The notes beneath the pieces were generated by a model. It saw only the letters and a list, made by a program, of their open reading frames with translations. It was not told the origin of the DNA and searched no databases. Shown here piece after piece: positions 1-64,000 of a stretch of 64,000 nucleotides of DNA. The position numbers were made by a program, and so were the translations under genes. Within the stretch, counting starts at the first letter, position 1. The number at the start of each line of letters is the position of its first letter. Origin of the DNA: Candidatus Multivoradales bacterium (GTDB lineage: Bacteria > Acidobacteriota > Thermoanaerobaculia > Multivoradales > JAHEKO01); contig CBDCXM010000009.1 of NCBI GenBank assembly GCA_965223855.1, forward strand, positions 2,592,001 to 2,656,000, in the 5' to 3' direction.

Positions 1-1031
1 CACCAGTCACCGTAGAGGTAGACCCCTGAGAGCGCGCTGATGCGACTGCCACGGTAGACGAACCCACCCGTGATCGAGCAGTCGCCGCCGCTGTGGCCGT
101 AGTCGAGGATCGGCGCTGTGTAGCCGCTGTCGAAGCACGAAGCGGTGGCGCCCGGGCAGTTCGGGTTGATCGGATCGGGGTCGTGACAGGCGGTCCCTTC
201 CATTACCTGCCAGCCGTAGTTCTCGCCTCCCGGCGAGGAGGCCGGTTGGCGGGAGACCTCTTCGCGCAAGTCCTGCCCGACGTCGGCGATGAAGAGGTCG
301 CCTGTCGCACGATCGAAGGAGATTCGCCATGGGTTGCGGAAGCCGAGCGCCCAGATCTCGTCGAGCGGCGGGCCGGCACCGACGAACGGGTTGTCGGCCG
401 GAATGCCGTGGTAGGGAGGGGTAGCGACGCTCTGATCGACGTCGATCCTCAGTACCTTGCCGTGCAGCGTGGACGGGTTCTGGCTGCGGCACTCCGGGTC
501 GTTCTGGCCGCCGCCGTCGCCGAGCGCGATGTAGAGGTAGCCGTCGAGCGGGCCGAAGGCGATTGTGCCGCCCCGGTGCTGCCCGGTGAACTGCGGGATC
601 GTCAGCAGGACGACGCCGGACGCTCTATCGGCGACGTTCGGGTCGGCCGAGACTTCGTAACGGGCGATGATCGAGTTCGAGGCCGTGTCGGTGTAGTGGA
701 CGAAGAAGTAGCCGTTCGTGACGTAGTCCGGGTGAAACGCCATGCTCTTGAGACCCCCCTCGAGCCCCGATCCGGTCGAACCCGACAGGTCGAGGAACGG
801 CGTCGGCAGCACCTGCCCCTCTTCGTAGACGACGATCTCGGAGTACTGCTCGACGAGGAACAGACGCTCGTCTCCGGCGTGATGGATCGAGACGAGATTG
901 GAGAAGCCGCCTTCGAGCGGGTTGAGAGAGAGGGTGGGCAGTCCCTCTGTCTCGAGCGTTGTCGGCTCGAACGTCGCGGCCTCCGACATGGCGGCCGAGA
1001 GTGTGAGCATCAGCAGGGTGCGAGCGAGCAT
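1..1031 (-). CDS. PQQ-dependent sugar dehydrogenase (glucose/sorbosone dehydrogenase family), 3' end beyond window edge
   Basis: Not in the ORF track because it runs off the edge. Manual translation from ATG 1031 (GGAGG RBS) gives a signal peptide plus SMAFHPDYVTNGYFFVHYT, HRGGTIAFGPLDGYLYIALGDGG, IPADNPF, GFRNPWRISFD, ADVGQ and NYGW. Confidence 0.88.
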   Translation of the reverse strand, partial: MLARTLLMLTLSAAMSEAATFEPTTLETEGLPTLSLNPLEGGFSNLVSIHHAGDERLFLVEQYSEIVVYEEGQVLPTPFLDLSGSTGSGLEGGLKSMAFHPDYVTNGYFFVHYTDTASNSIIARYEVSADPNVADRASGVVLLTIPQFTGQHRGGTIAFGPLDGYLYIALGDGGGQNDPECRSQNPSTLHGKVLRIDVDQSVATPPYHGIPADNPFVGAGPPLDEIWALGFRNPWRISFDRATGDLFIADVGQDLREEVSRQPASSPGGENYGWQVMEGTACHDPDPINPNCPGATASCFDSGYTAPILDYGHSGGDCSITGGFVYRGSRISALSGVYLYGDW

Positions 1032-1074
1032 GGAACCTCCTGGGGCGTGAGTGGGCTCCGAGCCCCCGAGAATC

Positions 1075-2832
1075 CTAGGAGGCTGCCTTCTGCTCGGCTA
1101 TGAAGTCTTCGATCTGCTGTTCGAGCACGGACAGCGGAATGGAGCCGTTGAGGAGCACCGCGTCGTGGAACAGCCGGACGTCGAAGTCACCGCCCAGTTC
1201 CTGCTCGGCCCGCTTGCGAAGCTCCCGGATCTTGAGCTCGCCGATCTTGTAGGCGAGCGCCTGCCCGGGCCACGAGATGTAGCGATCGGTCTCGGTGCGG
1301 ATCTCGTGGAGTGACAGCGCCGTGTTCTCGGCCATGTAGTCGCGCATCTGCTGGCGGGTCCAGCCGAAGGCGTGGACGCCGGTGTCGACCACCAGGCGGC
1401 AGGCGCGCCACATCTCGTACGTCAGCCGGCCGAAGTTGGAGTAGGGGTCGGTGTAGAAGCCGGCCTCGAGCCCGAGCCACTCGGAGTAGAGGCCCCAGCC
1501 TTCCCCGAAAGCCGACAGGTAGGAGTAGCGGCGGAAGTTCGGCAGTCCCTCGAGTTCGGCGTTGAGCGAGATCTGGAAATGATGCCCCGGCACCGCCTCG
1601 TGGAGCGACAGCGCCTCGAGGTTGTAGAGCGATCGGGTGTCGAGGGCGTAGGTGTTGACCCAGTAGCGCCCCGGTTGGGTCGAGCCCTCCGGCGGCCCGA
1701 CGTAGCGGCCGGCGGTGTACTTGGGAGCGATGTCGTCCGGCACCGGCTCGACGGTGTAGGGGAGGCGCGGCATCGTCTTGAAGAGCGCCGGCAGCCTGCC
1801 GTCCATCGTCTTCGAGATGTAGGCCGCCTTCATCAGCAGCTCTTCGGCGCTCTTCGGGTAGAACTGCTCGTCGGTGCGCAGGAACTCGAGGAACTCGGCG
1901 AAGGTCCCTTCGAAGCCGACCTCGGCGATCACCTCTTCCATCTCGGCGCGGATCCGGGCCACCTCCGAGAGGCCGGTCTCGTGGACCTGCTCGGCGGTGA
2001 GATCGAGGGTGGTGAAGTTGCGGATCCGCTGGCGGTAGTACGCCTCGCCCTCGGGCAGGTCGACGGCGCCCAGGGTGTCGCGCGCTCCCGGCATGTACTC
2101 GTCGACCATGAAGTCGCGCAGCTCGCGGTAGCCGGGAACGATCGCCTCGGCAATCGCGGTCCGTGCCTCCTCGCGCAGTCGGGCATGGTCGGACTCGGGC
2201 ACGCCGACCGGGAACTCGCGGAACGGCTGGTAGAAGACGCTCGACTCGGGATCGTCGACGATCTGGGCCTCAAGGACCGCGTCGATACCGTCGAGAATGA
2301 TGCGCGGCTGGGTCATGCCACGCTCGAGCCCGAGCCGCATGTTGGCGATCTGCTGTGTGGCGTAGGTCGGCCACGCGCGCAGGCGGCTGAGGTAGTTCTC
2401 GTAGTCGCGGGTGGAGAGGAACGGCATGTTGAAGGGTTGGCGGGCGAAGCCGGAATAGAAGCCCGAATCGGCGTTGAACGGAATCTGCCAGCCGCCGAAG
2501 CGGTAGGAGTCGACCCGGTTCTGCAGCTGGTTCCTGAAGATGTCGAGATTGATGCGGTCGGTCGGCGAGAGTGCCTCCCGGTCGATCGCGTCGATCTCGG
2601 CCAGAAAGCCCTTCCACAGCCCGTCGCGGCGCTCGAGGTCCGCCCCATCCACCGACGGCAACAGGTGGTTGTAGTCGTGCACCCCCACGGACGTCGCCTG
2701 GAACGGATTCTCGCGCAGGCGCACGTCCCATTCGCGGTCGAAGATGTCGTGGAGCCGGGCGCTCTCGTCGGCCGGAAGGGAGACGGCGGACGTCGCTATC
2801 AGGAGGGTCAGGGCCAGGGTGAGACGTTTCAT
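1075..2832 (-). CDS. DUF885 family secreted protein (putative metallopeptidase)
   Basis: Signal peptide; HEAVPGHHFQ, AFGEGWGLYSE, RLVVDTGVH and RYISWPGQALAYKIG motifs. Confidence 0.92.
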   Translation of the reverse strand: MKRLTLALTLLIATSAVSLPADESARLHDIFDREWDVRLRENPFQATSVGVHDYNHLLPSVDGADLERRDGLWKGFLAEIDAIDREALSPTDRINLDIFRNQLQNRVDSYRFGGWQIPFNADSGFYSGFARQPFNMPFLSTRDYENYLSRLRAWPTYATQQIANMRLGLERGMTQPRIILDGIDAVLEAQIVDDPESSVFYQPFREFPVGVPESDHARLREEARTAIAEAIVPGYRELRDFMVDEYMPGARDTLGAVDLPEGEAYYRQRIRNFTTLDLTAEQVHETGLSEVARIRAEMEEVIAEVGFEGTFAEFLEFLRTDEQFYPKSAEELLMKAAYISKTMDGRLPALFKTMPRLPYTVEPVPDDIAPKYTAGRYVGPPEGSTQPGRYWVNTYALDTRSLYNLEALSLHEAVPGHHFQISLNAELEGLPNFRRYSYLSAFGEGWGLYSEWLGLEAGFYTDPYSNFGRLTYEMWRACRLVVDTGVHAFGWTRQQMRDYMAENTALSLHEIRTETDRYISWPGQALAYKIGELKIRELRKRAEQELGGDFDVRLFHDAVLLNGSIPLSVLEQQIEDFIAEQKAAS

Positions 2833-2902
2833 CGGCGGATTCCTTCGTTTGGAGTGAGCGGTCCAGCGCGTCGCTCGCGAGGCGCCGCCCTCACAGGTGG
2901 AT

Positions 2903-4456
2903 TCAGTCGGCTGGAGTGAACAGTGCGGCCATCATCTCGATGCCGTACCAGAGATTGGCGAGGCGCAGGTTCTCGTCGGGGGCGTGCTGGTTGTTGTCGT
3001 GGTTGGCGATCGGCACGATCACCATCGGGCTGCCGAGCACGCTCTCGAACAGGTAGAGGGGCAGCGAGCCGCCGAGGGACGGCATGAGGATGAGCTCCTC
3101 TCCGGCGACTCTTCGAGCTGCTTCGATCGCGAACTGTGCTTCTGCCGTGTCGAGGGGTGTGCGAGCGGCAGGGTAGCCCTCCCGCCGGTCGACCCGCGCG
3201 ATCTTCGGATGGGCGAGGCGAGTGTCGGCGTCCGGTTCTTCGTGGACGACGTGGTAGCCCTGGCGTTCGATGTGCCGCTCGACGACGTCGAGTATCCGCG
3301 CGGGATCGTCGCCCTTGACGAGGCGGATGTCGAGGCTCGCCGTCGCCTCGGTCGGGATGACGTTTCGCGCCCCGGCCCCGACTTCGGCACTCTTCATGCC
3401 GCGGATGTTGAGCGAAGGGAGCACCAGGCGGACCGCCAGCGGCGCTCCGGCGCCGTCGGTGGAGCCCTCGGCGAGCAGCAGCTCGCGTCGCAGCTGCTCG
3501 TCCGGATGAGGGAGCGATTTGATGATCTCGAACTCCTCAGGGGTCGGCGGGATCGAGTCCTGGAAGAAGTCGGCGATATCGACCCGGGCCTCCTCGTTCT
3601 TCATCGACGCCAGCAGCTCGGCGAGCCGCAGAGCCGGGTTGGGAGCCCAGTTGCCGTAATGACCGCTGTGCAGATAGCGAGCCGCGCCGTAGACCGTGAT
3701 GTCGAGGCCGGTGTAGCCGCGCACACCGAAGACGAGTTGCGGTCGACGGCTCTGGTGAACAGGTCCGTCACAGATCAGCCAGAGATCGACCTCGAGCTTG
3801 TCGGCGTGTTCGCGCATGTAGCTCTCGAGATGCGGGGAGCCGGCTTCCTCCTCCCCCTCGAAGAAGAACTTGAGGTTCACCCGCCGTTCGATGCCGGCCG
3901 CCTCGAGCGCGTCGATCGCGCCTAGGATGGCGGCGAACGGCGCCTTGTCGTCGCCTGCGCCGCGCCCGTAGATGCGCCACTCGGGATCGATCGCGTCGTC
4001 TGCCGCCGGGTAGTCGATCTCTTCGCCACCGCTCCCGAGCGCCCCCGAGACGAGAGTGGCGCTCCAGGGATCGAACGTCCACTCTTCCGGCACGACCGGC
4101 TGGCCGTCGTAGTGGAAGTAGACACCGACGGTCGTCTCGCTGCCCGCCGCTCCGGCAAGCTCACCGTAGACGATCGGTGGGACGCCGTCCTGCTGCCAGA
4201 TCTCCATCTTCGCGCCCCGGCTCTCGAAGGCCTCGACAATGTGACGGGCGTTGGCCTCCATCGCCTCGACGTCGGAAGCGACGTTGGGCAGGGCTAGGAA
4301 GCTCGCGTAGTCGGCGAGGATGGTGGCGCCGTTGGTCTGGTGGTAGTCGCGTGCTGCGAGAACCGCGGCGTCCTCCGCCGTGAGCGGCAGGGCCGCCGCG
4401 CCGGAAAAGAGAAGCAGGGCGGCGTTGACCGCGCTGCCGGAAGCTCGTCGAATCAT
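2903..4456 (-). CDS. M20/M25/M40 family metallo-hydrolase (secreted peptidase)
   Basis: HYDGQP, YGRGAGDDK, FEGEEEAGS, HSGHYG and NQHAPDENL motifs; N-terminal signal peptide. Confidence 0.9.
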   Translation of the reverse strand: MIRRASGSAVNAALLLFSGAAALPLTAEDAAVLAARDYHQTNGATILADYASFLALPNVASDVEAMEANARHIVEAFESRGAKMEIWQQDGVPPIVYGELAGAAGSETTVGVYFHYDGQPVVPEEWTFDPWSATLVSGALGSGGEEIDYPAADDAIDPEWRIYGRGAGDDKAPFAAILGAIDALEAAGIERRVNLKFFFEGEEEAGSPHLESYMREHADKLEVDLWLICDGPVHQSRRPQLVFGVRGYTGLDITVYGAARYLHSGHYGNWAPNPALRLAELLASMKNEEARVDIADFFQDSIPPTPEEFEIIKSLPHPDEQLRRELLLAEGSTDGAGAPLAVRLVLPSLNIRGMKSAEVGAGARNVIPTEATASLDIRLVKGDDPARILDVVERHIERQGYHVVHEEPDADTRLAHPKIARVDRREGYPAARTPLDTAEAQFAIEAARRVAGEELILMPSLGGSLPLYLFESVLGSPMVIVPIANHDNNQHAPDENLRLANLWYGIEMMAALFTPAD

Positions 4457-4533
4457 CGGGGTCCTCGTCTCGTAGTTGTCGGTCGCATTCTACTCGCGGG
4501 ATCGGCGGGGTCGGGAGCCTCGCGAAAGGGGGG

Positions 4534-4562
4534 TTGACAGGGAGCCGAAGGGCTCTTATAAT
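4534..4562 (+). promoter_or_regulatory. Consensus sigma70 promoter of arsR-arsM
   Basis: TTGACA (4534-4539), 17-bp spacer, TATAAT (4557-4562); a perfect consensus in a GC-rich background. Confidence 0.85.
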
Positions 4563-4577
4563 TGCACCATGGTGCAA
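4562..4577. promoter_or_regulatory. Putative ArsR operator (perfect 16-bp palindrome)
   Basis: TTGCACCATGGTGCAA overlaps the -10 box and the expected transcription start, upstream of arsR. Confidence 0.7.
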
Positions 4578-4608
4578 ACATAGCAAACATTCGCGGCAGG
4601 CTGAAGGC

Positions 4609-5070
4609 GTGTCGGGGAGTGCTGGCGGCTCGGATCCGCGTCCAGGGGGAGCTTTTCGCGGATCCGCGGCGCTCGACCCTGCATCCCGGGTCTCCTGCGA
4701 ACTCGACGGATTGCTGGATGCCCGCCTCTTCAAGGCGCTGGCCGATCCGAATCGAGTCGTACTGCTGAGCAGGCTGGCCGGCTGCAGGACGCCGCAGACG
4801 GTCGGTGCCCTCAACGACTGCTGCCCGGTCGACCTGTCCGTCGTGTCGCGACATCTCGCCGCGCTGCGCGATGCAGGACTCGTGCGAGCCGAGAAGCGTG
4901 GGCGCGAGGTCTACTACGAGGTCTGCTGCGGCGAGGTCGCGGCCTGGTTGCGCCGTCTGGCCGACGCCTTCGAGACCTGCGCCGCGACCACAGAAGAGAA
5001 CTCGTCGGACGCCACGGGTCCGAGCCGTCAGGACGGTCCCTCGGGGACCGGGAAAGGAAGTCGCGCATGA
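4609..5070 (+). CDS. arsR: ArsR/SmtB family metalloregulator (start uncertain)
   Basis: FKALADPNRVVLL, DCCPVDLSVVSRHLAALRDAGLV and KRGREVYY; Cys-rich. The stop overlaps the arsM start (ATGA). The ORF-track TTG start at 4534 is the -35 box; in-frame GTG 4609 or TTG 4711 are more plausible. Confidence 0.85.
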   Translation: MSGSAGGSDPRPGGAFRGSAALDPASRVSCELDGLLDARLFKALADPNRVVLLSRLAGCRTPQTVGALNDCCPVDLSVVSRHLAALRDAGLVRAEKRGREVYYEVCCGEVAAWLRRLADAFETCAATTEENSSDATGPSRQDGPSGTGKGSRA

Positions 5071-5948
5071 GTGTGCACGAATCCGTTCGCAAGCGAGTGC
5101 GATCGAGCTACGGCGCGGCGGTGAGCGAGGGTCGCAGTTGTTGCGGCGACGCCGTACCGCGAGGTGTCGCCGTCGAGACCGCAGGCTACAGCCGGGAGGA
5201 GATCGCCTCGCTGCCGAACGAAGCGGTCGTCAACTCGTTCGGCTGCGGCAATCCGCTGGCCTTCAGCGAGGTCGCCGAGGGTCAGACCGTGCTCGACCTC
5301 GGCAGCGGCGCCGGGATCGACCTGTTGCTGGCCGCTCAGAGAGTCGGCCCGACCGGCAGAGTGATCGGGGTCGACATGACCGACGAGATGATCGCCCGCG
5401 CCCGCGACACGGTGTCGAAGGCGGGCCTCGCCAACGTCGAGATCCGCAAGGGGCTGATCGAGGAGCTTCCCGTGGAGTCGTCGAGCGTCGACTGGGTGAT
5501 CTCCAACTGCGTCATCAACCTGTCGCCCGAAAAGGACCGCGTGTTCGCCGAGATCTCGCGGGTGCTGAGGCCGGGTGGCCGGGTGTCGATCTCCGACATC
5601 GTCGTCGAATCGATGCCGTGGTGGCTGCGCAGGAGTCGGAGACTGCACTGCGCCTGCGTGGCCGGCGCGATCTCGGAGGACGACTACGTCGAGGGTCTGA
5701 GGCGGGCCGGCCTCGTGGAGGTCGAGGTGCCCGAGAGGCTCGTCTACGAGGCCTCGCAGCTCGAGGCGCTCGCCACTTCCGACATCGCGACCGTTCGCGG
5801 GCCTGCCTTCATGCGGAAACTCGCCGGTGGTCTGGTCGGACGGGCCGCGCGAGGGTTCGAGGGCAAGGTGTGGAGTGCGAAGTTCGTCGGCCGGCTGCCC
5901 GAGGAATCCGAGACTTCGAACCACGGAGCCCCGAGCTGCTGCTCCTGA
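5067..5948 (+). CDS. arsM: Arsenite S-adenosylmethionine methyltransferase
   Basis: SFGCGNP, VLDLGSGAGID, GVDMTDEM, VISNCVINLSPEK and CVAGA; N-terminal SCC and C-terminal SCCS; directly downstream of arsR. Confidence 0.88.
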   Translation: MSVHESVRKRVRSSYGAAVSEGRSCCGDAVPRGVAVETAGYSREEIASLPNEAVVNSFGCGNPLAFSEVAEGQTVLDLGSGAGIDLLLAAQRVGPTGRVIGVDMTDEMIARARDTVSKAGLANVEIRKGLIEELPVESSSVDWVISNCVINLSPEKDRVFAEISRVLRPGGRVSISDIVVESMPWWLRRSRRLHCACVAGAISEDDYVEGLRRAGLVEVEVPERLVYEASQLEALATSDIATVRGPAFMRKLAGGLVGRAARGFEGKVWSAKFVGRLPEESETSNHGAPSCCS

Positions 5949-5975
5949 CGATGCGGGGACGGCCCTGGCCGTCCG

Positions 5976-6656
5976 CTACTCGTCGAGTTCGGCATTCCCG
6001 GCGTCGGCGGTAGCTGCCGGGTCTGCTGCCGGATCGAGGGACGGCGGCAGCAGGATGCCGCCCGAGATCACCATCCGTACTCCCTCCTCGACGGTCATCG
6101 GCAGGTCGGTGGTCCGGTCGCGGGGTACCAGCAGAAGGTAGCCGCTGGTCGGATTCGGTGTCGTCGGCAGGAAGACGAGGACGAAGTCGTCGGTGCGCGG
6201 GTGGACCTGCGGCCACCTGCTGCTGCCGGTGACGAAGGCGATGGCGAACATATCCTTGTGGGGGTACTCGATCAGGACCACTCGCTTGAACGCCTCGCTC
6301 TTGTCACGTGCGAGCGCCTCCATCACACCCTTGGTGCCGAGGTAGATCGCCCCGCCGACCGGGATGCGCGTGATGAGGGTCTCGAGCGCGCCGACGATTC
6401 GACGGCCGACGAAATTGCTGGACAGCCAGCCGAGGAGCAGGACCGACAGCAGGGTCAGGATGAGTCCGAGCCCGGGCACGTAGAAGCCCGGGAACCAGGG
6501 GTCCATCCACTGCTGGATCGCCGGCGCGAAGAAGCCGTCCATCACCTGGAACAGCTTGATCAGCACCCAGGCCGACAGCGCCACCGGGGCGAGGATCACG
6601 AGTCCGGTGAGGAAGTTGCGCCTGAGCCGCGCTCGGATGGGGGTTCCTTCGTTCAT
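5976..6656 (-). CDS. DUF502 family membrane protein
   Basis: FLTGLVILAP, RVVLIEYP and FLPTTPNPTSGYL motifs. Confidence 0.9.
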   Translation of the reverse strand: MNEGTPIRARLRRNFLTGLVILAPVALSAWVLIKLFQVMDGFFAPAIQQWMDPWFPGFYVPGLGLILTLLSVLLLGWLSSNFVGRRIVGALETLITRIPVGGAIYLGTKGVMEALARDKSEAFKRVVLIEYPHKDMFAIAFVTGSSRWPQVHPRTDDFVLVFLPTTPNPTSGYLLLVPRDRTTDLPMTVEEGVRMVISGGILLPPSLDPAADPAATADAGNAELDE

Positions 6657-6680
6657 CCCTGTCGTCTTGGTGCCGGTCCG

Positions 6681-8591
6681 TCAGCCGGCCAGCCTGTCCT
6701 CGATCTGCTCGAGGCTGCCGCGATGACCGAGCACGGTCACACGGTCGCCTCGGCGCAGGCGAGTGTAGCCGTGGCAGAGGATCGATGCGCCGTCACGCTC
6801 GACCGAGAGCACCAGAACGTCGAGCGGGAGCTGCAGGTCGCGCAGGGCGATTCCGTGGAGCTGCGGGCTGCGGACGGGGATCTCGACGATGTCGCGATCG
6901 TCGTCCATCCCGACCACCATGCCGGTGAGGGCGGGGGAGCGCACGAAATGATCGAGCACGTTGACGAGCGCCACGCTCGGATCGATCGCGGTCGCCCCAT
7001 AGCGTCGGCAGGCGGCGCCCGCTTCCTGACTGCTGACCCGCGCGACGACGTTCGAAACGCCGAGCTCGTCGTGCGCCAGGCGGCTGAGCTCGACGTTGGC
7101 GTCTTCGTCCATCAGGCCGATCAGGGTTCGCGCCGAGTCGGCACCGATCCGCCTCAGCTCGGAGGCCGACAGCTGATCGATCCGGACGACCTCGAGGTCG
7201 GGCGGGACGTCGACCGGAACCTCGCGCCGGGTGACGAGGGTCGTGCGCCAGCCGTGATCGAGGAGTTGACGGGCGAGCGCCCAGGCCTGGGTGTCGAGGC
7301 CGAAGACCAGGGCTCGAGGGGCGCCCGAGACCCCATCGGTCAGATCGGCACGAGCCTCTCCGACCCGCCGAAGGATCCATTTGGCCGGCGGCGGCCCCAG
7401 CACCTGGTTGACGACGATCACGGCGATCATCGTCGTGGCGAAAGTGCCGCCCCATTCTGGGAAGTCGACCGCGACCTCTTTCGCCAGGCCGAGCCCGATC
7501 CCGGCCTGGGTCAGCATGCCGAACCAGACTCGTCGACGGACGTTGGCGGGGGCGCCACCGACCCAGCCGCCGATCCAGGTCCCGGCGATCATCGCCACCA
7601 GCCGGACGAGGAGCAGCAGCAACGCGACTCGCCACGCGATTCCAAGCGAGGCGAGGTCGAGGGAGGCGCCGGCGAGCGTGAAGAAGCCGAGGTATACGAA
7701 GGGCCCGGTCGCTTTCAGCACGCGCTCGAAATCGTTGCGGAAGCTCGACAGGTTGCTGACGACGAAGCCGGCCACGAGGCAGACGAGCAGTGGCTCGATG
7801 AAGATCTCGAACGGCCCTCCCTCGTGGGTCGCCCGGCGGATCGCGCCGCTCGCGGCGTAGACGCCCAGGCCTACGCCGAGCAGCAGCAGAGCTCGGAGTT
7901 GGAGATTGCGCGTCAGGCTGAGGAGCCAATGGAGAAGACCGCCGACCAGCGCTCCCGCCACCCCGGCGACCAGCAGCTCTCCCGCTACAAGCAGCAGCAG
8001 ACCGGCCTCGAAGTCCGCCGATCGCAACAGAACGTCGGCGACTGAGGTGCTGACGGCGAAGAGCAGGATCACCACCACATCGAGAGCGACCGTCACTCCC
8101 ATCAGCAGTCGGGTGAAGGGACCTCGTGCACGCAGTTCCGACACCAGCGCCATGAGTGAGGACGGCGATCGGGAGACGAGGATCGCCGCCGCGACGAAGG
8201 CGACTCCGAGCCGGCCGCGCTCGTCGAGGCCGGCGAGGAAGGGGACCGACTCCCCGAGCGAGGTGAGAACCGGCACCACGAGGGCGTACGAGGCGGCGAC
8301 GATGCCGAAGGTGATCCACCAGATGCGGCGCAGCTGCTGGCGGATCTCCCGGTAGTGGAGCTCTGCGCCGGCGGCGAAGGCGATGAACGACAGCGCGATC
8401 TGATCGAGCACCCGGAGACGAACGACGTCTTCGGCCGTCAGCACGCCGAGGACGTACGGCCCGATGAGGATGCCGGCGGCGAGGAAGCCTGTGATGACCG
8501 GCAGGCGGAGTCGCTTCGCCCCCCGGCCGATCCACTCGGCGGAGAGCATCAGGACCCCGAACAGGGTCAGAAGAAGCGCGAAGTCAGACAC
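6681..8591 (-). CDS. Cation:proton antiporter (CPA2/Kef-like) with TrkA-N and TrkA-C (RCK) domains
   Basis: About 13 hydrophobic segments (IAFAAGAEL, TQAGIGLGLA), then a Rossmann-like RCK-N and an RCK-C domain (GYTRLRRGDRVTVLG). Confidence 0.85.
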   Translation of the reverse strand: MSDFALLLTLFGVLMLSAEWIGRGAKRLRLPVITGFLAAGILIGPYVLGVLTAEDVVRLRVLDQIALSFIAFAAGAELHYREIRQQLRRIWWITFGIVAASYALVVPVLTSLGESVPFLAGLDERGRLGVAFVAAAILVSRSPSSLMALVSELRARGPFTRLLMGVTVALDVVVILLFAVSTSVADVLLRSADFEAGLLLLVAGELLVAGVAGALVGGLLHWLLSLTRNLQLRALLLLGVGLGVYAASGAIRRATHEGGPFEIFIEPLLVCLVAGFVVSNLSSFRNDFERVLKATGPFVYLGFFTLAGASLDLASLGIAWRVALLLLLVRLVAMIAGTWIGGWVGGAPANVRRRVWFGMLTQAGIGLGLAKEVAVDFPEWGGTFATTMIAVIVVNQVLGPPPAKWILRRVGEARADLTDGVSGAPRALVFGLDTQAWALARQLLDHGWRTTLVTRREVPVDVPPDLEVVRIDQLSASELRRIGADSARTLIGLMDEDANVELSRLAHDELGVSNVVARVSSQEAGAACRRYGATAIDPSVALVNVLDHFVRSPALTGMVVGMDDDRDIVEIPVRSPQLHGIALRDLQLPLDVLVLSVERDGASILCHGYTRLRRGDRVTVLGHRGSLEQIEDRLAG

Positions 8592-8768
8592 GGGTCCCTC
8601 GGCTCCGGCTTGCGGAGCCGGGGGAGGGTATCAGCACCTCGGCGGACGGAGCGCCGGCCCGTCTTTCTCGCCCTGCCATGGCGTGGCAGCGCGGATCTGG
8701 CGAGATAGTTCCTCAAGTTGACGATTCCGCCACTTTTCTCGAGAACGGATCTCGGTCAGCATTCCGCC

Positions 8769-9707
8769 ATGAACGATGGATCGAACGCCCGGGCAGCCTC
8801 GGCATGGGCTCTCGCCCTCGCCTTCGCGGCCGTCTACATCATCTGGGGCTCCACGTATCTGGGGATCCGGGTCGCGATCGAGACGATTCCGCCGTTTCTG
8901 ATGGTCGGGGTGCGGTTCTTCGCCGCCGGGGCGATCCTCTTCGCGTGGTCGCTGTGGCGGGGCGACCCGCTGCCGCGGGCGGTCCACTGGCGCTCGGCGG
9001 CGATCATCGGCGCTCTGCTGCTGGTCTCCGGCAACGGGCTCCTGGCGTGGGGAGAGAAGACGATCCCTTCGGGGGTCGCGGCGCTGATCGTCGGCACGGT
9101 GCCCCTGTGGATGGTGATCCTCGAGGCATTGCGACCGTCCGGCGACCGGCCCGGGAAGGCGGTCATCCTCGGGCTGGCGCTGGGGACCGTGGGCATCGCG
9201 GTTCTCGTCGGCCCCGGTGATCTCGGAAAGCCGCTCGATGGGGCAGGCGCCACCGCCATCCTGGTGGCGGCGCTCTCGTGGGCGGCGGGGTCGATCTACT
9301 CGCGGAGCGCCCCGCTGACTTCCTCGACCCTCCAGAACGTCGGCATGGAGATGCTCGCCGGCGGGATGCTGCTCGGCTTGGTCTCCGTCTCGCTCGGTGA
9401 GAGCGTCGAGTGGGCTGCCGTCTCCGCACGCTCCCTGTGGGCGCTCGTCTATCTGTCGGTGGTCGGCGGCCTCGTCGGCTACTCCGCCTACCTGTGGCTG
9501 CTGAAGGTCTCGACCCCGGCGAAGGTGGCGACCTATGCCTATGTCAACCCGGTGGTGGCGGTAATCCTCGGATGGGCGGTAGCCGGCGAGGTCGTCGATC
9601 GACGGGTCGTGCTGGCCGGAGCGGCCGTGCTCGCCGCCGTGATCCTGATCACGACGAGTCGCGCAGCTGGAAAGGACGGGAGCGGCGAGATCGATGCGGA
9701 GCGTTAG
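8769..9707 (+). CDS. EamA/DMT family transporter (YedA-like)
   Basis: VYIIWGSTYLGI and TYAYVNPVVAVILG; about 10 TM segments. Start taken at ATG 8769. Confidence 0.9.
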   Translation: MNDGSNARAASAWALALAFAAVYIIWGSTYLGIRVAIETIPPFLMVGVRFFAAGAILFAWSLWRGDPLPRAVHWRSAAIIGALLLVSGNGLLAWGEKTIPSGVAALIVGTVPLWMVILEALRPSGDRPGKAVILGLALGTVGIAVLVGPGDLGKPLDGAGATAILVAALSWAAGSIYSRSAPLTSSTLQNVGMEMLAGGMLLGLVSVSLGESVEWAAVSARSLWALVYLSVVGGLVGYSAYLWLLKVSTPAKVATYAYVNPVVAVILGWAVAGEVVDRRVVLAGAAVLAAVILITTSRAAGKDGSGEIDAER

Positions 9708-9716
9708 GATCCCGCC

Positions 9717-10682
9717 ATGCGCCTGACCGTCGCGGCTGCCGTCTACGACGGCCTGCTCGCCTTCGAGTACGGGTTGGCTCGAGAGATCCTGGGCCGCGAT
9801 CGCAGCGACCTGGCGGCCGACTGGTACGACTTCCTGCCGTGCCGTGTCGAGCCCGGGAGCCTGACGACGAGCCACGGCATGGTGTTCGAACCACGCGGAT
9901 CCCTCGAAGACCTGGCGGCAGCGGACATCGTGCTCGTCGCCGGATGGCGAGAGCCGCTCGAGAGGCCGCCGGCCGCGTTTCTGGAGGCGCTGTCCGTGGC
10001 CCATGAGCGTGGAGGCCATCTCGTGACCATCTGCACCGGGAGCTTCGTCCCTGCCTGGGCGGGCCTGCTCGACGACCGCCGCGTCACGACCCACTGGATG
10101 CACGCGCCGACCATGGCCGAGCGTTTCCCGCGGGTCCGGCTCTCGGTCGATGCTCTCTACGTGCGCGACGACAGCGGCCCGGGACCGATTTCGACCTCCG
10201 CCGGCAGCGCGGCCGGTCTCGATCTGAGCCTGGCGCTGGTGCGCGAGCACTTCGGCATCGCCGTCGCCAACGCGGTGGCGCGCCGGATGGTCGCGCCGGC
10301 GCATCGCGAGGGGGGACAGACGCAGTATGCGGAGGCGCCGGCAGCCGGCCGTGACGATTCGGCGATGGGGCCTCTGCTCGACTGGCTGGTCGAGCACCTC
10401 GACCAACCGCTCAGACTGGAGGAGGTCGCGTCGAAGTTCGGCCTGTCGGGCCGCACCCTGCAGCGCAGGTTTCGCGAGCAGACGGGGGACAGCCCTCATC
10501 GCTGGCTCGTCTCTCAGCGCCTCGGCAGGGCACGTGAGCTCCTCGAGTCGACCGGCCTGAGCGTCGAGCGTGTGGCGACGGAGTCGGGCCTCGGCTCGGC
10601 GGCGAACCTCCGCAAGCACATGGCCCGGCAGCTGGGGACGACACCTAGGGCGTATCGGACGGCGTTCCGGGCCGGAGACTGA
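9717..10682 (+). CDS. GlxA/FtrA family AraC transcriptional regulator (DJ-1/PfpI domain + HTH)
   Basis: ICTGSF, TTHW, STSAGSAAGLD and HREGGQTQY, followed by an AraC HTH (SGRTLQRRF, GTTPRAYR). Confidence 0.92.
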   Translation: MRLTVAAAVYDGLLAFEYGLAREILGRDRSDLAADWYDFLPCRVEPGSLTTSHGMVFEPRGSLEDLAAADIVLVAGWREPLERPPAAFLEALSVAHERGGHLVTICTGSFVPAWAGLLDDRRVTTHWMHAPTMAERFPRVRLSVDALYVRDDSGPGPISTSAGSAAGLDLSLALVREHFGIAVANAVARRMVAPAHREGGQTQYAEAPAAGRDDSAMGPLLDWLVEHLDQPLRLEEVASKFGLSGRTLQRRFREQTGDSPHRWLVSQRLGRARELLESTGLSVERVATESGLGSAANLRKHMARQLGTTPRAYRTAFRAGD

Positions 10683-10698
10683 GGGCGAGGCCCAGGGG

Positions 10699-11274
10699 TC
10701 AGTAGAGGCCGGGGACGAAGCGGTGGGTGCGGCGGGCGTAGTCGCGCCAGCGCCGACCGAAGGCCTCCTCGAGAACGGCTTCCTCGATCCGGACCCGGTA
10801 GCTGAGCGCGACGGACATCGGCACGAGGGTGAGGACCAGCGACAACCAGGTGCCCATGCCGAAGCCGCAGCCCGCAGCGGCGATCAGCATGCCGCTGTAG
10901 GAGGGGTGTCTCACATGCCGGTAGAGGCCGGTCTGCACGATCTCGTGTCCCTCGCGGACGGCGACGTTCGTGGTGAAGAGCCTGCCGAGGGCGCGGATGG
11001 CCGTCCAGCGCAGAGCCAGTCCCGAGACGACGAGGCCGCAGCCGACCAGGCTCCGCAGCGAAGCGGAAAGACCCCACGACGAGATCCCGGCCCGGCTCGC
11101 GAACGAGGCGAGGATGAACGAGGTCATGACGACGATCCAGATCCACCGTTCGCTGCCGGCATCGGAGGCCGCATCGTCGGCGTCCGTCGCGCGCCGGCTC
11201 CGCCCGAGGAGGACCTCGAAGCTCACCCACAGCAGCATGGCGATAGCGATCGGCGTCGGCATCGCGCGGAGCAT
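10699..11274 (-). CDS. Isoprenylcysteine carboxyl methyltransferase (ICMT/PEMT) family membrane protein
   Basis: TGLYRHVRHPSYSG, RVRIEEAVL and RFVPGLY motifs. Confidence 0.88.
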   Translation of the reverse strand: MLRAMPTPIAIAMLLWVSFEVLLGRSRRATDADDAASDAGSERWIWIVVMTSFILASFASRAGISSWGLSASLRSLVGCGLVVSGLALRWTAIRALGRLFTTNVAVREGHEIVQTGLYRHVRHPSYSGMLIAAAGCGFGMGTWLSLVLTLVPMSVALSYRVRIEEAVLEEAFGRRWRDYARRTHRFVPGLY

Positions 11275-11420
11275 AGCCGTGGTGTTGGCCCTGCGGCGGC
11301 CCGAGCCCGGGCGGATCGCTCCGAAGGCTCCGACCGGCTGCGGGGAAGTGCATTGTCCGCTCCGGGAGCAGGCGAGACGATAGAGGCATGAGATGGAGAC
11401 GCGTAGTTCGAGTTCCGCCG

Positions 11421-12908
11421 ATGTCGATTCTCGTCGCTGCGCTGGCCGCGGGCTCGCTCTCGGCCGGCACGCTGGAGGTCGTCACCCTCGATCCCCCCCG
11501 TCACACGCTGGCGGCAAAGGACGCGACCGTGACGGTGACCTTCGACCAGCCGGTGGATCCGGCCACGGTCGATGCTGATTCGTTCCGGGTCTTCGGCCGC
11601 TGGAGCGGCCCGGCGGCGGGACCTCTGACGATCGGTGGCGGCGGTACCACGGTGACGCTGACCCCGACTCGCCCGTTCTCGGCGGGGGAGAGCGTGCACG
11701 TCAACCTCTCGCACGATCTGGCGTCGCTCGGAGGGGCTTCGCTGAGGATGGCGGGCTACACGTGGTCGTTCGCCGTCGAGGTGCGGCCGACGCCGGGCGA
11801 CTTCGCTCTCGTCGACACCCTCACCGTGCTCGACGGCGGTCCGACGCCGCGCATCTACGGAGGCCTGGCGACCGATCTCGACAACGACGGCTGGCTCGAT
11901 CTGTCGGTGATCAACGAGGACACCGCCGACATCCGCGTCTTCCCGAATCGGGCGGACGGCAGCGGGCTTTTCGACCCGTTTCTCACGCCGCCTTCGCCGG
12001 TCGGCTTCGGTGCGAGCCCCAACGAACCGGCCGACTTCGACAACGACGGCTTTGCCGACATCACCACCGGCAACGCCTTCGAGTCTCGCGTTTCGGTGCT
12101 GCTGGGACGCGGTGACGGGACGTTCGACCCCGAGGCGGTGCACGTCGTCGGCGCCGGCCCGAAAGGGATCGCGGTGCTCGACGTCGACGGAGACGGCGAC
12201 ACCGACATCGTCAGCGCCAACGTGACGGCGGACAACCTCAATCTGCTGCGCAACGACGGCAGCGGAACCTTCGCCGTGGAGGCGCCGTTCGACGCCGGCA
12301 GCGAGGAGTACGCGCTGACCGCCGGAGACATGAACGAGGACGGCATCGCCGATCTGATCGTCGGCACCCGTGCCGGTTCGAGCGTGCATGTTCTCGCCGG
12401 CAACGGCGACGGCACCTTCACCACGGTGGAGACCGAGGCGGCGGGGGTGGCGCTGTGGATGATCGGCGTCGGGGACGTCAACGGTGACGGTCACCTCGAC
12501 GTCGCGTCGGCCGACGGGTTCAGCAACAGCGGTTCGATCTTTCTCGGCAACGGCGACGGCACGCTCGATCCGCCGACGACGATCGGCGTTGCCGGACTGA
12601 CGACGGCGACCGATCTCGGCGACATCGACGGTGACGGTGATCTCGATTGGATCCTCTCCGCTTTCGGCGGCAACGAGTGGACGCTTTACGAGAACGACGG
12701 CGCCGGCAACTTCCAGCTCATCCGCACCTTCCCGGCACCGTCGAACCCGGCTTGTGCCGCCTTCTTCGACGCCGACAACGACGGCGCACTCGATCTGGCG
12801 CTCTTTGACGAGATCGACAACGTCATCCAGATCTTCCACAACGGGGAGATCTTCGCCGACGGCTTCGAGAGCGGCGACACGACAGCCTGGTCGGCGACGG
12901 TGCCGTGA
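11421..12908 (+). CDS. Secreted Ig-like (Big_5) + FG-GAP/VCBS repeat protein with C-terminal IFADGFESGD motif
   Basis: Signal peptide; TFDQPVDPATV Ig-like domain; about 7 DxDxDGxxD repeats; ends GEIFADGFESGDTTAWSATVP. Alternative start at 11388. Confidence 0.85.
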   Translation: MSILVAALAAGSLSAGTLEVVTLDPPRHTLAAKDATVTVTFDQPVDPATVDADSFRVFGRWSGPAAGPLTIGGGGTTVTLTPTRPFSAGESVHVNLSHDLASLGGASLRMAGYTWSFAVEVRPTPGDFALVDTLTVLDGGPTPRIYGGLATDLDNDGWLDLSVINEDTADIRVFPNRADGSGLFDPFLTPPSPVGFGASPNEPADFDNDGFADITTGNAFESRVSVLLGRGDGTFDPEAVHVVGAGPKGIAVLDVDGDGDTDIVSANVTADNLNLLRNDGSGTFAVEAPFDAGSEEYALTAGDMNEDGIADLIVGTRAGSSVHVLAGNGDGTFTTVETEAAGVALWMIGVGDVNGDGHLDVASADGFSNSGSIFLGNGDGTLDPPTTIGVAGLTTATDLGDIDGDGDLDWILSAFGGNEWTLYENDGAGNFQLIRTFPAPSNPACAAFFDADNDGALDLALFDEIDNVIQIFHNGEIFADGFESGDTTAWSATVP

Positions 12909-12938
12909 GTCGAAGTCGCGCTGGCGTATGCTGAGGGG

Positions 12939-13568
12939 ATGACGCCCCGACCTTCCCGGACCTCCAGCGACCGCGAGTTGTGGATCCTGCTCGCGCTCAC
13001 CGGCATCGCGGTCGTGGTGTCGGGAATCGATCCTCACGAGCGAGGCACCTGGTTCCTCGAGGTGCTGCCGGTGCTGATCGGTGCGCCGCTTCTGATCGCC
13101 ACCCGGCGGCGCTTTCCGCTGACGCCTCTCGTCTACCGGCTGATCTTCGTCCACGCCCTGATCCTGATTCTCGGCGGTCACTACACCTATGCCCGGGTTC
13201 CGGTCGGCGATTGGGCGCGGGAGGCGTTCGGCTTCGCCCGCAACCACTACGACCGGCTGGGCCACCTGGCCCAGGGCTTCGTGCCAGCAATGCTGGCGCG
13301 CGAGGTGCTTCTGAGGACCTCACCGCTCTCGCCCGGCAAGTGGCTGTTCGTCCTGGTGACTTCGATCTGCCTCGCCTTCAGCGCCTTCTACGAGATGATC
13401 GAATGGTGGGCGGCCCTCGTTGGTGGGGGATCCGCCGAGAGTTTCCTGGGGACGCAGGGGGACGTCTGGGACACCCAGTGGGACATGTTCCTGGCGCTCG
13501 TCGGAGCGCTCGGCGCTCAGCTTCTGCTCTCGAAACTGCACGATCGACAACTGGGCCGCCTGACCTGA
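12939..13568 (+). CDS. DUF2238 (YjdF-like) inner membrane protein
   Basis: GGHYTYARVP, RNHYDRLGHLAQG and FLGTQGDVWDTQWDM motifs. Confidence 0.92.
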   Translation: MTPRPSRTSSDRELWILLALTGIAVVVSGIDPHERGTWFLEVLPVLIGAPLLIATRRRFPLTPLVYRLIFVHALILILGGHYTYARVPVGDWAREAFGFARNHYDRLGHLAQGFVPAMLAREVLLRTSPLSPGKWLFVLVTSICLAFSAFYEMIEWWAALVGGGSAESFLGTQGDVWDTQWDMFLALVGALGAQLLLSKLHDRQLGRLT

Positions 13569-13593
13569 TGCGGCCGAAAGGAGACTGGTCAGA

Positions 13594-14127
13594 ATGAGGA
13601 AAACGACGATCCTGATCGCCCTGGTGGCGACGCTGAGTCTCGCGATGCCGGTGATCGCCGAGCATCACGAAGAGACCGCACCGGGCGCCTACGCCCGCAA
13701 CCTCGCCTTCGTCGGCGGGCGCGCCGTCGAGCTGGCCGGAGCGATTCCCGAAGAGGTCTACGGTTGGCGCCCGATGGAAGGGGTGCGGTCGGTCAGCGAG
13801 GCGATCATGCACATGGCGAGCGCCAACTACTTCTTCGCCGGTCGCCTCGGCACGCCGGCACCCGAGGGCGTCGACACCTCCGACATGGAGTCGATCACCG
13901 ACAAGGCGGAGTGCGTGCGGATCCTCGAAGAGTCGAACGCCCATCTCTCGAAGGCGTTCGACGCGGTGAAAGACCCGATGGAGGCGACCGACATCTTCGG
14001 TCGCGACGGCACGATCGAGGACATGATGCTGGTCGCGATCGGCCACGTCCACGAGCACTTCGGGCAGCTGATCGCGTACGCCCGGAGCAACGAGATCGCC
14101 CCGCCCTGGTCGGGCGGCGACGGCTGA
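13594..14127 (+). CDS. Secreted DinB family protein
   Basis: Signal peptide; WRPMEGVRSVSEAIMH and HVHEHFGQLIAYARSNEIAPPWS. Confidence 0.88.
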   Translation: MRKTTILIALVATLSLAMPVIAEHHEETAPGAYARNLAFVGGRAVELAGAIPEEVYGWRPMEGVRSVSEAIMHMASANYFFAGRLGTPAPEGVDTSDMESITDKAECVRILEESNAHLSKAFDAVKDPMEATDIFGRDGTIEDMMLVAIGHVHEHFGQLIAYARSNEIAPPWSGGDG

Positions 14128-14175
14128 TCACCGAGCGTCTGAACACGGAGCCGTCTGAAGCCGTCTGAACACGGA

Positions 14176-14205
14176 GCCGGCTTCCCGTCGCCGCGGGAAG
14201 CCGGC
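14176..14205. terminator. Hairpin between convergent genes
   Basis: GCCGGCTTCCCG / CGGGAAGCCGGC perfect 12-bp stem with a 6-nt loop. Confidence 0.65.
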
Positions 14206-14216
14206 GCTTCAGCCCG

Positions 14217-14777
14217 TCAGGCCGGCCAGAGCCAGCCGAAGACGCCGGCGGTGAGCAGCGCGTAGACGAGGCCGTCGACCATCATCTTGCAGGTCATCGT
14301 CCACGGTGCCCCCTTCCAGATCGAGGAGACCGCCTCCGCGAGCCCGTAGGTCATGAAGGCCACGGTGCCGACGTATCGGAAGATCGACAGGTAGCTGGTC
14401 CCGGCTGCGTGCGTGCGCCCGGTCAGGTAGGCGATGAAGATCCCGACCACCAGCACGTAGACGAACCACTGGCCGAGGAACTTGCCGAGCTTCGGAGCGC
14501 CGCTCGGCACCACGGTGAGAAAGCCGACCGGGCCGCGCTTGAACTTCTCCATCACCTCCGGCTTTCCCATTTCGCTCGGGTCGGAGCAGTTGGGGAAGGA
14601 GTAGTAGCCGGGCGTCAGCGAGGCGCCGGAGAGGGTGTCGAGAATGCCGTCCTCGTCCGGCAGCTTGCGATAGTCCTTGTAGTGGTACTTGAGCACCATG
14701 TGAAGGATCGAGCTGGCGACGAAGACGACGACCGCCGAGACGACGATCGGCAGCCAGAGTTGCGGAATCGGGATCAT
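14217..14777 (-). CDS. Conserved hypothetical membrane protein
   Basis: AGGAGG RBS; about 4 TM segments; LWLPIVVSAV, ASSILHMVL and DGLVYALLTAGVFGWLWP. Confidence 0.8.
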   Translation of the reverse strand: MIPIPQLWLPIVVSAVVVFVASSILHMVLKYHYKDYRKLPDEDGILDTLSGASLTPGYYSFPNCSDPSEMGKPEVMEKFKRGPVGFLTVVPSGAPKLGKFLGQWFVYVLVVGIFIAYLTGRTHAAGTSYLSIFRYVGTVAFMTYGLAEAVSSIWKGAPWTMTCKMMVDGLVYALLTAGVFGWLWPA

Positions 14778-15190
14778 GCCGTTCCTCCTGAGGTCGGTGC
14801 CTCTGGTTGGTTGGATGGATCGGGGCGGGTCGTTCGAAGCCTAGCAAGGTTGGTCCTCTCGCTTCTGATCTCAGAGGGCGAAGCTTCGATGAGGCTGCCT
14901 CGCCTTGTGCGGACTCGCTGTCCAGGTAGAGCAAGGCGAGGCTGGCCGCGTCTGGCGCTCGAGGTGACGTTCGATCCCTGCGTGCGTCCTTCACGGCGCC
15001 GTTCGCTTACCGCTGGGGTCGCTCGGTCGGGCGGTCTTTCTGACGCGATCCGTGCCTCTGTGCGAAAGCCGCTTCAGAGCCTCGGCCTACTTGGAGCCTT
15101 TCGCGCCGAACGTCGCGTGTCGCACTGGCTACTTCCTTGCGTGGGCCGCGGCAGACCGCCCAGCAAGACTCGTACCGTAGGATTCGCCGA

Positions 15191-16507
15191 ATGAAGACGA
15201 TCCGTCCAGTCGCCCTGCTCCTGCTGTCGATTCTGACTGTCGCCGACCTTGCCGGGGAGGATTGGCCTTCGTTCCTCGGCGCGAACCGCGACGGCAGCTC
15301 GCCGGAGAGCGGCATCCGCACGGACTGGAAGGAGGGCTTGCCGATCCTCTGGCACCGGGAGGTCGGCGAGGGCTACAGCGCACCGGCGGTCGTGGACGGG
15401 AAGGTGTTCTTCTTCGATCGCGCCGGCGATCGGGCGCGCCTGTCGGCGCTCGACGCCCGTTCCGGGGAGCTGCTGTGGGAGAGCGGCTACCCGACGAGAT
15501 ACGAGGACTACTACGGCTACTCCAACGGCCCGCGTGCCTCGCCGCTCGTGGACGAGGGGCGGGTCTTCACCTTCGGAGTCGAGGGGAGATTGCGGGCACA
15601 CCGTCTCGAGGACGGTGAGCTCCTGTGGGAGGTCGATACGGCCGAGCGCTTCGGCGTCGTCCAGAACTTCTTCGGCGTCGGCTCGACACCGGCGGTGGAG
15701 GGCGATCTGCTGATCGTCCAGGTTGGAGGCTCACCGCCCGAGTCTCCGCGGATCCATTCGGGAGAGGTTCGGCCTGCCGGCTCGGCGGTGGTCGCTTTCG
15801 ACAAGGCCACCGGGGAAGTGCGCTACGCCGCGGGCGACGAGCTGGCCAGCTACGCGGCGGTCAAGCTGACGACGATCGAAGGACGGCGGTGGGGATTCGT
15901 TTTCGCCCGCGGCGGGCTGCTCGCCTTCGATCCCGCCGATGGTGCGATCCGCTTCCACTACCCGTGGCGGGCGAAGATCCTCGAGAGCGTGAACGCGGCC
16001 ACACCGTTGGTCGTCGGCGATCGGCTCCTCGTCACCGAGGCTTACGAGAAGGGTGCGTCGCTGCTGCGGGTCACCGGCGATGGGCACGAGGTGGTCTGGC
16101 GGGACGAGAACCGCCGGAGTGCGCGCATCGGCAGCCACTGGATGACTCCCGTTCATCACGACGGTGTCGTCTATGCCTCGAGTGGGCGCAACAGGGGCGA
16201 CTCCGAGTTGCGCGCGGTGGATCTGGAATCGGGCGAGGTTCTGTGGAGCGAGCCGGGCCTGGAGCGGACCTCGTTGCTGCTGGTCGACGACCACCTCGTC
16301 GTCCTGAGCGAGGGAGGGACCGTGAGGCTCGTGCGCCCCGACCGCGAGCGCTTCCACCTGGTAGCGGAGTGGACGCCGACGGAAGGCGGCATGCCGCTCC
16401 TCGAGCATCCGGCCTGGAGCGCGCCGGCGCTCGCCGACGGCGTTCTCTATCTTCTGGGGAAGGGGCGACTGCTGGCGGCGGAACTCATTCGCTCGGGGAG
16501 CGACTAG
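15191..16507 (+). CDS. Secreted PQQ-binding-like (BamB-like) beta-propeller protein
   Basis: Signal peptide, DWPSFLGANRDG, repeated Trp-docking motifs (ALDARSGELLW) and C-terminal WSAPALADG. Confidence 0.88.
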   Translation: MKTIRPVALLLLSILTVADLAGEDWPSFLGANRDGSSPESGIRTDWKEGLPILWHREVGEGYSAPAVVDGKVFFFDRAGDRARLSALDARSGELLWESGYPTRYEDYYGYSNGPRASPLVDEGRVFTFGVEGRLRAHRLEDGELLWEVDTAERFGVVQNFFGVGSTPAVEGDLLIVQVGGSPPESPRIHSGEVRPAGSAVVAFDKATGEVRYAAGDELASYAAVKLTTIEGRRWGFVFARGGLLAFDPADGAIRFHYPWRAKILESVNAATPLVVGDRLLVTEAYEKGASLLRVTGDGHEVVWRDENRRSARIGSHWMTPVHHDGVVYASSGRNRGDSELRAVDLESGEVLWSEPGLERTSLLLVDDHLVVLSEGGTVRLVRPDRERFHLVAEWTPTEGGMPLLEHPAWSAPALADGVLYLLGKGRLLAAELIRSGSD

Positions 16508-16526
16508 GGCGGGATCGCCGGCGGAA

Positions 16527-17006
16527 TCAGTCGGGCCGGCTGGCGATCTCGAGGGTGAGCGCGTCGATCTTCCCCACCGCAACCGAATCGAGCAGGAACT
16601 TGAAACTCCACTCCTCGAGTTCGTTGCTGTCGATGCCGCCGTTCTGTTCGAGGGCACCGAGCACCGTGCCGTCACCGTCGACGAGTTCGACCTCCAGTCG
16701 GACCTTCTGGTCGTCTCCACTGCCGTTGACGAGCTTGACGCGCACGACGGCGCGCTGTTGATCGCCGACCTTCTTGCCCGGCCTGCCGGTGATGCGCAGA
16801 ACGGTCACGGGCGCCGTCAGGATCTCGGGAACGAACCCCTCTTCCAGGTAGTCCGCGGTCAACGTCTCCATCACCTCGGTCGTCGCGGCTCCCGCCGGCA
16901 CCGGGGGGCATACCAACACCCAGGCGAGAAGGGCGGCCAGTGAGCGCAGTGCCAGCCGGATCGAGACCGTCTCCCGGCGACGCTGCCGTCCGAGGTGGTC
17001 CCGCAT
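16527..17006 (-). CDS. Hypothetical secreted protein (Ig-like beta-sandwich), start uncertain
   Basis: Signal-like hydrophobic stretch followed by a beta-rich domain; starts immediately after the 17011 stop. Confidence 0.6.
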   Translation of the reverse strand: MRDHLGRQRRRETVSIRLALRSLAALLAWVLVCPPVPAGAATTEVMETLTADYLEEGFVPEILTAPVTVLRITGRPGKKVGDQQRAVVRVKLVNGSGDDQKVRLEVELVDGDGTVLGALEQNGGIDSNELEEWSFKFLLDSVAVGKIDALTLEIASRPD

Positions 17007-17010
17007 CGGC

Positions 17011-17541
17011 TCAGCCGGCTCCGCCGCTGGTGCAGGCCGCCCGGATCTGCTCGTCGCTCAGGCCCGTGCGAGCCATCGCGGCGATCTGTTCGAGCGTGCA
17101 ATCGTGCGCTTCGGTCGCCTCGTCGAGGGCGGGCGGCTCGGGCCGCTCGGGAGCGACGTAGCCGCCACGGGCCAGCTTCTGGCCTGCCTCGGCGATGTAG
17201 GTCGGGTCGGCATTCGGCTCGCACGGCAGGCGCTCTTCGCCGTCTTCCCAGTAGAACTGCACCCGGATGGTGGCGTTGGCGGACTCGTACTCCTGCGCCG
17301 CCTCCGATTCCTCTTCGAGCACCCGCAGGTACGAGAAGCCGGCGGCTTCGCATAGAGAGGCCGCCTTGGTGAAGACGAGGCGGCTCGCCTTCGCCCGGCT
17401 GCCGATCGCCTTGACGCGGTGACTGACGACGAAGACGTCTTCATCGAGTTGTGTGAAGGTGATGACGGCCGCGGCCGGCAGGGGAGCCAGCAAGGCGAAC
17501 AGGAACAGAGCGGCGGGGACGAGTCGGATTCGCTGAGACAT
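17011..17541 (-). CDS. Hypothetical secreted protein
   Basis: GGAGGT RBS before ATG 17541; signal peptide ending PAAA; four Cys; C-terminal CTLEQIAAMARTGLSDEQIRAAC module. Confidence 0.75.
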   Translation of the reverse strand: MSQRIRLVPAALFLFALLAPLPAAAVITFTQLDEDVFVVSHRVKAIGSRAKASRLVFTKAASLCEAAGFSYLRVLEEESEAAQEYESANATIRVQFYWEDGEERLPCEPNADPTYIAEAGQKLARGGYVAPERPEPPALDEATEAHDCTLEQIAAMARTGLSDEQIRAACTSGGAG

Positions 17542-17698
17542 GAGACCTCCCTGGTGCGAGTCGAGTGGCCGAGTCGATGCCACGTTCCGTGAAGTGGACC
17601 GCATCCTAACCGGTCGGCACACGATCGTGACCTCCGGGGGGTGGTCGAATCGTCGCTGGTGGATATAGTGACGGTTCCAATCTGACTGGGGGGAAACC

Positions 17699-20600
17699 GT
17701 GGCTTCGACTCCGATTCGCCTTTGTGTGGGGCGCCTGCAGGGCGCTCTGATCGTTCGTATCTTCGTTCTCGTCGCGCTCCTGACCGGGGCCTCGGCAACA
17801 GGGCAGGTCGTCATCAACGAGGTCGACTACGACCAGCCCTCGACCGACGGTGCCGAGTTCGTGGAGCTCAAGAACGCCGGCCTCGTCGCCGAGAACCTCG
17901 ATCTCTACGAGCTCGAGCTGGTGAACGGCTCGGGCGGCGGAGCGACGATCTACGTGACGGTCGATCTGCCGAACGTCAACCTCGCCCCGGGCGGCTACTT
18001 CGTGATTTGCGGCGACGCGGCCAACGTCGCCAACTGCGATCTCGACGTCTCTCCCGACACCAACCTGATCCAGAACGGAGCGCCGGACGCCGTCGGCCTG
18101 ACCTTGATGGGAAGTCTCGTCGATGCGCTGAGCTACGAGGGGTCGGTGCCGGGTTACACCGAGGGCTCGGGTGACGGGCTGGTCGACAACTCGGGGGTCG
18201 CCGACAGCGGTCTTTCACGCTGCGCTGACGGCGCCGACACCGACCAGAACAACGTCGACTTCAGCTTCCAGGCGAGCACGCCCGGGGCGACGAACTCCTG
18301 CCCCGGCCCGACGCTGGTGGTCAACGAGATTGACTACGACCAACCGGGTACCGACACCGGCGAGTTCGTCGAGATTCTCAACAACGGTACGGCCGGCGTG
18401 GATCTCGACGGCATCTCGCTCGAGCTCGTCAACGGCACGGGGGGTGGAGCGTCGGTGTACTCGACGATCGCGCTCCCCGCGGTCACGCTGGCGCCGGGTG
18501 GCTACTTCGTCGTCTGCGGCGACGCGGCCAACGTGGCGAACTGCGATCTCGACGTCTCTCCCGACAGCAATCTGATTCAGAACGGCGCGCCCGACGCGGT
18601 CGCGCTGACTGCCTCCGGGGCGATCCTCGACACAGTCTCCTACGAAGGGGACACGGGCGCTCCCTACACCGAGGGGTCCGGTTCCGGCCTCGAGGATCTG
18701 GGGACGACCGGCAACGACGGCATGAGCATCTCTCGCTGCGTCGACGGTTTCGACTCCGACCAGAACAACGTCGATCTGATCTTCACCGGCAGCACGCCGG
18801 GTGCGTCGAACGACTGTGGCACCCCAGGTGGCGGCCTCGTGATCAACGAGATCGACTATGACCAGCCGTCGACCGATACGGCCGAATTCATCGAGATCCT
18901 CAACACCGGTAGCGCTGCGGTCGCTCTCAGCGCTTTCGAGCTGCAGCTCGTCAACGGCTCGGGCGGCGGAGCCTCGATCTACAACACCATCGCCCTGCCC
19001 GCCGTGTCGCTCGCTGCCGGCGACTACTTCGTCGTCTGCGGCGACGCCGCGGCGACCTTCGATTGCGATCTCGACGTGTCACCCGACTCCAATCTGGTGC
19101 AGAACGGCAGCCCCGACGCCGTGGCGCTTCTGCAGGCCGGGGTGATCGTCGACACCGTGAGCTACGAAGGCAACACGGCGCCACCCTTCACGGAGGGATC
19201 CGGATCCGGTCTCGAGGACTCCGGGGCCACCGGCAACGACAACCGTGGCATCTCTCGCTTCCCCGACGGGGTGGACACCGACGTCAACAACGTCGATCTG
19301 AGCCCACGCTGCATCACGCCGGGCGGTCCGAACGCCACCGCCTCGAGCAGCTGTCCGGACCCCGGGCCGCCGTCGCTGGTGGTCAACGAGATCGACTACG
19401 ACCAGCCCGGTAGCGACCTTGCGGAGTTCGTCGAGATCAAGAACGTCGGCACCGGAGCGGTCGATCTCACCGGGATCGACCTGGTGCTGGTCAACGGCAA
19501 CGGAGGCACCGTCTACGACACGATCGCCCTGACCTCGACGAGTCTCGGGGCTGGCGACTACTGGGTCGTCTGCGCGGACGCGACGACGGTCGCCAACTGC
19601 GATCAGCAGGCGATTTCGTCGGTGCAGAACGGAGCGCCGGATGCGGTGGCGCTGCAACAGGGTTCCCTCCTCATCGACACGGTCAGCTACGAGGGAGACA
19701 CCGCAGCGCCCTACACCGAGGGTTCGGGTGCCGGGCTCGTCGACTCGGGATCGACCGGTGAGGACAACAAGGGCATCTCGCGATTCCCCGACGGTGTGGA
19801 CACCGACGTGAACAACGTCGACCTGCTGTCGAGCTGCATCACGCCCGGCGCGGCGAACACCTCCGTCGCCACCGCCTGCACCGGCACCGGCTTCGTGGTC
19901 GAGATCTTCGAGATCCAGGGAGCCGGAGCGGCGTCGCCCTTCGACGGCCAGACGGTGACGACCGAGAGCAACGTCGTGACGGCGCTGCGGCCGGACGGCT
20001 TCTTCATGGAGACGCCGACGAGTCGCGACGACGGCGACCTCGACACCTCGAACGGCATCTTCGTCTTCACCGGCGGCGCGCCGCCGGTCGCCGTCGGCGA
20101 TCTGGTCGACGTCACCGGTCCGGTGATCGAGTTCTTCGACTTCACCGAGTTCACGGCGCCTTCGACGGTCACGGTGGTCGGCTCCGATGTGGTGCCGGCA
20201 CCGGTCGTTTTCGACGCTTTCGTGCCGTCGCCCGACCCGACCGCCCCGAGCTGTGCGATCGAGTTCGAATGCTACGAAGGGATGCAGGTGGAGATCGCCT
20301 CCGGCGTCGTCGGCGAGTCCAACCAGCGCTTCAACCCCGACCCGATCGCCGAGGTGTTCGTCACGGCTACCGGCGCCCGCTCGTTCCGCGAGCCCGGGGT
20401 CGAGTTCCCGGGGCTCAACCTGCCGCCGATCCCGACCTGGGACGGCAACCCCGAGGTGTTCGAGCTCGACCCGGACAAGATGGGGCTGCCGAACCAGATC
20501 ATCCCGGCCGGCTCGACGTTCACGGCCACCGGGGTGCTCGGCTTCGAGTTCGGCGGCTACGAGCTCTGGCCGACCTCGCTCACCGTGAACCCGGCGCCGC

Positions 20601-21895
20601 TTCCGGACCCCGTGCGGCCGCGCGCCGACGGCGAGTTCACCGTCGGGTCACTCAACCTCTTCCGTCTCTTCGACGACATCGACGATCCGCCTAGCGCCAA
20701 CGCCAACGGCGATGTCATTCGCGACGACCAGGTGGTCTCGACGGCCGAGTACCTGAGGCGTCGCGGCAAGCTCGCGGTCCATGTCCTCGACGTGCTCGGC
20801 GCGCCCGACATTCTCGCCGTTCAGGAGGCGGAGAAGATCGAGGTGCTCCAGGATCTCGCAAGTGACATAGCGGCCCTCGAGCCGGGCGTCGTCTACACGG
20901 CGTATCTGATCGAGGGCAACGACGTCGGCACCATCGACATCGGCTTCCTCACACGCGAAACGATCGCCGTCGATGCGGTGACGCAGTTCGGCTACACGGA
21001 GATCCTCACGTTCGACGGCTCGCTTCTCAACGATCGACCGCCGTTGCTGCTAGAAGGGCGCTGTACGGCCGGCGGGACCGACTTCCCGGTCGCCGTACTC
21101 AACCTCCACGGCCGGTCGCTCGGCGGCATCGACGATCCGAGCAGCGGACCGAGAGTGAGGCAGAAGCGACTCGAGCAGGCGGAGTTCGCCGCCTCGGTCG
21201 TCCAGGATCTGCAGAATCTCGATCCCGACGTCGCTCTGGCGGTGGTGGGAGACTTCAACGCCTTCGAGTTCACCGACGGCTACGTCGATGTCGTGGGCCA
21301 CATCGCCGGCGACTTCGACCCGGCGATGAGCCTGCTGTCCGGAGCCGATCTCGTCGATCCGGATCTCACCAACCAGGTGCTGACGGTCGCCGCCGACGAC
21401 CGCTACTCGTTCGTCTTCAACGGCAACGCGCAGGTGCTCGATCATGCGCTCACGAGCGTAGGCCTGGCGCCGCATGTCGCCGGCTTCGAGTTCGGCCGGG
21501 GCAACGCCGACGCGGCGGAGGATCTGATCAACGACGACGTCACGCCCGCCAACCTGGCGCTGCGTGCCTCGGACCACGACGGTCTCGTCCTCTACCTGCA
21601 GAAGGTGCTCGACGAGGACGGCGACGGCGTGCCCGATGAGCTGGATTTCTGTGCCGGTACGGAGATTCCGGAGAAGGTGCCCACCATCGGGCTGCGGCCG
21701 AACCGTTGGGCGCTGGTCGACGACGACACGGTCTTCGACACCCTCGGCCGGCCGATGGAGGTCTTCACGACCACCGATACCGCCGGCTGCTCCTGCTCGC
21801 AGATCATCGACGAGCTCGGGCTCGGCGAGGGGCACCGCAAGTTCGGTTGCAGCGTCGGCGCGATGCGTCGCTGGGTCAGCATCGTGACTCCGTGA
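17699..21895 (+). CDS. Extracellular nuclease (ExeM/NucH-like): 4 lamin-tail domains + OB-fold + EEP domain
   Basis: Four INE(I/V)DYDQP repeats; IFEIQG..SPF, DGFFMET and TSNGIFVFTG; EEP motifs DILAVQEAE, GDFNAF, QVLDH and SDHDG. Confidence 0.88.
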   Translation: MASTPIRLCVGRLQGALIVRIFVLVALLTGASATGQVVINEVDYDQPSTDGAEFVELKNAGLVAENLDLYELELVNGSGGGATIYVTVDLPNVNLAPGGYFVICGDAANVANCDLDVSPDTNLIQNGAPDAVGLTLMGSLVDALSYEGSVPGYTEGSGDGLVDNSGVADSGLSRCADGADTDQNNVDFSFQASTPGATNSCPGPTLVVNEIDYDQPGTDTGEFVEILNNGTAGVDLDGISLELVNGTGGGASVYSTIALPAVTLAPGGYFVVCGDAANVANCDLDVSPDSNLIQNGAPDAVALTASGAILDTVSYEGDTGAPYTEGSGSGLEDLGTTGNDGMSISRCVDGFDSDQNNVDLIFTGSTPGASNDCGTPGGGLVINEIDYDQPSTDTAEFIEILNTGSAAVALSAFELQLVNGSGGGASIYNTIALPAVSLAAGDYFVVCGDAAATFDCDLDVSPDSNLVQNGSPDAVALLQAGVIVDTVSYEGNTAPPFTEGSGSGLEDSGATGNDNRGISRFPDGVDTDVNNVDLSPRCITPGGPNATASSSCPDPGPPSLVVNEIDYDQPGSDLAEFVEIKNVGTGAVDLTGIDLVLVNGNGGTVYDTIALTSTSLGAGDYWVVCADATTVANCDQQAISSVQNGAPDAVALQQGSLLIDTVSYEGDTAAPYTEGSGAGLVDSGSTGEDNKGISRFPDGVDTDVNNVDLLSSCITPGAANTSVATACTGTGFVVEIFEIQGAGAASPFDGQTVTTESNVVTALRPDGFFMETPTSRDDGDLDTSNGIFVFTGGAPPVAVGDLVDVTGPVIEFFDFTEFTAPSTVTVVGSDVVPAPVVFDAFVPSPDPTAPSCAIEFECYEGMQVEIASGVVGESNQRFNPDPIAEVFVTATGARSFREPGVEFPGLNLPPIPTWDGNPEVFELDPDKMGLPNQIIPAGSTFTATGVLGFEFGGYELWPTSLTVNPAPLPDPVRPRADGEFTVGSLNLFRLFDDIDDPPSANANGDVIRDDQVVSTAEYLRRRGKLAVHVLDVLGAPDILAVQEAEKIEVLQDLASDIAALEPGVVYTAYLIEGNDVGTIDIGFLTRETIAVDAVTQFGYTEILTFDGSLLNDRPPLLLEGRCTAGGTDFPVAVLNLHGRSLGGIDDPSSGPRVRQKRLEQAEFAASVVQDLQNLDPDVALAVVGDFNAFEFTDGYVDVVGHIAGDFDPAMSLLSGADLVDPDLTNQVLTVAADDRYSFVFNGNAQVLDHALTSVGLAPHVAGFEFGRGNADAAEDLINDDVTPANLALRASDHDGLVLYLQKVLDEDGDGVPDELDFCAGTEIPEKVPTIGLRPNRWALVDDDTVFDTLGRPMEVFTTTDTAGCSCSQIIDELGLGEGHRKFGCSVGAMRRWVSIVTP

Positions 21896-21965
21896 GTCCC
21901 GGTGCCGTTCCCGGCTCGCGCTCGCTGGAGCGGGCGCGAGCCGCGGATCGGTTCCGCAGCGGATC

Positions 21966-23225
21966 TCAGAGCACGGCTTCGAGCGCCTCCAGCAGGTGGT
22001 CGATCTCCGCCGGGCTCGTGTAGTGCAGGAAGGACAGGCGCACGACGCCGCGCTCGGGCGGGATCCCCATCCCCTCGAGCGGGCGTACTCCGTAGAAGTG
22101 GCCGAAGCCGGCCATGATCCGCCGCTCGGTCAGCCTCCTGTGAACCGCTTCGGGCTCTCTCGCCAGCGGGACGAAGGAGACCGTGGGAGCCCTCGTCTCG
22201 GGGTCGGCGGGGCCGACCAGGCGGACGTCGTCTCTCCCCTCGAGCCACGCCAGAAGCGGTGCGGCCAGACTTGTCTCGTGGCGCCGGAACAGCTCGCCGA
22301 GTCGACGGCTTCGCTCGGCCGGGTCGGCGACGGGAGGGAAGTGGTGGTCGTGAACCAGATCCAGATACTCCGCGACCCCGGCCGCGGCGCCGATCTGCGC
22401 ATGGTCGGGGCCGGCCGGCAGCAGGCGGTAGCGCGGCTCTCCGGCATTGAAGTAGTGACTCTGGTTGGCGGCGCGCTCGAGCAGCGGGCGGCGGATCGCC
22501 ATCAAGCCGAGGTGGGGTCCCCAGGTCTTGTAGAGCGAGAAGAGGTAGATGTCCGCGCCGAGTGCCGGCACGTCGGGCAGCCCGTGGGGTGCCCAGGCGA
22601 CGCCGTCGACGACGGCGAGTGCTCCCGCGGCGTGGGCGCGCTCGACGATCGCGGCGACCGGGTTGATGGCCGCGACGACGTTGGAGCAGTGGGGGAAGGC
22701 GACGAGCCGTGTTCGCTCGTCGATCAGTCGCTCGAGTTCCTGCGGGTCGAGGGCGCCGGTGTCGCGATCGACGGACCACTCCCGGACTTCGATCCCGGTG
22801 TCCGCCAACCGGCGCCATGCGCCGGCGTTGCCCTCGTGGTCCTGGTTCGAGGCGACGATGTTGTCACCGCCCTCCCAAAGCGGCCGGAGTGCCCGTTCCA
22901 GGACGTAGGTGTTCTGGGAGGTCGAGGGTCCGAGGTGTACCTCGAACGGGTCGAGGCCGAGGTGGCCGGCGAGTCGCTCGTACGCTTCGTCCATCGCCGC
23001 GCCCGCCTTCTGTGAAGCGGGGTAGGGGAAGTAGGGCTGGACTTTGTGGCGGGTGTAGAAGCTCTGGAGGCGGTCGATCACCTGGCGGCAAGGGTAGGAG
23101 CCGCCGGCGTTCTCGAAGAACGACCAGCCGGCGAGGTCGGGCTCGCCGAAGGCCGGGAACTGCGCGCGGACGAACTCGAGATCGATCTCGGGGATCGACG
23201 GATGGGTGGCGGAGGGGTCGCTCAA
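21966..23225 (-). CDS. Aminotransferase class V / cysteine desulfurase-like PLP enzyme
   Basis: VRAQFPAF, FFENAGGS, DHEGN, VDGVA, FSLYKTWGPH (PLP Lys) and RLSFLHYT. Start at TTG 23225 after an AGGGAG RBS. Confidence 0.88.
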   Translation of the reverse strand: MSDPSATHPSIPEIDLEFVRAQFPAFGEPDLAGWSFFENAGGSYPCRQVIDRLQSFYTRHKVQPYFPYPASQKAGAAMDEAYERLAGHLGLDPFEVHLGPSTSQNTYVLERALRPLWEGGDNIVASNQDHEGNAGAWRRLADTGIEVREWSVDRDTGALDPQELERLIDERTRLVAFPHCSNVVAAINPVAAIVERAHAAGALAVVDGVAWAPHGLPDVPALGADIYLFSLYKTWGPHLGLMAIRRPLLERAANQSHYFNAGEPRYRLLPAGPDHAQIGAAAGVAEYLDLVHDHHFPPVADPAERSRRLGELFRRHETSLAAPLLAWLEGRDDVRLVGPADPETRAPTVSFVPLAREPEAVHRRLTERRIMAGFGHFYGVRPLEGMGIPPERGVVRLSFLHYTSPAEIDHLLEALEAVL

Positions 23226-23309
23226 GGTGTCTGTCTCCCTGCGGCCGGAACGCAAGCGCACGTCTTGGTCGGGTGGCGCCGACGGCGGCCGCTGTCGTAG
23301 CGTGGCGTC

Positions 23310-24323
23310 ATGATTCCACGTCGCGCGCTGCCGGTCGCTCTTCTTGCGGTCGCCTTCCCGCTGGTCGCGATCGGCTGCGCGCCGGTCGAGAGAGCCGCAG
23401 GAGAGCAGGAGCCGCCGTCGAGCGACAACAGCGAGGTTGTCGGTCGGGGCGAGGGCAAGGACGCGTGGTGGGACCACCTCCCCCGGGAGGCGTGGTCGGC
23501 CTTCGACCCGGTCGAGGTCTCCGACGCCTGGTTCGAGGTCTACCGGCTGGCAGCGGGCGTTCACGCGATCTACGAGCCGGGCCAGTTCGAAGAGGTGGTG
23601 TCGTACCTGGTCACCGGCGACGAACGCGCGCTTCTCTTCGACACCGGGCTCGGGATCGGCGATATCGCCTCGGTCGTCGCCGAGCTCACTCCGCTGCCGG
23701 TTGTCGTCCTCAACTCCCACACCCACTACGACCACGTCGGCGGAAACCACGCCTTCGACGAGGTCTACGGGACGGACCTCGACTACACCGTCCGACACGC
23801 CGCCGGCAGGTCGCCCGAGGAGGTCGCGGAGTTCGTCGGTGACGGGTGGATCTGGAAGGAGACTCCGGCCGGCTTCGATCGCGGCTCCTACCGCGGGCGG
23901 CCGTTCGAGGTCACCCACGTCGTCCGCCACGGCGAGCGGATCGACCTCGGTGGCGTCGTCCTCGAGGTCCTGCTGACGCCGGGCCACGCCCCCGACGCGC
24001 TCTGCCTTCTCGATCGCAGCCGCCGCCGTCTCTTCACCGGCGACACCTTCTACCCGGCGACTCTCTACGCCCACCTGCCGGGAACCGACTTTACGGCCTA
24101 TGCGGATTCCGCCCACCTCCTCGCCTCCCTGAGCGGCGAGATCGACCATGTCCACCCGGGCCACAACGAACCGGTGATGGAGCCGTCTCAGCTGGTCGCC
24201 CTGGCGGAGGCGTTCGACGCTGTTCAGCTGGACGGATCCGACTACGTCTCGACCGATGGCCTGCGCGAGTACGATTTCGGCCGCTTTTCGTTGCTGGTGT
24301 CCGATCCACCGCCGTGGGAGTAA
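23310..24323 (+). CDS. MBL-fold metallo-hydrolase, probable lipoprotein
   Basis: SHTHYDHVGG, TPGHAPD, FTGD and PGH motifs; lipobox-like AIGC. Confidence 0.9.
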   Translation: MIPRRALPVALLAVAFPLVAIGCAPVERAAGEQEPPSSDNSEVVGRGEGKDAWWDHLPREAWSAFDPVEVSDAWFEVYRLAAGVHAIYEPGQFEEVVSYLVTGDERALLFDTGLGIGDIASVVAELTPLPVVVLNSHTHYDHVGGNHAFDEVYGTDLDYTVRHAAGRSPEEVAEFVGDGWIWKETPAGFDRGSYRGRPFEVTHVVRHGERIDLGGVVLEVLLTPGHAPDALCLLDRSRRRLFTGDTFYPATLYAHLPGTDFTAYADSAHLLASLSGEIDHVHPGHNEPVMEPSQLVALAEAFDAVQLDGSDYVSTDGLREYDFGRFSLLVSDPPPWE

Positions 24324-24354
24324 CGCAACGCCCCGGTTGCTGTAGCCTGCGCCG

Positions 24355-25593
24355 ATGAGACGACTCCTCGTCGCGGCGTTTCTTCTCCTTGTCTCTCCCC
24401 ACTCCGGAGACGCCGACTGGCCCCAGTGGCGCGGGCCCGCCCGTGACGGCGTCGCCTCGGGTGCGACTCTTCCCGAGAGGCTTGCGCCCCAGCTCGAAGA
24501 GATCTGGTCGCTCGAGGTCGGAGCCGGGCACGCTTCGCCCGTCGTCGCCGGCGACCGCGTCTACCTGCACTCGAGAGTCGGCGACGAGGAGGTCGTTCGG
24601 GCACTGTCGCTCGCCGACGGCAGCGAGCTGTGGCGGTGGGGGGCCGAGACTCCCTACAGCCGCCATCCCGCGGCGCTCTCTCACGGCAAGGGGCCGCGCT
24701 CGACGCCGCTGGTAGCCGACGGCCGGCTGTGTACCTTCGGCGTCACCGGTCGCGCCGCCTGCTTCGACGCGGCCGATGGGCGGCTGCTGTGGCAGCACGA
24801 CTTCGAAGGCCGCTTCGACCGTGCCTGGCCCGACTTCGGCGTGGCGATGTCGACGGGGCTCTTCGACGGAGGGCTCGTGCTGCACGCGGGCGGCAAGAAG
24901 AGCGGTGCGCTGCTGGCGCTCGACCCGGCGACGGGAGAGGAGCTCTGGGCCTGGTCCGCCGATCCGCCCGCCTACGCCTCGCCGATTCTGGCGGTGCTCG
25001 ACGGAGTTCCCCAGATCGTCACCCAGAGCCGGACGCGGGTCGTCGCGGTCGATCCCGGGAGCGGTCGTGAGCTGTGGAGCACTCCGTTCGAGACCGCCTA
25101 CGAGCAGAACAGCGTCACGCCGCTGTGGTTCGACGACCGTGTGATCATCTCGGGCCTCGACAACGGCGTGGCGGCCTACGAGCCGCACCGCGACGCTGCC
25201 GGGCGATGGGTCCTCCAGGTCGCGTGGAAGAACGACGAGGTGCCGATGTACATGAGCTCGCCGGTCGTCCGCGGCAACCTGCTCTTCGGCATGAGCGACA
25301 AGCGCAAGGGACAGCTCTTCTGCATCGATCTCGCCACCGGCGACACTCTCTGGAAGACCGAGGGTCGGGAAGGGGAGAACGCAGCCCTGATCGTCGCCGG
25401 GGATCGCCTGATCGTCCAGACCGACGACGCCCGCCTCGCGGTCGGCCCGGCCGTGGAAACGGGTTGGAGTCCCGAAGCGACCTACACCGTGGCCGACAGC
25501 CCGACCTGGGCTCATCCGGCGCTCGTCGGGGACCGGCTGCTCGTGAAGGACCGCGAGCGGCTGACCGTCTACCGCTTCCTGCTCGCCGACTGA
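24355..25593 (+). CDS. Secreted PQQ-binding-like beta-propeller protein
   Basis: Signal peptide; DWPQWRGPARDG; Trp-docking repeats; TWAHPALVG. Confidence 0.88.
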   Translation: MRRLLVAAFLLLVSPHSGDADWPQWRGPARDGVASGATLPERLAPQLEEIWSLEVGAGHASPVVAGDRVYLHSRVGDEEVVRALSLADGSELWRWGAETPYSRHPAALSHGKGPRSTPLVADGRLCTFGVTGRAACFDAADGRLLWQHDFEGRFDRAWPDFGVAMSTGLFDGGLVLHAGGKKSGALLALDPATGEELWAWSADPPAYASPILAVLDGVPQIVTQSRTRVVAVDPGSGRELWSTPFETAYEQNSVTPLWFDDRVIISGLDNGVAAYEPHRDAAGRWVLQVAWKNDEVPMYMSSPVVRGNLLFGMSDKRKGQLFCIDLATGDTLWKTEGREGENAALIVAGDRLIVQTDDARLAVGPAVETGWSPEATYTVADSPTWAHPALVGDRLLVKDRERLTVYRFLLAD

Positions 25594-25699
25594 GCTGGTC
25601 CGCCGCCGTCGCGCGCAGTCCCTGCCGGGGCCGTGCCCGCGGACGGGGTGCAACGAAACCCCGGCCGGTGGTGTCCCGTAGATAGCCCCAAGCCCGACG

Positions 25700-27112
25700 A
25701 TGATCTTCAACACGCCGATCTTCTTCGTCTTCTTCGTCGTCTTCCTGACGGTGTACGGCCTCGTGCTGCGTCGCCATGGCGCGCGAGTGTGGTGGATCGT
25801 GCTCGCGAGCCTCGTGTTCTACGGCGCGTGGAACTATCGCTTCATCCCGCTGCTCGTCGGCAGTGCGATCGCCGACTACTACATCGCTCTCGCCATCGGG
25901 CGAAGCGAGGACCCGGCGGTGAGGAAGCGATGGGTGACGCTGTCGGTGGCGATCAACCTCGGTGTGCTCGGGCTCTTCAAGTACGCCGATTTCGTGCTGC
26001 TTTCGGTGGCCGACTTCCTGGCGCTTTTCGGCATCGCAGCGGACCTGCCGACCCTCGCCTGGGTCCTTCCCGTCGGCATTTCGTTCTACACCTTCCAGAG
26101 CCTGAGCTACACGATCGACGTCTATCGCGGCGACATGGAGCCGCGCCGCGGCCTCGGCGAGTTCGTCGCGGCACTGTCGTTCTTCCCGCAGCTGGTCGCG
26201 GGCCCGATCCTGCGGGCGCGCCAGATCCTGCCGCAGATGCACGCGTTGCCGACGCCGACCCGGGAAGGGGTGCGGCACGGCATGCTCCTGGTGACCGCCG
26301 GGGTCCTCAAGAAGACCGTGGCCGACCTGCTGGCCGCTCCGGTGGCGCGTGCCTTCGACTCCGCCGGGCCGGTGAGCGTGCTCGAGACCTGGACCGGTGT
26401 GCTGGCTTTCGCCGGCCAGATCTACGGCGATTTCGCCGGCTACACCGACATGGCGATCGGCCTCGCATTGCTGCTCGGCTTCCAGATTCCGCTCAACTTC
26501 CGGGTGCCGTACTTCGCCGTGTCTCCGGTGGACTTCTGGCGCCGCTGGCACATCTCGCTCTCGACCTGGCTTCGCGACTATCTCTACATCTCTCTGGGGG
26601 GCAACCGCACCGGGAATCGCTGGCGCAACGTGATGATCACGATGCTCCTCGGCGGTCTGTGGCACGGCGCCGCCTGGACCTTCGTCGCCTGGGGAGCGTT
26701 CCACAGCCTCCTGATCGCCGGTACCCATGCTCTGGGGAGCCTCGCGCCGCTGCGCGCCTTCGGCGCCAGTGCCTCACGCCTCGCGACGACCGCCAAGTGG
26801 GCGGTGACCTTCTATCTGGTGCTGATCGGCTGGGTGTTGTTCCGCGCGGCGACGCTCGCCGAGGCCGGTACGGTGCTTGCCACCCTGCACGGCTTCTCGG
26901 CGCCGTCAGCCTCCGCGCCGACGGCGCTGATCGTCTTCGCCCTGACCTTTACGGCCCTGTGGCTGATGCACCTGATGGACCTGGTCGTCCTCACCAGAGC
27001 CGAGGCAATCGAGAGTCGCCCCTGGCTGCTGTGGCTGCTGGTGGTCCTCGGGCAGACCCTCGCCTTCACCATCGGAAAACCGAGCAATGAGTTCATCTAC
27101 TTCCAGTTCTGA
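25700..27112 (+). CDS. MBOAT family O-acyltransferase (AlgI/DltB-like)
   Basis: LPVGISFYTFQSLSY, FFPQLVAGPI, DFWRRWHISLSTWLRDYLY, GGLWHGA and C-terminal EFIYFQF. Confidence 0.94.
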   Translation: MIFNTPIFFVFFVVFLTVYGLVLRRHGARVWWIVLASLVFYGAWNYRFIPLLVGSAIADYYIALAIGRSEDPAVRKRWVTLSVAINLGVLGLFKYADFVLLSVADFLALFGIAADLPTLAWVLPVGISFYTFQSLSYTIDVYRGDMEPRRGLGEFVAALSFFPQLVAGPILRARQILPQMHALPTPTREGVRHGMLLVTAGVLKKTVADLLAAPVARAFDSAGPVSVLETWTGVLAFAGQIYGDFAGYTDMAIGLALLLGFQIPLNFRVPYFAVSPVDFWRRWHISLSTWLRDYLYISLGGNRTGNRWRNVMITMLLGGLWHGAAWTFVAWGAFHSLLIAGTHALGSLAPLRAFGASASRLATTAKWAVTFYLVLIGWVLFRAATLAEAGTVLATLHGFSAPSASAPTALIVFALTFTALWLMHLMDLVVLTRAEAIESRPWLLWLLVVLGQTLAFTIGKPSNEFIYFQF

Positions 27113-28391
27113 GGCGCCCGTGGCCGCCGAGTCCGAACGCTCGTCGCGGGCGATCTACGCTCGGACGCTCCTCGCGATAGGTCTCGTCGGACTGGCTGCG
27201 GTGCTGATCTTCAGGATCCTGACCATCGCCTTCGACGCCAGCGCGGAGACCATTCTCGGCAGAGTGACCGAGGCGCGAGCCGCCCTTCCCACGATCGTCG
27301 CCGAAGACGAGGATCTGGCGATGGTCTTCGGGTCCTCGATGGTCGATGCCGGCTTCTCGCCGAGGCAGTTCGATCGCGAGCTGGAGGAGCGGGGAGTCGA
27401 TCTCAAGTCGTTCAATTTCGGCTTCGGCGGGCTCAATCCGTACTTCCAGGACTTCTGGGCTCGGCGGATCCGGGAGAGCTTCGAGCAGGCCGATCGCAGA
27501 CTCGAGCTCGCCGTGATCGAGTTCAACCCCTTCCAGACCACGCAGGCGCGCTGGAACGGGGCGTTGCCGGCGGTCGATTCGTTCCTCGTGATGCTGGCCA
27601 GCCCGAGCGAGATGTGGGAGATCCTGCTCGAGGATCCGACCCGGGGGATACGGCTCTTCACCATCCGCTACCTGCGCAACGACATCTCGGCGGAGATGAC
27701 GACCTCGTTCTTCGGCCGTCCCCTGAGGCCGAGTCGACCGCGTAGCACCCTGCCACGCGACGAGGAGGCTGAAGCACGTTTGCGGGAGCTCGGCGAGGAG
27801 TTGGGCCGCCGTCTGGACGAGGACTACCCGGAGTATCCCGATGCGAACTGGTACTACCCGTGGCAGGGGTCCGGCACGTTGCCCGAGGAGCGTTCCGAGG
27901 AAACGCAGCAGGTCTACCACGACTACTACGAGGTACTCCGCGGCGAGCGCTATCTCGACGACGACAAGCTCAACCGCCTCCACTGCTGCGACGTCGAGGG
28001 CCTGCACTTCGAGCCGGTGCTCGTCGAGGCGTTCATCCGTGTCGTCGAGACGTTCCAGCAGTTCTCGGAGCGGGTCGAGGTGATCATGCTGCCGCGCAAC
28101 ACCGACTGGATCGAGTACTCCCCGGAGGCGCGCGCCCGGCTCGAGGAGGCGATCGCCCGCATCGAGAGTGGGACCGGGATCCCGATCCGCGACTTTCAGG
28201 ACCTCGACGAGATCACCCCCGAGATGTTCAGCGACACGACCCATCTCGCGCGGTACTCCGGCAACGTGGCGTTCACGAGCTTCCTCGCCGAGCGCTACGC
28301 CCCGATGCTCGGGGGCTCCTCGGAGCCGATCGACCAGGAGGGCGTCGCGACGGAAGAGCCGGCCGCTGCGGGCGAGACTTCGGGAGGTTGA
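27087..28391 (+). CDS. Membrane-anchored SGNH-like partner of the MBOAT (AlgJ/DltD/DUF1574-like)
   Basis: Overlaps the MBOAT 3' end; N-terminal TM segment; FGSSM (Ser), FNFGFGG and SDTTHL (DxxH). Confidence 0.72.
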   Translation: MSSSTSSSEAPVAAESERSSRAIYARTLLAIGLVGLAAVLIFRILTIAFDASAETILGRVTEARAALPTIVAEDEDLAMVFGSSMVDAGFSPRQFDRELEERGVDLKSFNFGFGGLNPYFQDFWARRIRESFEQADRRLELAVIEFNPFQTTQARWNGALPAVDSFLVMLASPSEMWEILLEDPTRGIRLFTIRYLRNDISAEMTTSFFGRPLRPSRPRSTLPRDEEAEARLRELGEELGRRLDEDYPEYPDANWYYPWQGSGTLPEERSEETQQVYHDYYEVLRGERYLDDDKLNRLHCCDVEGLHFEPVLVEAFIRVVETFQQFSERVEVIMLPRNTDWIEYSPEARARLEEAIARIESGTGIPIRDFQDLDEITPEMFSDTTHLARYSGNVAFTSFLAERYAPMLGGSSEPIDQEGVATEEPAAAGETSGG

Positions 28392-28419
28392 GCCGACGGC
28401 GCTGAGCCGAGGACGACGA

Positions 28420-29298
28420 TCAGGCGATCGAGAACTCGATCGCCGAGAGGGTCGCCACATCCTCGGAGGTGAGCTCCACCTGCGCGGCCGACAGGCTGTC
28501 GCGAATGTGCTCGATGCGGCGCCCGGCGGGAATGACGATCACGCTCTTCCCCTGGTGCAGCACCCAGGCAAGCACGGCGACGTGGGGTGAGACCCCGAGG
28601 CGCGAGGCGACCTCGAGCAGCTCCGTCATCTGCGGCAGCTTGCGGTTGAGACGCCCGCCGCCGACCGGGCTGTAGGCGAGGAACGCGAGCCCCTCCCGGT
28701 CGCAGTAGTCGACGACACCACCGGTGACCGACTCCCGGAAGAAGGGATTCAGGCGGTTCTGAACGCTCTCGATCGCGGTGATCGACCTCGCCTCCTCGAT
28801 CTCCGCGACACCGACGTTGGAGAGGCCGAGCCAACGGATCTTTCCCTCGTCCCGCAGCTCGGCGAGTTGACCGACGCTCTCGGCGAGCGGCACCTGCGGG
28901 TCGGGTGCGTGGAGCTGGTAGAGGTCGATCCGGTCGATCCCGAGCGCGAGCAGGGAGCGGTCGCAGGCGGCGCGCAGATGCTCCGGTCGGGCGTCGTTCT
29001 GCCAGCGCCCGTCCGGTCGCACGAAGCCGCCCTTGGTCGCGACGACGATCGAAGCCCGATCCCCCTGCCACTCGGCGAGAGCGCGAGCGATCAGCCGCTC
29101 GTTGTGGCCGGCCTCGCCCTGGTGGAGACAGTAGGCGTCGGCGGTGTCGATCAGTGTGACGCCGCCGTCGAGGGCGGTGTGCAGGGCGCGCACGGCATCC
29201 GTGACGCTCGGCCTGCCGTCATTGTCGGAGAGCGGCCAGGCTCCGTAGCCGACGATGCCGACCGAGGGAGCGTCCGGGCCCAGGGCTCGTGTCTTCAT
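28420..29298 (-). CDS. Aldo/keto reductase
   Basis: IDTADAY, VATKGG, IDLYQLHAPD, GLSN and AYSPVGG; ATG at 29298. Confidence 0.92.
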   Translation of the reverse strand: MKTRALGPDAPSVGIVGYGAWPLSDNDGRPSVTDAVRALHTALDGGVTLIDTADAYCLHQGEAGHNERLIARALAEWQGDRASIVVATKGGFVRPDGRWQNDARPEHLRAACDRSLLALGIDRIDLYQLHAPDPQVPLAESVGQLAELRDEGKIRWLGLSNVGVAEIEEARSITAIESVQNRLNPFFRESVTGGVVDYCDREGLAFLAYSPVGGGRLNRKLPQMTELLEVASRLGVSPHVAVLAWVLHQGKSVIVIPAGRRIEHIRDSLSAAQVELTSEDVATLSAIEFSIA

Positions 29299-29357
29299 CG
29301 GCTCAGCATACCCCTCCGCGTCGGTGCGCCCGGAGACGGCGGAGACCCCGGCCGGAG

Positions 29358-30686
29358 TCAGAAGATCTGGCGCGATCGCACCGTCAGATTCCCCAGCAGC
29401 AGGCCGGTGACGATCGAGAACGCCAGCAGGACCATCGTGAATCCGGCCTCGATCCCGGAGACGACGTCGTTCGCCAGCAGCGACGAAACGCTGCGGAAGC
29501 CGAGGCTGCCGGGCACCAGCAGCAGGATTCCCGGCAGGATCGCGACTGCCGACGGCCACTGCCACCAGCGGCCCGAGAGATACCCCAGCCAGGTCACGAG
29601 GCAGGCGCCGATCAGCGCCCCCAGCTCGGGTCCGGCGGCGACGCTGCCGAGCCGCGAGCCGGCGAAGCTCACCGTGCAGGCGGCGAGTACCAGCGGCCAC
29701 TGTCGGGGGGCGGCCTGAAAGAGCACAGTGAGACCGGAGGCGATGATGACGAGGCTCACCGCGACCAGCCACCAGGCGAGCGGTTCAGGAGCCGCCGCGG
29801 GTAGCAGCGCGCTGCTGCCGACGGTGTCGAACCACCGTGCAGCCAGTCGGCCGCCGATCGCGATGCCGAAGCCGAGCTGCAGGAAGGCGATCAGCGAGCC
29901 GACGAATCGCGCCGTGCCGCTCACCAGATGGCCGGTCGCCAATTCGCTGACGGCGATCGTCACGGTCAGTCCCGGCACGAGGACGATGAGGCCGGCGAGG
30001 ATCGGTATGAACGGAGCCAGACCGTCGGCGACCTGGACGCCTGCGATCGAGAAGCCGGAGCTGAAGGCGAGGTGGCGCGCGGCCTGGACGGCGAGGACCG
30101 CGACGGCGCCAGCCAGCGTCGGGACGATCACGCCCACCCTCGGCGCCCGGCGCCCCGCTTCGACCAGCAGGCCGATGAGCAGGCCGAGGAGCGACGCGAC
30201 TGCGATCTCGGGCCAGCCGCCATCGAAGAGGGTGGCGGTGGCGCTCGACACGAGGGCGGCGCACACGACGTTGAGCCAGCCGTTGTAGGAACGGCGCTCC
30301 GTGCGCAGCGCTTCGACCTCGCGGGTCGCCTCACCGACCGGCAGCCGGCCGTCGATCACGGCGCGCACGAGCTTGTGCAGATGGGTCAGGCGGCCGAGAT
30401 CGACGACTCCCGGCCGCACTCGAAGCAACATCGTGCGCGGGGCCAGCTCAGGCCCGAACGAGGCGACGATCGAGGTCGGGGTGACGAGGAACTGCGCCGC
30501 GACCCCGAGCTCTTCGCTAACCTGCTCGAGCGCCTCCTCGATGCGGTCGGCCGCCATGCCGTAGCCGTGGAGCGCGCGTGCGAGGCGCATCAGGAAGTCG
30601 ATCTCTCGAGAGGGGCCGGTTGCGGAAACCTCCAACACCTCCGAGTAGACGGTATCGGAGCCCGATCCGGGGTCGGTGACGCTCAT
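29358..30686 (-). CDS. Threonine/serine exporter family (ThrE) protein
   Basis: LHGYGMAADRIE, VLVPGLTVT..SEL..GHLVSG and ILLLVPGS motifs. Confidence 0.88.
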   Translation of the reverse strand: MSVTDPGSGSDTVYSEVLEVSATGPSREIDFLMRLARALHGYGMAADRIEEALEQVSEELGVAAQFLVTPTSIVASFGPELAPRTMLLRVRPGVVDLGRLTHLHKLVRAVIDGRLPVGEATREVEALRTERRSYNGWLNVVCAALVSSATATLFDGGWPEIAVASLLGLLIGLLVEAGRRAPRVGVIVPTLAGAVAVLAVQAARHLAFSSGFSIAGVQVADGLAPFIPILAGLIVLVPGLTVTIAVSELATGHLVSGTARFVGSLIAFLQLGFGIAIGGRLAARWFDTVGSSALLPAAAPEPLAWWLVAVSLVIIASGLTVLFQAAPRQWPLVLAACTVSFAGSRLGSVAAGPELGALIGACLVTWLGYLSGRWWQWPSAVAILPGILLLVPGSLGFRSVSSLLANDVVSGIEAGFTMVLLAFSIVTGLLLGNLTVRSRQIF

Positions 30687-30695
30687 CGGAGGTCC

Positions 30696-32429
30696 TCAGT
30701 TGCCGGAAGCACGGGCGTCGAAGCTTCGCGAATCTGCAGCGCCTTCGAGGAGCCCCGATTCAGGGAGAACGCGGATCGCGTTGGCGGCCCCCTGCCGACG
30801 GCGCGACTCGAGCTGGTGGCCGCGCCCCTCGAGCAGCACCACCGTGTCGGGGGAGAGCGCCCACTCTTCGTGCCGGAGCTCATCCGGGAACCACTGATGA
30901 TGAATGCGTCCCGCCGCCACCGCCGCGCCGATGTTCATGCCGTGATCGAGGACGTTGAGGATCACCTGCAGGGTGGTGTTGATGATCGTCCGTCCCCCGG
31001 GGCTGCCGACGACCAGCACCGGCCTGCCGTCCCGCGCGACGATCGTCGGCGTCATGCTCGACAGCATCCGCTTGCTGGGAGCGATCAGGTTGGGAGTCGT
31101 GCCGATCCGGCCCTCGGTGTTGGTGTCCCCCGGGACCGGGTTGAAGTCGCCCATCTCGTTGTTGAGCAGGAACCCGGCACCCGCGGCGACGAGGCGCGAG
31201 CCGTAGCTGTACTCGAGCGTGTAGGTGAGGGCGACCGCGTTCCCCTCGGCGTCGACGACCGAGAAGTGCGTGGTCTCTTCGCTCTCGGGTCGGAGCTCGA
31301 AGCTTTCGTCGACTGCGCTGGCGGTAGCGCGTTGGGGGTCGATCGAGGCTCGCAGCTGGGCCGCGTGCTCCCTGGACGTCAGCCGCGCCACCGGCATCTC
31401 GGGATTCCACTCGGGGTCTCCGAGGTGGAGTGCCCGGTCGCGAAACGCGCGCCGCATCGTCTCGGTCAGCAGATGCACGTAGGCGGCGGAGTTGTGGCCG
31501 AGCGCTTTCAGGTCGTAGGCCTCGAGCACGTTGAGCATCGTCACGAGGGCGATCCCTCCCGAGCTCGGCGGCGGCATGCCGTAGACGTCGTAACCCCGGT
31601 AGGTGCCGTGGATCGGCCGCCGTTCGACCGCCTTGTAGGCAGCGAGGTCCTCGAGCGTGATCAGCCCGCCCTGTTCACGCATGAAAGCGTCGAGGAGGCG
31701 TGCGGTCTCGCCTTTGTAGAAGCCGTCGCGGCCGTCGTCCCGGATTCGCTCGAGCGTGCGCGCGAGGTCGGGCTGGCGCCAGATTTCGCCGGGCTCGTAG
31801 AGCTCGTTGCCGGGCTTGAGGAAGGCTGCGGCGGTCGCCGGCCAGTCCTCGGCCCGCTTCCGCACCTCCTCCAGGAACGATTGCATCGCCCAGGTCGAAG
31901 GGACTCCGTCGCGGGCGAGGGCCACCGCCGGCTCGATTAGTTCCGCCCACGGCTTCGAACCGAGCCGCTGATGGGCGAGCCACAGCCCGGCGACCGTGCC
32001 GGGAACGCCGACCGAGAGAATTCCTTCGTGATTGGGCTCGCCGGTCAGGACTCCGTCGTCGTCGAGGTAGAGAGTCTCCGTGGCGGCCAGGGGGGCTTTC
32101 TCGCGGAAGTCGAAGGCGGTGACTTCGCCGTCGGCGCCGTGGAACACGAGGAACCCGCCGCCCCCGATGTTGCCGGCCGAAGGGAGCACCACCGCGAGCG
32201 CAAAGGCGGTCGCGACGGCGGCATCGACCGCGTTGCCACCCTGCCGCAGGATCTCCTGCCCGACTTCCGTGCCCAGATAGTGGCTGGACGCCACCATGTG
32301 ATGGCGCGCCTTCGCAGGGGTGCGGCCGCTCTGCGCACCTCCGGGAGAGGCGTCATCCATGACCAAGCATGAAAGAACAGCAAGGGTCGCAACCGACAGC
32401 CCTCGCAGACGACCGGACAATCTCGCCAC
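30696..32429 (-). CDS. ggt: Gamma-glutamyltransferase
   Basis: GGNAVDAAVA, DFREKAP, PPPSSGG, ETTHFSVVD (nucleophile Thr), LNNEMGDF, KRMLSSMTP and GSPGG. Confidence 0.95.
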   Translation of the reverse strand: MARLSGRLRGLSVATLAVLSCLVMDDASPGGAQSGRTPAKARHHMVASSHYLGTEVGQEILRQGGNAVDAAVATAFALAVVLPSAGNIGGGGFLVFHGADGEVTAFDFREKAPLAATETLYLDDDGVLTGEPNHEGILSVGVPGTVAGLWLAHQRLGSKPWAELIEPAVALARDGVPSTWAMQSFLEEVRKRAEDWPATAAAFLKPGNELYEPGEIWRQPDLARTLERIRDDGRDGFYKGETARLLDAFMREQGGLITLEDLAAYKAVERRPIHGTYRGYDVYGMPPPSSGGIALVTMLNVLEAYDLKALGHNSAAYVHLLTETMRRAFRDRALHLGDPEWNPEMPVARLTSREHAAQLRASIDPQRATASAVDESFELRPESEETTHFSVVDAEGNAVALTYTLEYSYGSRLVAAGAGFLLNNEMGDFNPVPGDTNTEGRIGTTPNLIAPSKRMLSSMTPTIVARDGRPVLVVGSPGGRTIINTTLQVILNVLDHGMNIGAAVAAGRIHHQWFPDELRHEEWALSPDTVVLLEGRGHQLESRRRQGAANAIRVLPESGLLEGAADSRSFDARASGN

Positions 32430-32548
32430 GCTAGACTCCTTCCAGACAGCTACAGACTGAACTGCTATTCGGTGATCCTAGCGGAAGTTAGGGAGCTACC
32501 TGACGAGGTGATCCGGTAGCGCATTCTCCGGGAGAAGGGGGAGATTTG

Positions 32549-33847
32549 ATGCGAACGAGTTTATGGATGGTCGTGGGAGTAAGCATGCTCGCCTGTGCAT
32601 TTGAGGAAGCGCCGCAATCCGGTTTGAAGGTGGCCGTCGTCGGAGACGGCCTGCGGGTGCCGACTGGACTGCCGGACGAGGACCGGATCTGGCCGTTGAA
32701 CAGGGCGCAGGGTACGGCGATGTGGAGAGGCGCTAAGGCTGCCTATGATCACTCGCCCCGAGTGCGCGCGGCGCGAGACCACTTTCAGCTGGAAGCAATA
32801 GGCGACGATGGCAGCGACGTACAAGCTGATCGCGTCGCGATGGAGATAGTGAGGGATCCCTCCTATCTCGCGGTGATCGGGCATGCGGCTTCCTCCACCA
32901 CATATGAGGGAGGCAAGCACTACAGCCGCGCTCGATTACCGCTTCTCATGCCAATCGCGACTAGTCCCAGTGCCGTGCATCCTCCGGGGCGTCTCGAAGT
33001 GGCGGCGAGACTTCCCAGAACCTTTAGGTTGGCTCCGGCAGATGTCCCATTTCAGGCCGCGGCCGTCGGCCTGACGCTGAGAGAGCTGGGCGCTTCTTCC
33101 ATTGCGTTGATCGTGGATGATACGCCGGGCGCTAGGCGCTACTCCTTTCCCCTGAAAAACGCCATAGAAGACTATCTGCAGGAGCAGATACGGTTACAGT
33201 TTCCCATCGATAAATTGCAGGCACCGAGTTACTCTGGTCTGATAGATCAGATCTATGGAGAAGATGTCGATGCTGTCGTTTTCGTCGGCTACGCATCGTC
33301 GGTGATTTCGCTTCTAGCAAGTCTGAGGGACTCCTCAAACTCAAATGGTTCCAGACCTGCAGTTATCCTCACAGACGGCTGCAAAGCCCCGGATATTGAG
33401 AAGTTCCTCGAAGGCCTTGAAGTCTATCTAACTTTTCCGATTGCGAGTGTTGCCCGGCTTGACGAGAGTCAGTGCAACCCCGACGATCTAAAGATCTTGC
33501 GGGATGCAGTGTCGAACGAGTCCGAGGAGTCGTATGAGATGTTCGGCTACGACGCCGTTCTACTTGTGGCGCAGGCTGTCGAAGAGTGCGTGCTCCGCGG
33601 CCTAGACCGAGATTGCCTTGCGTCTGTGTTGGAGGATCTCTCGCAAAGAAGCTTCGTCGGGGTCTGCGAGCCCTATAGTTTCCTCGGAGGAGACAATCAA
33701 CATTCGGCCTACTACGTCTATCGCAGCCTTCCCGTTCAGCCTGGTGAGAAGAGCAGCACGAGCCTGTCCGTGTGGCGGAGGTACTCAGGCGATGAGCTGA
33801 GGAGGTTCTCCAATTTGCGTTCGAGATCCGAGGCGAGCGAAGGATGA
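32549..33847 (+). CDS. Branched-chain amino acid (LivJ-type, class I PBP) binding lipoprotein, low GC
   Basis: GGGGAG RBS; lipobox MLAC; AVIGHAASSTT, LLMPIATSP, TFRLAPAD, DAVVFVGY, ILTDG and FGYDAV motifs. Confidence 0.75.
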   Translation: MRTSLWMVVGVSMLACAFEEAPQSGLKVAVVGDGLRVPTGLPDEDRIWPLNRAQGTAMWRGAKAAYDHSPRVRAARDHFQLEAIGDDGSDVQADRVAMEIVRDPSYLAVIGHAASSTTYEGGKHYSRARLPLLMPIATSPSAVHPPGRLEVAARLPRTFRLAPADVPFQAAAVGLTLRELGASSIALIVDDTPGARRYSFPLKNAIEDYLQEQIRLQFPIDKLQAPSYSGLIDQIYGEDVDAVVFVGYASSVISLLASLRDSSNSNGSRPAVILTDGCKAPDIEKFLEGLEVYLTFPIASVARLDESQCNPDDLKILRDAVSNESEESYEMFGYDAVLLVAQAVEECVLRGLDRDCLASVLEDLSQRSFVGVCEPYSFLGGDNQHSAYYVYRSLPVQPGEKSSTSLSVWRRYSGDELRRFSNLRSRSEASEG

Positions 33848-35643
33848 AAGGCGTCTTCAGAGTTCTAGCTTCGCATCTCAGAGTCGGGTACGTAGGTGGA
33901 CTCGTTCTCCTTGATCTCGTCCTTTGGGTTCTGATTCTGTGGGACTGCTTCGCATTGGCAAGAAGAGAAGCTTCCCGGCGGACACTTGAGGCGGCCGCGA
34001 GCTTCGACTATGCGGCGCTGTCGAGAAGCGATCTTTCCAGGCTAGTTCTTATCCTGTTTGTGTTGGTACTTCTACTCCCGATCCTATTGGGAGCGGCTAG
34101 GATCACCTTCTTTAGTAGGACTCATTTCTCAAGGAGGTCCTGGCCAATCCGTGGCCGGGGCAGGGTTGTTTACGGCATTCACTGGCTATTGGCCCTAGGG
34201 TATGTGAGTGGACTGGCGGTACTGCTGCAAGCTGAGCGCTTGTCTGGTGTCCGGATCGTAGGTCAAGAGCCAGAGTTCAGCTATAGGAGCGCTTCAACAC
34301 TCCTTCTCGACGTGAGCAGCAGGGTCGTGGTGGGCGCGGTCGGCCTTCAGCTGTTTGCAATCGTATGTACTGAGGTCTATCAGATAGTCAAGGAGAAGCA
34401 GCGGCGTGCCCCATCCTCCGATAGGCCAGCGACGACCTGGTGGGGCTCGTACAAGAGCAAGACACTTCTTGCAGACCTGAAGAGTGACCTGTACCCGGGG
34501 TATCGAAGAAGCGGAAATTTTAATGCGGCTTCGATGGCCCCTGAACTCAGGGGCGTCAGGCGGAGGGCTCGCGAGCTTTTCGCAAGCTATCAGGCTCAGA
34601 CACCAGGCAGCCTTGCGTCCGGAGAGCGCCTCAACGAACTCTATTCTCGCTGTCAGGAGAAAATAGTCGCTCTCTTAGATGAAGGGACAAGGATGAAACA
34701 GTACCGTCTGGAGATACTGCCAGGTACTGCGCGAGCGCTTGATGTCGCGGTAGGGCGGGCCCGGGGGAGGCGGAAGAGGATCTTGTTGTCCCCGTTTGAA
34801 CACCCCGTCGAGCATGCGGTTGCTCGTTGGTTGGAGATCTCGGCTGGGTGTAAGGTCCATGAGTTCACGAACTTAGAGGATCTGGTGGACAAGCCTTGGG
34901 TTGCAACGATGGAAGCATTCTGCGGAAGCGTTGCCGCTGCGATTGAGGAGTACTCTGAGGCGGGCGAGTCGCCCATCCTCGTTATGAGTGAAGTGGCCTG
35001 GGCGAGCGGCTTGATAGTGCCAGTTCGTGAGGTAGTTGAGGACCTTGACCGAAGGATAGGGAGAGGAAAGTTCCAAGTTATCGTCGATGGCGCCCACGTG
35101 CCGGGTAACTTGGCTGTGGGGCGCGGTCTGGACTGTGCCGACTACTATCTGGCGAGTGCGCACAAATGGATGATGGCTCCAGATCCTTGCGGTTTACTAT
35201 TGAGTAGGCAGGGCGGCGACTTCTTCCCTGTTTATGACGGGTGGAGTGGTCAACTTCCCGAAAGCACTGCGAGCGTTCGACTTGTCTCTGGTCTCCTAGC
35301 CACGCTTGAGCAACTTGGGCCAAGAATGGGATACGTCCGTCAGCGGTCTTCGGAACTTGTAAGGGAGTTTCGGAGAAGGTTGCCGAGTCGGATCCAGGTC
35401 GTGGGCGAGGAGAGCGGTCTTGCCAACTCCTTCATGATGGCGGTCGAGCCTGAGGAGAAACTAGCGTGGCGATTCTCGAGTGCCAAGGAGATCGGGAGGT
35501 TCTGTGAGGCTCGAGGGGTAAGCTTGAATGCAATAGAAGCTCCGCACAATAGGATCTGGCTTCGAGTAGCTTTTCCCTACTTCCATGACGCTGGGAACGT
35601 GCGTAGGCTAGTTCGATGTTTAGAAGCATCCCTGGAGGGTTGA
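33844..35643 (+). CDS. 4-TM membrane protein fused to an aminotransferase class V-fold PLP-dependent enzyme, low GC
   Basis: ATGA overlap with the upstream gene; four hydrophobic helices in about aa 15-180; then FNAASMAP, SPFEHP, SEVAWASG, IVDGAH, ASAHKWMMAP (PLP Lys) and LRVAFPYF. Confidence 0.78.
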   Translation: MKGVFRVLASHLRVGYVGGLVLLDLVLWVLILWDCFALARREASRRTLEAAASFDYAALSRSDLSRLVLILFVLVLLLPILLGAARITFFSRTHFSRRSWPIRGRGRVVYGIHWLLALGYVSGLAVLLQAERLSGVRIVGQEPEFSYRSASTLLLDVSSRVVVGAVGLQLFAIVCTEVYQIVKEKQRRAPSSDRPATTWWGSYKSKTLLADLKSDLYPGYRRSGNFNAASMAPELRGVRRRARELFASYQAQTPGSLASGERLNELYSRCQEKIVALLDEGTRMKQYRLEILPGTARALDVAVGRARGRRKRILLSPFEHPVEHAVARWLEISAGCKVHEFTNLEDLVDKPWVATMEAFCGSVAAAIEEYSEAGESPILVMSEVAWASGLIVPVREVVEDLDRRIGRGKFQVIVDGAHVPGNLAVGRGLDCADYYLASAHKWMMAPDPCGLLLSRQGGDFFPVYDGWSGQLPESTASVRLVSGLLATLEQLGPRMGYVRQRSSELVREFRRRLPSRIQVVGEESGLANSFMMAVEPEEKLAWRFSSAKEIGRFCEARGVSLNAIEAPHNRIWLRVAFPYFHDAGNVRRLVRCLEASLEG

Positions 35644-35968
35644 TGCTGCAGAAGTGGTACAAGATTCACCTGCGTCTTGGAGGGTAGAGCCGGGTAGCGA
35701 GGGGCGGCGTCGAACGCTCGTTGGCGCAGCTGCGGAGTCGGTTCGGAAGAGAGGTCTCGCCACCTTGCGTCGGAGGCCCTGTTCGGGTGTGAGGTCAGGA
35801 ATGGGGCAGCGGTCACGATCTGCGTCGCCTGTGGTACCTTGAGAAAAGTTCTTGCTACAAGGCCGCGCCCGGGATCGTCTCGAGCGCGACTTCCGGCTAC
35901 GCGCAGGAAGAGGCGGGTGAGGAACCGGATGTCGCCCCTTCCTGTCCGATCGACAGAAGGAGACGCAT

Positions 35969-38596
<2,628 letters not shown>

Positions 38597-38615
38597 GCCT
38601 CGAGAGTCCGCAGTC

Positions 38616-38654
38616 TTTTTCGGCCCCCCGGCGACTCCGTCGGGGGGCCGTTTT
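38616..38654. terminator. Rho-independent terminator after the TonB receptor
   Basis: CGGCCCCCCG / CGGGGGGCCG stem (38621-38650) followed by TTTT. Confidence 0.75.
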
Positions 38655-38681
38655 CGTACCGCAGGGAGAAGGGAGCTCGCG

Positions 38682-39827
38682 ATGAAGACGAAGATTCGAT
38701 CGACCGGGGAGGAGCGCACGATCACGCGGCGTGGGCTGCTCGGTGGTGTCGGCGGCGGAGTGGCACTCGCCGCTGCCGCGACCGTGGCGGCACCGGCCGT
38801 GCGGCGAGCCGGACAGAGTCCCGTGGTGGTGGCCTCGGCCAATGGGCATCGTTATCGCAACGGAGGATCGACGACCTGCGTCGAAGAGGCATTCCGCCTC
38901 CTCGTAGACGGGGGCGACCCGCTCGAGGCGGTGGTGGCGGGAGTCGAGATCGTCGAACTCGATCCCGAGGACTCGAGCGTCGGCTACGGCGGTCTTCCGA
39001 ACGCTGACGGCGTCGTCCAGCTCGACGCCTGCTGCATGGACGGAGCGAGCCGGCGCGCCGGGGGAGTGGCGGCGCTCGAGGGAGTACGGACCCCGGCACG
39101 GGTCGCCATGGCGGTAGCCGAGCAGACCGACCATCACCTGCTGGTGGGCCCCGGGGCTCGGCGCTTCGCCCGGAATCTCGGGTTCGAGGTCGAGGACGAC
39201 CTCAACACCGATCACTCTCGCTCGCGCTGGCTCGAGTGGAAACGCCGCACCGATCCGCTTCACTATCTCGACCCGGAGGCGAGGGAGATCGCGTTCGACT
39301 CGGTGCGCCGCGAGATGGTTCGGGAGGGGCGGATCGACGGCGAGCATGTCTACGGCACCATTCACTGCTCGGCTGTCGATGGGACGGGCCGGGTGGCCGG
39401 AGTCACGACGACGAGCGGCCTGGCGTGGAAGATCCCGGGCAGGGTGGGCGACTCACCGATCCTGGGTGCCGGGCTCTATGTCGACGGAGACGTGGGCGCC
39501 GCCGGCTCGACCGGGCGCGGCGAGGCCAACCTCTACTCGCTGGCGAGCTTCCTGATCGTCGAGGAGATGCGGCGCGGTGCCGGCCCCAGGGATGCCGGCA
39601 TGGAGGCGTTGCGCAGAATCGCCGGCAACACGATCGAGAAGCGGTTGCTCACAAAGGACGGTCGCCCGTCCTTCAACCTCAAGTTCTATGTGCTCGGTCG
39701 CGCCGGCGAGCACGCCGGGGTGTCGATGTGGGCCGGTGAGCGGCAGCAGTATGCAGTCTGCACGGAGAACGGAGGAGAGATCCTGATGTGCGACTCACTC
39801 TTCGGAGAGCGGCCCGAGGAGGACTGA
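38682..39827 (+). CDS. N(4)-(beta-N-acetylglucosaminyl)-L-asparaginase / isoaspartyl peptidase (Ntn hydrolase), Tat-exported
   Basis: Tat motif TRRGLLG; SVGYGGLPN, LDACCMDG, YGTIH (nucleophile Thr), KIPGRVGDSPILGAG and STGRGE. Confidence 0.9.
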   Translation: MKTKIRSTGEERTITRRGLLGGVGGGVALAAAATVAAPAVRRAGQSPVVVASANGHRYRNGGSTTCVEEAFRLLVDGGDPLEAVVAGVEIVELDPEDSSVGYGGLPNADGVVQLDACCMDGASRRAGGVAALEGVRTPARVAMAVAEQTDHHLLVGPGARRFARNLGFEVEDDLNTDHSRSRWLEWKRRTDPLHYLDPEAREIAFDSVRREMVREGRIDGEHVYGTIHCSAVDGTGRVAGVTTTSGLAWKIPGRVGDSPILGAGLYVDGDVGAAGSTGRGEANLYSLASFLIVEEMRRGAGPRDAGMEALRRIAGNTIEKRLLTKDGRPSFNLKFYVLGRAGEHAGVSMWAGERQQYAVCTENGGEILMCDSLFGERPEED

Positions 39828-39918
39828 GCCACCTGGAGGGCCGAGGCCCCTCCCGTGAGAGCAGGACGAGCTGAGGCTCGGGCTCGCACGGGTCAGTCCC
39901 CCGGGTCAGTCGGCCAGG

Positions 39919-41610
39919 TCAGTCGGCCGGCGAGTCGCCGTCACGTTCCCGAAAAGCGAAGAAGCGTCCCCAGCACGAAGCGAGCTCGACCCCGCGAGGC
40001 AGGAGAGCGGCGATGTAGTAGCGCCCGGTCTCGGCCTCGGCGATCGCGCCACCCAGGTTCTCGGCGTGGACGATGCCCTTCGGGAAGAGGTTGAGGTGCA
40101 TGTCCTGGTAGTACTGGTCCTGTGGGTAGACCTCGTCCCAGCCTTTGCCGTACTGCTCGCGCAGCTTGGCTTCGGCGACGGCGAAGGTGCCCGGGTGGAT
40201 CTGCCGCTGGATGGTGTTCATCGGGTGCTCCATCGCCACGCAGTCGATCCCCAGCCACTTGATCTTCCGCTCGAGGCACCACTGGGCGAAGTCGGGTGAC
40301 GGGCCGGGGTGCTGGATCATGTAGCGGAACTCGTCCGAGTCGACGCTGTTCCAGCCGAAGCGGTGCCAGCCGGTCTTGAGCAGCAGGATGTCCCCTTCCC
40401 GCACGTCGATACGCCGCTCGATCATCTCGGGTGTGTAGACGCTGGAGTCGCTGACGTCCTCGGAGATGTCCACGATGACGCCCGGGCCGTGCCAGGATTC
40501 GAGTGGCACCTCGCCGATGGTGCGACCGGCCGCCCAGAAGTGCTTCTCGCCGTCCATGTGGGTCGCGAGGTGGAAGCTCGCCCGGCAGTGGGCGTTGTTG
40601 CGGCCGAGACCGAGATCCTGGCCGCCGACCCGCTTGGTGTACTTGATCGATAGCGGCTCGTAGTTGGCCCACTGCGGCGTCTGGACGCTGAAGGGGAGAG
40701 TGAGGTCGAGCAGTTCGATCTCGTTCGCCGCGTCGTCGAAGTCGTCCTGCGCGGAGGCGTCGGGAGCGGTGAGCGCGACCGGGCGCATCCAGGAGGATTC
40801 GACCTCCATGAAGGGCAGCGGGGGGAGGCAGAACCAGGCCCGGCGGCCGAGGAGCCTGGGCAGGTCGCCGCCCAGGGATTCCGCCAGCAGGAGCCCCGAC
40901 TTCGGCAGCCGGCGATGGGTCATGGCGTAGTAGTCGCTCGGCGGGAAGAGCTCGTCCCATCGCTTGCCGAAGCGCTCCATGGCGAGCCGCTCCGCCTTCT
41001 CGAACTCCCGCGGGTGCATGCGCCTCAGGCTCGTGTTCATCGGGTGCTCCGCCGAGCCGCAGTCGACGGCGACCACCTTGAGCCGGCGCTCGAGGGCCCA
41101 CTCGAAGAAGTCGGGGGAGGGGCCCGGATGCCGGAGATAGAAGCCGAACTCCTTGTTCTCGACGCCGCCCTGGGCCTCCGGGTTGGCGACGTCCGGCTGG
41201 TCCCAGCCGTAGCGGGCGTAGCCCGTGTGCACCACGAGGATGTCGCCGTCCCGTATCTCGGCGCGCGAGGCGATGGTCTCAGGGTCGTAGAAGCCATAGT
41301 CCTCGACGACATCGGAGACATCGACGACGACGCCTGGTCCCGTGAAGGCTGAGAGCGGCAGGTCGGCCAGCGCCGAGGCGCCCGAGTGGAACGCCCGCGG
41401 TCCGACGAGATGGGTGCCGGTGTTATTGCTCCATTCGATCAACTGCCCGTTGGCCCCCTGGCCGCCTCCCCAGGAGCCGGTCAGTCGCTTGAAGAAGTGC
41501 ACCTGAAGGGGCATCTCGCCGGGGTACGGCGGCGTGAAGAGCGAGAGCGGCTGAGCGAGGTCGTGCCACTCGGCGGACGAGAGAAGGTCGAGGACCTGCT
41601 TGCGGTTCAT
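39919..41610 (-). CDS. Tandem-domain cyclase / kynurenine formamidase family protein
   Basis: ATG 41610 after ACAGGAG. Two repeats each carry GPGVxVDxS, xxGDIL, HPGPSPDF and EHPMNT; motifs NTGTHLVG and HLATHMDG. Confidence 0.85.
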   Translation of the reverse strand: MNRKQVLDLLSSAEWHDLAQPLSLFTPPYPGEMPLQVHFFKRLTGSWGGGQGANGQLIEWSNNTGTHLVGPRAFHSGASALADLPLSAFTGPGVVVDVSDVVEDYGFYDPETIASRAEIRDGDILVVHTGYARYGWDQPDVANPEAQGGVENKEFGFYLRHPGPSPDFFEWALERRLKVVAVDCGSAEHPMNTSLRRMHPREFEKAERLAMERFGKRWDELFPPSDYYAMTHRRLPKSGLLLAESLGGDLPRLLGRRAWFCLPPLPFMEVESSWMRPVALTAPDASAQDDFDDAANEIELLDLTLPFSVQTPQWANYEPLSIKYTKRVGGQDLGLGRNNAHCRASFHLATHMDGEKHFWAAGRTIGEVPLESWHGPGVIVDISEDVSDSSVYTPEMIERRIDVREGDILLLKTGWHRFGWNSVDSDEFRYMIQHPGPSPDFAQWCLERKIKWLGIDCVAMEHPMNTIQRQIHPGTFAVAEAKLREQYGKGWDEVYPQDQYYQDMHLNLFPKGIVHAENLGGAIAEAETGRYYIAALLPRGVELASCWGRFFAFRERDGDSPAD

Positions 41611-41732
41611 GCGGATGTCTCCTGTTGTGGTGCGGCGCTGCCAGTGTCGGATTCTAGTCGGCGGCGGACCGGTCATCGGGGCCGGGCTTTCGGGCGGGCG
41701 TGCGGAGTCGGCCTCCGGGCTAGGATGGCGCG

Positions 41733-41900
41733 ATGAACGAGAAACTCTCGGGTGATGCCGCGCAGATCGAGGCGCTGATTGCCAGCGACGACAGTCCCGT
41801 CGGTATCGATGCGAAGAAGACTCACGTCCTGATCCTGCAGAAGCTGATCGCGATCGAATCGCGGCTGGAGCGGCTCGAGCGGCAGATCGCAGCGAGGTAG
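41733..41900 (+). CDS. Small hypothetical protein (55 aa, C-terminal coiled coil)
   Basis: Below the ORF-track cutoff: MNEKLSGDAAQIEALIASDDSPVGIDAKKTHVLILQKLIAIESRLERLERQIAAR. Host-like codon usage; fills an intergenic gap. Confidence 0.65.
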   Translation: MNEKLSGDAAQIEALIASDDSPVGIDAKKTHVLILQKLIAIESRLERLERQIAAR

Positions 41901-41929
41901 AGGCGATCGGGGCCGGGCGCTCGGGGCGG

Positions 41930-42667
41930 TCAGCTCGCCGGGCGAGCGGGCGCTTTGGAGAGCCGCCGGACGATCTCGAGGATCGCCTGCGGAGTCTCGG
42001 CGACGTGATCAGGGGCATGCCGCCATCGGTGCGGTGCTGCGTCGCCGTACTCGGCGCCGATGCTGACGACTTGCCAGGGAGTTCCTCTGCGGCCGAGCCA
42101 CGCCCGTGCGCGACGCACGCATTCGACGTCGACCGGATGATCGCCGATGTAGACGACGGTGCCGGACGGCTCGTCCCCCAGGCTCGCGGCGCAGTCGAGC
42201 AGACCATGAGGTTCCGGCTTCTGGTGCTCGAACGGAAGATCCTCGTCGGCGACGATGTGCTCGAAATGACCGAGTACCCCGGAGGCCTCGAGCGCGCGCT
42301 CGATGTTCTCGCGGCCGTTCTGCGAGACGATTCCCTGGCGAATCGTGCCGAGTGCTTCGAGGACCGCCGGAATGCCGTCGAAGAGTGGGGGAGGGATGCG
42401 GTCGCCACGGTGCAGCTCGGTCCACAGATCTGCCGCCTCGTGGGTGCTCTCGATCGGAAGGTCGAAGTGCTCCACGTAGAGCCGCCGCCAGTTGGCGGAG
42501 CGGTGAACGGCGTCGCCGTAGACCTCGACATCGGCCAGAGCGGGGACGCTCGTCCAACAGCGATCGGTCAGGGTCTCGAAGATCTGACGGGTGATCTCGA
42601 GGTTGCGGCTGCGGGTGTCGGCGAGGGTGCCGTCGAAGTCCCACACCACCGCCGTGACTCCTGGCAT
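41930..42667 (-). CDS. HAD family hydrolase
   Basis: WDFDGTLAD, GIVSQN, QKPEP and YIGDHPVD motifs. Confidence 0.9.
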   Translation of the reverse strand: MPGVTAVVWDFDGTLADTRSRNLEITRQIFETLTDRCWTSVPALADVEVYGDAVHRSANWRRLYVEHFDLPIESTHEAADLWTELHRGDRIPPPLFDGIPAVLEALGTIRQGIVSQNGRENIERALEASGVLGHFEHIVADEDLPFEHQKPEPHGLLDCAASLGDEPSGTVVYIGDHPVDVECVRRARAWLGRRGTPWQVVSIGAEYGDAAPHRWRHAPDHVAETPQAILEIVRRLSKAPARPAS

Positions 42668-42690
42668 CGCTCTCACCCCAGGGCTCCGGT

Positions 42691-43134
42691 TCAGTCGTCG
42701 CTCGGCGGCAGATAGTGGAACCATACGCGGGTCGGCCCACCGGCCTGACTGCTTCCGACCGCGATCGTCCGGCGCGCGGAGCGTCGCGGCGGGTCGTAGT
42801 TCGGATCGGGCTCGACGACGATGGCGTCGCCGGTATCGAGCTGCTTCAGATAGTCCGCCAGTCGATCCGCGTCCGCACCGGTGAGCTCGAAGCGTACTCC
42901 GACGCCGACACCGGGGTCCGTCCATTGCACGACTGCCCTGCCGCTGATCGAGCCGTGAGTTTCCAGGGGAAGCTCAAACCGGAAACCGTCCCCGGGCTGG
43001 AGCCCGGTCAGAATCGCAACGAACGCCCCGGTTCGCGACAGATTGCTGATCGGCGCCCGGCTCGACCCGAGCAGCATCTCCGCGGTCTGCGCCGTGCGGG
43101 AACTCGCTCGCCGCTCCTGCGGCGCGTCGGTCAT
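42691..43134 (-). CDS. PilZ domain-containing protein
   Basis: ERRASSR (RxxxR), NLSRTGAF (D/NxSxxG) and GVGVRF. Confidence 0.8.
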   Translation of the reverse strand: MTDAPQERRASSRTAQTAEMLLGSSRAPISNLSRTGAFVAILTGLQPGDGFRFELPLETHGSISGRAVVQWTDPGVGVGVRFELTGADADRLADYLKQLDTGDAIVVEPDPNYDPPRRSARRTIAVGSSQAGGPTRVWFHYLPPSDD

Positions 43135-43193
43135 TCGAAGAATTCTGCCACAGTCGGGCGAGGTCGTCTCGGACAGTGAGCTTCACGGCGCGC

Positions 43194-43316
43194 CATTCGC
43201 CCGGCGCGCGTCATTCACCTGGCACCTGGCTCCGGCACGCCATTCACCCGGCACGCCATTCACCTGGCACCTGGCCACACTGCACTGGGCACGCTCCGGT
43301 CTATTCACCTGGCACC
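43194..43316 (+). repeat. Cluster of ATTCACCTGGCACC REP-like repeats
   Basis: Exact copies at 43213-43226, 43258-43271 and 43303-43316; variants ATTCACCCGGCACG at 43242-43255 and CATTCGCCCGGCGC at 43194-43207. Confidence 0.9.
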
Positions 43317-43451
43317 TCGATGGGTGCACCTGGGGTTGGCGGCCATCCGGGGATCCAGTCGAGAAGGTGCTGTTCCACAGGCTTGACGGCAAGGTCGCGT
43401 ATAGTCTCGTAGCTCGCCTCAGTCTGCTATCTACCTGGAAGGAAACGACCT

Positions 43452-44198
43452 ATGAGTCGATTCTCCCTTCGCTGTGTCTGGCAACGTCCCGTAGGTGCCC
43501 TTGCGCTCCTGGTCTGGCTCGCGGCCGCGCGTGCGACTGCGCAGATCGCGGTCGTACAGAACGACTCCGTCATCGACTTCGGCGCCGCAGTGATTCAGGC
43601 CGGGTTCGCCGCAGACGAGCGGGGAGCCTCCTGGCTGACCTCACCCTGCGATGGGGATCTGATCGCAGTGCGTCTCCTTTGGCTGGACTTCGCCGGCAGT
43701 GGTTCTCAGACCCTCGGTCAGGCGGTGACGATCTCGTCCGAGGGCACGTTCCCTGCTCCGGGCCCGATGCTTGCCGAACTGGTCGGGCCCGTGATGACCG
43801 AAGGCTTCTTCAACGAGTTCGTGCTCACTCCGGCCATCCCTATCGGGCAGGACGAAACCTTCGTGGTGGACTTCAAGTTCCTGACGAGTCCACCTCCGCT
43901 GGGGCCGAGCCTCGTTACGGATGCCGATGGTTGCCAGGCAAGCCGGAACGGTGTTTTTGCGATTCCACCGAGCTCGTGGCTAGATCTGTGTGGCTTTGGA
44001 GTTTCCGGGGATCTGGCGATACGAGCCGTGGTCGCGTGCGGCCCCTCCACGATCTTCGCTGACGGCTTCGAGAGCGGCGACACTTCTGCCTGGTCTACCA
44101 CCGAGCCTTTCGGGACATCTACCTTTCGGGGCCAGTATCCGGTGCTCCGAGTGGATCCGGACCTGCCGCCCTTCTGGCGCTACGCCACGGAAGAGTGA
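43452..44198 (+). CDS. Hypothetical secreted protein with IFADGFESGD motif
   Basis: GAAGGA RBS; signal peptide ending ATA-Q; beta-rich Cys-containing domain; TIFADGFESGDTSAWS near the C-terminus. Confidence 0.75.
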   Translation: MSRFSLRCVWQRPVGALALLVWLAAARATAQIAVVQNDSVIDFGAAVIQAGFAADERGASWLTSPCDGDLIAVRLLWLDFAGSGSQTLGQAVTISSEGTFPAPGPMLAELVGPVMTEGFFNEFVLTPAIPIGQDETFVVDFKFLTSPPPLGPSLVTDADGCQASRNGVFAIPPSSWLDLCGFGVSGDLAIRAVVACGPSTIFADGFESGDTSAWSTTEPFGTSTFRGQYPVLRVDPDLPPFWRYATEE

Positions 44199-44233
44199 AC
44201 GTCGCCGGCCCGACCGAGCGGCTCCTGAGCGCG

Positions 44234-44713
44234 TCAGAACCGGATTCCGAAGGCGATCACCGCCTCGACATCGTCTGCCAGCAGGATCTTTCCCTGCAGG
44301 TAGGGCCGTACTGTCCGGCCTCGCAGGAAGCCCATGCCGGCGAGGAGGTTGACCCCGACGTCCGTATCGTCGGAGCCGCGTCCGTTGTCGGCTGCGACGA
44401 GGGCGATGCCGGCGCCCAGCCACGCGTGAAGGTCGCCCTCCCAGGCCAGATCCTGATGGAAGTCGGCATTGACAGTGACCAGGTCGCCCCGCTCGACGAA
44501 GACGAACTCGGCGTTCGGATTGAAAAACCACTGCGAACCGCCCACGCGCGTGAGCAAGCCAGCTCCGACGAAGCTCTCGCCGATGTCGGCGTAGGCGCCG
44601 GCACGGAAGTCGGCGTCGACCCCCTGGGCGGAGGCGGCGAGCGGGAAGAAGATCACGGCTGCGGTGAGACCGAGTAGAGAGAGCACTCGGCTCGAGGTTG
44701 CGTGGGTCATCAT
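44234..44713 (-). CDS. Small outer-membrane beta-barrel protein
   Basis: AGGAGG RBS; signal peptide ending ASA-Q; amphipathic strands; terminal FGIRF (BAM beta-signal). Confidence 0.75.
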   Translation of the reverse strand: MMTHATSSRVLSLLGLTAAVIFFPLAASAQGVDADFRAGAYADIGESFVGAGLLTRVGGSQWFFNPNAEFVFVERGDLVTVNADFHQDLAWEGDLHAWLGAGIALVAADNGRGSDDTDVGVNLLAGMGFLRGRTVRPYLQGKILLADDVEAVIAFGIRF

Positions 44714-44940
44714 GGTCCTCCTGGATCCAAATCAGCGCCGTCGGGCGCGGGTTCAAAGGAGCGGGACCCTGCTCGGGCCGCTCACGAATGGGTGGTGCGC
44801 AATCGCTATGCCATCGGCGGACCTTTCCGCCGAACAGCCTTGCGGCAAGCTGCAGCTCGCCCTCCCTGCCTTCCCCTTGTCCGGTCTCAAACCTGCTCGC
44901 CTTCGGGGAGTTTTGCCCCTCCACCCGGGCATCGCGCCCT

Positions 44941-45004
44941 TCACGCTCACGCTCGGGTGCTCACGCTCGGGTGCCCCTCACGCTCGGGTGCCAGGTGAAT
45001 GGCG
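44941..45004. repeat. Three CTCACGCTCGGGTGC tandem units ending in the inverted REP-like copy GGTGCCAGGTGAATGGCG
   Basis: 44987-45004 is the exact reverse complement of 43254-43271 (18 bp). Confidence 0.85.
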
Positions 45005-45099
45005 GGCGGGAGGATCGCGCCCGTCGAGGGAAACGGGCCTCTGAGGCTTAGCGCGACAGGTGCAAGATCGCGAGGCTGGCCTGCGTCTGAGCTTTCGAG

Positions 45100-46014
45100 A
45101 TGTCTAGAAAGCTTCGCTACCTGCCCAAAGAGGCCCTCGTCGAGATCACAGTCCGCACACAACATGGGCGTTACTTGCTACGCCCATCTGCGAAGCTCCG
45201 CGATCGCGTCGTCGGCATTCTGGCCCGTGCGCAGTCCATGACGGGGATGCGCGTTTGCGGCTTCGTCTACCTGTCGAATCATGCTCATCTGCTCTTGCAT
45301 CCGACGGACGTCCGGCAGATGGCGAGATTCATGGCCTACGTCAACTCCAACGTCGCTCGTGAGGCCGGACGACTGCACGCGTGGAGGGAGCGTTTCTGGG
45401 GCCGACGCTATTCCGACGTGGTGGTTAGCGAAGAGCCGGAGGACCAGGAACACCGTCTGCGTTATCTGCTGGCTCAAGGAGTCAAGGAGAGACTCGTGGC
45501 CTCACCACGTCATTGGCCCGGCGCCACAAGTACGCCTGCGCTCCTGTCCGGCGACCCCTTGGAGGGCGAATGGGTCGATCGCTCGGAGCAATACCGCACC
45601 GGGCGGCGGGGTGAGCCGAGTCCATCGAGGCTCTTTCTTTCCAAGCATCGTCTGGAGCTCTCGCCGATTCCGTGCTGGGCAGGACTCAGGCAAGTCGAAC
45701 GCTGTCGGAGGATTCGGGAGATCGTCAGAGACATAGAGGACGAGCACGAGGCCACAGGCAAGCCGGTTCTCGGGCGAGAGGCACTTCTAGCCCAGGACCC
45801 GCACGACCGGCCGGAGCACTTCGAGCGTCGTCCTGCCCCTCGGTTCCACGCTGCAGATCGGCAGAAGCGCAAGGCACTCGAGGAGGCCTACCGGTGGTTT
45901 GTGCTCGAGTATCGGCAGCGGTCGAAGGACTTCAGACGCGGTTTGACGGTGACGTTCCCCGAGGGTTGCTTCCGGCCGGTGAGCTACCAACCGATCCTGA
46001 CCAGAGCCGGCTAG
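45100..46014 (+). mobile_element. REP-associated tyrosine transposase-like (HUH/Y1, IS200/IS605 superfamily)
   Basis: EITVRT, LSNHAHLLL (HUH), FWGRRYS, RLRYLLAQGVKERLV (catalytic Tyr) and WPG motifs; flanked by inverted repeats. Confidence 0.85.
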
Positions 46015-46234
46015 CTCGACAGCCTGAGCCTCCATGCCTGGCCGACGGCGCTTCTGCGTCGGTGGCAGGAGTTTGTATGGGCGACCAGTCGACTTCCCCT
46101 GCGCTAGTGGGATTGGGAGTCGAATGTGGTCCCGGACGGCTCCTGATCTTCGTCTCAGGTGCCGCGACCTCGCTGATCGACAGAATCGACCGATTTCCGG
46201 GAACCCGCGGCACGAAAGCAGGGTCCCCCAAACG

Positions 46235-46248
46235 ATTCACCTGGCACC
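46235..46248 (+). repeat. ATTCACCTGGCACC copy downstream of the transposase
   Basis: Exact copy; inverted relative to 44987-45000. Confidence 0.9.
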
Positions 46249-46276
46249 TTCGGGGGGCGACCCACTGAGGACGTGA

Positions 46277-47095
46277 CTATTCGGCTGGCACCCTGGTAAG
46301 GGCTGGTTGTTGGTAGAGCGTGCCGTCTTCCAGCCTTGCTGCGGTGAGCTGGCCGCCCCAGGCGCAGCCGGTGTCGAGGGCTACGAGTCCCTTTTGCTGA
46401 CGAAGGCCGAGGGCTGCCCAGTGGCCGCAGACGATGGTGAGCTTTCGGGTTCGGCGTCGGGGGACGGCGAACCAGGGTGTACAGCCGTTCGGTGCCGACT
46501 CGGGGGGGCCGCTGTAGTTGCAGGGGAGCCCGTTGGGGCGGAGCGTCCGTAGGCGGGTGAGGGCGCGGAGAGCTTCGCTCGATCTGGTGTGCTTCGCCGG
46601 CTTGCCTTTGGGCCGTCGCAGGCCGAGGAGGACTGCCAGCGCGTCGGGGTCGCCGGAGCGCAGCTTGCGCTCCGCCCGTTCGGCGAGGTCCGTCGCCTTG
46701 TCGATCGACCAGCCGGGCATCAATCCGGCGTGGAGGAGGACGACCTTCTTGCGCCGGTAGAGGAGCGGCCGCTCACGCAGCCACCGCAGGAGCCGCTTGC
46801 GATCGTCGGCGGCGAGCACGGCGTCGAAGGTGTCGTTGGCTTGAGGCCGTCGCAGGCCTGCCGCGGTCGCCAGCAGGTGGAGATCGTGGTTGCCCAGCAC
46901 GACCTGGAAGCGCTTGCCCATCTTCTTCGAACGCTTGCGCGCCCAGCGCAGCACCTCGAGCGATTGCGGGCCGCGATTGACCAGGTCGCCCACCAGCCAC
47001 AACCGGTCGCGGTCGGAGTCGAAGGGCAGCTTCTTGAGCAGCCGTTTCAGCTCGCGGTAGCAGCCGTGAACGTCGCCGATCGCGTAGGTCGCCAC
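46277..47095 (-). CDS. apaH: Symmetrical bis(5'-nucleosyl)-tetraphosphatase
   Basis: YAIGDVHGC, GDLVNRGPQSL, LGNHDLHLL, GHWAALG and LDTGCAWGG motifs. Confidence 0.95.
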   Translation of the reverse strand: MATYAIGDVHGCYRELKRLLKKLPFDSDRDRLWLVGDLVNRGPQSLEVLRWARKRSKKMGKRFQVVLGNHDLHLLATAAGLRRPQANDTFDAVLAADDRKRLLRWLRERPLLYRRKKVVLLHAGLMPGWSIDKATDLAERAERKLRSGDPDALAVLLGLRRPKGKPAKHTRSSEALRALTRLRTLRPNGLPCNYSGPPESAPNGCTPWFAVPRRRTRKLTIVCGHWAALGLRQQKGLVALDTGCAWGGQLTAARLEDGTLYQQPALTRVPAE

Positions 47096-47146
47096 CGGCG
47101 GACTATGCCTGATCGCGGCCGTCGATCCAACCCGCCGCGGTACGCG

Positions 47147-48610
47147 TCAGAGACCGCTCGGCAGCGAGCCGAGAAGGTACTTCAGGTCGTCGTCGCTCCA
47201 GGTCACTCCGGCCCCGAAGAACAGGGTCTCGCGCTCGTCCTCGAGAATGTCGTCAAGACCGCCCAACAGGTAGAGGTTGGGGTGGAGCCGCCAACGCCCC
47301 TCGACCCTGAGTCGGGGTTCGAGGTCGTCTTCGCGCGAGAAGTCGAACGCCTCGACGGTCATCCACAGCTTCTCCTCGAGCAGGCCGAAGTCGACCGCCG
47401 CGCCGCCCGAGGACTCGAAGATCCCGGCTCGCAGCCGGTGGCGCCCGAAGTGAAAGCCGAACTGCGCCGACAGGGTGAAGTCGTCATCGAGCGTGCGCGT
47501 CGTTGTGGTCGTCGTGATGGGAGGAACGTCCCCTTCGGTGACGGTCACCGTCTCAGTGCGGGTCTCGAGGCGCCCACGCGGATCGTCGACGATTCCCAGC
47601 CGGTAGAACCTGGAACTCCCCTCCGGCTGGAGATCGATCGAGAACGCGGTTCGGGTCTCTTCGACCTCCTCGAGCACCGTGCCGTCGAGCGACAGATCGA
47701 GCCCGAGGCTGGTGATCTTCCCGAACGTCTCGCTCAGGCTGTCGACCCCTTCCTCCATCGCTCCGAGGGTCGAGGTCAGCTGGTCGTGCGCCTCGTCGCT
47801 GCGAAGCAACTTGCCCAACGTTCCCTCCCCGGCGGCAAGACCGGCCGTGATCGTATTGAGATCGTCGACCGACGCCTGCATCGAGGTCGACAGCTTCGCC
47901 ACCTCGTCGAGACTCGTGCTGAGCGTCTCCCGATTCTCGGCGACGACCGCATCGATCTGGGCAAGCAGACCCTCCATCTGATCGGCAAGCCGCGGCAACT
48001 CCGCCGCGAGGGTGCCACTCGCGCGCGCGAAGTTGTCCGCCGTCCGATCGAAGGCACCTCGGTTCGCTTCGACCAGATCGCGAAGCGTCGCAGTTGTCCG
48101 ATCGAGATTGGCGAGCAGGTTGCGCACCAGCCGTCCGGTCTCCTCCGGATCGACCGCATCGAGCGAGCGTTGCAGGGTTCCCCCGATCTCGCTCAACTGC
48201 GCCATCGCCTCGTCCCAGCCCGCCGGCGTCTCACCGGCGATTGTCGCCCCGTCTACGAGGAAGGAGCCGGTCGCGGGGCCCTGCACGAGTTCGACGTACT
48301 TGTCTCCCAGCAGACCGAGACTGCTGATCCTCGCCTGCGTCCCCTCGGGAAGATCGAGCGGTGGATCGAGGAGCAGCCCCACGATCGCGGTCCGTCCTTC
48401 GAGCCGGATGCCGTCGACCTTTCCCACCCTGACGCCCGCAATGCGCACTGCCGCCTTGTCGTCCAGTCCGGCGACGGAGGCGAAGCGCGCCTCGATGCGC
48501 TGCCCGGACGCGCCGAAGAGCTCGAGGTCTTCGACCTTGAAGATCAGGTAGCCGAGCACCGCGAGGGCGGCGACCATGAAGAGACCGACCTTGGCCAGAT
48601 TCGACATCAT
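47147..48610 (-). CDS. mlaD: MlaD/MCE family protein with long helical region and C-terminal beta-rich domain
   Basis: KVGLF TM segment, GLDDKAAVRIAGVRVGKV, GLLGDKYVEL and GTLGKLL; downstream of mlaE and mlaF. Confidence 0.88.
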   Translation of the reverse strand: MMSNLAKVGLFMVAALAVLGYLIFKVEDLELFGASGQRIEARFASVAGLDDKAAVRIAGVRVGKVDGIRLEGRTAIVGLLLDPPLDLPEGTQARISSLGLLGDKYVELVQGPATGSFLVDGATIAGETPAGWDEAMAQLSEIGGTLQRSLDAVDPEETGRLVRNLLANLDRTTATLRDLVEANRGAFDRTADNFARASGTLAAELPRLADQMEGLLAQIDAVVAENRETLSTSLDEVAKLSTSMQASVDDLNTITAGLAAGEGTLGKLLRSDEAHDQLTSTLGAMEEGVDSLSETFGKITSLGLDLSLDGTVLEEVEETRTAFSIDLQPEGSSRFYRLGIVDDPRGRLETRTETVTVTEGDVPPITTTTTTRTLDDDFTLSAQFGFHFGRHRLRAGIFESSGGAAVDFGLLEEKLWMTVEAFDFSREDDLEPRLRVEGRWRLHPNLYLLGGLDDILEDERETLFFGAGVTWSDDDLKYLLGSLPSGL

Positions 48611-48653
48611 TCGATCCTTTCGGAGCGGGGCGTGGGAGGCAAGAGGCGTTGTG

Positions 48654-49418
48654 TCACGGTTCGGCGTTCCAGACTTCGAGGTCACGGCGCACGAAGTCGG
48701 CGATCCGGGGGTCGTCGCTGCGACGGATCTCGGCCGGCGTCGCGTCGGTGAGGATGCGTCCCTCGTAGAGCATCGCCACCCGATCGGCGATACGGAAGAC
48801 GCTTCCCATGTCATGGCTGATGGTGACGAGGGTCGACTCGAGAGATTCCCGAAGATCGATCATCAGACGGTCGATCGTCAGCTTCGTCACCGGGTCGAGT
48901 CCGGTCGTCGGCTCGTCGAAGAGGAGCACCTCCGGCCGATGAGCGATCGCTCGCGCGAAGCCGACCCGACGACGCATCCCCCCGGAGAGATCGGCCGGCA
49001 TCTTGGTCGCGTTGCCCGCGAGTTCGACCCGCTCGAGGCACTCCGCGACGCGCTCCCGGATCGCCCCCTCGTCGAGCTCACCGATCCTACGCAGCGGAAA
49101 GGCGATGTTGTCCTCGACGGTCATCGAGTCGAAAAGCGCCCCCTCCTGGAACGCCATCCCGAACTTGCGCCGGAAGCGGGTCAGCTCCTCACCCTCCAGC
49201 TCTCCCATCCTCGTGCCGTCGACCTCGACGTAGCCGTCGTCGGGGGCGAGGAGCCCGATGATGTGCTTGAGAAGAACGCTCTTGCCGGTCCCCGAGCCGC
49301 CGATGATGACCGTCGAGCTCCCCGCGGCCACATCGAGATCGACGCCGCGGAGGATCTTCTTGTCGCCGAACGCCTTGTGAAGGCTGCGAATACGGATCTT
49401 GATCGGTCGCTCGGTCAA
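48654..49418 (-). CDS. mlaF: MlaF-type ABC transporter ATP-binding protein
   Basis: GGSGTGKS, FQEGALFDSMTV, LSGGMRRRV, FDEPTTGLDP and ISHD; TTG start overlaps the mlaE stop. Confidence 0.92.
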   Translation of the reverse strand: MTERPIKIRIRSLHKAFGDKKILRGVDLDVAAGSSTVIIGGSGTGKSVLLKHIIGLLAPDDGYVEVDGTRMGELEGEELTRFRRKFGMAFQEGALFDSMTVEDNIAFPLRRIGELDEGAIRERVAECLERVELAGNATKMPADLSGGMRRRVGFARAIAHRPEVLLFDEPTTGLDPVTKLTIDRLMIDLRESLESTLVTISHDMGSVFRIADRVAMLYEGRILTDATPAEIRRSDDPRIADFVRRDLEVWNAEP

Positions 49419-50161
49419 AACAGGATCTTGGTGAGAAAGAAGTCGCTGATCAGGATGGCGATCGAGGCGAAGACCACCGACCTCGTCGTGGCCCGTCCGA
49501 CGCCGGCCGCTCCGCCGCGCGCATAGAGCCCCTGTTGGCAGCCGATCACAGCGAGAAGGAGACCGAAGACCGCCGCCTTGATGAGGCCGGAGGTGACGTC
49601 CGCAAGATCGGTGTACTGGAAGGTCGTCTCCAGATAGGCAACCGGGTTGGTACCCATGGCGAGCACCGCCACGAGGTAGCCGCCCCAGATGCCGATCGCG
49701 TCGGAGAGCCCGACCAGGAGCGGCAGGACGATCACCGCCGCCCACACCCGCGGCACGACGAGGTAGTGGACCGGGTTGGTGGCCATGACCTCGAGCGCGT
49801 CGATCTGCTCGGTGACCCGCATACTCGCCAGCTCGGCGCCCATGGCCGATCCGGACCTGCCGGCGATCACCAGGCCGCCGAGGACCGCGGCGAGTTCGCG
49901 CACCATCGACAGGGCGACCAGTGAGCCGACGTAGCGCTCGGCGCCGAAACGCTGCAGGGTCGAGGTCGTCTGGAGCGCCAGCACCATGCCGGTGAACATC
50001 GCCGTGAGCAGGACCACAGGCAGCGAGTTGACGCCGACACGGACCATCTGGAGCAGCCACTGGCGGCCGTCGAACGGTCGGCGAAAGGTCCAGCGCAGGA
50101 CCTTCCAGAGCAGGTCGAAGAAGCGGCCGATCTCCTCGAGGAAGGCGTGGAGGGTTTGCAT
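49415..50161 (-). CDS. mlaE: MlaE-type ABC transporter permease
   Basis: GRSGSAMGAELASMRVTEQIDALEVM, YLVVPR and GVGRATTRSVV motifs. Confidence 0.94.
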   Translation of the reverse strand: MQTLHAFLEEIGRFFDLLWKVLRWTFRRPFDGRQWLLQMVRVGVNSLPVVLLTAMFTGMVLALQTTSTLQRFGAERYVGSLVALSMVRELAAVLGGLVIAGRSGSAMGAELASMRVTEQIDALEVMATNPVHYLVVPRVWAAVIVLPLLVGLSDAIGIWGGYLVAVLAMGTNPVAYLETTFQYTDLADVTSGLIKAAVFGLLLAVIGCQQGLYARGGAAGVGRATTRSVVFASIAILISDFFLTKILF

Positions 50162-50337
50162 GGCTTTCGTCAGGGAGGGGGCCGTAACGTCGCGGGTCGC
50201 AGGGGTGCAGCCTGCGGAGGATCGGGGCGATGACCTCGAGGCCCCGTGCGGCCGGGGGCGACGATAGTCTACTGGTGTCGGGTCTCTTCTCCCGGAATCG
50301 ACGCAACCCCCTCCGGGTGGAAGCCGTACCTTTCGCC

Positions 50338-50898
50338 ATGAGCCCTCGCAAGATTCTCGGAACCATGCTCGCGGCCGCAGCCGCCCTGGCACTCGACTCG
50401 TCGCAGCTCGATGCGCAGGTGGCGAGGCGGGCCTGCGAGGACGCGGAAGCGAAGGGCTCGGTCGTGGTGGTCGCCGGCCCCGAAGAGCCTGGTGAGCGCC
50501 TGAGCATCGAAGGCCGGGTGCTCGATCGCGAAGGTCTCCCGGTGGCGACGGCCCGCGTCCTGGCCTTCCACACCGACGCCGAGGGCTTCTACTCCCCGGG
50601 CGGGATGGACGAATCGGAGGCGAGGCTCTGCGGCGTCGCCCGGACCGATGCCGAAGGGCGCTTCCGCTTCGACACGGTTCGCCCCGGCTACTACGCCGAA
50701 GGAGCGCGACCACCGGCCCACGTTCATTTTCGTGTCGTGGTCGCGGGCAGGGAGCAGTCCTTCACTCTTCAGTTCGCCGACGACGAGCGACTCGGCTCCC
50801 GCGCCGACGGTGACGGTCCGACCTGGTCTTCGGTGAGGCCGGTGGAACGGTCGAGCGACGGGGCCATGAGGGTCGTGCGCGACCTTCGTCTGCGCTGA
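50338..50898 (+). CDS. Secreted intradiol ring-cleavage dioxygenase-like protein
   Basis: EPGERL.IEGRV, HTDAEGFY, TDAEGRFRFDTVRPGYY and PAHVHF motifs; N-terminal signal peptide. Confidence 0.8.
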   Translation: MSPRKILGTMLAAAAALALDSSQLDAQVARRACEDAEAKGSVVVVAGPEEPGERLSIEGRVLDREGLPVATARVLAFHTDAEGFYSPGGMDESEARLCGVARTDAEGRFRFDTVRPGYYAEGARPPAHVHFRVVVAGREQSFTLQFADDERLGSRADGDGPTWSSVRPVERSSDGAMRVVRDLRLR

Positions 50899-51038
50899 GG
50901 GCTCCCTCCACCGCAGTCGACGTGTCGCCGGATCGCCTCCTTCTCAGAGTCGCTGCGCGACCCTGAGAGGCCGAAGGGCTGCTCTCGAGGGGCTCGCCGT
51001 CGAGGGCGGTAGCATGGCCGGAAAAGAGGAGATCTCTC

Positions 51039-53231
51039 ATGAAGCGAAGCGCGATGACAGCGGCTCTCTGTGCCGCCCTGAGCCTGATCCCCGGCGCGAT
51101 GCCGGCCTCCGACAGCGGTGCTGCGGCTCTGCTGGAAGCGGCCCGAGCAGGCTCGGTCGAAGAAGTCGTAGACCTCGTCGAGCAGGGTGTCGACGTCGAC
51201 AGTACGGACAAGTACGGCTCGACAGCGCTGGCTGCCGCTGCGGTCAACGGTCACCTGGAGGTCGTCGAGACGCTGCTCGAGAAGGGCGCGGACCCGAATC
51301 TGGCCGAGACCTTCTACGGCGCCCGACCGCTGGAGATGGCGCTCTTCTTCGCCCAGCAGCGGGCGGTGGCGCTGGCGCTTCTCGCGCATGGCGCTGAGGA
51401 CCGCGATCAGGCTCTCGGCTTCGCCATGCAGGGCGGCGATCTCGAGTTGGCGACGGCGGCCATCGACGCGGGGCCGATTCGCGAGTCGACCCTCGAACAG
51501 CTCCGTGCAGCCGGCCTGGAAGGCGAGTTCGCCGCGCTGCTCGAACGCGCCGAGAGCCGCCCGGATCCCGCGCCGCCTACCTACGCCCTCGAAGAGCTGC
51601 ACAGATTCACCGGACTCTACGAGGGATTCGCCGGTGACGAGAGCGCGGAGGCCGTCCTGAGGGAAGGGCGCCTGCGCCTGTCGGTCTCCGGCGGTGCGTT
51701 CGAGGATCTCGAGGTCCGCGGCGAGCGGGCGTTCATCAACGCAGCCGGCTCGATCCGGGCGAGCTTCTTCGGCCGGGCGGGGACCATCGAGGGTATCGCC
51801 CTCGATCGGGATGGCGAACAGCCGGCCTCGTTGCGGCGTGCCGTCGCCGAGCCGGTCGGCGTCGCCGGCTTCGTGGCACCGGAAGAGGTGGCGGGCTCAG
51901 AGACGGTCCACTGGCCGGCGTTTCGGGGCAGCAATCGCACGGGTGTCGGCGACGGCGCAGAGGTGGCCACCCATTGGGATCTCGCCAGCGGCAGCGGCAT
52001 TCGCTGGGATGCCGACCTGGAAGGGCTCGGCAACTCGAGCCCGATCGTGTGGGGTGACCGGGTCTACGTCACCACCGCAGTGGCGACCGGCATCGACCAG
52101 ACGCTGCGGACCGGGCTGACTGGCGAAGGGACGCCGGTCAGCGAGGAAGTCGAGCACAGTTGGAAAGTGATCGCCTTCGACAAGAAGACCGGAGATCGGG
52201 TGTGGGAGACCGAGATCGGGAGAGCGATCCCCGCGACCCGTCGCCACTTCAAGGCGACGCAGGCCAACTCGACCCCCGCGACCGACGGCGAGTCGATCGT
52301 CGTCGTCTTCCCGACGGCCGGGATGGCAGTCCTCGAGATGGACGGCACGGTGCGCTGGCAGCTCGACCTCGGCGGCCTCAATGCGGGGGCGTTCTCCGAC
52401 CCGGGGATCGAGTGGGGGTACGCGAGCTCGCCGATCCTGGTCGACGGTCGTGTCATTCTGCAGGTCGACGTTCACGAGGGTCCCTATCTCGCCGCCTGGG
52501 ACGCGCGTACCGGTGAGGAGCTGTGGCGAGTCGATCGTGACGTCGCCCCCTCGTGGTCGACACCGGCGATCGTCGAAGGGAGCGATGGCGACGAGCTGGT
52601 CGTCAACGGCTCGACGATCCACGCCTACGATCCCGCCAACGGCGAAGAGCTGTGGAGCCTCGGGCCGAACTCGGAGCTCGTGATCGCCGCTCCCGTCGTC
52701 TCGGATCAGTCGGTGATCGTCTCCGCCGGCTATCCGCCGATCAAGCCGATCTACGCGGTTCCCGCCGGGATCCGAGGCGACCTCGCGATAGCGGACCCGG
52801 TGTCCGACGAGCGACTGCTCTGGGGGCACGGGCGCGGCGGCGCGTACATGCCGACGCCGCTGCTCTACCGGGGCGTCTACTACGTGATTCATCACAACGG
52901 CATCTTCGTCACCTACGACGCCGGCTCGGGGGCGGCGTTGACCAAGAGCCGCTTCTCGCAGCGCGGCACGTTCACGGCATCTCCGGTAGCGGCGAACGGC
53001 CGGCTCTACGCCGGGACCGAGGAGGGCCTGATGTACGTGCTCGAGGCCGATCCGGAGTACGCGGAAGTGGCGGTGCACGACTTCGGCGAACCGCTCATGG
53101 CGACGCCGGCGATCTCCGAGGGCGCGCTCTTCGTCCGCACCCCGTCACGGCTTCTCGCGATCGAGGCAGCCGGCGCTCCGGACGGTGACGGCGAACCGGC
53201 AGCTCCCGGCGCGGAGGGCGGCGCGCGTTGA
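51039..53231 (+). CDS. Secreted ankyrin-repeat + PQQ-like beta-propeller fusion protein
   Basis: Signal peptide; ankyrin GSTALAAAAVNGHLEVVETLLEKGADPN; HWPAFRG, GNSSPIVWGD, SWSTP, YMPTP and MATPAIS. Confidence 0.85.
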   Translation: MKRSAMTAALCAALSLIPGAMPASDSGAAALLEAARAGSVEEVVDLVEQGVDVDSTDKYGSTALAAAAVNGHLEVVETLLEKGADPNLAETFYGARPLEMALFFAQQRAVALALLAHGAEDRDQALGFAMQGGDLELATAAIDAGPIRESTLEQLRAAGLEGEFAALLERAESRPDPAPPTYALEELHRFTGLYEGFAGDESAEAVLREGRLRLSVSGGAFEDLEVRGERAFINAAGSIRASFFGRAGTIEGIALDRDGEQPASLRRAVAEPVGVAGFVAPEEVAGSETVHWPAFRGSNRTGVGDGAEVATHWDLASGSGIRWDADLEGLGNSSPIVWGDRVYVTTAVATGIDQTLRTGLTGEGTPVSEEVEHSWKVIAFDKKTGDRVWETEIGRAIPATRRHFKATQANSTPATDGESIVVVFPTAGMAVLEMDGTVRWQLDLGGLNAGAFSDPGIEWGYASSPILVDGRVILQVDVHEGPYLAAWDARTGEELWRVDRDVAPSWSTPAIVEGSDGDELVVNGSTIHAYDPANGEELWSLGPNSELVIAAPVVSDQSVIVSAGYPPIKPIYAVPAGIRGDLAIADPVSDERLLWGHGRGGAYMPTPLLYRGVYYVIHHNGIFVTYDAGSGAALTKSRFSQRGTFTASPVAANGRLYAGTEEGLMYVLEADPEYAEVAVHDFGEPLMATPAISEGALFVRTPSRLLAIEAAGAPDGDGEPAAPGAEGGAR

Positions 53232-54343
53232 AGGTCGATTCCTCGTTGCCGGGAGTTCGCGGCGCAGTTTCGGTGCTGGCGATTCTCGCGGCGCTGATGG
53301 CGATCGACCAGTCGCGCACCTTGCTCCTGCCGGTCATCGTCGCGGTGCTGCTCTACTTCCTGCTTGCGCCTGCCGTGAGGCTTCTGACTCGCCTCCGCCT
53401 GCCGAGGCCGCTCGCCACCGTCCTCGTGTTGTCGGGGATCCTTGCCGGTGTGACCGCTTTGGGGACCTTCATCCACGAGCCGGCGCTCGAGTGGGCGGGC
53501 GAGATGCCCTCCACCGCGAGGGAGTTGCAGAGGTCGTTCGATCGCTGGCTCGAGCCTGTCCAGAAGGCACAGGAGGCAACACTCGAGGCGACCCGTCAGG
53601 TGAAGAGCCTCACGGAGGTCGATTCCAGCGAGGACGCGGAGGTCGTTCGCATCGAGGAGCCGAGCGCGGCCGAGACCCTGATTGCGGACGCCGGGGCGAT
53701 GCTGGCGAGCTCGGTGATCTCGATCGTGCTGCTGTTCTTCCTGCTGGCGACCGATGGGGCGTTCCTGCGGCGCCTGGCGACGACGCTCCCCGAACTCGGT
53801 GAGGGGAGTCGGGCGCTCGACTTCCTCTCGAACTTCGAGCGCCAGGCGTCCTCGTACCTGCTCACGGTCAGTGCGATCAACATCCTCCTGGGCGTCTGCG
53901 TGGGGGGAACACTGTGGGCGCTCGGCATGCCCAACCCGCTGCTGTGGGCGGCAGTGGCCGCCAGCCTCAACTTCATTCCCTACCTCGGAGCCGTGGTCGG
54001 GACCGCCCTCGTCGGCGTCGCCGCAGCCGGAAGTCTCAGTCCGATCTCCTACGCCCTGCTCGCGCCCGCCTGCTACCTGCTGCTGACGGCGGTGGAGGGG
54101 ACTCTTGTGACCCCGGCCGCCCTCGGTCGGCGGCTCAAGCTCAGCCCGGTTGCCATCTTCCTGTGGCTGTTGCTCTGGAACTGGATGTGGGGGGTTCCCG
54201 GTGCGCTTATCGCCGTTCCCCTGCTGGTGGTCGTCAAGGTCTTCTGCGACAGCTTCCCGTCCCTTCAGCGGGTCGGCTACGTCCTCGGTCGAGGGGGGCC
54301 GTCGACTGGGTCGACGCAGGATCCCGAGCCGACGCCCGGATAG
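53228..54343 (+). CDS. AI-2E family transporter
   Basis: LNFIPYLG, EGTLVTP and WGVPGALIAVPL motifs; multiple TM segments. Confidence 0.9.
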   Translation: MKVDSSLPGVRGAVSVLAILAALMAIDQSRTLLLPVIVAVLLYFLLAPAVRLLTRLRLPRPLATVLVLSGILAGVTALGTFIHEPALEWAGEMPSTARELQRSFDRWLEPVQKAQEATLEATRQVKSLTEVDSSEDAEVVRIEEPSAAETLIADAGAMLASSVISIVLLFFLLATDGAFLRRLATTLPELGEGSRALDFLSNFERQASSYLLTVSAINILLGVCVGGTLWALGMPNPLLWAAVAASLNFIPYLGAVVGTALVGVAAAGSLSPISYALLAPACYLLLTAVEGTLVTPAALGRRLKLSPVAIFLWLLLWNWMWGVPGALIAVPLLVVVKVFCDSFPSLQRVGYVLGRGGPSTGSTQDPEPTPG

Positions 54344-54444
54344 GTGGGGCGGCGGCCGGGAGGGCGCCGGCTACGGGCAGCCTTGCGGCCGGGGCTCTTC
54401 AGCAACCTGCAACTACCAGGCTGAGGCGGTCCGAGACGAAGGAG

Positions 54445-55911
54445 CTAGGAAGAGCTCCGGTCCCTTGCCCGGGCAGCCGGTGATCGGCCGGTCGCCAGCG
54501 AGAGCAGGAGGACCGCCGCGCCCGACGCCAGGAAGGCAGGCACCAGTTCGTAGATCCCGGTGCTCTCTTTCCACCACAGACGCCAGAGAACCGTCGTCGT
54601 CGCGCCGACGAGCATCCCGCCCAGCACTCCCTGGCGGGTCGTGCCGCGCCACAGCAGGGCGAAGATCACGGCCGGGCCGAAGGCGGCGCCGAGGCCGCTC
54701 CACGCGAAGAGCACGAGCCAGAAGACCAGATCCTCGGCAAACCATGCCAGGGCGACCGCCAGCACGCCCGACAGCAGGACGATCCAGCGCGACAGACGCA
54801 ACCGGTCGCGCTCCTTCTCGAAGGTGCGGCCGAACGTGCCTTCCCACAGATCCCGGATGAACGTGGAGGCAACGACCAGGAGTTGAGAGTCGGCCGTCGA
54901 GAGGATGGCGGCAAAGACGCCGCCGACGACCAGGCCGAAGAGCAGCGGGCCGAAGTTGTCGCCGGCGAGTGCCAGATAGACCATCTCGGGGTCGCCGTTG
55001 GGCAATTGTGCGGCCTCGTTCCAGAAGGCGGCACCGAGTACACCGATCGCTACGGCCCCGCTGCCGAGCACGAGGTTCCAGGCGAGCCCGATCCAGGCGA
55101 CGGCCGGCAGCTTGCCCGCGTCATCGATCGACATGTAGCGCACCAGGAGGTGCGGCTGTCCGGGCGAGCCGAGACCGATGCCGACCAGACCGAGGAAGGC
55201 TCCCGCCGACAGCGCGAAGGGGTCGAGGTGAGCGGGGTGGGCCTCCAGCGCGAGGGCGAGGCCACCCTCCTCGATTCGTGACAGGGCGACCAGCGGCAGA
55301 ACGACGAGGCCGATCAGCATCACCACCGCCCGCACCACGTCGTTGTAGGCGACGGCTACGAAACCTCCCAGCACCATGTACACGAGAATGATCGCGGCCG
55401 CCGCCGCCAGGCCGCCGGCGAGCGGCCAACCGAGGGCGCTGTTGAGCGTCTTCGCGCCGGCGTGAAGCTGTGCCGCGACGTAGGCGGTCACGAAACCGAC
55501 GAGCAGCAGCGCGGCCGTCGCCCTGACGGTGCGACCCGCTTCACCGAAGCGCAGTGCGAGCACGTCGGGCACCGTGATCGCTCCGAGCGACTCGCTGTCC
55601 CGGCGCAAGCGCGGTCCGAGGACGAGGCACTGGAGCCACTCGACGAAGGTGTAGCCGACGACCGCCCAGATCGCGCTCAGCCCGGTGGAGAACGCGAGCC
55701 CGCTGACTCCGAGCACCAGCCAGGAGGAACGGCCCGAGGAGACCGCCGAAAGAGCCACCACCCAGCGGCCCATCGACCGACCGCCGACGAAGAAGTCGCT
55801 CTGGTTCGCGGTGCGGCGCAGGGCGAGCACGCCTATCGCGATCGGCAGGACCAGCGTCAACCCGAGGACCGACAGGGCGACGGGGCTGTCGAGAGGCCCG
55901 TAGGCGTTCAC
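54445..55911 (-). CDS. putP: Sodium/proline symporter (SSS family)
   Basis: DFFVGGRS, GGFVAVAYND, GSPGQPHLLVRYM, AILSTADSQLLV, AWSGLGAAFGP and YELVPAF. Confidence 0.85.
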   Translation of the reverse strand: MNAYGPLDSPVALSVLGLTLVLPIAIGVLALRRTANQSDFFVGGRSMGRWVVALSAVSSGRSSWLVLGVSGLAFSTGLSAIWAVVGYTFVEWLQCLVLGPRLRRDSESLGAITVPDVLALRFGEAGRTVRATAALLLVGFVTAYVAAQLHAGAKTLNSALGWPLAGGLAAAAAIILVYMVLGGFVAVAYNDVVRAVVMLIGLVVLPLVALSRIEEGGLALALEAHPAHLDPFALSAGAFLGLVGIGLGSPGQPHLLVRYMSIDDAGKLPAVAWIGLAWNLVLGSGAVAIGVLGAAFWNEAAQLPNGDPEMVYLALAGDNFGPLLFGLVVGGVFAAILSTADSQLLVVASTFIRDLWEGTFGRTFEKERDRLRLSRWIVLLSGVLAVALAWFAEDLVFWLVLFAWSGLGAAFGPAVIFALLWRGTTRQGVLGGMLVGATTTVLWRLWWKESTGIYELVPAFLASGAAVLLLSLATGRSPAARARDRSSS

Positions 55912-55950
55912 GCCAGGGTCGCTCTCAGGCCTCGGGAGTCGATGGCCGCC

Positions 55951-56811
55951 TCAACCGCCGCCGCGGCGACGCTTCAGCAGACCGCGCAGGCCACCCTCAT
56001 CCTCTTCCTGCGGCTGTGCGGTCGGCATCGCCGTCAGGAGGGGCTTCTCGACCAGATTGGGGTCGAGCACGAAGATCGAGTTGTCGATGTTCTCTTCGCG
56101 CATCTCGGTCACTTCCATGGTCGAGGTGGTGGTCTGCGGATTGCCCCTCTTGCCGCTTTCGGAGGTGCTCACCGTGACAGCCTTGAGAGGGAAGCCCTTC
56201 ACCTTCTGGATCTCGGTGGCGATGAGAGCGTCGAGTTCCTCGTTACCGATGCTCGGCGGCTCCTTGCGAAGCCAGGCGCCGAGGGCGACATGGTCGGGCA
56301 TGTCGATGACCCAGATCTCCTGATCGGAGGTCGACTTCATGGCGCGCTTCATCCCGAAGACTTTCATTTGCATGTCGTACGAGCTGCGATAGCGGTAGTA
56401 GGTCGTGTCGCGGCCGAGAAGGTCGCCTCCATCACGTTCCTCGAGGAGCTCCATCGACGGGTTCTCGATACTGAAGTCCACCAGACCGCCGGTGCTTTGC
56501 ATCAACTGCGCGGCGCTTTGCATGACCGCCTCGAGGTCGAGCTCCGAGTAGCTGCCGTCCTGCTCGTTGACGAGCCACAGCGTCTGTCCGCCGTCGTTGG
56601 TGAGGATGTACGTGCCGGCGGGCATGATCGGGCTGCCGCTCTGGGTGAATTCGATCTTGGCGTTGGCCCCCTCGACCCAGGATCGCACGGTCCAGGACGA
56701 AGCTTCGCCACCCTGGCCATCGACCCGGTTGACCGCTTCGTAGTAGACGCCCGCTCCTGCCGGTGCCGAGAGCAACACTGCGAGCAGAGCCAGAATGGAA
56801 AGTCGTCGCAT
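55951..56811 (-). CDS. DUF4412-like secreted protein
   Basis: GAGGAG RBS; signal peptide; KVKGFPLK and IDNSIFVL motifs; basic C-terminal tail. Confidence 0.7.
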   Translation of the reverse strand: MRRLSILALLAVLLSAPAGAGVYYEAVNRVDGQGGEASSWTVRSWVEGANAKIEFTQSGSPIMPAGTYILTNDGGQTLWLVNEQDGSYSELDLEAVMQSAAQLMQSTGGLVDFSIENPSMELLEERDGGDLLGRDTTYYRYRSSYDMQMKVFGMKRAMKSTSDQEIWVIDMPDHVALGAWLRKEPPSIGNEELDALIATEIQKVKGFPLKAVTVSTSESGKRGNPQTTTSTMEVTEMREENIDNSIFVLDPNLVEKPLLTAMPTAQPQEEDEGGLRGLLKRRRGGG

Positions 56812-56952
56812 GAGGAACTCCTCCGAGAGATTCAGGTACGCCGGCCCGTGAGAGCGGCCGAGTCGATGAGACTGGCGACAGAGCCTAGCAGCCGTTACAT
56901 GCGGGGCGGCCGGTCGCCAAGGGCGCATATGCCCCGGGGTGCAGGGCCGCCC

Positions 56953-57609
56953 TCAGCGTGTGGCGCGATGGGGCTGTGTCGAGGCGGGCTCGATGACAGG
57001 CGTCATCGTCAGGCCGGCCACCATCACACCGGCACTCACGAGGGCGATCACCGTGGAAGTCTGGACCGCCGGTGCGACGAGGTCGACGCCGCCGGCGAGA
57101 TAGAGGAGGAACGCGCCGTAGACCGGAACCTTGAAGAGATGAGCGAAGAAGCCGCCGAAGGCCTCGGGCGACCGGGCGCGGCCGCGGCGTCGGCGGCAGT
57201 GAATCGCCAGCAGCAGCAGCGGGACGACGAGGCCTGCGGGGAGCAGTGCCGAGGACGTAGGAGCCAGCCCGCAGCGCGCGATCGCGGCAAGAACCAGCAG
57301 GAATGTTGCGGCGTCGCAAGCGTGGTCGATGCGCTTGCCCAGCGCGCTGCTCGAACCGACGCGCCGCGCGATCGCACCGTCGAGGGCGTCGCAGAGGAGC
57401 GCTCCGACAAAGGCTGCGAGGGCGAGCCGGGGCGCGATGCCGTGAACCCAGCAGACGCTCGCCGCCAGAGCGACACCGATCAAGCTCACCGCGGAGGGAG
57501 CGATTCCCACACGGGCGGCGAAAGAGGCGATCGGTTCGAGGACGGCGTCGCGTCCCCGCCGGATCCTCAGGTAGGCGGCCTGGTCCCAGGCCTGTCTCGG
57601 CTCGCTCAT
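56953..57609 (-). CDS. CDP-alcohol phosphatidyltransferase family protein
   Basis: DALDGAIARRVGSSSALGKRIDHACD matches the DG(x2)AR(x7-8)G(x3)D(x3)D signature. Confidence 0.88.
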   Translation of the reverse strand: MSEPRQAWDQAAYLRIRRGRDAVLEPIASFAARVGIAPSAVSLIGVALAASVCWVHGIAPRLALAAFVGALLCDALDGAIARRVGSSSALGKRIDHACDAATFLLVLAAIARCGLAPTSSALLPAGLVVPLLLLAIHCRRRRGRARSPEAFGGFFAHLFKVPVYGAFLLYLAGGVDLVAPAVQTSTVIALVSAGVMVAGLTMTPVIEPASTQPHRATR

Positions 57610-57936
57610 CCGCGGTTCTCTCGAGGGACTACGGCCCCCTCTCTGCATTGGATGATACTGCGCCCGCGGTCCTTCCCGAGCGGTCACGAACCTACCGGCT
57701 CGCAGACGGTGCGGGCGATGTGACTTCTTCGCCCTCGGGCGGTCCCAGCAACAGGGGCCGTCGGCCCCAGTCCGGGGGCACAACCTCCGGCTTCTTCAGG
57801 GGCTTCGCCGACCGGCGAGGGCCCGTTCCCCTCTACGGCGGGCAGTCCGACGCTCGGTCGGGCTGCCCGCCGATTCTTCCGGGAACTCCGGCGGCCGAGG
57901 CGGCCGGCCGAGATGCGTCGGCCGAGGGCGCGGGCT

Positions 57937-58473
57937 ATGATTCGAGGGATCTTGAAGCGCTTGATTCTTCTTTGCGGGGCGGGCTTCGCCCTCCTGGCCG
58001 CGCTCCCGGGCGCCGAGCTTCGATCGGACGAGGTCGAAACCGAGGCGGCGACGGTGGCGGGCTGGGTGGAGCGTGTCCGGCTGACCCGTTCGGGTCTCGA
58101 AATGGAAGCCAAGCTCGACTCCGGCGCAGAGCATTCCTCGCTCCACGTGGAGCGGCCGCGCTACTTCCGACGTGACGGAGAGCGCTGGGTGCGCTTCACC
58201 GTCGAAGGGGAGAGCGGCCGCCGGGTCGCCTTCGAGCGCAAGCTGGTGCGCAAGGCGGCGATCAAGCGACACTCAGGGCGATCCGACGTCCGGCCGGTGG
58301 TCGAGATCAAGATCTGTCTGGGCGAGGTGACGAAGCGCGCGGAGGTGAACCTCGTGGATCGCAGCAACTTCGAGTACCCGATGCTCGTCGGCCGAAGCTT
58401 TCTCGAAGACGCCTTCCTGATCGATCCCTCCGACGATGCCCGTCACCGCGTCGCTCTGGAGTGCGAGGGATGA
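57937..58473 (+). CDS. Secreted retropepsin-like 'ATP-dependent zinc protease' family protein (RimB/DUF785-like)
   Basis: Signal peptide; GWVERV, AKLDSGAEHSSL, RPVV and LVDRSNFEYPMLVGRSFL motifs. Confidence 0.88.
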   Translation: MIRGILKRLILLCGAGFALLAALPGAELRSDEVETEAATVAGWVERVRLTRSGLEMEAKLDSGAEHSSLHVERPRYFRRDGERWVRFTVEGESGRRVAFERKLVRKAAIKRHSGRSDVRPVVEIKICLGEVTKRAEVNLVDRSNFEYPMLVGRSFLEDAFLIDPSDDARHRVALECEG

Positions 58474-60002
58474 AGAGCGGCCGCGGTCAGGTGTACTTCG
58501 TGGCCGCGCTGGTCGCGACCGCCGGAGTCGGACTGTTCGCCTACAAGACCTTGCGGCTCGGCTATCCATTGACGCCCGCCTCGACCGCGTCCGTATGGGA
58601 CCTCGAACTCGCCCTTCAGTTTTCTGCCGACGGTGGGCCTACGAAGGTCAGGATGTCGATTCCGCAGTCCGAGGGAGAGTTCGTCGTCGTCGGCGAGAAC
58701 TTCGTGTCGGGTGAGTACGGGCTGACGACGGAGACCGATGCCTGGGGTCGCCGAGCCGTATGGTCGGTGAGGGAGGCGACCGGAGATCAGGTGATCTACT
58801 ACCGTGCCGCCGTGCAGCGCCTCGGCAGTGCTCCGCCGGCGTCGCGCATCGTGCCGCCGGCCACGGATGTTTCAGGGCTCGACGAGGCCCAGTTCGCGGC
58901 CGCCGCGAACCTCCTCGACGATTCCTTCAGCCGCTCGGCCGACCTCGAAACGCTCCTGCCGCAGCTGCTCGGCAACCTCTCCGACGCCGAGAACACGGAT
59001 GCGGCGATCCTGGTCGGCGCCAATCCAACCCTCGTCGATCGGCTTTCGGCGGCGGTTACGGTTCTGGCGCTCGCAGAGATTCCCGCACGCGTGGTTCGCG
59101 GCGTTCGGCTGGAGCGGAGGCTCCGCAACGCGCGTCTGCGCAGTTGGCTCGAGGTCTGGAGCGGTAGCGACTGGAAGGCGTTCGAGGGGGAGGGGGGGAG
59201 CGCCGGCCCGGGCGAGGACATGCTGGTGCTCAAGCGTGGCGGCGGATCGCTGGTCAGCGTGCGCGGCGGTCGGGATGTTTCGCTCGCGGTGGCGGTGCGA
59301 GCGAGCGAGCAGAGCGCGGTAGAAGCAGCCTCGAGAGGGAGTCGGTTTCTCAGTCCCGGATTGCTGAGCTTCTCGTTGTTCAGTCTGCCGATCCGGATCC
59401 AGGAGGTCTACCGCATTCTGCTGCTGGTCCCGGTGGGTGCCTTTCTGCTCGTCCTCCTGAGAACTCTGGTCGGGGTGAAGACCTTCGGTACCTTCATGCC
59501 GGTCCTGATCGCTCTGGCGTTTCGCGAGACCCGGTTGTGGGCGGGAATCGCGCTGTTTCTCATCGTCGTCACCCTGGGGCTGTTCGTCAGGTTCTACCTC
59601 GAGCGCCTGCGCCTCCTGCTCGTGCCCCGGCTCGCCGCGGTCCTGATCGTCGTCGTGCTGGTGATGCTGCTGCTGAGCGTGGTGAGCGCCCAGCTCGGCT
59701 TTCACGGAGCGCTCTCCGTCGCGCTCTTCCCGATGGTCATCCTCGCGATCACCATCGAGCGGATGTCCGTCGTGTGGGAGGAGAAGGGGGCCGAGGAGGC
59801 GTTGCAGCAGGGCATCGGCAGTCTTCTGGTCTCGATCCTCGCCTATCTGGTGATGACCAGCCGCATCGTGGGGCACTGGATCTTCGTCTTTCCGGAGCTC
59901 CTGCTGGTGCTGCTGGCAGCCTGCCTTCTGCTCGGTCGCTACTCCGGCTACCGGCTGCTGGAACTGTGGCGCTTCCGCGCGTTCGCGACCGACGACCCGT
60001 GA
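58470..60002 (+). CDS. Inactive transglutaminase fused to 7 TM helices (7TM_transglut family)
   Basis: ENFVSGEYG, IPARVVRG, GVKTFGTFMPVLIALAF, LFPMVILAITIER and GRYSGYRLLELWRF; ATGA coupling to the upstream gene. Confidence 0.9.
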   Translation: MKSGRGQVYFVAALVATAGVGLFAYKTLRLGYPLTPASTASVWDLELALQFSADGGPTKVRMSIPQSEGEFVVVGENFVSGEYGLTTETDAWGRRAVWSVREATGDQVIYYRAAVQRLGSAPPASRIVPPATDVSGLDEAQFAAAANLLDDSFSRSADLETLLPQLLGNLSDAENTDAAILVGANPTLVDRLSAAVTVLALAEIPARVVRGVRLERRLRNARLRSWLEVWSGSDWKAFEGEGGSAGPGEDMLVLKRGGGSLVSVRGGRDVSLAVAVRASEQSAVEAASRGSRFLSPGLLSFSLFSLPIRIQEVYRILLLVPVGAFLLVLLRTLVGVKTFGTFMPVLIALAFRETRLWAGIALFLIVVTLGLFVRFYLERLRLLLVPRLAAVLIVVVLVMLLLSVVSAQLGFHGALSVALFPMVILAITIERMSVVWEEKGAEEALQQGIGSLLVSILAYLVMTSRIVGHWIFVFPELLLVLLAACLLLGRYSGYRLLELWRFRAFATDDP

Positions 60003-60979
60003 TCTTCGACACAGCCAGGCGGCTGCGCAGGGCCGGAGTGCTCGGCATGAACCGGCGCAACGGCCGCTACATCATGGAGTACAACCCGCGGCGCCTCTAC
60101 CCGCTGGTCGACGACAAGCTGAAGACCAAGCGGCTGGCGGAGGAAGCGGGGATCTCGGTCCCCCCGCTCTACGGAGTCGTCCGGATTCATCACGAGGTCG
60201 AGGAGCTCGGTGGGATGCTCGAGCCCTACGACGACTTCGTCATCAAGCCCGCCCATGGCAGCGGCGGCACCGGAATCCTCGTCGTCACCGGTACTCAGGG
60301 GGGGCGTTTCCGCTCCGCCGGAGGCACGCTCCTGGACCTCAGCGAGGTCCAGCACTACGTCAGCAACATCCTGAGCGGCGCGTACAGCCTCGGGGGGCAT
60401 CCCGATGCGGCGATGATCGAGTACCGGGTGCTCTTCGATCCGGTGTTCGAGGCGATCAGCTATCAGGGAGTTCCCGACGTCCGGATCATCGTCTTTCTCG
60501 GCGTGCCGGTGATGGCGATGGTGAGGCTGCCGACCCGCGCCTCGGACGGCAAGGCGAACCTCCATCAGGGGGCGATCGGCGCCGGCATCGACCTCGGTAC
60601 CGGGCGCACCGGTAGCGCGGTGTGGCACGACCAGGTGGTGCGCGAGCACCCGGACACCGGTCATCCGGTGGGTGGCCTGCTCATCCCCCATTGGGAGCAG
60701 TTGCTGACCCTCGCGGCCCGCTGTCACGAGCTGACGGGGCTCGGCTACCTCGGAGTCGACCTAGTGCTCGACCGCGAGCGAGGTCCGCTGATCCTCGAGC
60801 TCAACGCGCGCCCTGGGCTTGCGGTTCAGATTGCCAACCGGACCGGTCTGCAGCCGCGCCTCGAGGCGGCGCACCGGGCACGGCTGGCGATGGAGACGAT
60901 CGACGATCGGGTCCGCTGGGCGAGGGAGGCCTTCACCGCGGCGCCCCGGCCACAGGATCAGGCCGGGTCGCGGGGCTGA
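59999..60979 (+). CDS. Alpha-L-glutamate ligase-like ATP-grasp protein
   Basis: GTG start overlaps the upstream stop; VDDKLKTK, FVIKPAHGSGG, GVPDVRII, GKANLHQGA and LELNARPGL. Confidence 0.92.
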   Translation: MIFDTARRLRRAGVLGMNRRNGRYIMEYNPRRLYPLVDDKLKTKRLAEEAGISVPPLYGVVRIHHEVEELGGMLEPYDDFVIKPAHGSGGTGILVVTGTQGGRFRSAGGTLLDLSEVQHYVSNILSGAYSLGGHPDAAMIEYRVLFDPVFEAISYQGVPDVRIIVFLGVPVMAMVRLPTRASDGKANLHQGAIGAGIDLGTGRTGSAVWHDQVVREHPDTGHPVGGLLIPHWEQLLTLAARCHELTGLGYLGVDLVLDRERGPLILELNARPGLAVQIANRTGLQPRLEAAHRARLAMETIDDRVRWAREAFTAAPRPQDQAGSRG

Positions 60980-61482
60980 AGTGCGATCGCGCGTCGGCGC
61001 AGGGCGCGCACGAGAAAGCAGCCGACGAGGAAGATGAAGCCGCTGATACCGACCGGCAGGTAGGTCGACCAGTCCCAATGCAGGTCGATGACCGCCTGCC
61101 CGGGATCGCCGGGCTTGTAGTAGACGGTCACCGGCGCCCCGACTTCGTAGCGTGACGCGATCTCGAAGGCCGGCCTTCGCTTGCCGTAGTGGTCGTCACG
61201 GAACGAGATCTGCCTGCCGACGAGACTCTCGCCGTCGACCGCATACCTGTAACTGACTTCCGGGGCGTAGCGGAAGCTGTCCGTGCTGCTGGAGCCGCTG
61301 CGGCTTCGACGCAACTTCACGGTGGAGGTGAGCACCTCCCCGTCGACGGACGGCCAGTCGGCGCTCGCACGGGCGTCGAGCAGGTGCACCAGGCCCCAAC
61401 TCGTCAGCAGCCCCCCGACGAGGACGAGAACCCAGGCGAGGACGTGGGCTCCCCTGGGCACGGGTCGGTTGTCGAGTCGCAT
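60958..61482 (-). CDS. DUF3592 domain-containing membrane protein
   Basis: TM segment, WPSVDGEV, YRYAVDG, VTVYYKPGDP, second TM segment. Confidence 0.85.
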   Translation of the reverse strand: MRLDNRPVPRGAHVLAWVLVLVGGLLTSWGLVHLLDARASADWPSVDGEVLTSTVKLRRSRSGSSSTDSFRYAPEVSYRYAVDGESLVGRQISFRDDHYGKRRPAFEIASRYEVGAPVTVYYKPGDPGQAVIDLHWDWSTYLPVGISGFIFLVGCFLVRALRRRAIALQPRDPA

Positions 61483-61502
61483 CTTCGCGCCATCGTCTCA
61501 CG

Positions 61503-61527
61503 AGAAAGGGGCGGGTACCCCCGCCCC
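61503..61527 (-). terminator. Probable terminator after glnII
   Basis: GGGGCGGG/CCCGCCCC stem with a 4-nt loop, followed by TTTCT on the minus strand. Confidence 0.55.
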
Positions 61528-61572
61528 CTGGAAGAGACTCGTCGGCCCGGTACTCAGGGCTGCCGGGTGCGC

Positions 61573-62610
61573 TCAGGCAGTCTTGAGCTGGAGGATCTCG
61601 GCGCTCTTGACCGTCTTGACGATGCGCGCGGCGACCTTGTACGGATCCGCAGCCGAGTTCGGCCGCCGATCTTCGAGCCAGCCCTTCCAGCCCGCCTCGA
61701 CGGTGCCGATCGGGATCCGGATCGAGGCGCCACGGTCGGAGACGCCGTAGCTGAACTTGTCGATCGCCTGGGTCTCGTGGAGGCCGGTGAGCCGGAGGTG
61801 ATTGTCCGGGCCGTAGACGTCGATGTGGGCCGAGATGACGTCTGGGGTCGCTCCGAACGCCTCGCAGACCTGGTGGTAGACCGCCTCGTTGCCGCACTCG
61901 CGCAGCAGTGAGTTCGAGAAGTTCGCGTGCATGCCGGAGCCGTTCCAGTCACCGGCGATCGGCTTGCAGTGGTAGTTGATCGCCACGCCGTACTTCTCGG
62001 CGGTCCGCTCGAGCAGGTACCGCGCGACCCAGACCTGGTCGCCCGCTGCCGCCGCTCCCTTGGCGAAGGTCTGGAACTCCCACTGGCCGGCGGCGACCTC
62101 GGCGTTGATCCCCTCGATGTTGAGTCCCGCCTCGAGGCACAGGTCGAGGTGCTCTTCGACGATCTCGCGACCGAATGCGTTGGCGGCACCGACGGAGCAG
62201 TAGTACTGCCCCTGCGGGTTGGGGAAGCCGCTCGCCGGGAAGCCGAGCGGCTTGTCGGTCTCGGGATCCCACAGGAAGTACTCCTGCTCGAAGCCGAACC
62301 AGAAGTCGTTGTCGTCGTCGTCGATCGTCGCCCGGCCGTTCGAGACGTGCGCGGTGCCGTCGGCGTTGAGCACTTCGCACATCACCAGGTAGGCGTTGTT
62401 GCGGTCGGGGTCGGGGAAGATCGCGACCGGCTTGAGGAGGCAGTCCGACGAGCTGCCCTCGGCCTGCTGGGTCGAGCTGCCGTCGAACGACCAGACGGGA
62501 CACCCTTCGAGGGTGCCGTCGAAGTCGCGCTCGACCCGTGTCTTGCCGCGCAGCGACTGCATGGGGTCGTTTCCGTCCAACCAGAGGTACTCGAGTTTCG
62601 TGGCGCTCAT
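61573..62610 (-). CDS. glnII: Glutamine synthetase, type II
   Basis: About 345 aa; EYLWLDG, WSFDGSST, WFGFEQEY, NAEVAAGQWEFQ, DWNGSGMH, RLTGLHET, DRGASIRIP and EDRRP; GGAGGA RBS. Confidence 0.93.
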   Translation of the reverse strand: MSATKLEYLWLDGNDPMQSLRGKTRVERDFDGTLEGCPVWSFDGSSTQQAEGSSSDCLLKPVAIFPDPDRNNAYLVMCEVLNADGTAHVSNGRATIDDDDNDFWFGFEQEYFLWDPETDKPLGFPASGFPNPQGQYYCSVGAANAFGREIVEEHLDLCLEAGLNIEGINAEVAAGQWEFQTFAKGAAAAGDQVWVARYLLERTAEKYGVAINYHCKPIAGDWNGSGMHANFSNSLLRECGNEAVYHQVCEAFGATPDVISAHIDVYGPDNHLRLTGLHETQAIDKFSYGVSDRGASIRIPIGTVEAGWKGWLEDRRPNSAADPYKVAARIVKTVKSAEILQLKTA

Positions 62611-62683
62611 GCGGGTACAGTCCTCCCGGATAGTGGCGACGGCGCGGTCGCCAGGTGTGGTGGGGCGATCTCCATGCTCGCGG

Positions 62684-62712
62684 AGTATGGGACTCGCGGG
62701 GGCTTGTGTCAA
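62684..62712 (-). promoter_or_regulatory. Sigma70-type promoter of glnII
   Basis: Minus strand TTGACA (62712-62707), 17-bp spacer, CATACT (62689-62684). Confidence 0.65.
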
Positions 62713-62721
62713 CCCGAAATT

Positions 62722-62755
62722 TGCAATTTGACGTCGAAACGGGCGTCAAATTGCA
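62722..62755. promoter_or_regulatory. Inverted repeat (putative operator) upstream of glnII
   Basis: TGCAATTTGACG-N10-CGTCAAATTGCA with perfect 12-bp arms. Confidence 0.65.
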
Positions 62756-62897
62756 TGATTTGCTGCTAAAACGGCCTTGAAACAGGGGAAATTCTGCATC
62801 TTCCGGCTTCGAGGCATCCCGGCAGGAGCCTGCGGCGGCGCCCTCGAGGGAACATCGGAGTCGCAATCGCGTAGGCTATTCGAGGAGGAGGAAACCC

Positions 62898-63122
62898 ATG
62901 CTCGAAGTATGGCGCGCTCTCAAGTTCCTGTTCATCGGGCCGTGCATCCTGGCCGTGCTCTTCGTCATCGACTGGATGACCTCGCCGGGCGTCTGGTGGG
63001 TTCAGTGGGCGGCGCTCGGCATCGGCATCGCCTGGGTGATCTCGCTGGCGAAGGTCGTCATGGCGGTGATCGTCGCCGGTGGCGTCGCCGCCTTCATCGC
63101 CTACCTGCGCGGTCGGGCTTGA
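62898..63122 (+). CDS. Small membrane protein (2TM-domain-like)
   Basis: GAGGAGG RBS; IDWMTSPGVWWVQWAALGIGI; hydrophobic. Confidence 0.78.
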   Translation: MLEVWRALKFLFIGPCILAVLFVIDWMTSPGVWWVQWAALGIGIAWVISLAKVVMAVIVAGGVAAFIAYLRGRA

Positions 63123-63165
63123 TGATCGGCGGTGACCGTCCCCTCGAGGACGATTCCGTCGGGAA

Positions 63166-64000
63166 CTAATCCGCCGGGGCGAGCTTCCAGTAGGCACCCA
63201 GCGGGCTCGAAGAAGCGACGAGCGCGCGTTCGGTGCTGGTCGCGCCGGCGAGCAGCATGCGCAGGTCGTCGATCACCGTCGGCTGCTCGGCGAAGTACGA
63301 GTGACCGAGCCCGATATCGCCCAGTAGCGAGGTGTCGACATCCGAGGCGTCGATGGTGTCGATCCCCGAGGCCACGACGATTCCCGCACTCAGGTCGCCC
63401 GCTCGCGGGTGGCCGTGCACTCCCCTGGAGGCCAGGAGCGCCTTGTCCTTCGAGGAGGCATAAAGCGTCAGCCGCTGCCCGACCCGGGTGAGGTAGGGCG
63501 CGAGGTCCTCGCGAAAGACGTCGGCGTCGATGTCGGGTGCTACGAGGGCGATCTGTGTGAAGCGGGGAGCTGGAGCAACGGAGTCGTTCGGCGTCTCGGC
63601 GGCGTAGCGCAGCAGCACCTCCGTCAGTGCCCGGTTCCCCATGCTGTGGGCGATCAGGTGAACCCGCTCCGCTCCGGACTGTTCCGCGATCCGGTCGAGG
63701 AACTCCCGCAGGTGAGGCACGGCCCACCGCACGTTGGCCTCGTCGACCGGGTATCCCGCCAGCTCCGCGCGCGACGGCCAGCTGTAGAAGACGGCCGCAC
63801 CCGGAAAGCGAAGATCGGCGGCAAGCTGGGCGGTCCTTCGCGCCGCGTCCTCGAAGCTCACGTTGTAGCCGTGGACGAAGACCAGCGCCTCGCGCTGAGG
63901 ATCGGTCGCCACCCGGCCGGCGAGCGCGCCGGCGAAGTCGCCGGAAGAGCGCGGGGTGATCGTGGCGAGAAGGACGTGCTTGGCCGGGTCCGGGGCCTCG
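63166..64000 (-). CDS. Alpha/beta hydrolase (DUF900 family), 5' end beyond window edge
   Basis: FVHGYNVSF, YSWPS, IAHSMGNR (nucleophile), APDID and GHSYF motifs. Confidence 0.9.
   Translation of the reverse strand, partial: EAPDPAKHVLLATITPRSSGDFAGALAGRVATDPQREALVFVHGYNVSFEDAARRTAQLAADLRFPGAAVFYSWPSRAELAGYPVDEANVRWAVPHLREFLDRIAEQSGAERVHLIAHSMGNRALTEVLLRYAAETPNDSVAPAPRFTQIALVAPDIDADVFREDLAPYLTRVGQRLTLYASSKDKALLASRGVHGHPRAGDLSAGIVVASGIDTIDASDVDTSLLGDIGLGHSYFAEQPTVIDDLRMLLAGATSTERALVASSSPLGAYWKLAPAD

Follow-up and report, generated by a model that had tools for sequence, protein, structure and literature searches.

A two-gene cassette in an acidobacterial genome: a LivJ-like binding lipoprotein and a class V PLP enzyme anchored in the membrane

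The window analyzed in the present study, a stretch of 64,000 nucleotides, carries a low-GC two-gene island at 32430..35968. The island spans the gap between the start of ggt on the minus strand (30696-32429; PF01019, 1.3e-168) and the start of a TonB-dependent receptor gene (35969-38596; Plug and beta-barrel). Gene 1 (32549..33847, plus strand) encodes an exported LivJ-like solute-binding lipoprotein, and gene 2 (33844..35643, plus strand) encodes a membrane-anchored class V PLP enzyme of 599 aa. The GC content of the pair was 56.7%, compared with 67.5% in the remainder of the window; 500-nt segments over 32750-35999 gave 53-59%, and the flanks on either side gave 65-72%. These results agreed with the initial annotation, which had described a pair of foreign composition between ggt and a TonB receptor. 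In a genome of the same genus (G002), ggt and the TonB receptor gene were adjacent and the pair was absent. DNA homology to the window stopped at 32336 and restarted at 36149, and G002 carried about 660 bp where the window carries about 3.8 kb. A full-length copy of the pair was found in none of the 40 relatives searched and in one of 400 other genomes of the phylum, and no bounding repeats, phage genes or mobile-element genes were found at the island. Based on the deviating GC content, the empty site in G002 and the patchy distribution, the pair looks like a self-contained module that was horizontally acquired as an island.

Gene 1 was read from the ATG at 32549 (432 aa), which comes after a purine-rich ribosome-binding stretch, GGGAGAAGGGGGAG (32530..32543, plus strand), seen directly in the sequence. 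The reading frame is also open from TTG 32546 (32546..33847, plus strand), and residues of gene 1 are numbered on this 433-aa frame. The N-terminus, MMRTSLWMVVGVSMLAC, contains a signal peptide (32549..32596, plus strand) ending in a lipobox-like MLAC, in which Cys17 is encoded by TGT at 32594-32596. The product matched Peripla_BP_6 at 4.8e-12 with 46.6 bits (cut-off 31.7). It therefore carries both the domain and the export signal of a LivJ-type protein, and the lipobox and class I periplasmic-binding type proposed earlier were confirmed. A hydrophobic N-terminus was present in all 17 homologues of gene 1 that were examined; the lipobox pattern occurred in seven of them, and in five more a Cys lay right behind the hydrophobic stretch, as judged by eye. 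When the profile of the gene 1 family was compared with amino-acid-binding proteins, it matched 4gnr (4.7e-24), 3td9, 3ipc and LivJ 1z15 (2.3e-16). The NCBIfam LivJ model gave the gene 1 product 20.2 bits, far from the subfamily cut-off of 477.

The stop codon of gene 1 and the start codon of gene 2 share an ATGA at 33844..33847 on the plus strand (...GAAGGATGAAA...), with ATG at 33844-33846 and TGA at 33845-33847. Direct reading of the sequence thus verified the overlap reported at this position, and ORF coordinates indicated the same 4-nt overlap at four other loci (L001, L031, L046 and L075). No ABC transporter gene adjoined the pair at the locus. A search for PF02653 (LivH/M permease) returned no match in the organism's own assembly, which is 92.5% complete and therefore leaves the absence unproven; the same search was positive in 12 of 14 control genomes. 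LivH/M permeases were present elsewhere in G041 and G042, the two further host genomes amenable to the search. The earlier remark that the pair has no transporter was upheld. Compared with LivJ and LivK of the LivHMGF (HAAT) importers, gene 1 shares the Peripla_BP_6 fold family and export, with profile matches from 1e-16 to 5e-24, but it is predicted to be lipid-anchored, has no LivH/M permease in the host assembly and is always coupled to the TM-PLP gene. The low LivJ score and the missing permease indicated that it is no ordinary ABC-linked LivJ protein.

Residues 1-188 of gene 2 (33844..34407, plus strand) comprise an N-terminal amphipathic helix and a 4-TM domain, as indicated by AF2 helices, family hydropathy and positive-inside counts. 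The AF2 model (pLDDT 92.6, pTM 0.91) contained four long helices (18-40, 61-89, 107-133 and 150-188), and the averaged hydropathy of 106 gene 2 homologues showed four peaks. The K+R and D+E counts per sequence were 2.1/0.3 at the N-terminus and 2.2/0.2 in loop 2, which are K/R-rich, and 2.1/1.4 in loop 1 and 1.3/1.5 in loop 3, which are not. This charge bias predicts that both ends of the 4-TM domain are cytoplasmic, as is the PLP domain, and that nothing but short loops faces outward; in the AF2 model these measure about 20 and 16 residues. In the AF2 model, a predicted periplasmic beta-hairpin follows TM3 (residues 134-145; 34243..34278, plus strand) and contains the nearly invariant G135. 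The conserved positions of this region were H11, R13, G15, D24 (66%), D34 (92%), P79 (99%), H113 (79%) and S134-G135 (G135 99%, 105 of 106), and conserved Asp residues were located in TM1. A juxtamembrane linker (residues 189-221; 34408..34506, plus strand) with conserved Y203, L209, D211 and P218 connects this region to the enzyme. Outside the PLP core, the best-conserved positions were juxtamembrane, namely H11, R13, G15 and the four linker residues. The TM helices were weakly conserved, with a mean top-residue frequency of 0.18-0.32 versus 0.38 in the PLP domain, and TM4, the helix leading into the enzyme, was the least conserved segment, with no position at or above 60%. No solved look-alike of the 4-TM domain was found, the best VIA-align Z being 5.1 and the best Foldseek E 0.74.

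The remaining residues 222-599 (34507..35640, plus strand) form a class V (fold type I) PLP domain with H320, D415, H418, K441, W442 and R574. The domain aligned with C-DES 1elq at Z 33.8 (rmsd 2.9, 353 residues aligned), PvdN 5i90 at Z 33.8 (366 aligned), Egt2 at Z 33.2 and SufS at Z 32.8. All 1000 re-aligned chains had Z scores of at least 8, in keeping with the class V fold, and phmmer linked the gene 2 product to C-DES at 4.4e-9. The cofactor motifs were EHP (H320), DGAH (D415, H418) and SAHKW (K441). In the alignment to C-DES, SAHK441W corresponded to GHKW, D415 to DGAQ and H320 to EHP, so that Lys441 (codon 35164..35166, plus strand) is the predicted Schiff-base lysine, D415 the Asp that would face the pyridine nitrogen and H320 the putative stacking His; the title of entry 1n2t gives K223 as the lysine of C-DES. 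Among 106 family members, K441 was conserved in 86, D415 in 103 and H320 in 85, and position 574 was R in 100. Judged by its position and general knowledge of fold type I enzymes, R574 would be the carboxylate-binding arginine. No Cys loop of the IscS/SufS type was found: the only columns with Cys in at least 40 of the 106 sequences were 270, 385 and 449, C449 was the sole Cys-rich column after the lysine, and none lay in the C-terminal domain. The initial annotation had described four TM helices fused to a class V PLP fold with intact cofactor residues and no desulfurase Cys loop, and each of these features was recovered by the AF2 model, the Z scores of 33-34, K441 and the Cys columns.

Several identities were considered for this domain. 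A cysteine desulfurase (IscS/SufS/NifS) was rejected, as there is no catalytic Cys on the C-terminal loop and the SufS model gave 13.8 bits against 475.1; SufS, IscS and CsdA share the fold (Z 32-33) and the cofactor-binding pattern but differ in this conserved cysteine. The EgtE equivalog (TIGR04343) reached 16.2 bits against 400. The PvdN equivalog (NF051467) reached 30.1 bits against a cut-off of 650 and was also rejected. PvdN is a pyoverdine-tailoring periplasmic class V enzyme and resembles gene 2 at a Foldseek target-normalised TM of 0.77, but it is an exported soluble protein, whereas the gene 2 domain is predicted by charge bias to be cytoplasmic behind four TM helices; no pyoverdine genes were found near the pair. 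The gene 2 product in the window had no PF00266 match at E<=1; two other members of its family cleared the 21.5-bit cut-off, P0014 with 37.7 bits and P0036 with 52.1 bits. The cystine C-S lyase C-DES (1elq/1n2t) and Egt2/EgtE share with gene 2 the class V fold, the HKW lysine, the EHP histidine, an Asp 26 residues ahead of the lysine and the lack of a persulfide Cys loop. They are soluble stand-alone proteins of 11-18% identity to gene 2, which differs in its 220-residue 4-TM N-terminal module and its obligatory binding-protein partner. We assigned the PLP domain to the C-S-lyase-like branch (C-DES/PvdN/Egt2), without a persulfide-forming cysteine.

The fusion of a TM region with a class V enzyme is not a one-off. 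At E<=1e-30, the family comprised 143 clusters formed at 50% identity. Of 151 sequences inspected, 106 were full length (555-635 aa). The two genes also co-occur elsewhere: a gene 1 homologue, and thus an exported binding protein, was encoded directly upstream of the membrane partner on the same strand at all 17 assessable loci (L001, L023, L028, L029, which is broken, L030, L031, L032, L042, L043, L045, L046, L047, L048, L052, L075, L076 and L078). L031 and L032 score identically and could be a single sequence. Three loci that begin at contig ends (L039, L040 and L044) were left outside the count. The paired loci came from Acidobacteriota and Planctomycetota records, and no gene family other than the pair was common to the 11 loci compared. 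The pairwise identities of the two proteins were correlated over 11 pairs (r = 0.80), a value reached by none of 2000 permutations. In 20 of the 106 family members, the PLP lysine was replaced by R, Q or H, and these members had also lost E319/H320, H418 and S438, in about eight parsimony steps on a quick tree; they retained the partner gene, the TM signature and the juxtamembrane positions. On a quick tree, the one small soluble clade found (402-414 aa) fell inside the TM-fused family, with a clade support of 0.97. This short form lay beside NRPS megasynthase genes at 12 of 12 loci, and between two such genes where both sides were present.

To evaluate the contact between the two proteins, residues 18-425 of gene 1 and 1-215 of gene 2 were submitted to complex prediction in three runs, with three controls. 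The scores were 0.46, 0.51 and 0.61 (median 0.51), and the best control scored 0.00; contacts agreed at 83% or more between runs, with partner pLDDT of at least 70. In the calibration set, 58 of 80 solved complexes and two of 110 mismatched pairs had passed; this calibration holds only roughly, as custom alignments were used here. Just seven of the 80 solved complexes passed with a score of 0.60 or less, as did both passing mismatches. The verdict of the prediction was weak support.

The best explanation, to which we assign a probability of roughly 0.35, is a binding-protein-dependent uptake without an ATPase, coupled to conversion by the PLP enzyme. The lipoprotein would catch a scarce amino-acid-like solute outside the membrane and dock on the 4-TM domain at its short outer loops (Asp34, the beta-hairpin with Gly135). 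The solute might then pass into a path formed by a dimeric 2 x 4-helix bundle with the conserved Asp24, Asp34, Pro79 and His113, and the fused PLP domain would convert it at once, so that chemistry rather than an ATPase pulls the uptake by metabolic trapping. This reading is consistent with the strict pairing, the correlated identities, the lack of any other shared gene family, the absence of PF02653 matches from the organism's own genome and the acquisition as an island. The amino-acid-binding profile of gene 1, together with H320, D415, K441, R574 and the C-DES/PvdN/Egt2 folds, points to a class of ligand shared between the outside and the inside of the membrane, and the short outer loops, the conserved membrane residues (D24, D34, P79, H113, G135) and the weak predicted contact are also in its favor. 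Against it, the TM domain resembles no solved transporter; the TM helices are weakly conserved, above all TM4; LivH/M permeases occur elsewhere in G041 and G042; and the predicted contact passed only weakly. Catalytic trapping cannot account for the entire family, since the partner gene and the TM signature persist in the 20 lysine-less members. An extension that we consider doubtful is a new transporter class, in which the dimeric 2 x 4-helix domain would take solute from the LivJ-like lipoprotein and the PLP enzyme would replace an ATPase or ion-coupled subunit. External aldimine formation and irreversible breakdown would drive and rectify uptake, as a PLP-driven group translocation, and the lysine-less sub-clades would bind without converting.

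A second reading, tentative and close behind the first in probability, is that of a receptor-enzyme. The ligand-loaded lipoprotein would dock on the outer loops, and the 4-TM domain would relay a conformational signal through conserved juxtamembrane elements, the N-terminal HLRxGY helix and the linker helix 199-210. The signal would switch the cytoplasmic PLP domain, which would act on an intracellular amino acid, with no ligand crossing the membrane. The pairing, the topology and the weak predicted contact fit this reading equally, and the one-chain model with a fixed domain arrangement (pTM 0.91) agrees with it. The juxtamembrane location of the best conservation outside the PLP core also speaks for it, and the retention of these positions and of the partner gene in the lysine-less members is more in line with a transducing scaffold than with a catabolic enzyme. 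Binding-protein-dependent sensors such as LuxP-LuxQ, TorT-TorS and ChvE-VirA exist, but in the known ones docking occurs on a sizeable periplasmic domain, compared with outward loops of only about 20 and 16 residues here. Conservation is lowest in TM4, the sole covalent connection to the enzyme, and no conserved downstream signalling gene was found in the 11 loci, which is awkward for a cassette moving between phyla. No precedent for a PLP lyase as a signalling output was found in the literature searched. Substrate hand-over was rated slightly above the receptor-enzyme on the basis of the short periplasmic loops, the conserved Asp in TM1 and the lack of a downstream signalling part. The initial annotation had proposed that the pair may be an undescribed receptor-enzyme module. 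The three refuting conditions named there were all checked, and none of them spoke against an undescribed module; allosteric control of the lyase by the ligand-loaded lipoprotein is one of the two live readings.

The remaining explanations are less likely. The pair might be linked loosely by a pathway, with the lipoprotein feeding an unlinked transporter and the TM domain a mere anchor that keeps a PLP enzyme of catabolism or biosynthesis close to the membrane; the proteins would share a substrate without contact. Orphan binding-protein genes are common, LivH/M-type permeases are present in G041 and G042, and the weakly conserved TM helices and weak complex prediction suit such an arrangement. 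We consider it unlikely in view of the adjacency at all 17 loci, which span records of both Acidobacteriota and Planctomycetota and include several 4-nt overlaps, the cassette travelling without a transporter gene, the nearly invariant D34, P79 and G135, which would be superfluous in an anchor, and the lack of a PF02653 permease in the 92.5%-complete assembly. A secondary-metabolite link is a little less probable again. Much as PvdN tailors pyoverdine, the enzyme would make or tailor a product at the membrane, either a peptide or a compound derived from an amino acid, and the lipoprotein would bind the product or precursor outside for export, recapture or self-protection. PvdN was the best NCBIfam match (1.9e-7, far below the cut-off) and a joint top structural match, and the NRPS-linked soluble sub-clade is nested in the TM-fused family; but the 12 NRPS loci belong to one close lineage, the named ones Ca. 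Angelobacter, and count as one event, and no NRPS or other biosynthetic gene consistently accompanied the long form over the 11 loci compared. Anti-phage or stress defence, suggested earlier, in which the lipoprotein would sense an envelope signal and trigger a metabolite-depleting PLP enzyme, is very improbable and was not supported: patchy distribution, low GC, an MmeI-type restriction-modification gene directly after the pair in L023 and a 1656-aa methylase-helicase ORF before it in L030 are offset by the lack of any PADLOC-DB 2.0 family for either protein at E<=0.1, by unrelated housekeeping or metabolic genes in 8 of 10 neighborhoods examined (restriction-modification genes in just two), and by window neighbors that are ggt and a TonB receptor, with no phage or mobile-element genes or bounding repeats.

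Solute-binding proteins are known partners of ABC, TRAP and TTT transporters, sensor kinases and chemoreceptors, and the known class V PLP enzymes are soluble. The TRAP (DctPQM), TTT (TctABC), LuxP-LuxQ, TorT-TorS and ChvE-VirA systems combine a periplasmic binding protein with an ATPase-less membrane protein, and a small 4-TM subunit is part of both TRAP and TTT transporters. Compared with these systems, gene 2 has no 12-TM subunit, kinase or periplasmic sensor domain, and its cytoplasmic part is a PLP enzyme. No description of a cassette of a binding protein and a membrane PLP enzyme was found in the literature searched; the two-gene arrangement recurs in other bacteria and appears to be undescribed. 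More than 100 clusters, those named being from Acidobacteriota and Planctomycetota, link a binding protein to a PLP enzyme by way of a 4-TM domain that has no known fold, and nothing beyond the pair is conserved. The module consists of two genes only and is directly testable in a laboratory host, and the repeated loss of the catalytic lysine provides a natural set of pseudoenzyme controls. The cassette may represent a novel means of solute uptake or sensing. Either mechanism, if true, would give binding proteins a partner of a new kind and would be a new means of coupling the outside of the cell to amino-acid chemistry inside it, by chemistry-pulled uptake or by an externally gated enzyme.

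The open reading frame of gene 1 occupied 32546..33847 on the plus strand (433 aa counted from the TTG), with an ATG at 32549 directly 3' of GGGAGAAGGGGGAG, and that of gene 2 followed on the same strand at 33844..35643 (599 aa). The junction read GAAGGATGAAA, so that the TGA stop codon of gene 1 (33845-33847) overlapped the ATG start codon of gene 2 (33844-33846). The pair was bordered on the left by ggt on the minus strand (PF01019, 1.3e-168) and on the right by a TonB-dependent receptor with Plug and barrel domains. In 500-nt windows, the GC content was 53-59% over 32750-35999 versus 65-72% on either side; the pair as a whole had 56.7%, and the remainder of the window 67.5%. The ATGA overlap, the two neighbours and the low GC content noted in the initial annotation were thus found at the coordinates given there, as were all other elements of that observation. 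An Rfam scan of 32000-36300 returned no match at E<=1, and the sites found in a promoter and terminator scan were not in excess of those in shuffled sequence. A look-up of sequencing data for 32400-35800 listed no RNA data set, and the three DNA-type data sets that it did list belonged to a single study.

To trace the origin of the pair, we compared the locus with related genomes. The results indicated that the pair is an acquired island in this genome. Gene 2 occurred in one copy in its own genome. A full-length match was missing from all 40 genomes compared within the genus, the family or the order, including the unpublished G005; the best match among them covered residues 368-592 only (7.8e-11). 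Among 400 other genomes sampled evenly across the phylum, one (G419) carried a member of the gene 2 family, with gene 1 upstream there too. Genome G002, which belongs to the same genus, has its ggt orthologue (73% identity) next to that of the TonB receptor, with no such pair between them; DNA similarity ended at 32336 and restarted at 36149, the gap being about 660 bp in G002 versus about 3.8 kb in the window. Neither repeats nor tRNA-like ends nor mobility genes were found at the island borders. The island lies in a generally variable region. Relative to the syntenic G002 contig (L064), three further stretches of the window, within 25560-28429 and 29358-30686, were without counterpart, namely an MBOAT gene (25700-27112), a gene for a 434-aa protein with no assigned family (27087-28391) and a ThrE-family exporter (29358-30686).

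When 1.84 billion representatives were searched with a profile of the gene 2 family, 1365 proteins matched at E<=0.001, of which 214 reached <=1e-10 and 143 reached <=1e-30. We examined 151 sequences (the 150 listed matches and P0003), of which 106 were 555-635 aa long, and most of the others looked like fragments. Ten clusters were checked, and all were singletons at 90% identity with generic names only. Named records of the long, TM-fused form came from Thermoanaerobaculia, Pyrinomonadaceae, Acidobacteriota, Paludibaculum, Acidobacteriaceae, Isosphaeraceae and Gemmataceae. One member, P0142 (911 aa), was extended at its C-terminus by about 340 aa, which gave weak AAA/STAND-like matches that all stayed under the cut-offs; this single case may reflect either a genuine fusion or an error in gene calling.

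Scans of genome and metagenome collections showed that the association of the two genes, which had been suggested from the window, recurs elsewhere. A gene 1 homologue lay directly upstream on the same strand in 17 of the 17 other long-form loci with upstream DNA (L031 and L032 have equal scores and may represent the same sequence, and L029 is in pieces); three more loci start at contig ends and are not part of this count. In the 11 loci with flanks, genes 1 and 2 were the only genes in common, and the neighbours varied, including glycolytic genes (from translations), cytochromes, a sulfatase, Band 7 and restriction-modification genes. Across 11 pairs, the pairwise identities of protein 1 tracked those of protein 2 (r = 0.80; reached by 0 of 2000 permutations), as predicted if the pair is co-inherited as a single unit. 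Of 11 loci compared (window, L001, L023, L028-L031, L042, L043, L045, L046), 10 had a pair with a GC content below that of the flanking DNA, by 2.9 to 14 points; the offset had the same direction regardless of host GC content, which ranged over 38-68%.

Based on its family score, structure matches and N-terminal features, gene 1 is classified by sequence as a divergent type I binding protein of the amino-acid-binding branch, exported and mostly lipid-anchored. The protein scored 46.6 bits against Peripla_BP_6, above the curated cut-off of 31.7, and far under the cut-off of the NCBIfam LivJ model (20.2 versus 477 bits), which sets it apart from LivJ itself. A profile of 16 family members (A4), run against solved structures, matched the amino-acid-binding proteins 4gnr (4.7e-24), 3td9 (5.9e-19), 3ipc (7.3e-18) and 3ip5 (1.3e-16), as well as LivJ 1z15 (2.3e-16) and LivK 1usg (2.5e-16). 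The N-terminus, MMRTSLWMVVGVSMLAC, combines a hydrophobic core with a Cys whose surroundings resemble a lipobox, consistent with the exported lipoprotein originally proposed. All 17 homologues with a complete N-terminus had a hydrophobic start; the lipobox pattern was matched in 7 of them, a Cys was seen by eye right behind the hydrophobic stretch in 5 more, and 5 had no Cys. The own genome also encodes a second Peripla_BP_6 protein far from the pair (481 aa, 2.2e-52; G000:C9:684719-685678, or L065 1357-2802 on the minus strand). Its neighbours gave no Pfam match, and it may be ABC-transporter-independent too.

For gene 2, Pfam yielded nothing significant; a DUF898 match at E 0.26 was dismissed as noise. 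Weak NCBIfam matches to PvdN (1.9e-7), EgtE and SufS were all far under the cut-offs, and a phmmer search of PDB sequences found C-DES (4.4e-9) and PvdN (5.2e-7). In the alignment to C-DES, SAHK441W corresponded to GHKW, D415GAH to DGAQ and EH320P to EHP. An AF2 model built from 106 homologues (pLDDT 92.6, pTM 0.91) contained an N-terminal helix (residues 2-15), four long helices (residues 18-40, 61-89, 107-133 and 150-188), a beta-hairpin (residues 136-145) and an alpha/beta domain from about residue 222. Structure comparison of the model assigned the predicted alpha/beta domain to the class V fold, with Z 33.8 for C-DES (rmsd 2.9 over 353 aligned residues), 33.8 for PvdN (3.1 over 366), 33.2 for Egt2 (3.0 over 371) and about 32.8 for SufS (3.2 over 354); these values lie within about one unit and do not separate the class V sub-families. 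The family alignment showed no conserved Cys at the catalytic position where IscS and SufS bear one. The alignments upheld the view that the PLP cofactor residues are intact and the desulfurase Cys is missing.

The AF2 helices and the family hydropathy profile also agreed with four TM helices fused to the class V domain. A crude per-sequence hydropathy count over the 106 homologues gave 4 segments in 69, 5 in 27, 6 in 4, 3 in 5 and 2 in 1. A fifth segment in the window protein was rejected as an artefact that arises where the hydropathy window spans the N-terminal helix and TM1; the number of helices was therefore taken from the family profile and the AF2 helices. Charged residues (K+R and D+E per sequence, 106 homologues) averaged 2.1 and 0.3 in the N-terminus and 2.2 and 0.2 in loop 2, both predicted inside, and 2.1 and 1.4 in loop 1 and 1.3 and 1.5 in loop 3, both predicted outside. 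This bias, together with the four helices, places the PLP domain in the cytoplasm by prediction. The TM domain folded by itself with a pLDDT of 81.9. Compared as a model, it is without a solved look-alike, and fold comparison neither names nor excludes any family: the best Z in VIA-align against 48,161 chains was 5.1, all hits being generic helical bundles, and the best Foldseek E value against the PDB was 0.74. In the ESM Atlas, residues 1-200 reached a best score of 0.77, under the level of shuffled controls. A search for other architectures among longer proteins (alignment A5) gave four family members only, which is weak evidence.

Two sub-groups depart from this architecture. The short, soluble forms (402-414 aa), paralogues of the PLP domain, start at residue 225 of the window protein; they have no TM domain, and the partner gene is missing as well. 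They were found in Ca. Angelobacter MAGs and eight metagenome contigs (L024, at 7890-9113; L025-L027; L033-L038; L041; L049) and adjoined NRPS megasynthase genes in 12 of 12 loci, flanked on both sides wherever both sides were covered. The genes overlapped the NRPS genes or lay within about 100 nt of them, and the NRPSs were multi-module proteins of >2600 aa. These loci appear to represent an NRPS cluster, as yet uncharacterised, into which a class V enzyme is embedded. A quick FastTree built on the PLP domain grouped four of the soluble proteins, chosen as representatives, in one clade (support 0.97) nested in the TM-fused family; all short forms belong to one close lineage, of which the named members are Ca. 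Angelobacter, and count as a single event. They show that the PLP domain is able to serve amino-acid or peptide chemistry.

The second sub-group consisted of 20 of the 106 full-length members, in which the Schiff-base lysine was replaced by R (15), Q (4) or H (1), in motifs such as HRW, NQW and SQW (P0056, P0089, P0093, P0094, P0098, P0099, P0106, P0110, P0113, P0116, P0117, P0119, P0123, P0128, P0131, P0133, P0134, P0138, P0150 and P0155). E319/H320, H418 and S438 were altered in step, indicating a remodelled cofactor site, and D34, P79, G135, G389 and W442 were kept in 20 of 20 and R574 in 16 of 20. The quick PLP-domain tree gave about 8 changes and is rough, so we speak only of several losses, which appear to be independent. 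The partner gene was kept at three lysine-less loci (L052, L075 and L076), and the partner proteins of L075 and L076 keep nearly all family-invariant residues.

Collectively, these results support direct functional coupling between a binding protein outside the membrane and a PLP enzyme embedded in it. The lack of an ordinary transporter, part of the original claim, was supported in the own assembly (92.5% complete), where PF02653, the LivH/LivM permease family, had 0 matches and the same search found it in 12 of 14 control genomes; this argument is limited to the window genome, since both other searchable host genomes carry LivH/M-type permeases elsewhere. Complex prediction of the mature lipoprotein with gene 2 residues 1-215 passed weakly, with runs of 0.46, 0.51 and 0.61 against 0.00 for the best of three controls; custom alignments were used, making the calibration only approximate. 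Of 80 solved complexes, 58 reach the pass mark, as do 2 of 110 mismatched pairs, and passes at 0.60 or under comprise 7 of the 80 solved complexes and both mismatches. The runs agreed in at least 83% of contacts, with partner pLDDT of at least 70.

We tentatively favor uptake with immediate conversion (probability roughly 0.35), in which a solute delivered by the lipoprotein would be taken up and then converted at once by the PLP domain. Binding proteins mostly serve uptake. In addition, the model predicts only short, permease-like loops on the outer face and no sensor domain; the membrane part has a TM1 Asp pair (D24, 66%; D34, 92%) alongside conserved P79 and H113; and a two-gene cassette moving between phyla needs a self-sufficient function. 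Both proteins also look suited to alpha-amino acids, judging from the A4 matches and a putative role of R574. For these reasons, uptake was rated slightly above allosteric gating. The latter, in which the ligand-loaded lipoprotein would gate the PLP enzyme as a receptor-enzyme, is a reading of nearly equal weight, favored by the points that count against uptake: the TM helices are weakly conserved and TM4 not at all, the TM-domain fold matches no transporter, and the lysine-less clades cannot trap a solute by catalysis. The initial interpretation is partly supported: the paired module of binding protein and membrane PLP enzyme stands, and the ligand-gated mechanism is one of two readings. A loose pathway linkage and a secondary-metabolite role are less likely, as is a role in defence. 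The cassette sometimes adjoins defence genes, with an MmeI-type restriction-modification gene right after it in a Pyrinomonadaceae MAG (L023, 3461-6415, minus strand) and a 1656-aa methylase-helicase ORF right before it in a Gemmataceae MAG (L030, 2-4972, plus strand), but PADLOC models match neither protein.

Both parts come from known superfamilies, one being the class V PLP fold and the other the type I binding proteins, and the window proteins differ from PvdN, EgtE, SufS and LivJ in failing each specific model. In full-text literature outside subscription journals and supplements, we found no paper that deals with a class V enzyme anchored by TM helices or with the pairing of such an enzyme with a binding protein. 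We file the pair as a membrane system that depends on a binding protein, in which the membrane domain is new and a PLP enzyme forms the cytoplasmic part. If shown, uptake driven by chemistry would constitute a new class.
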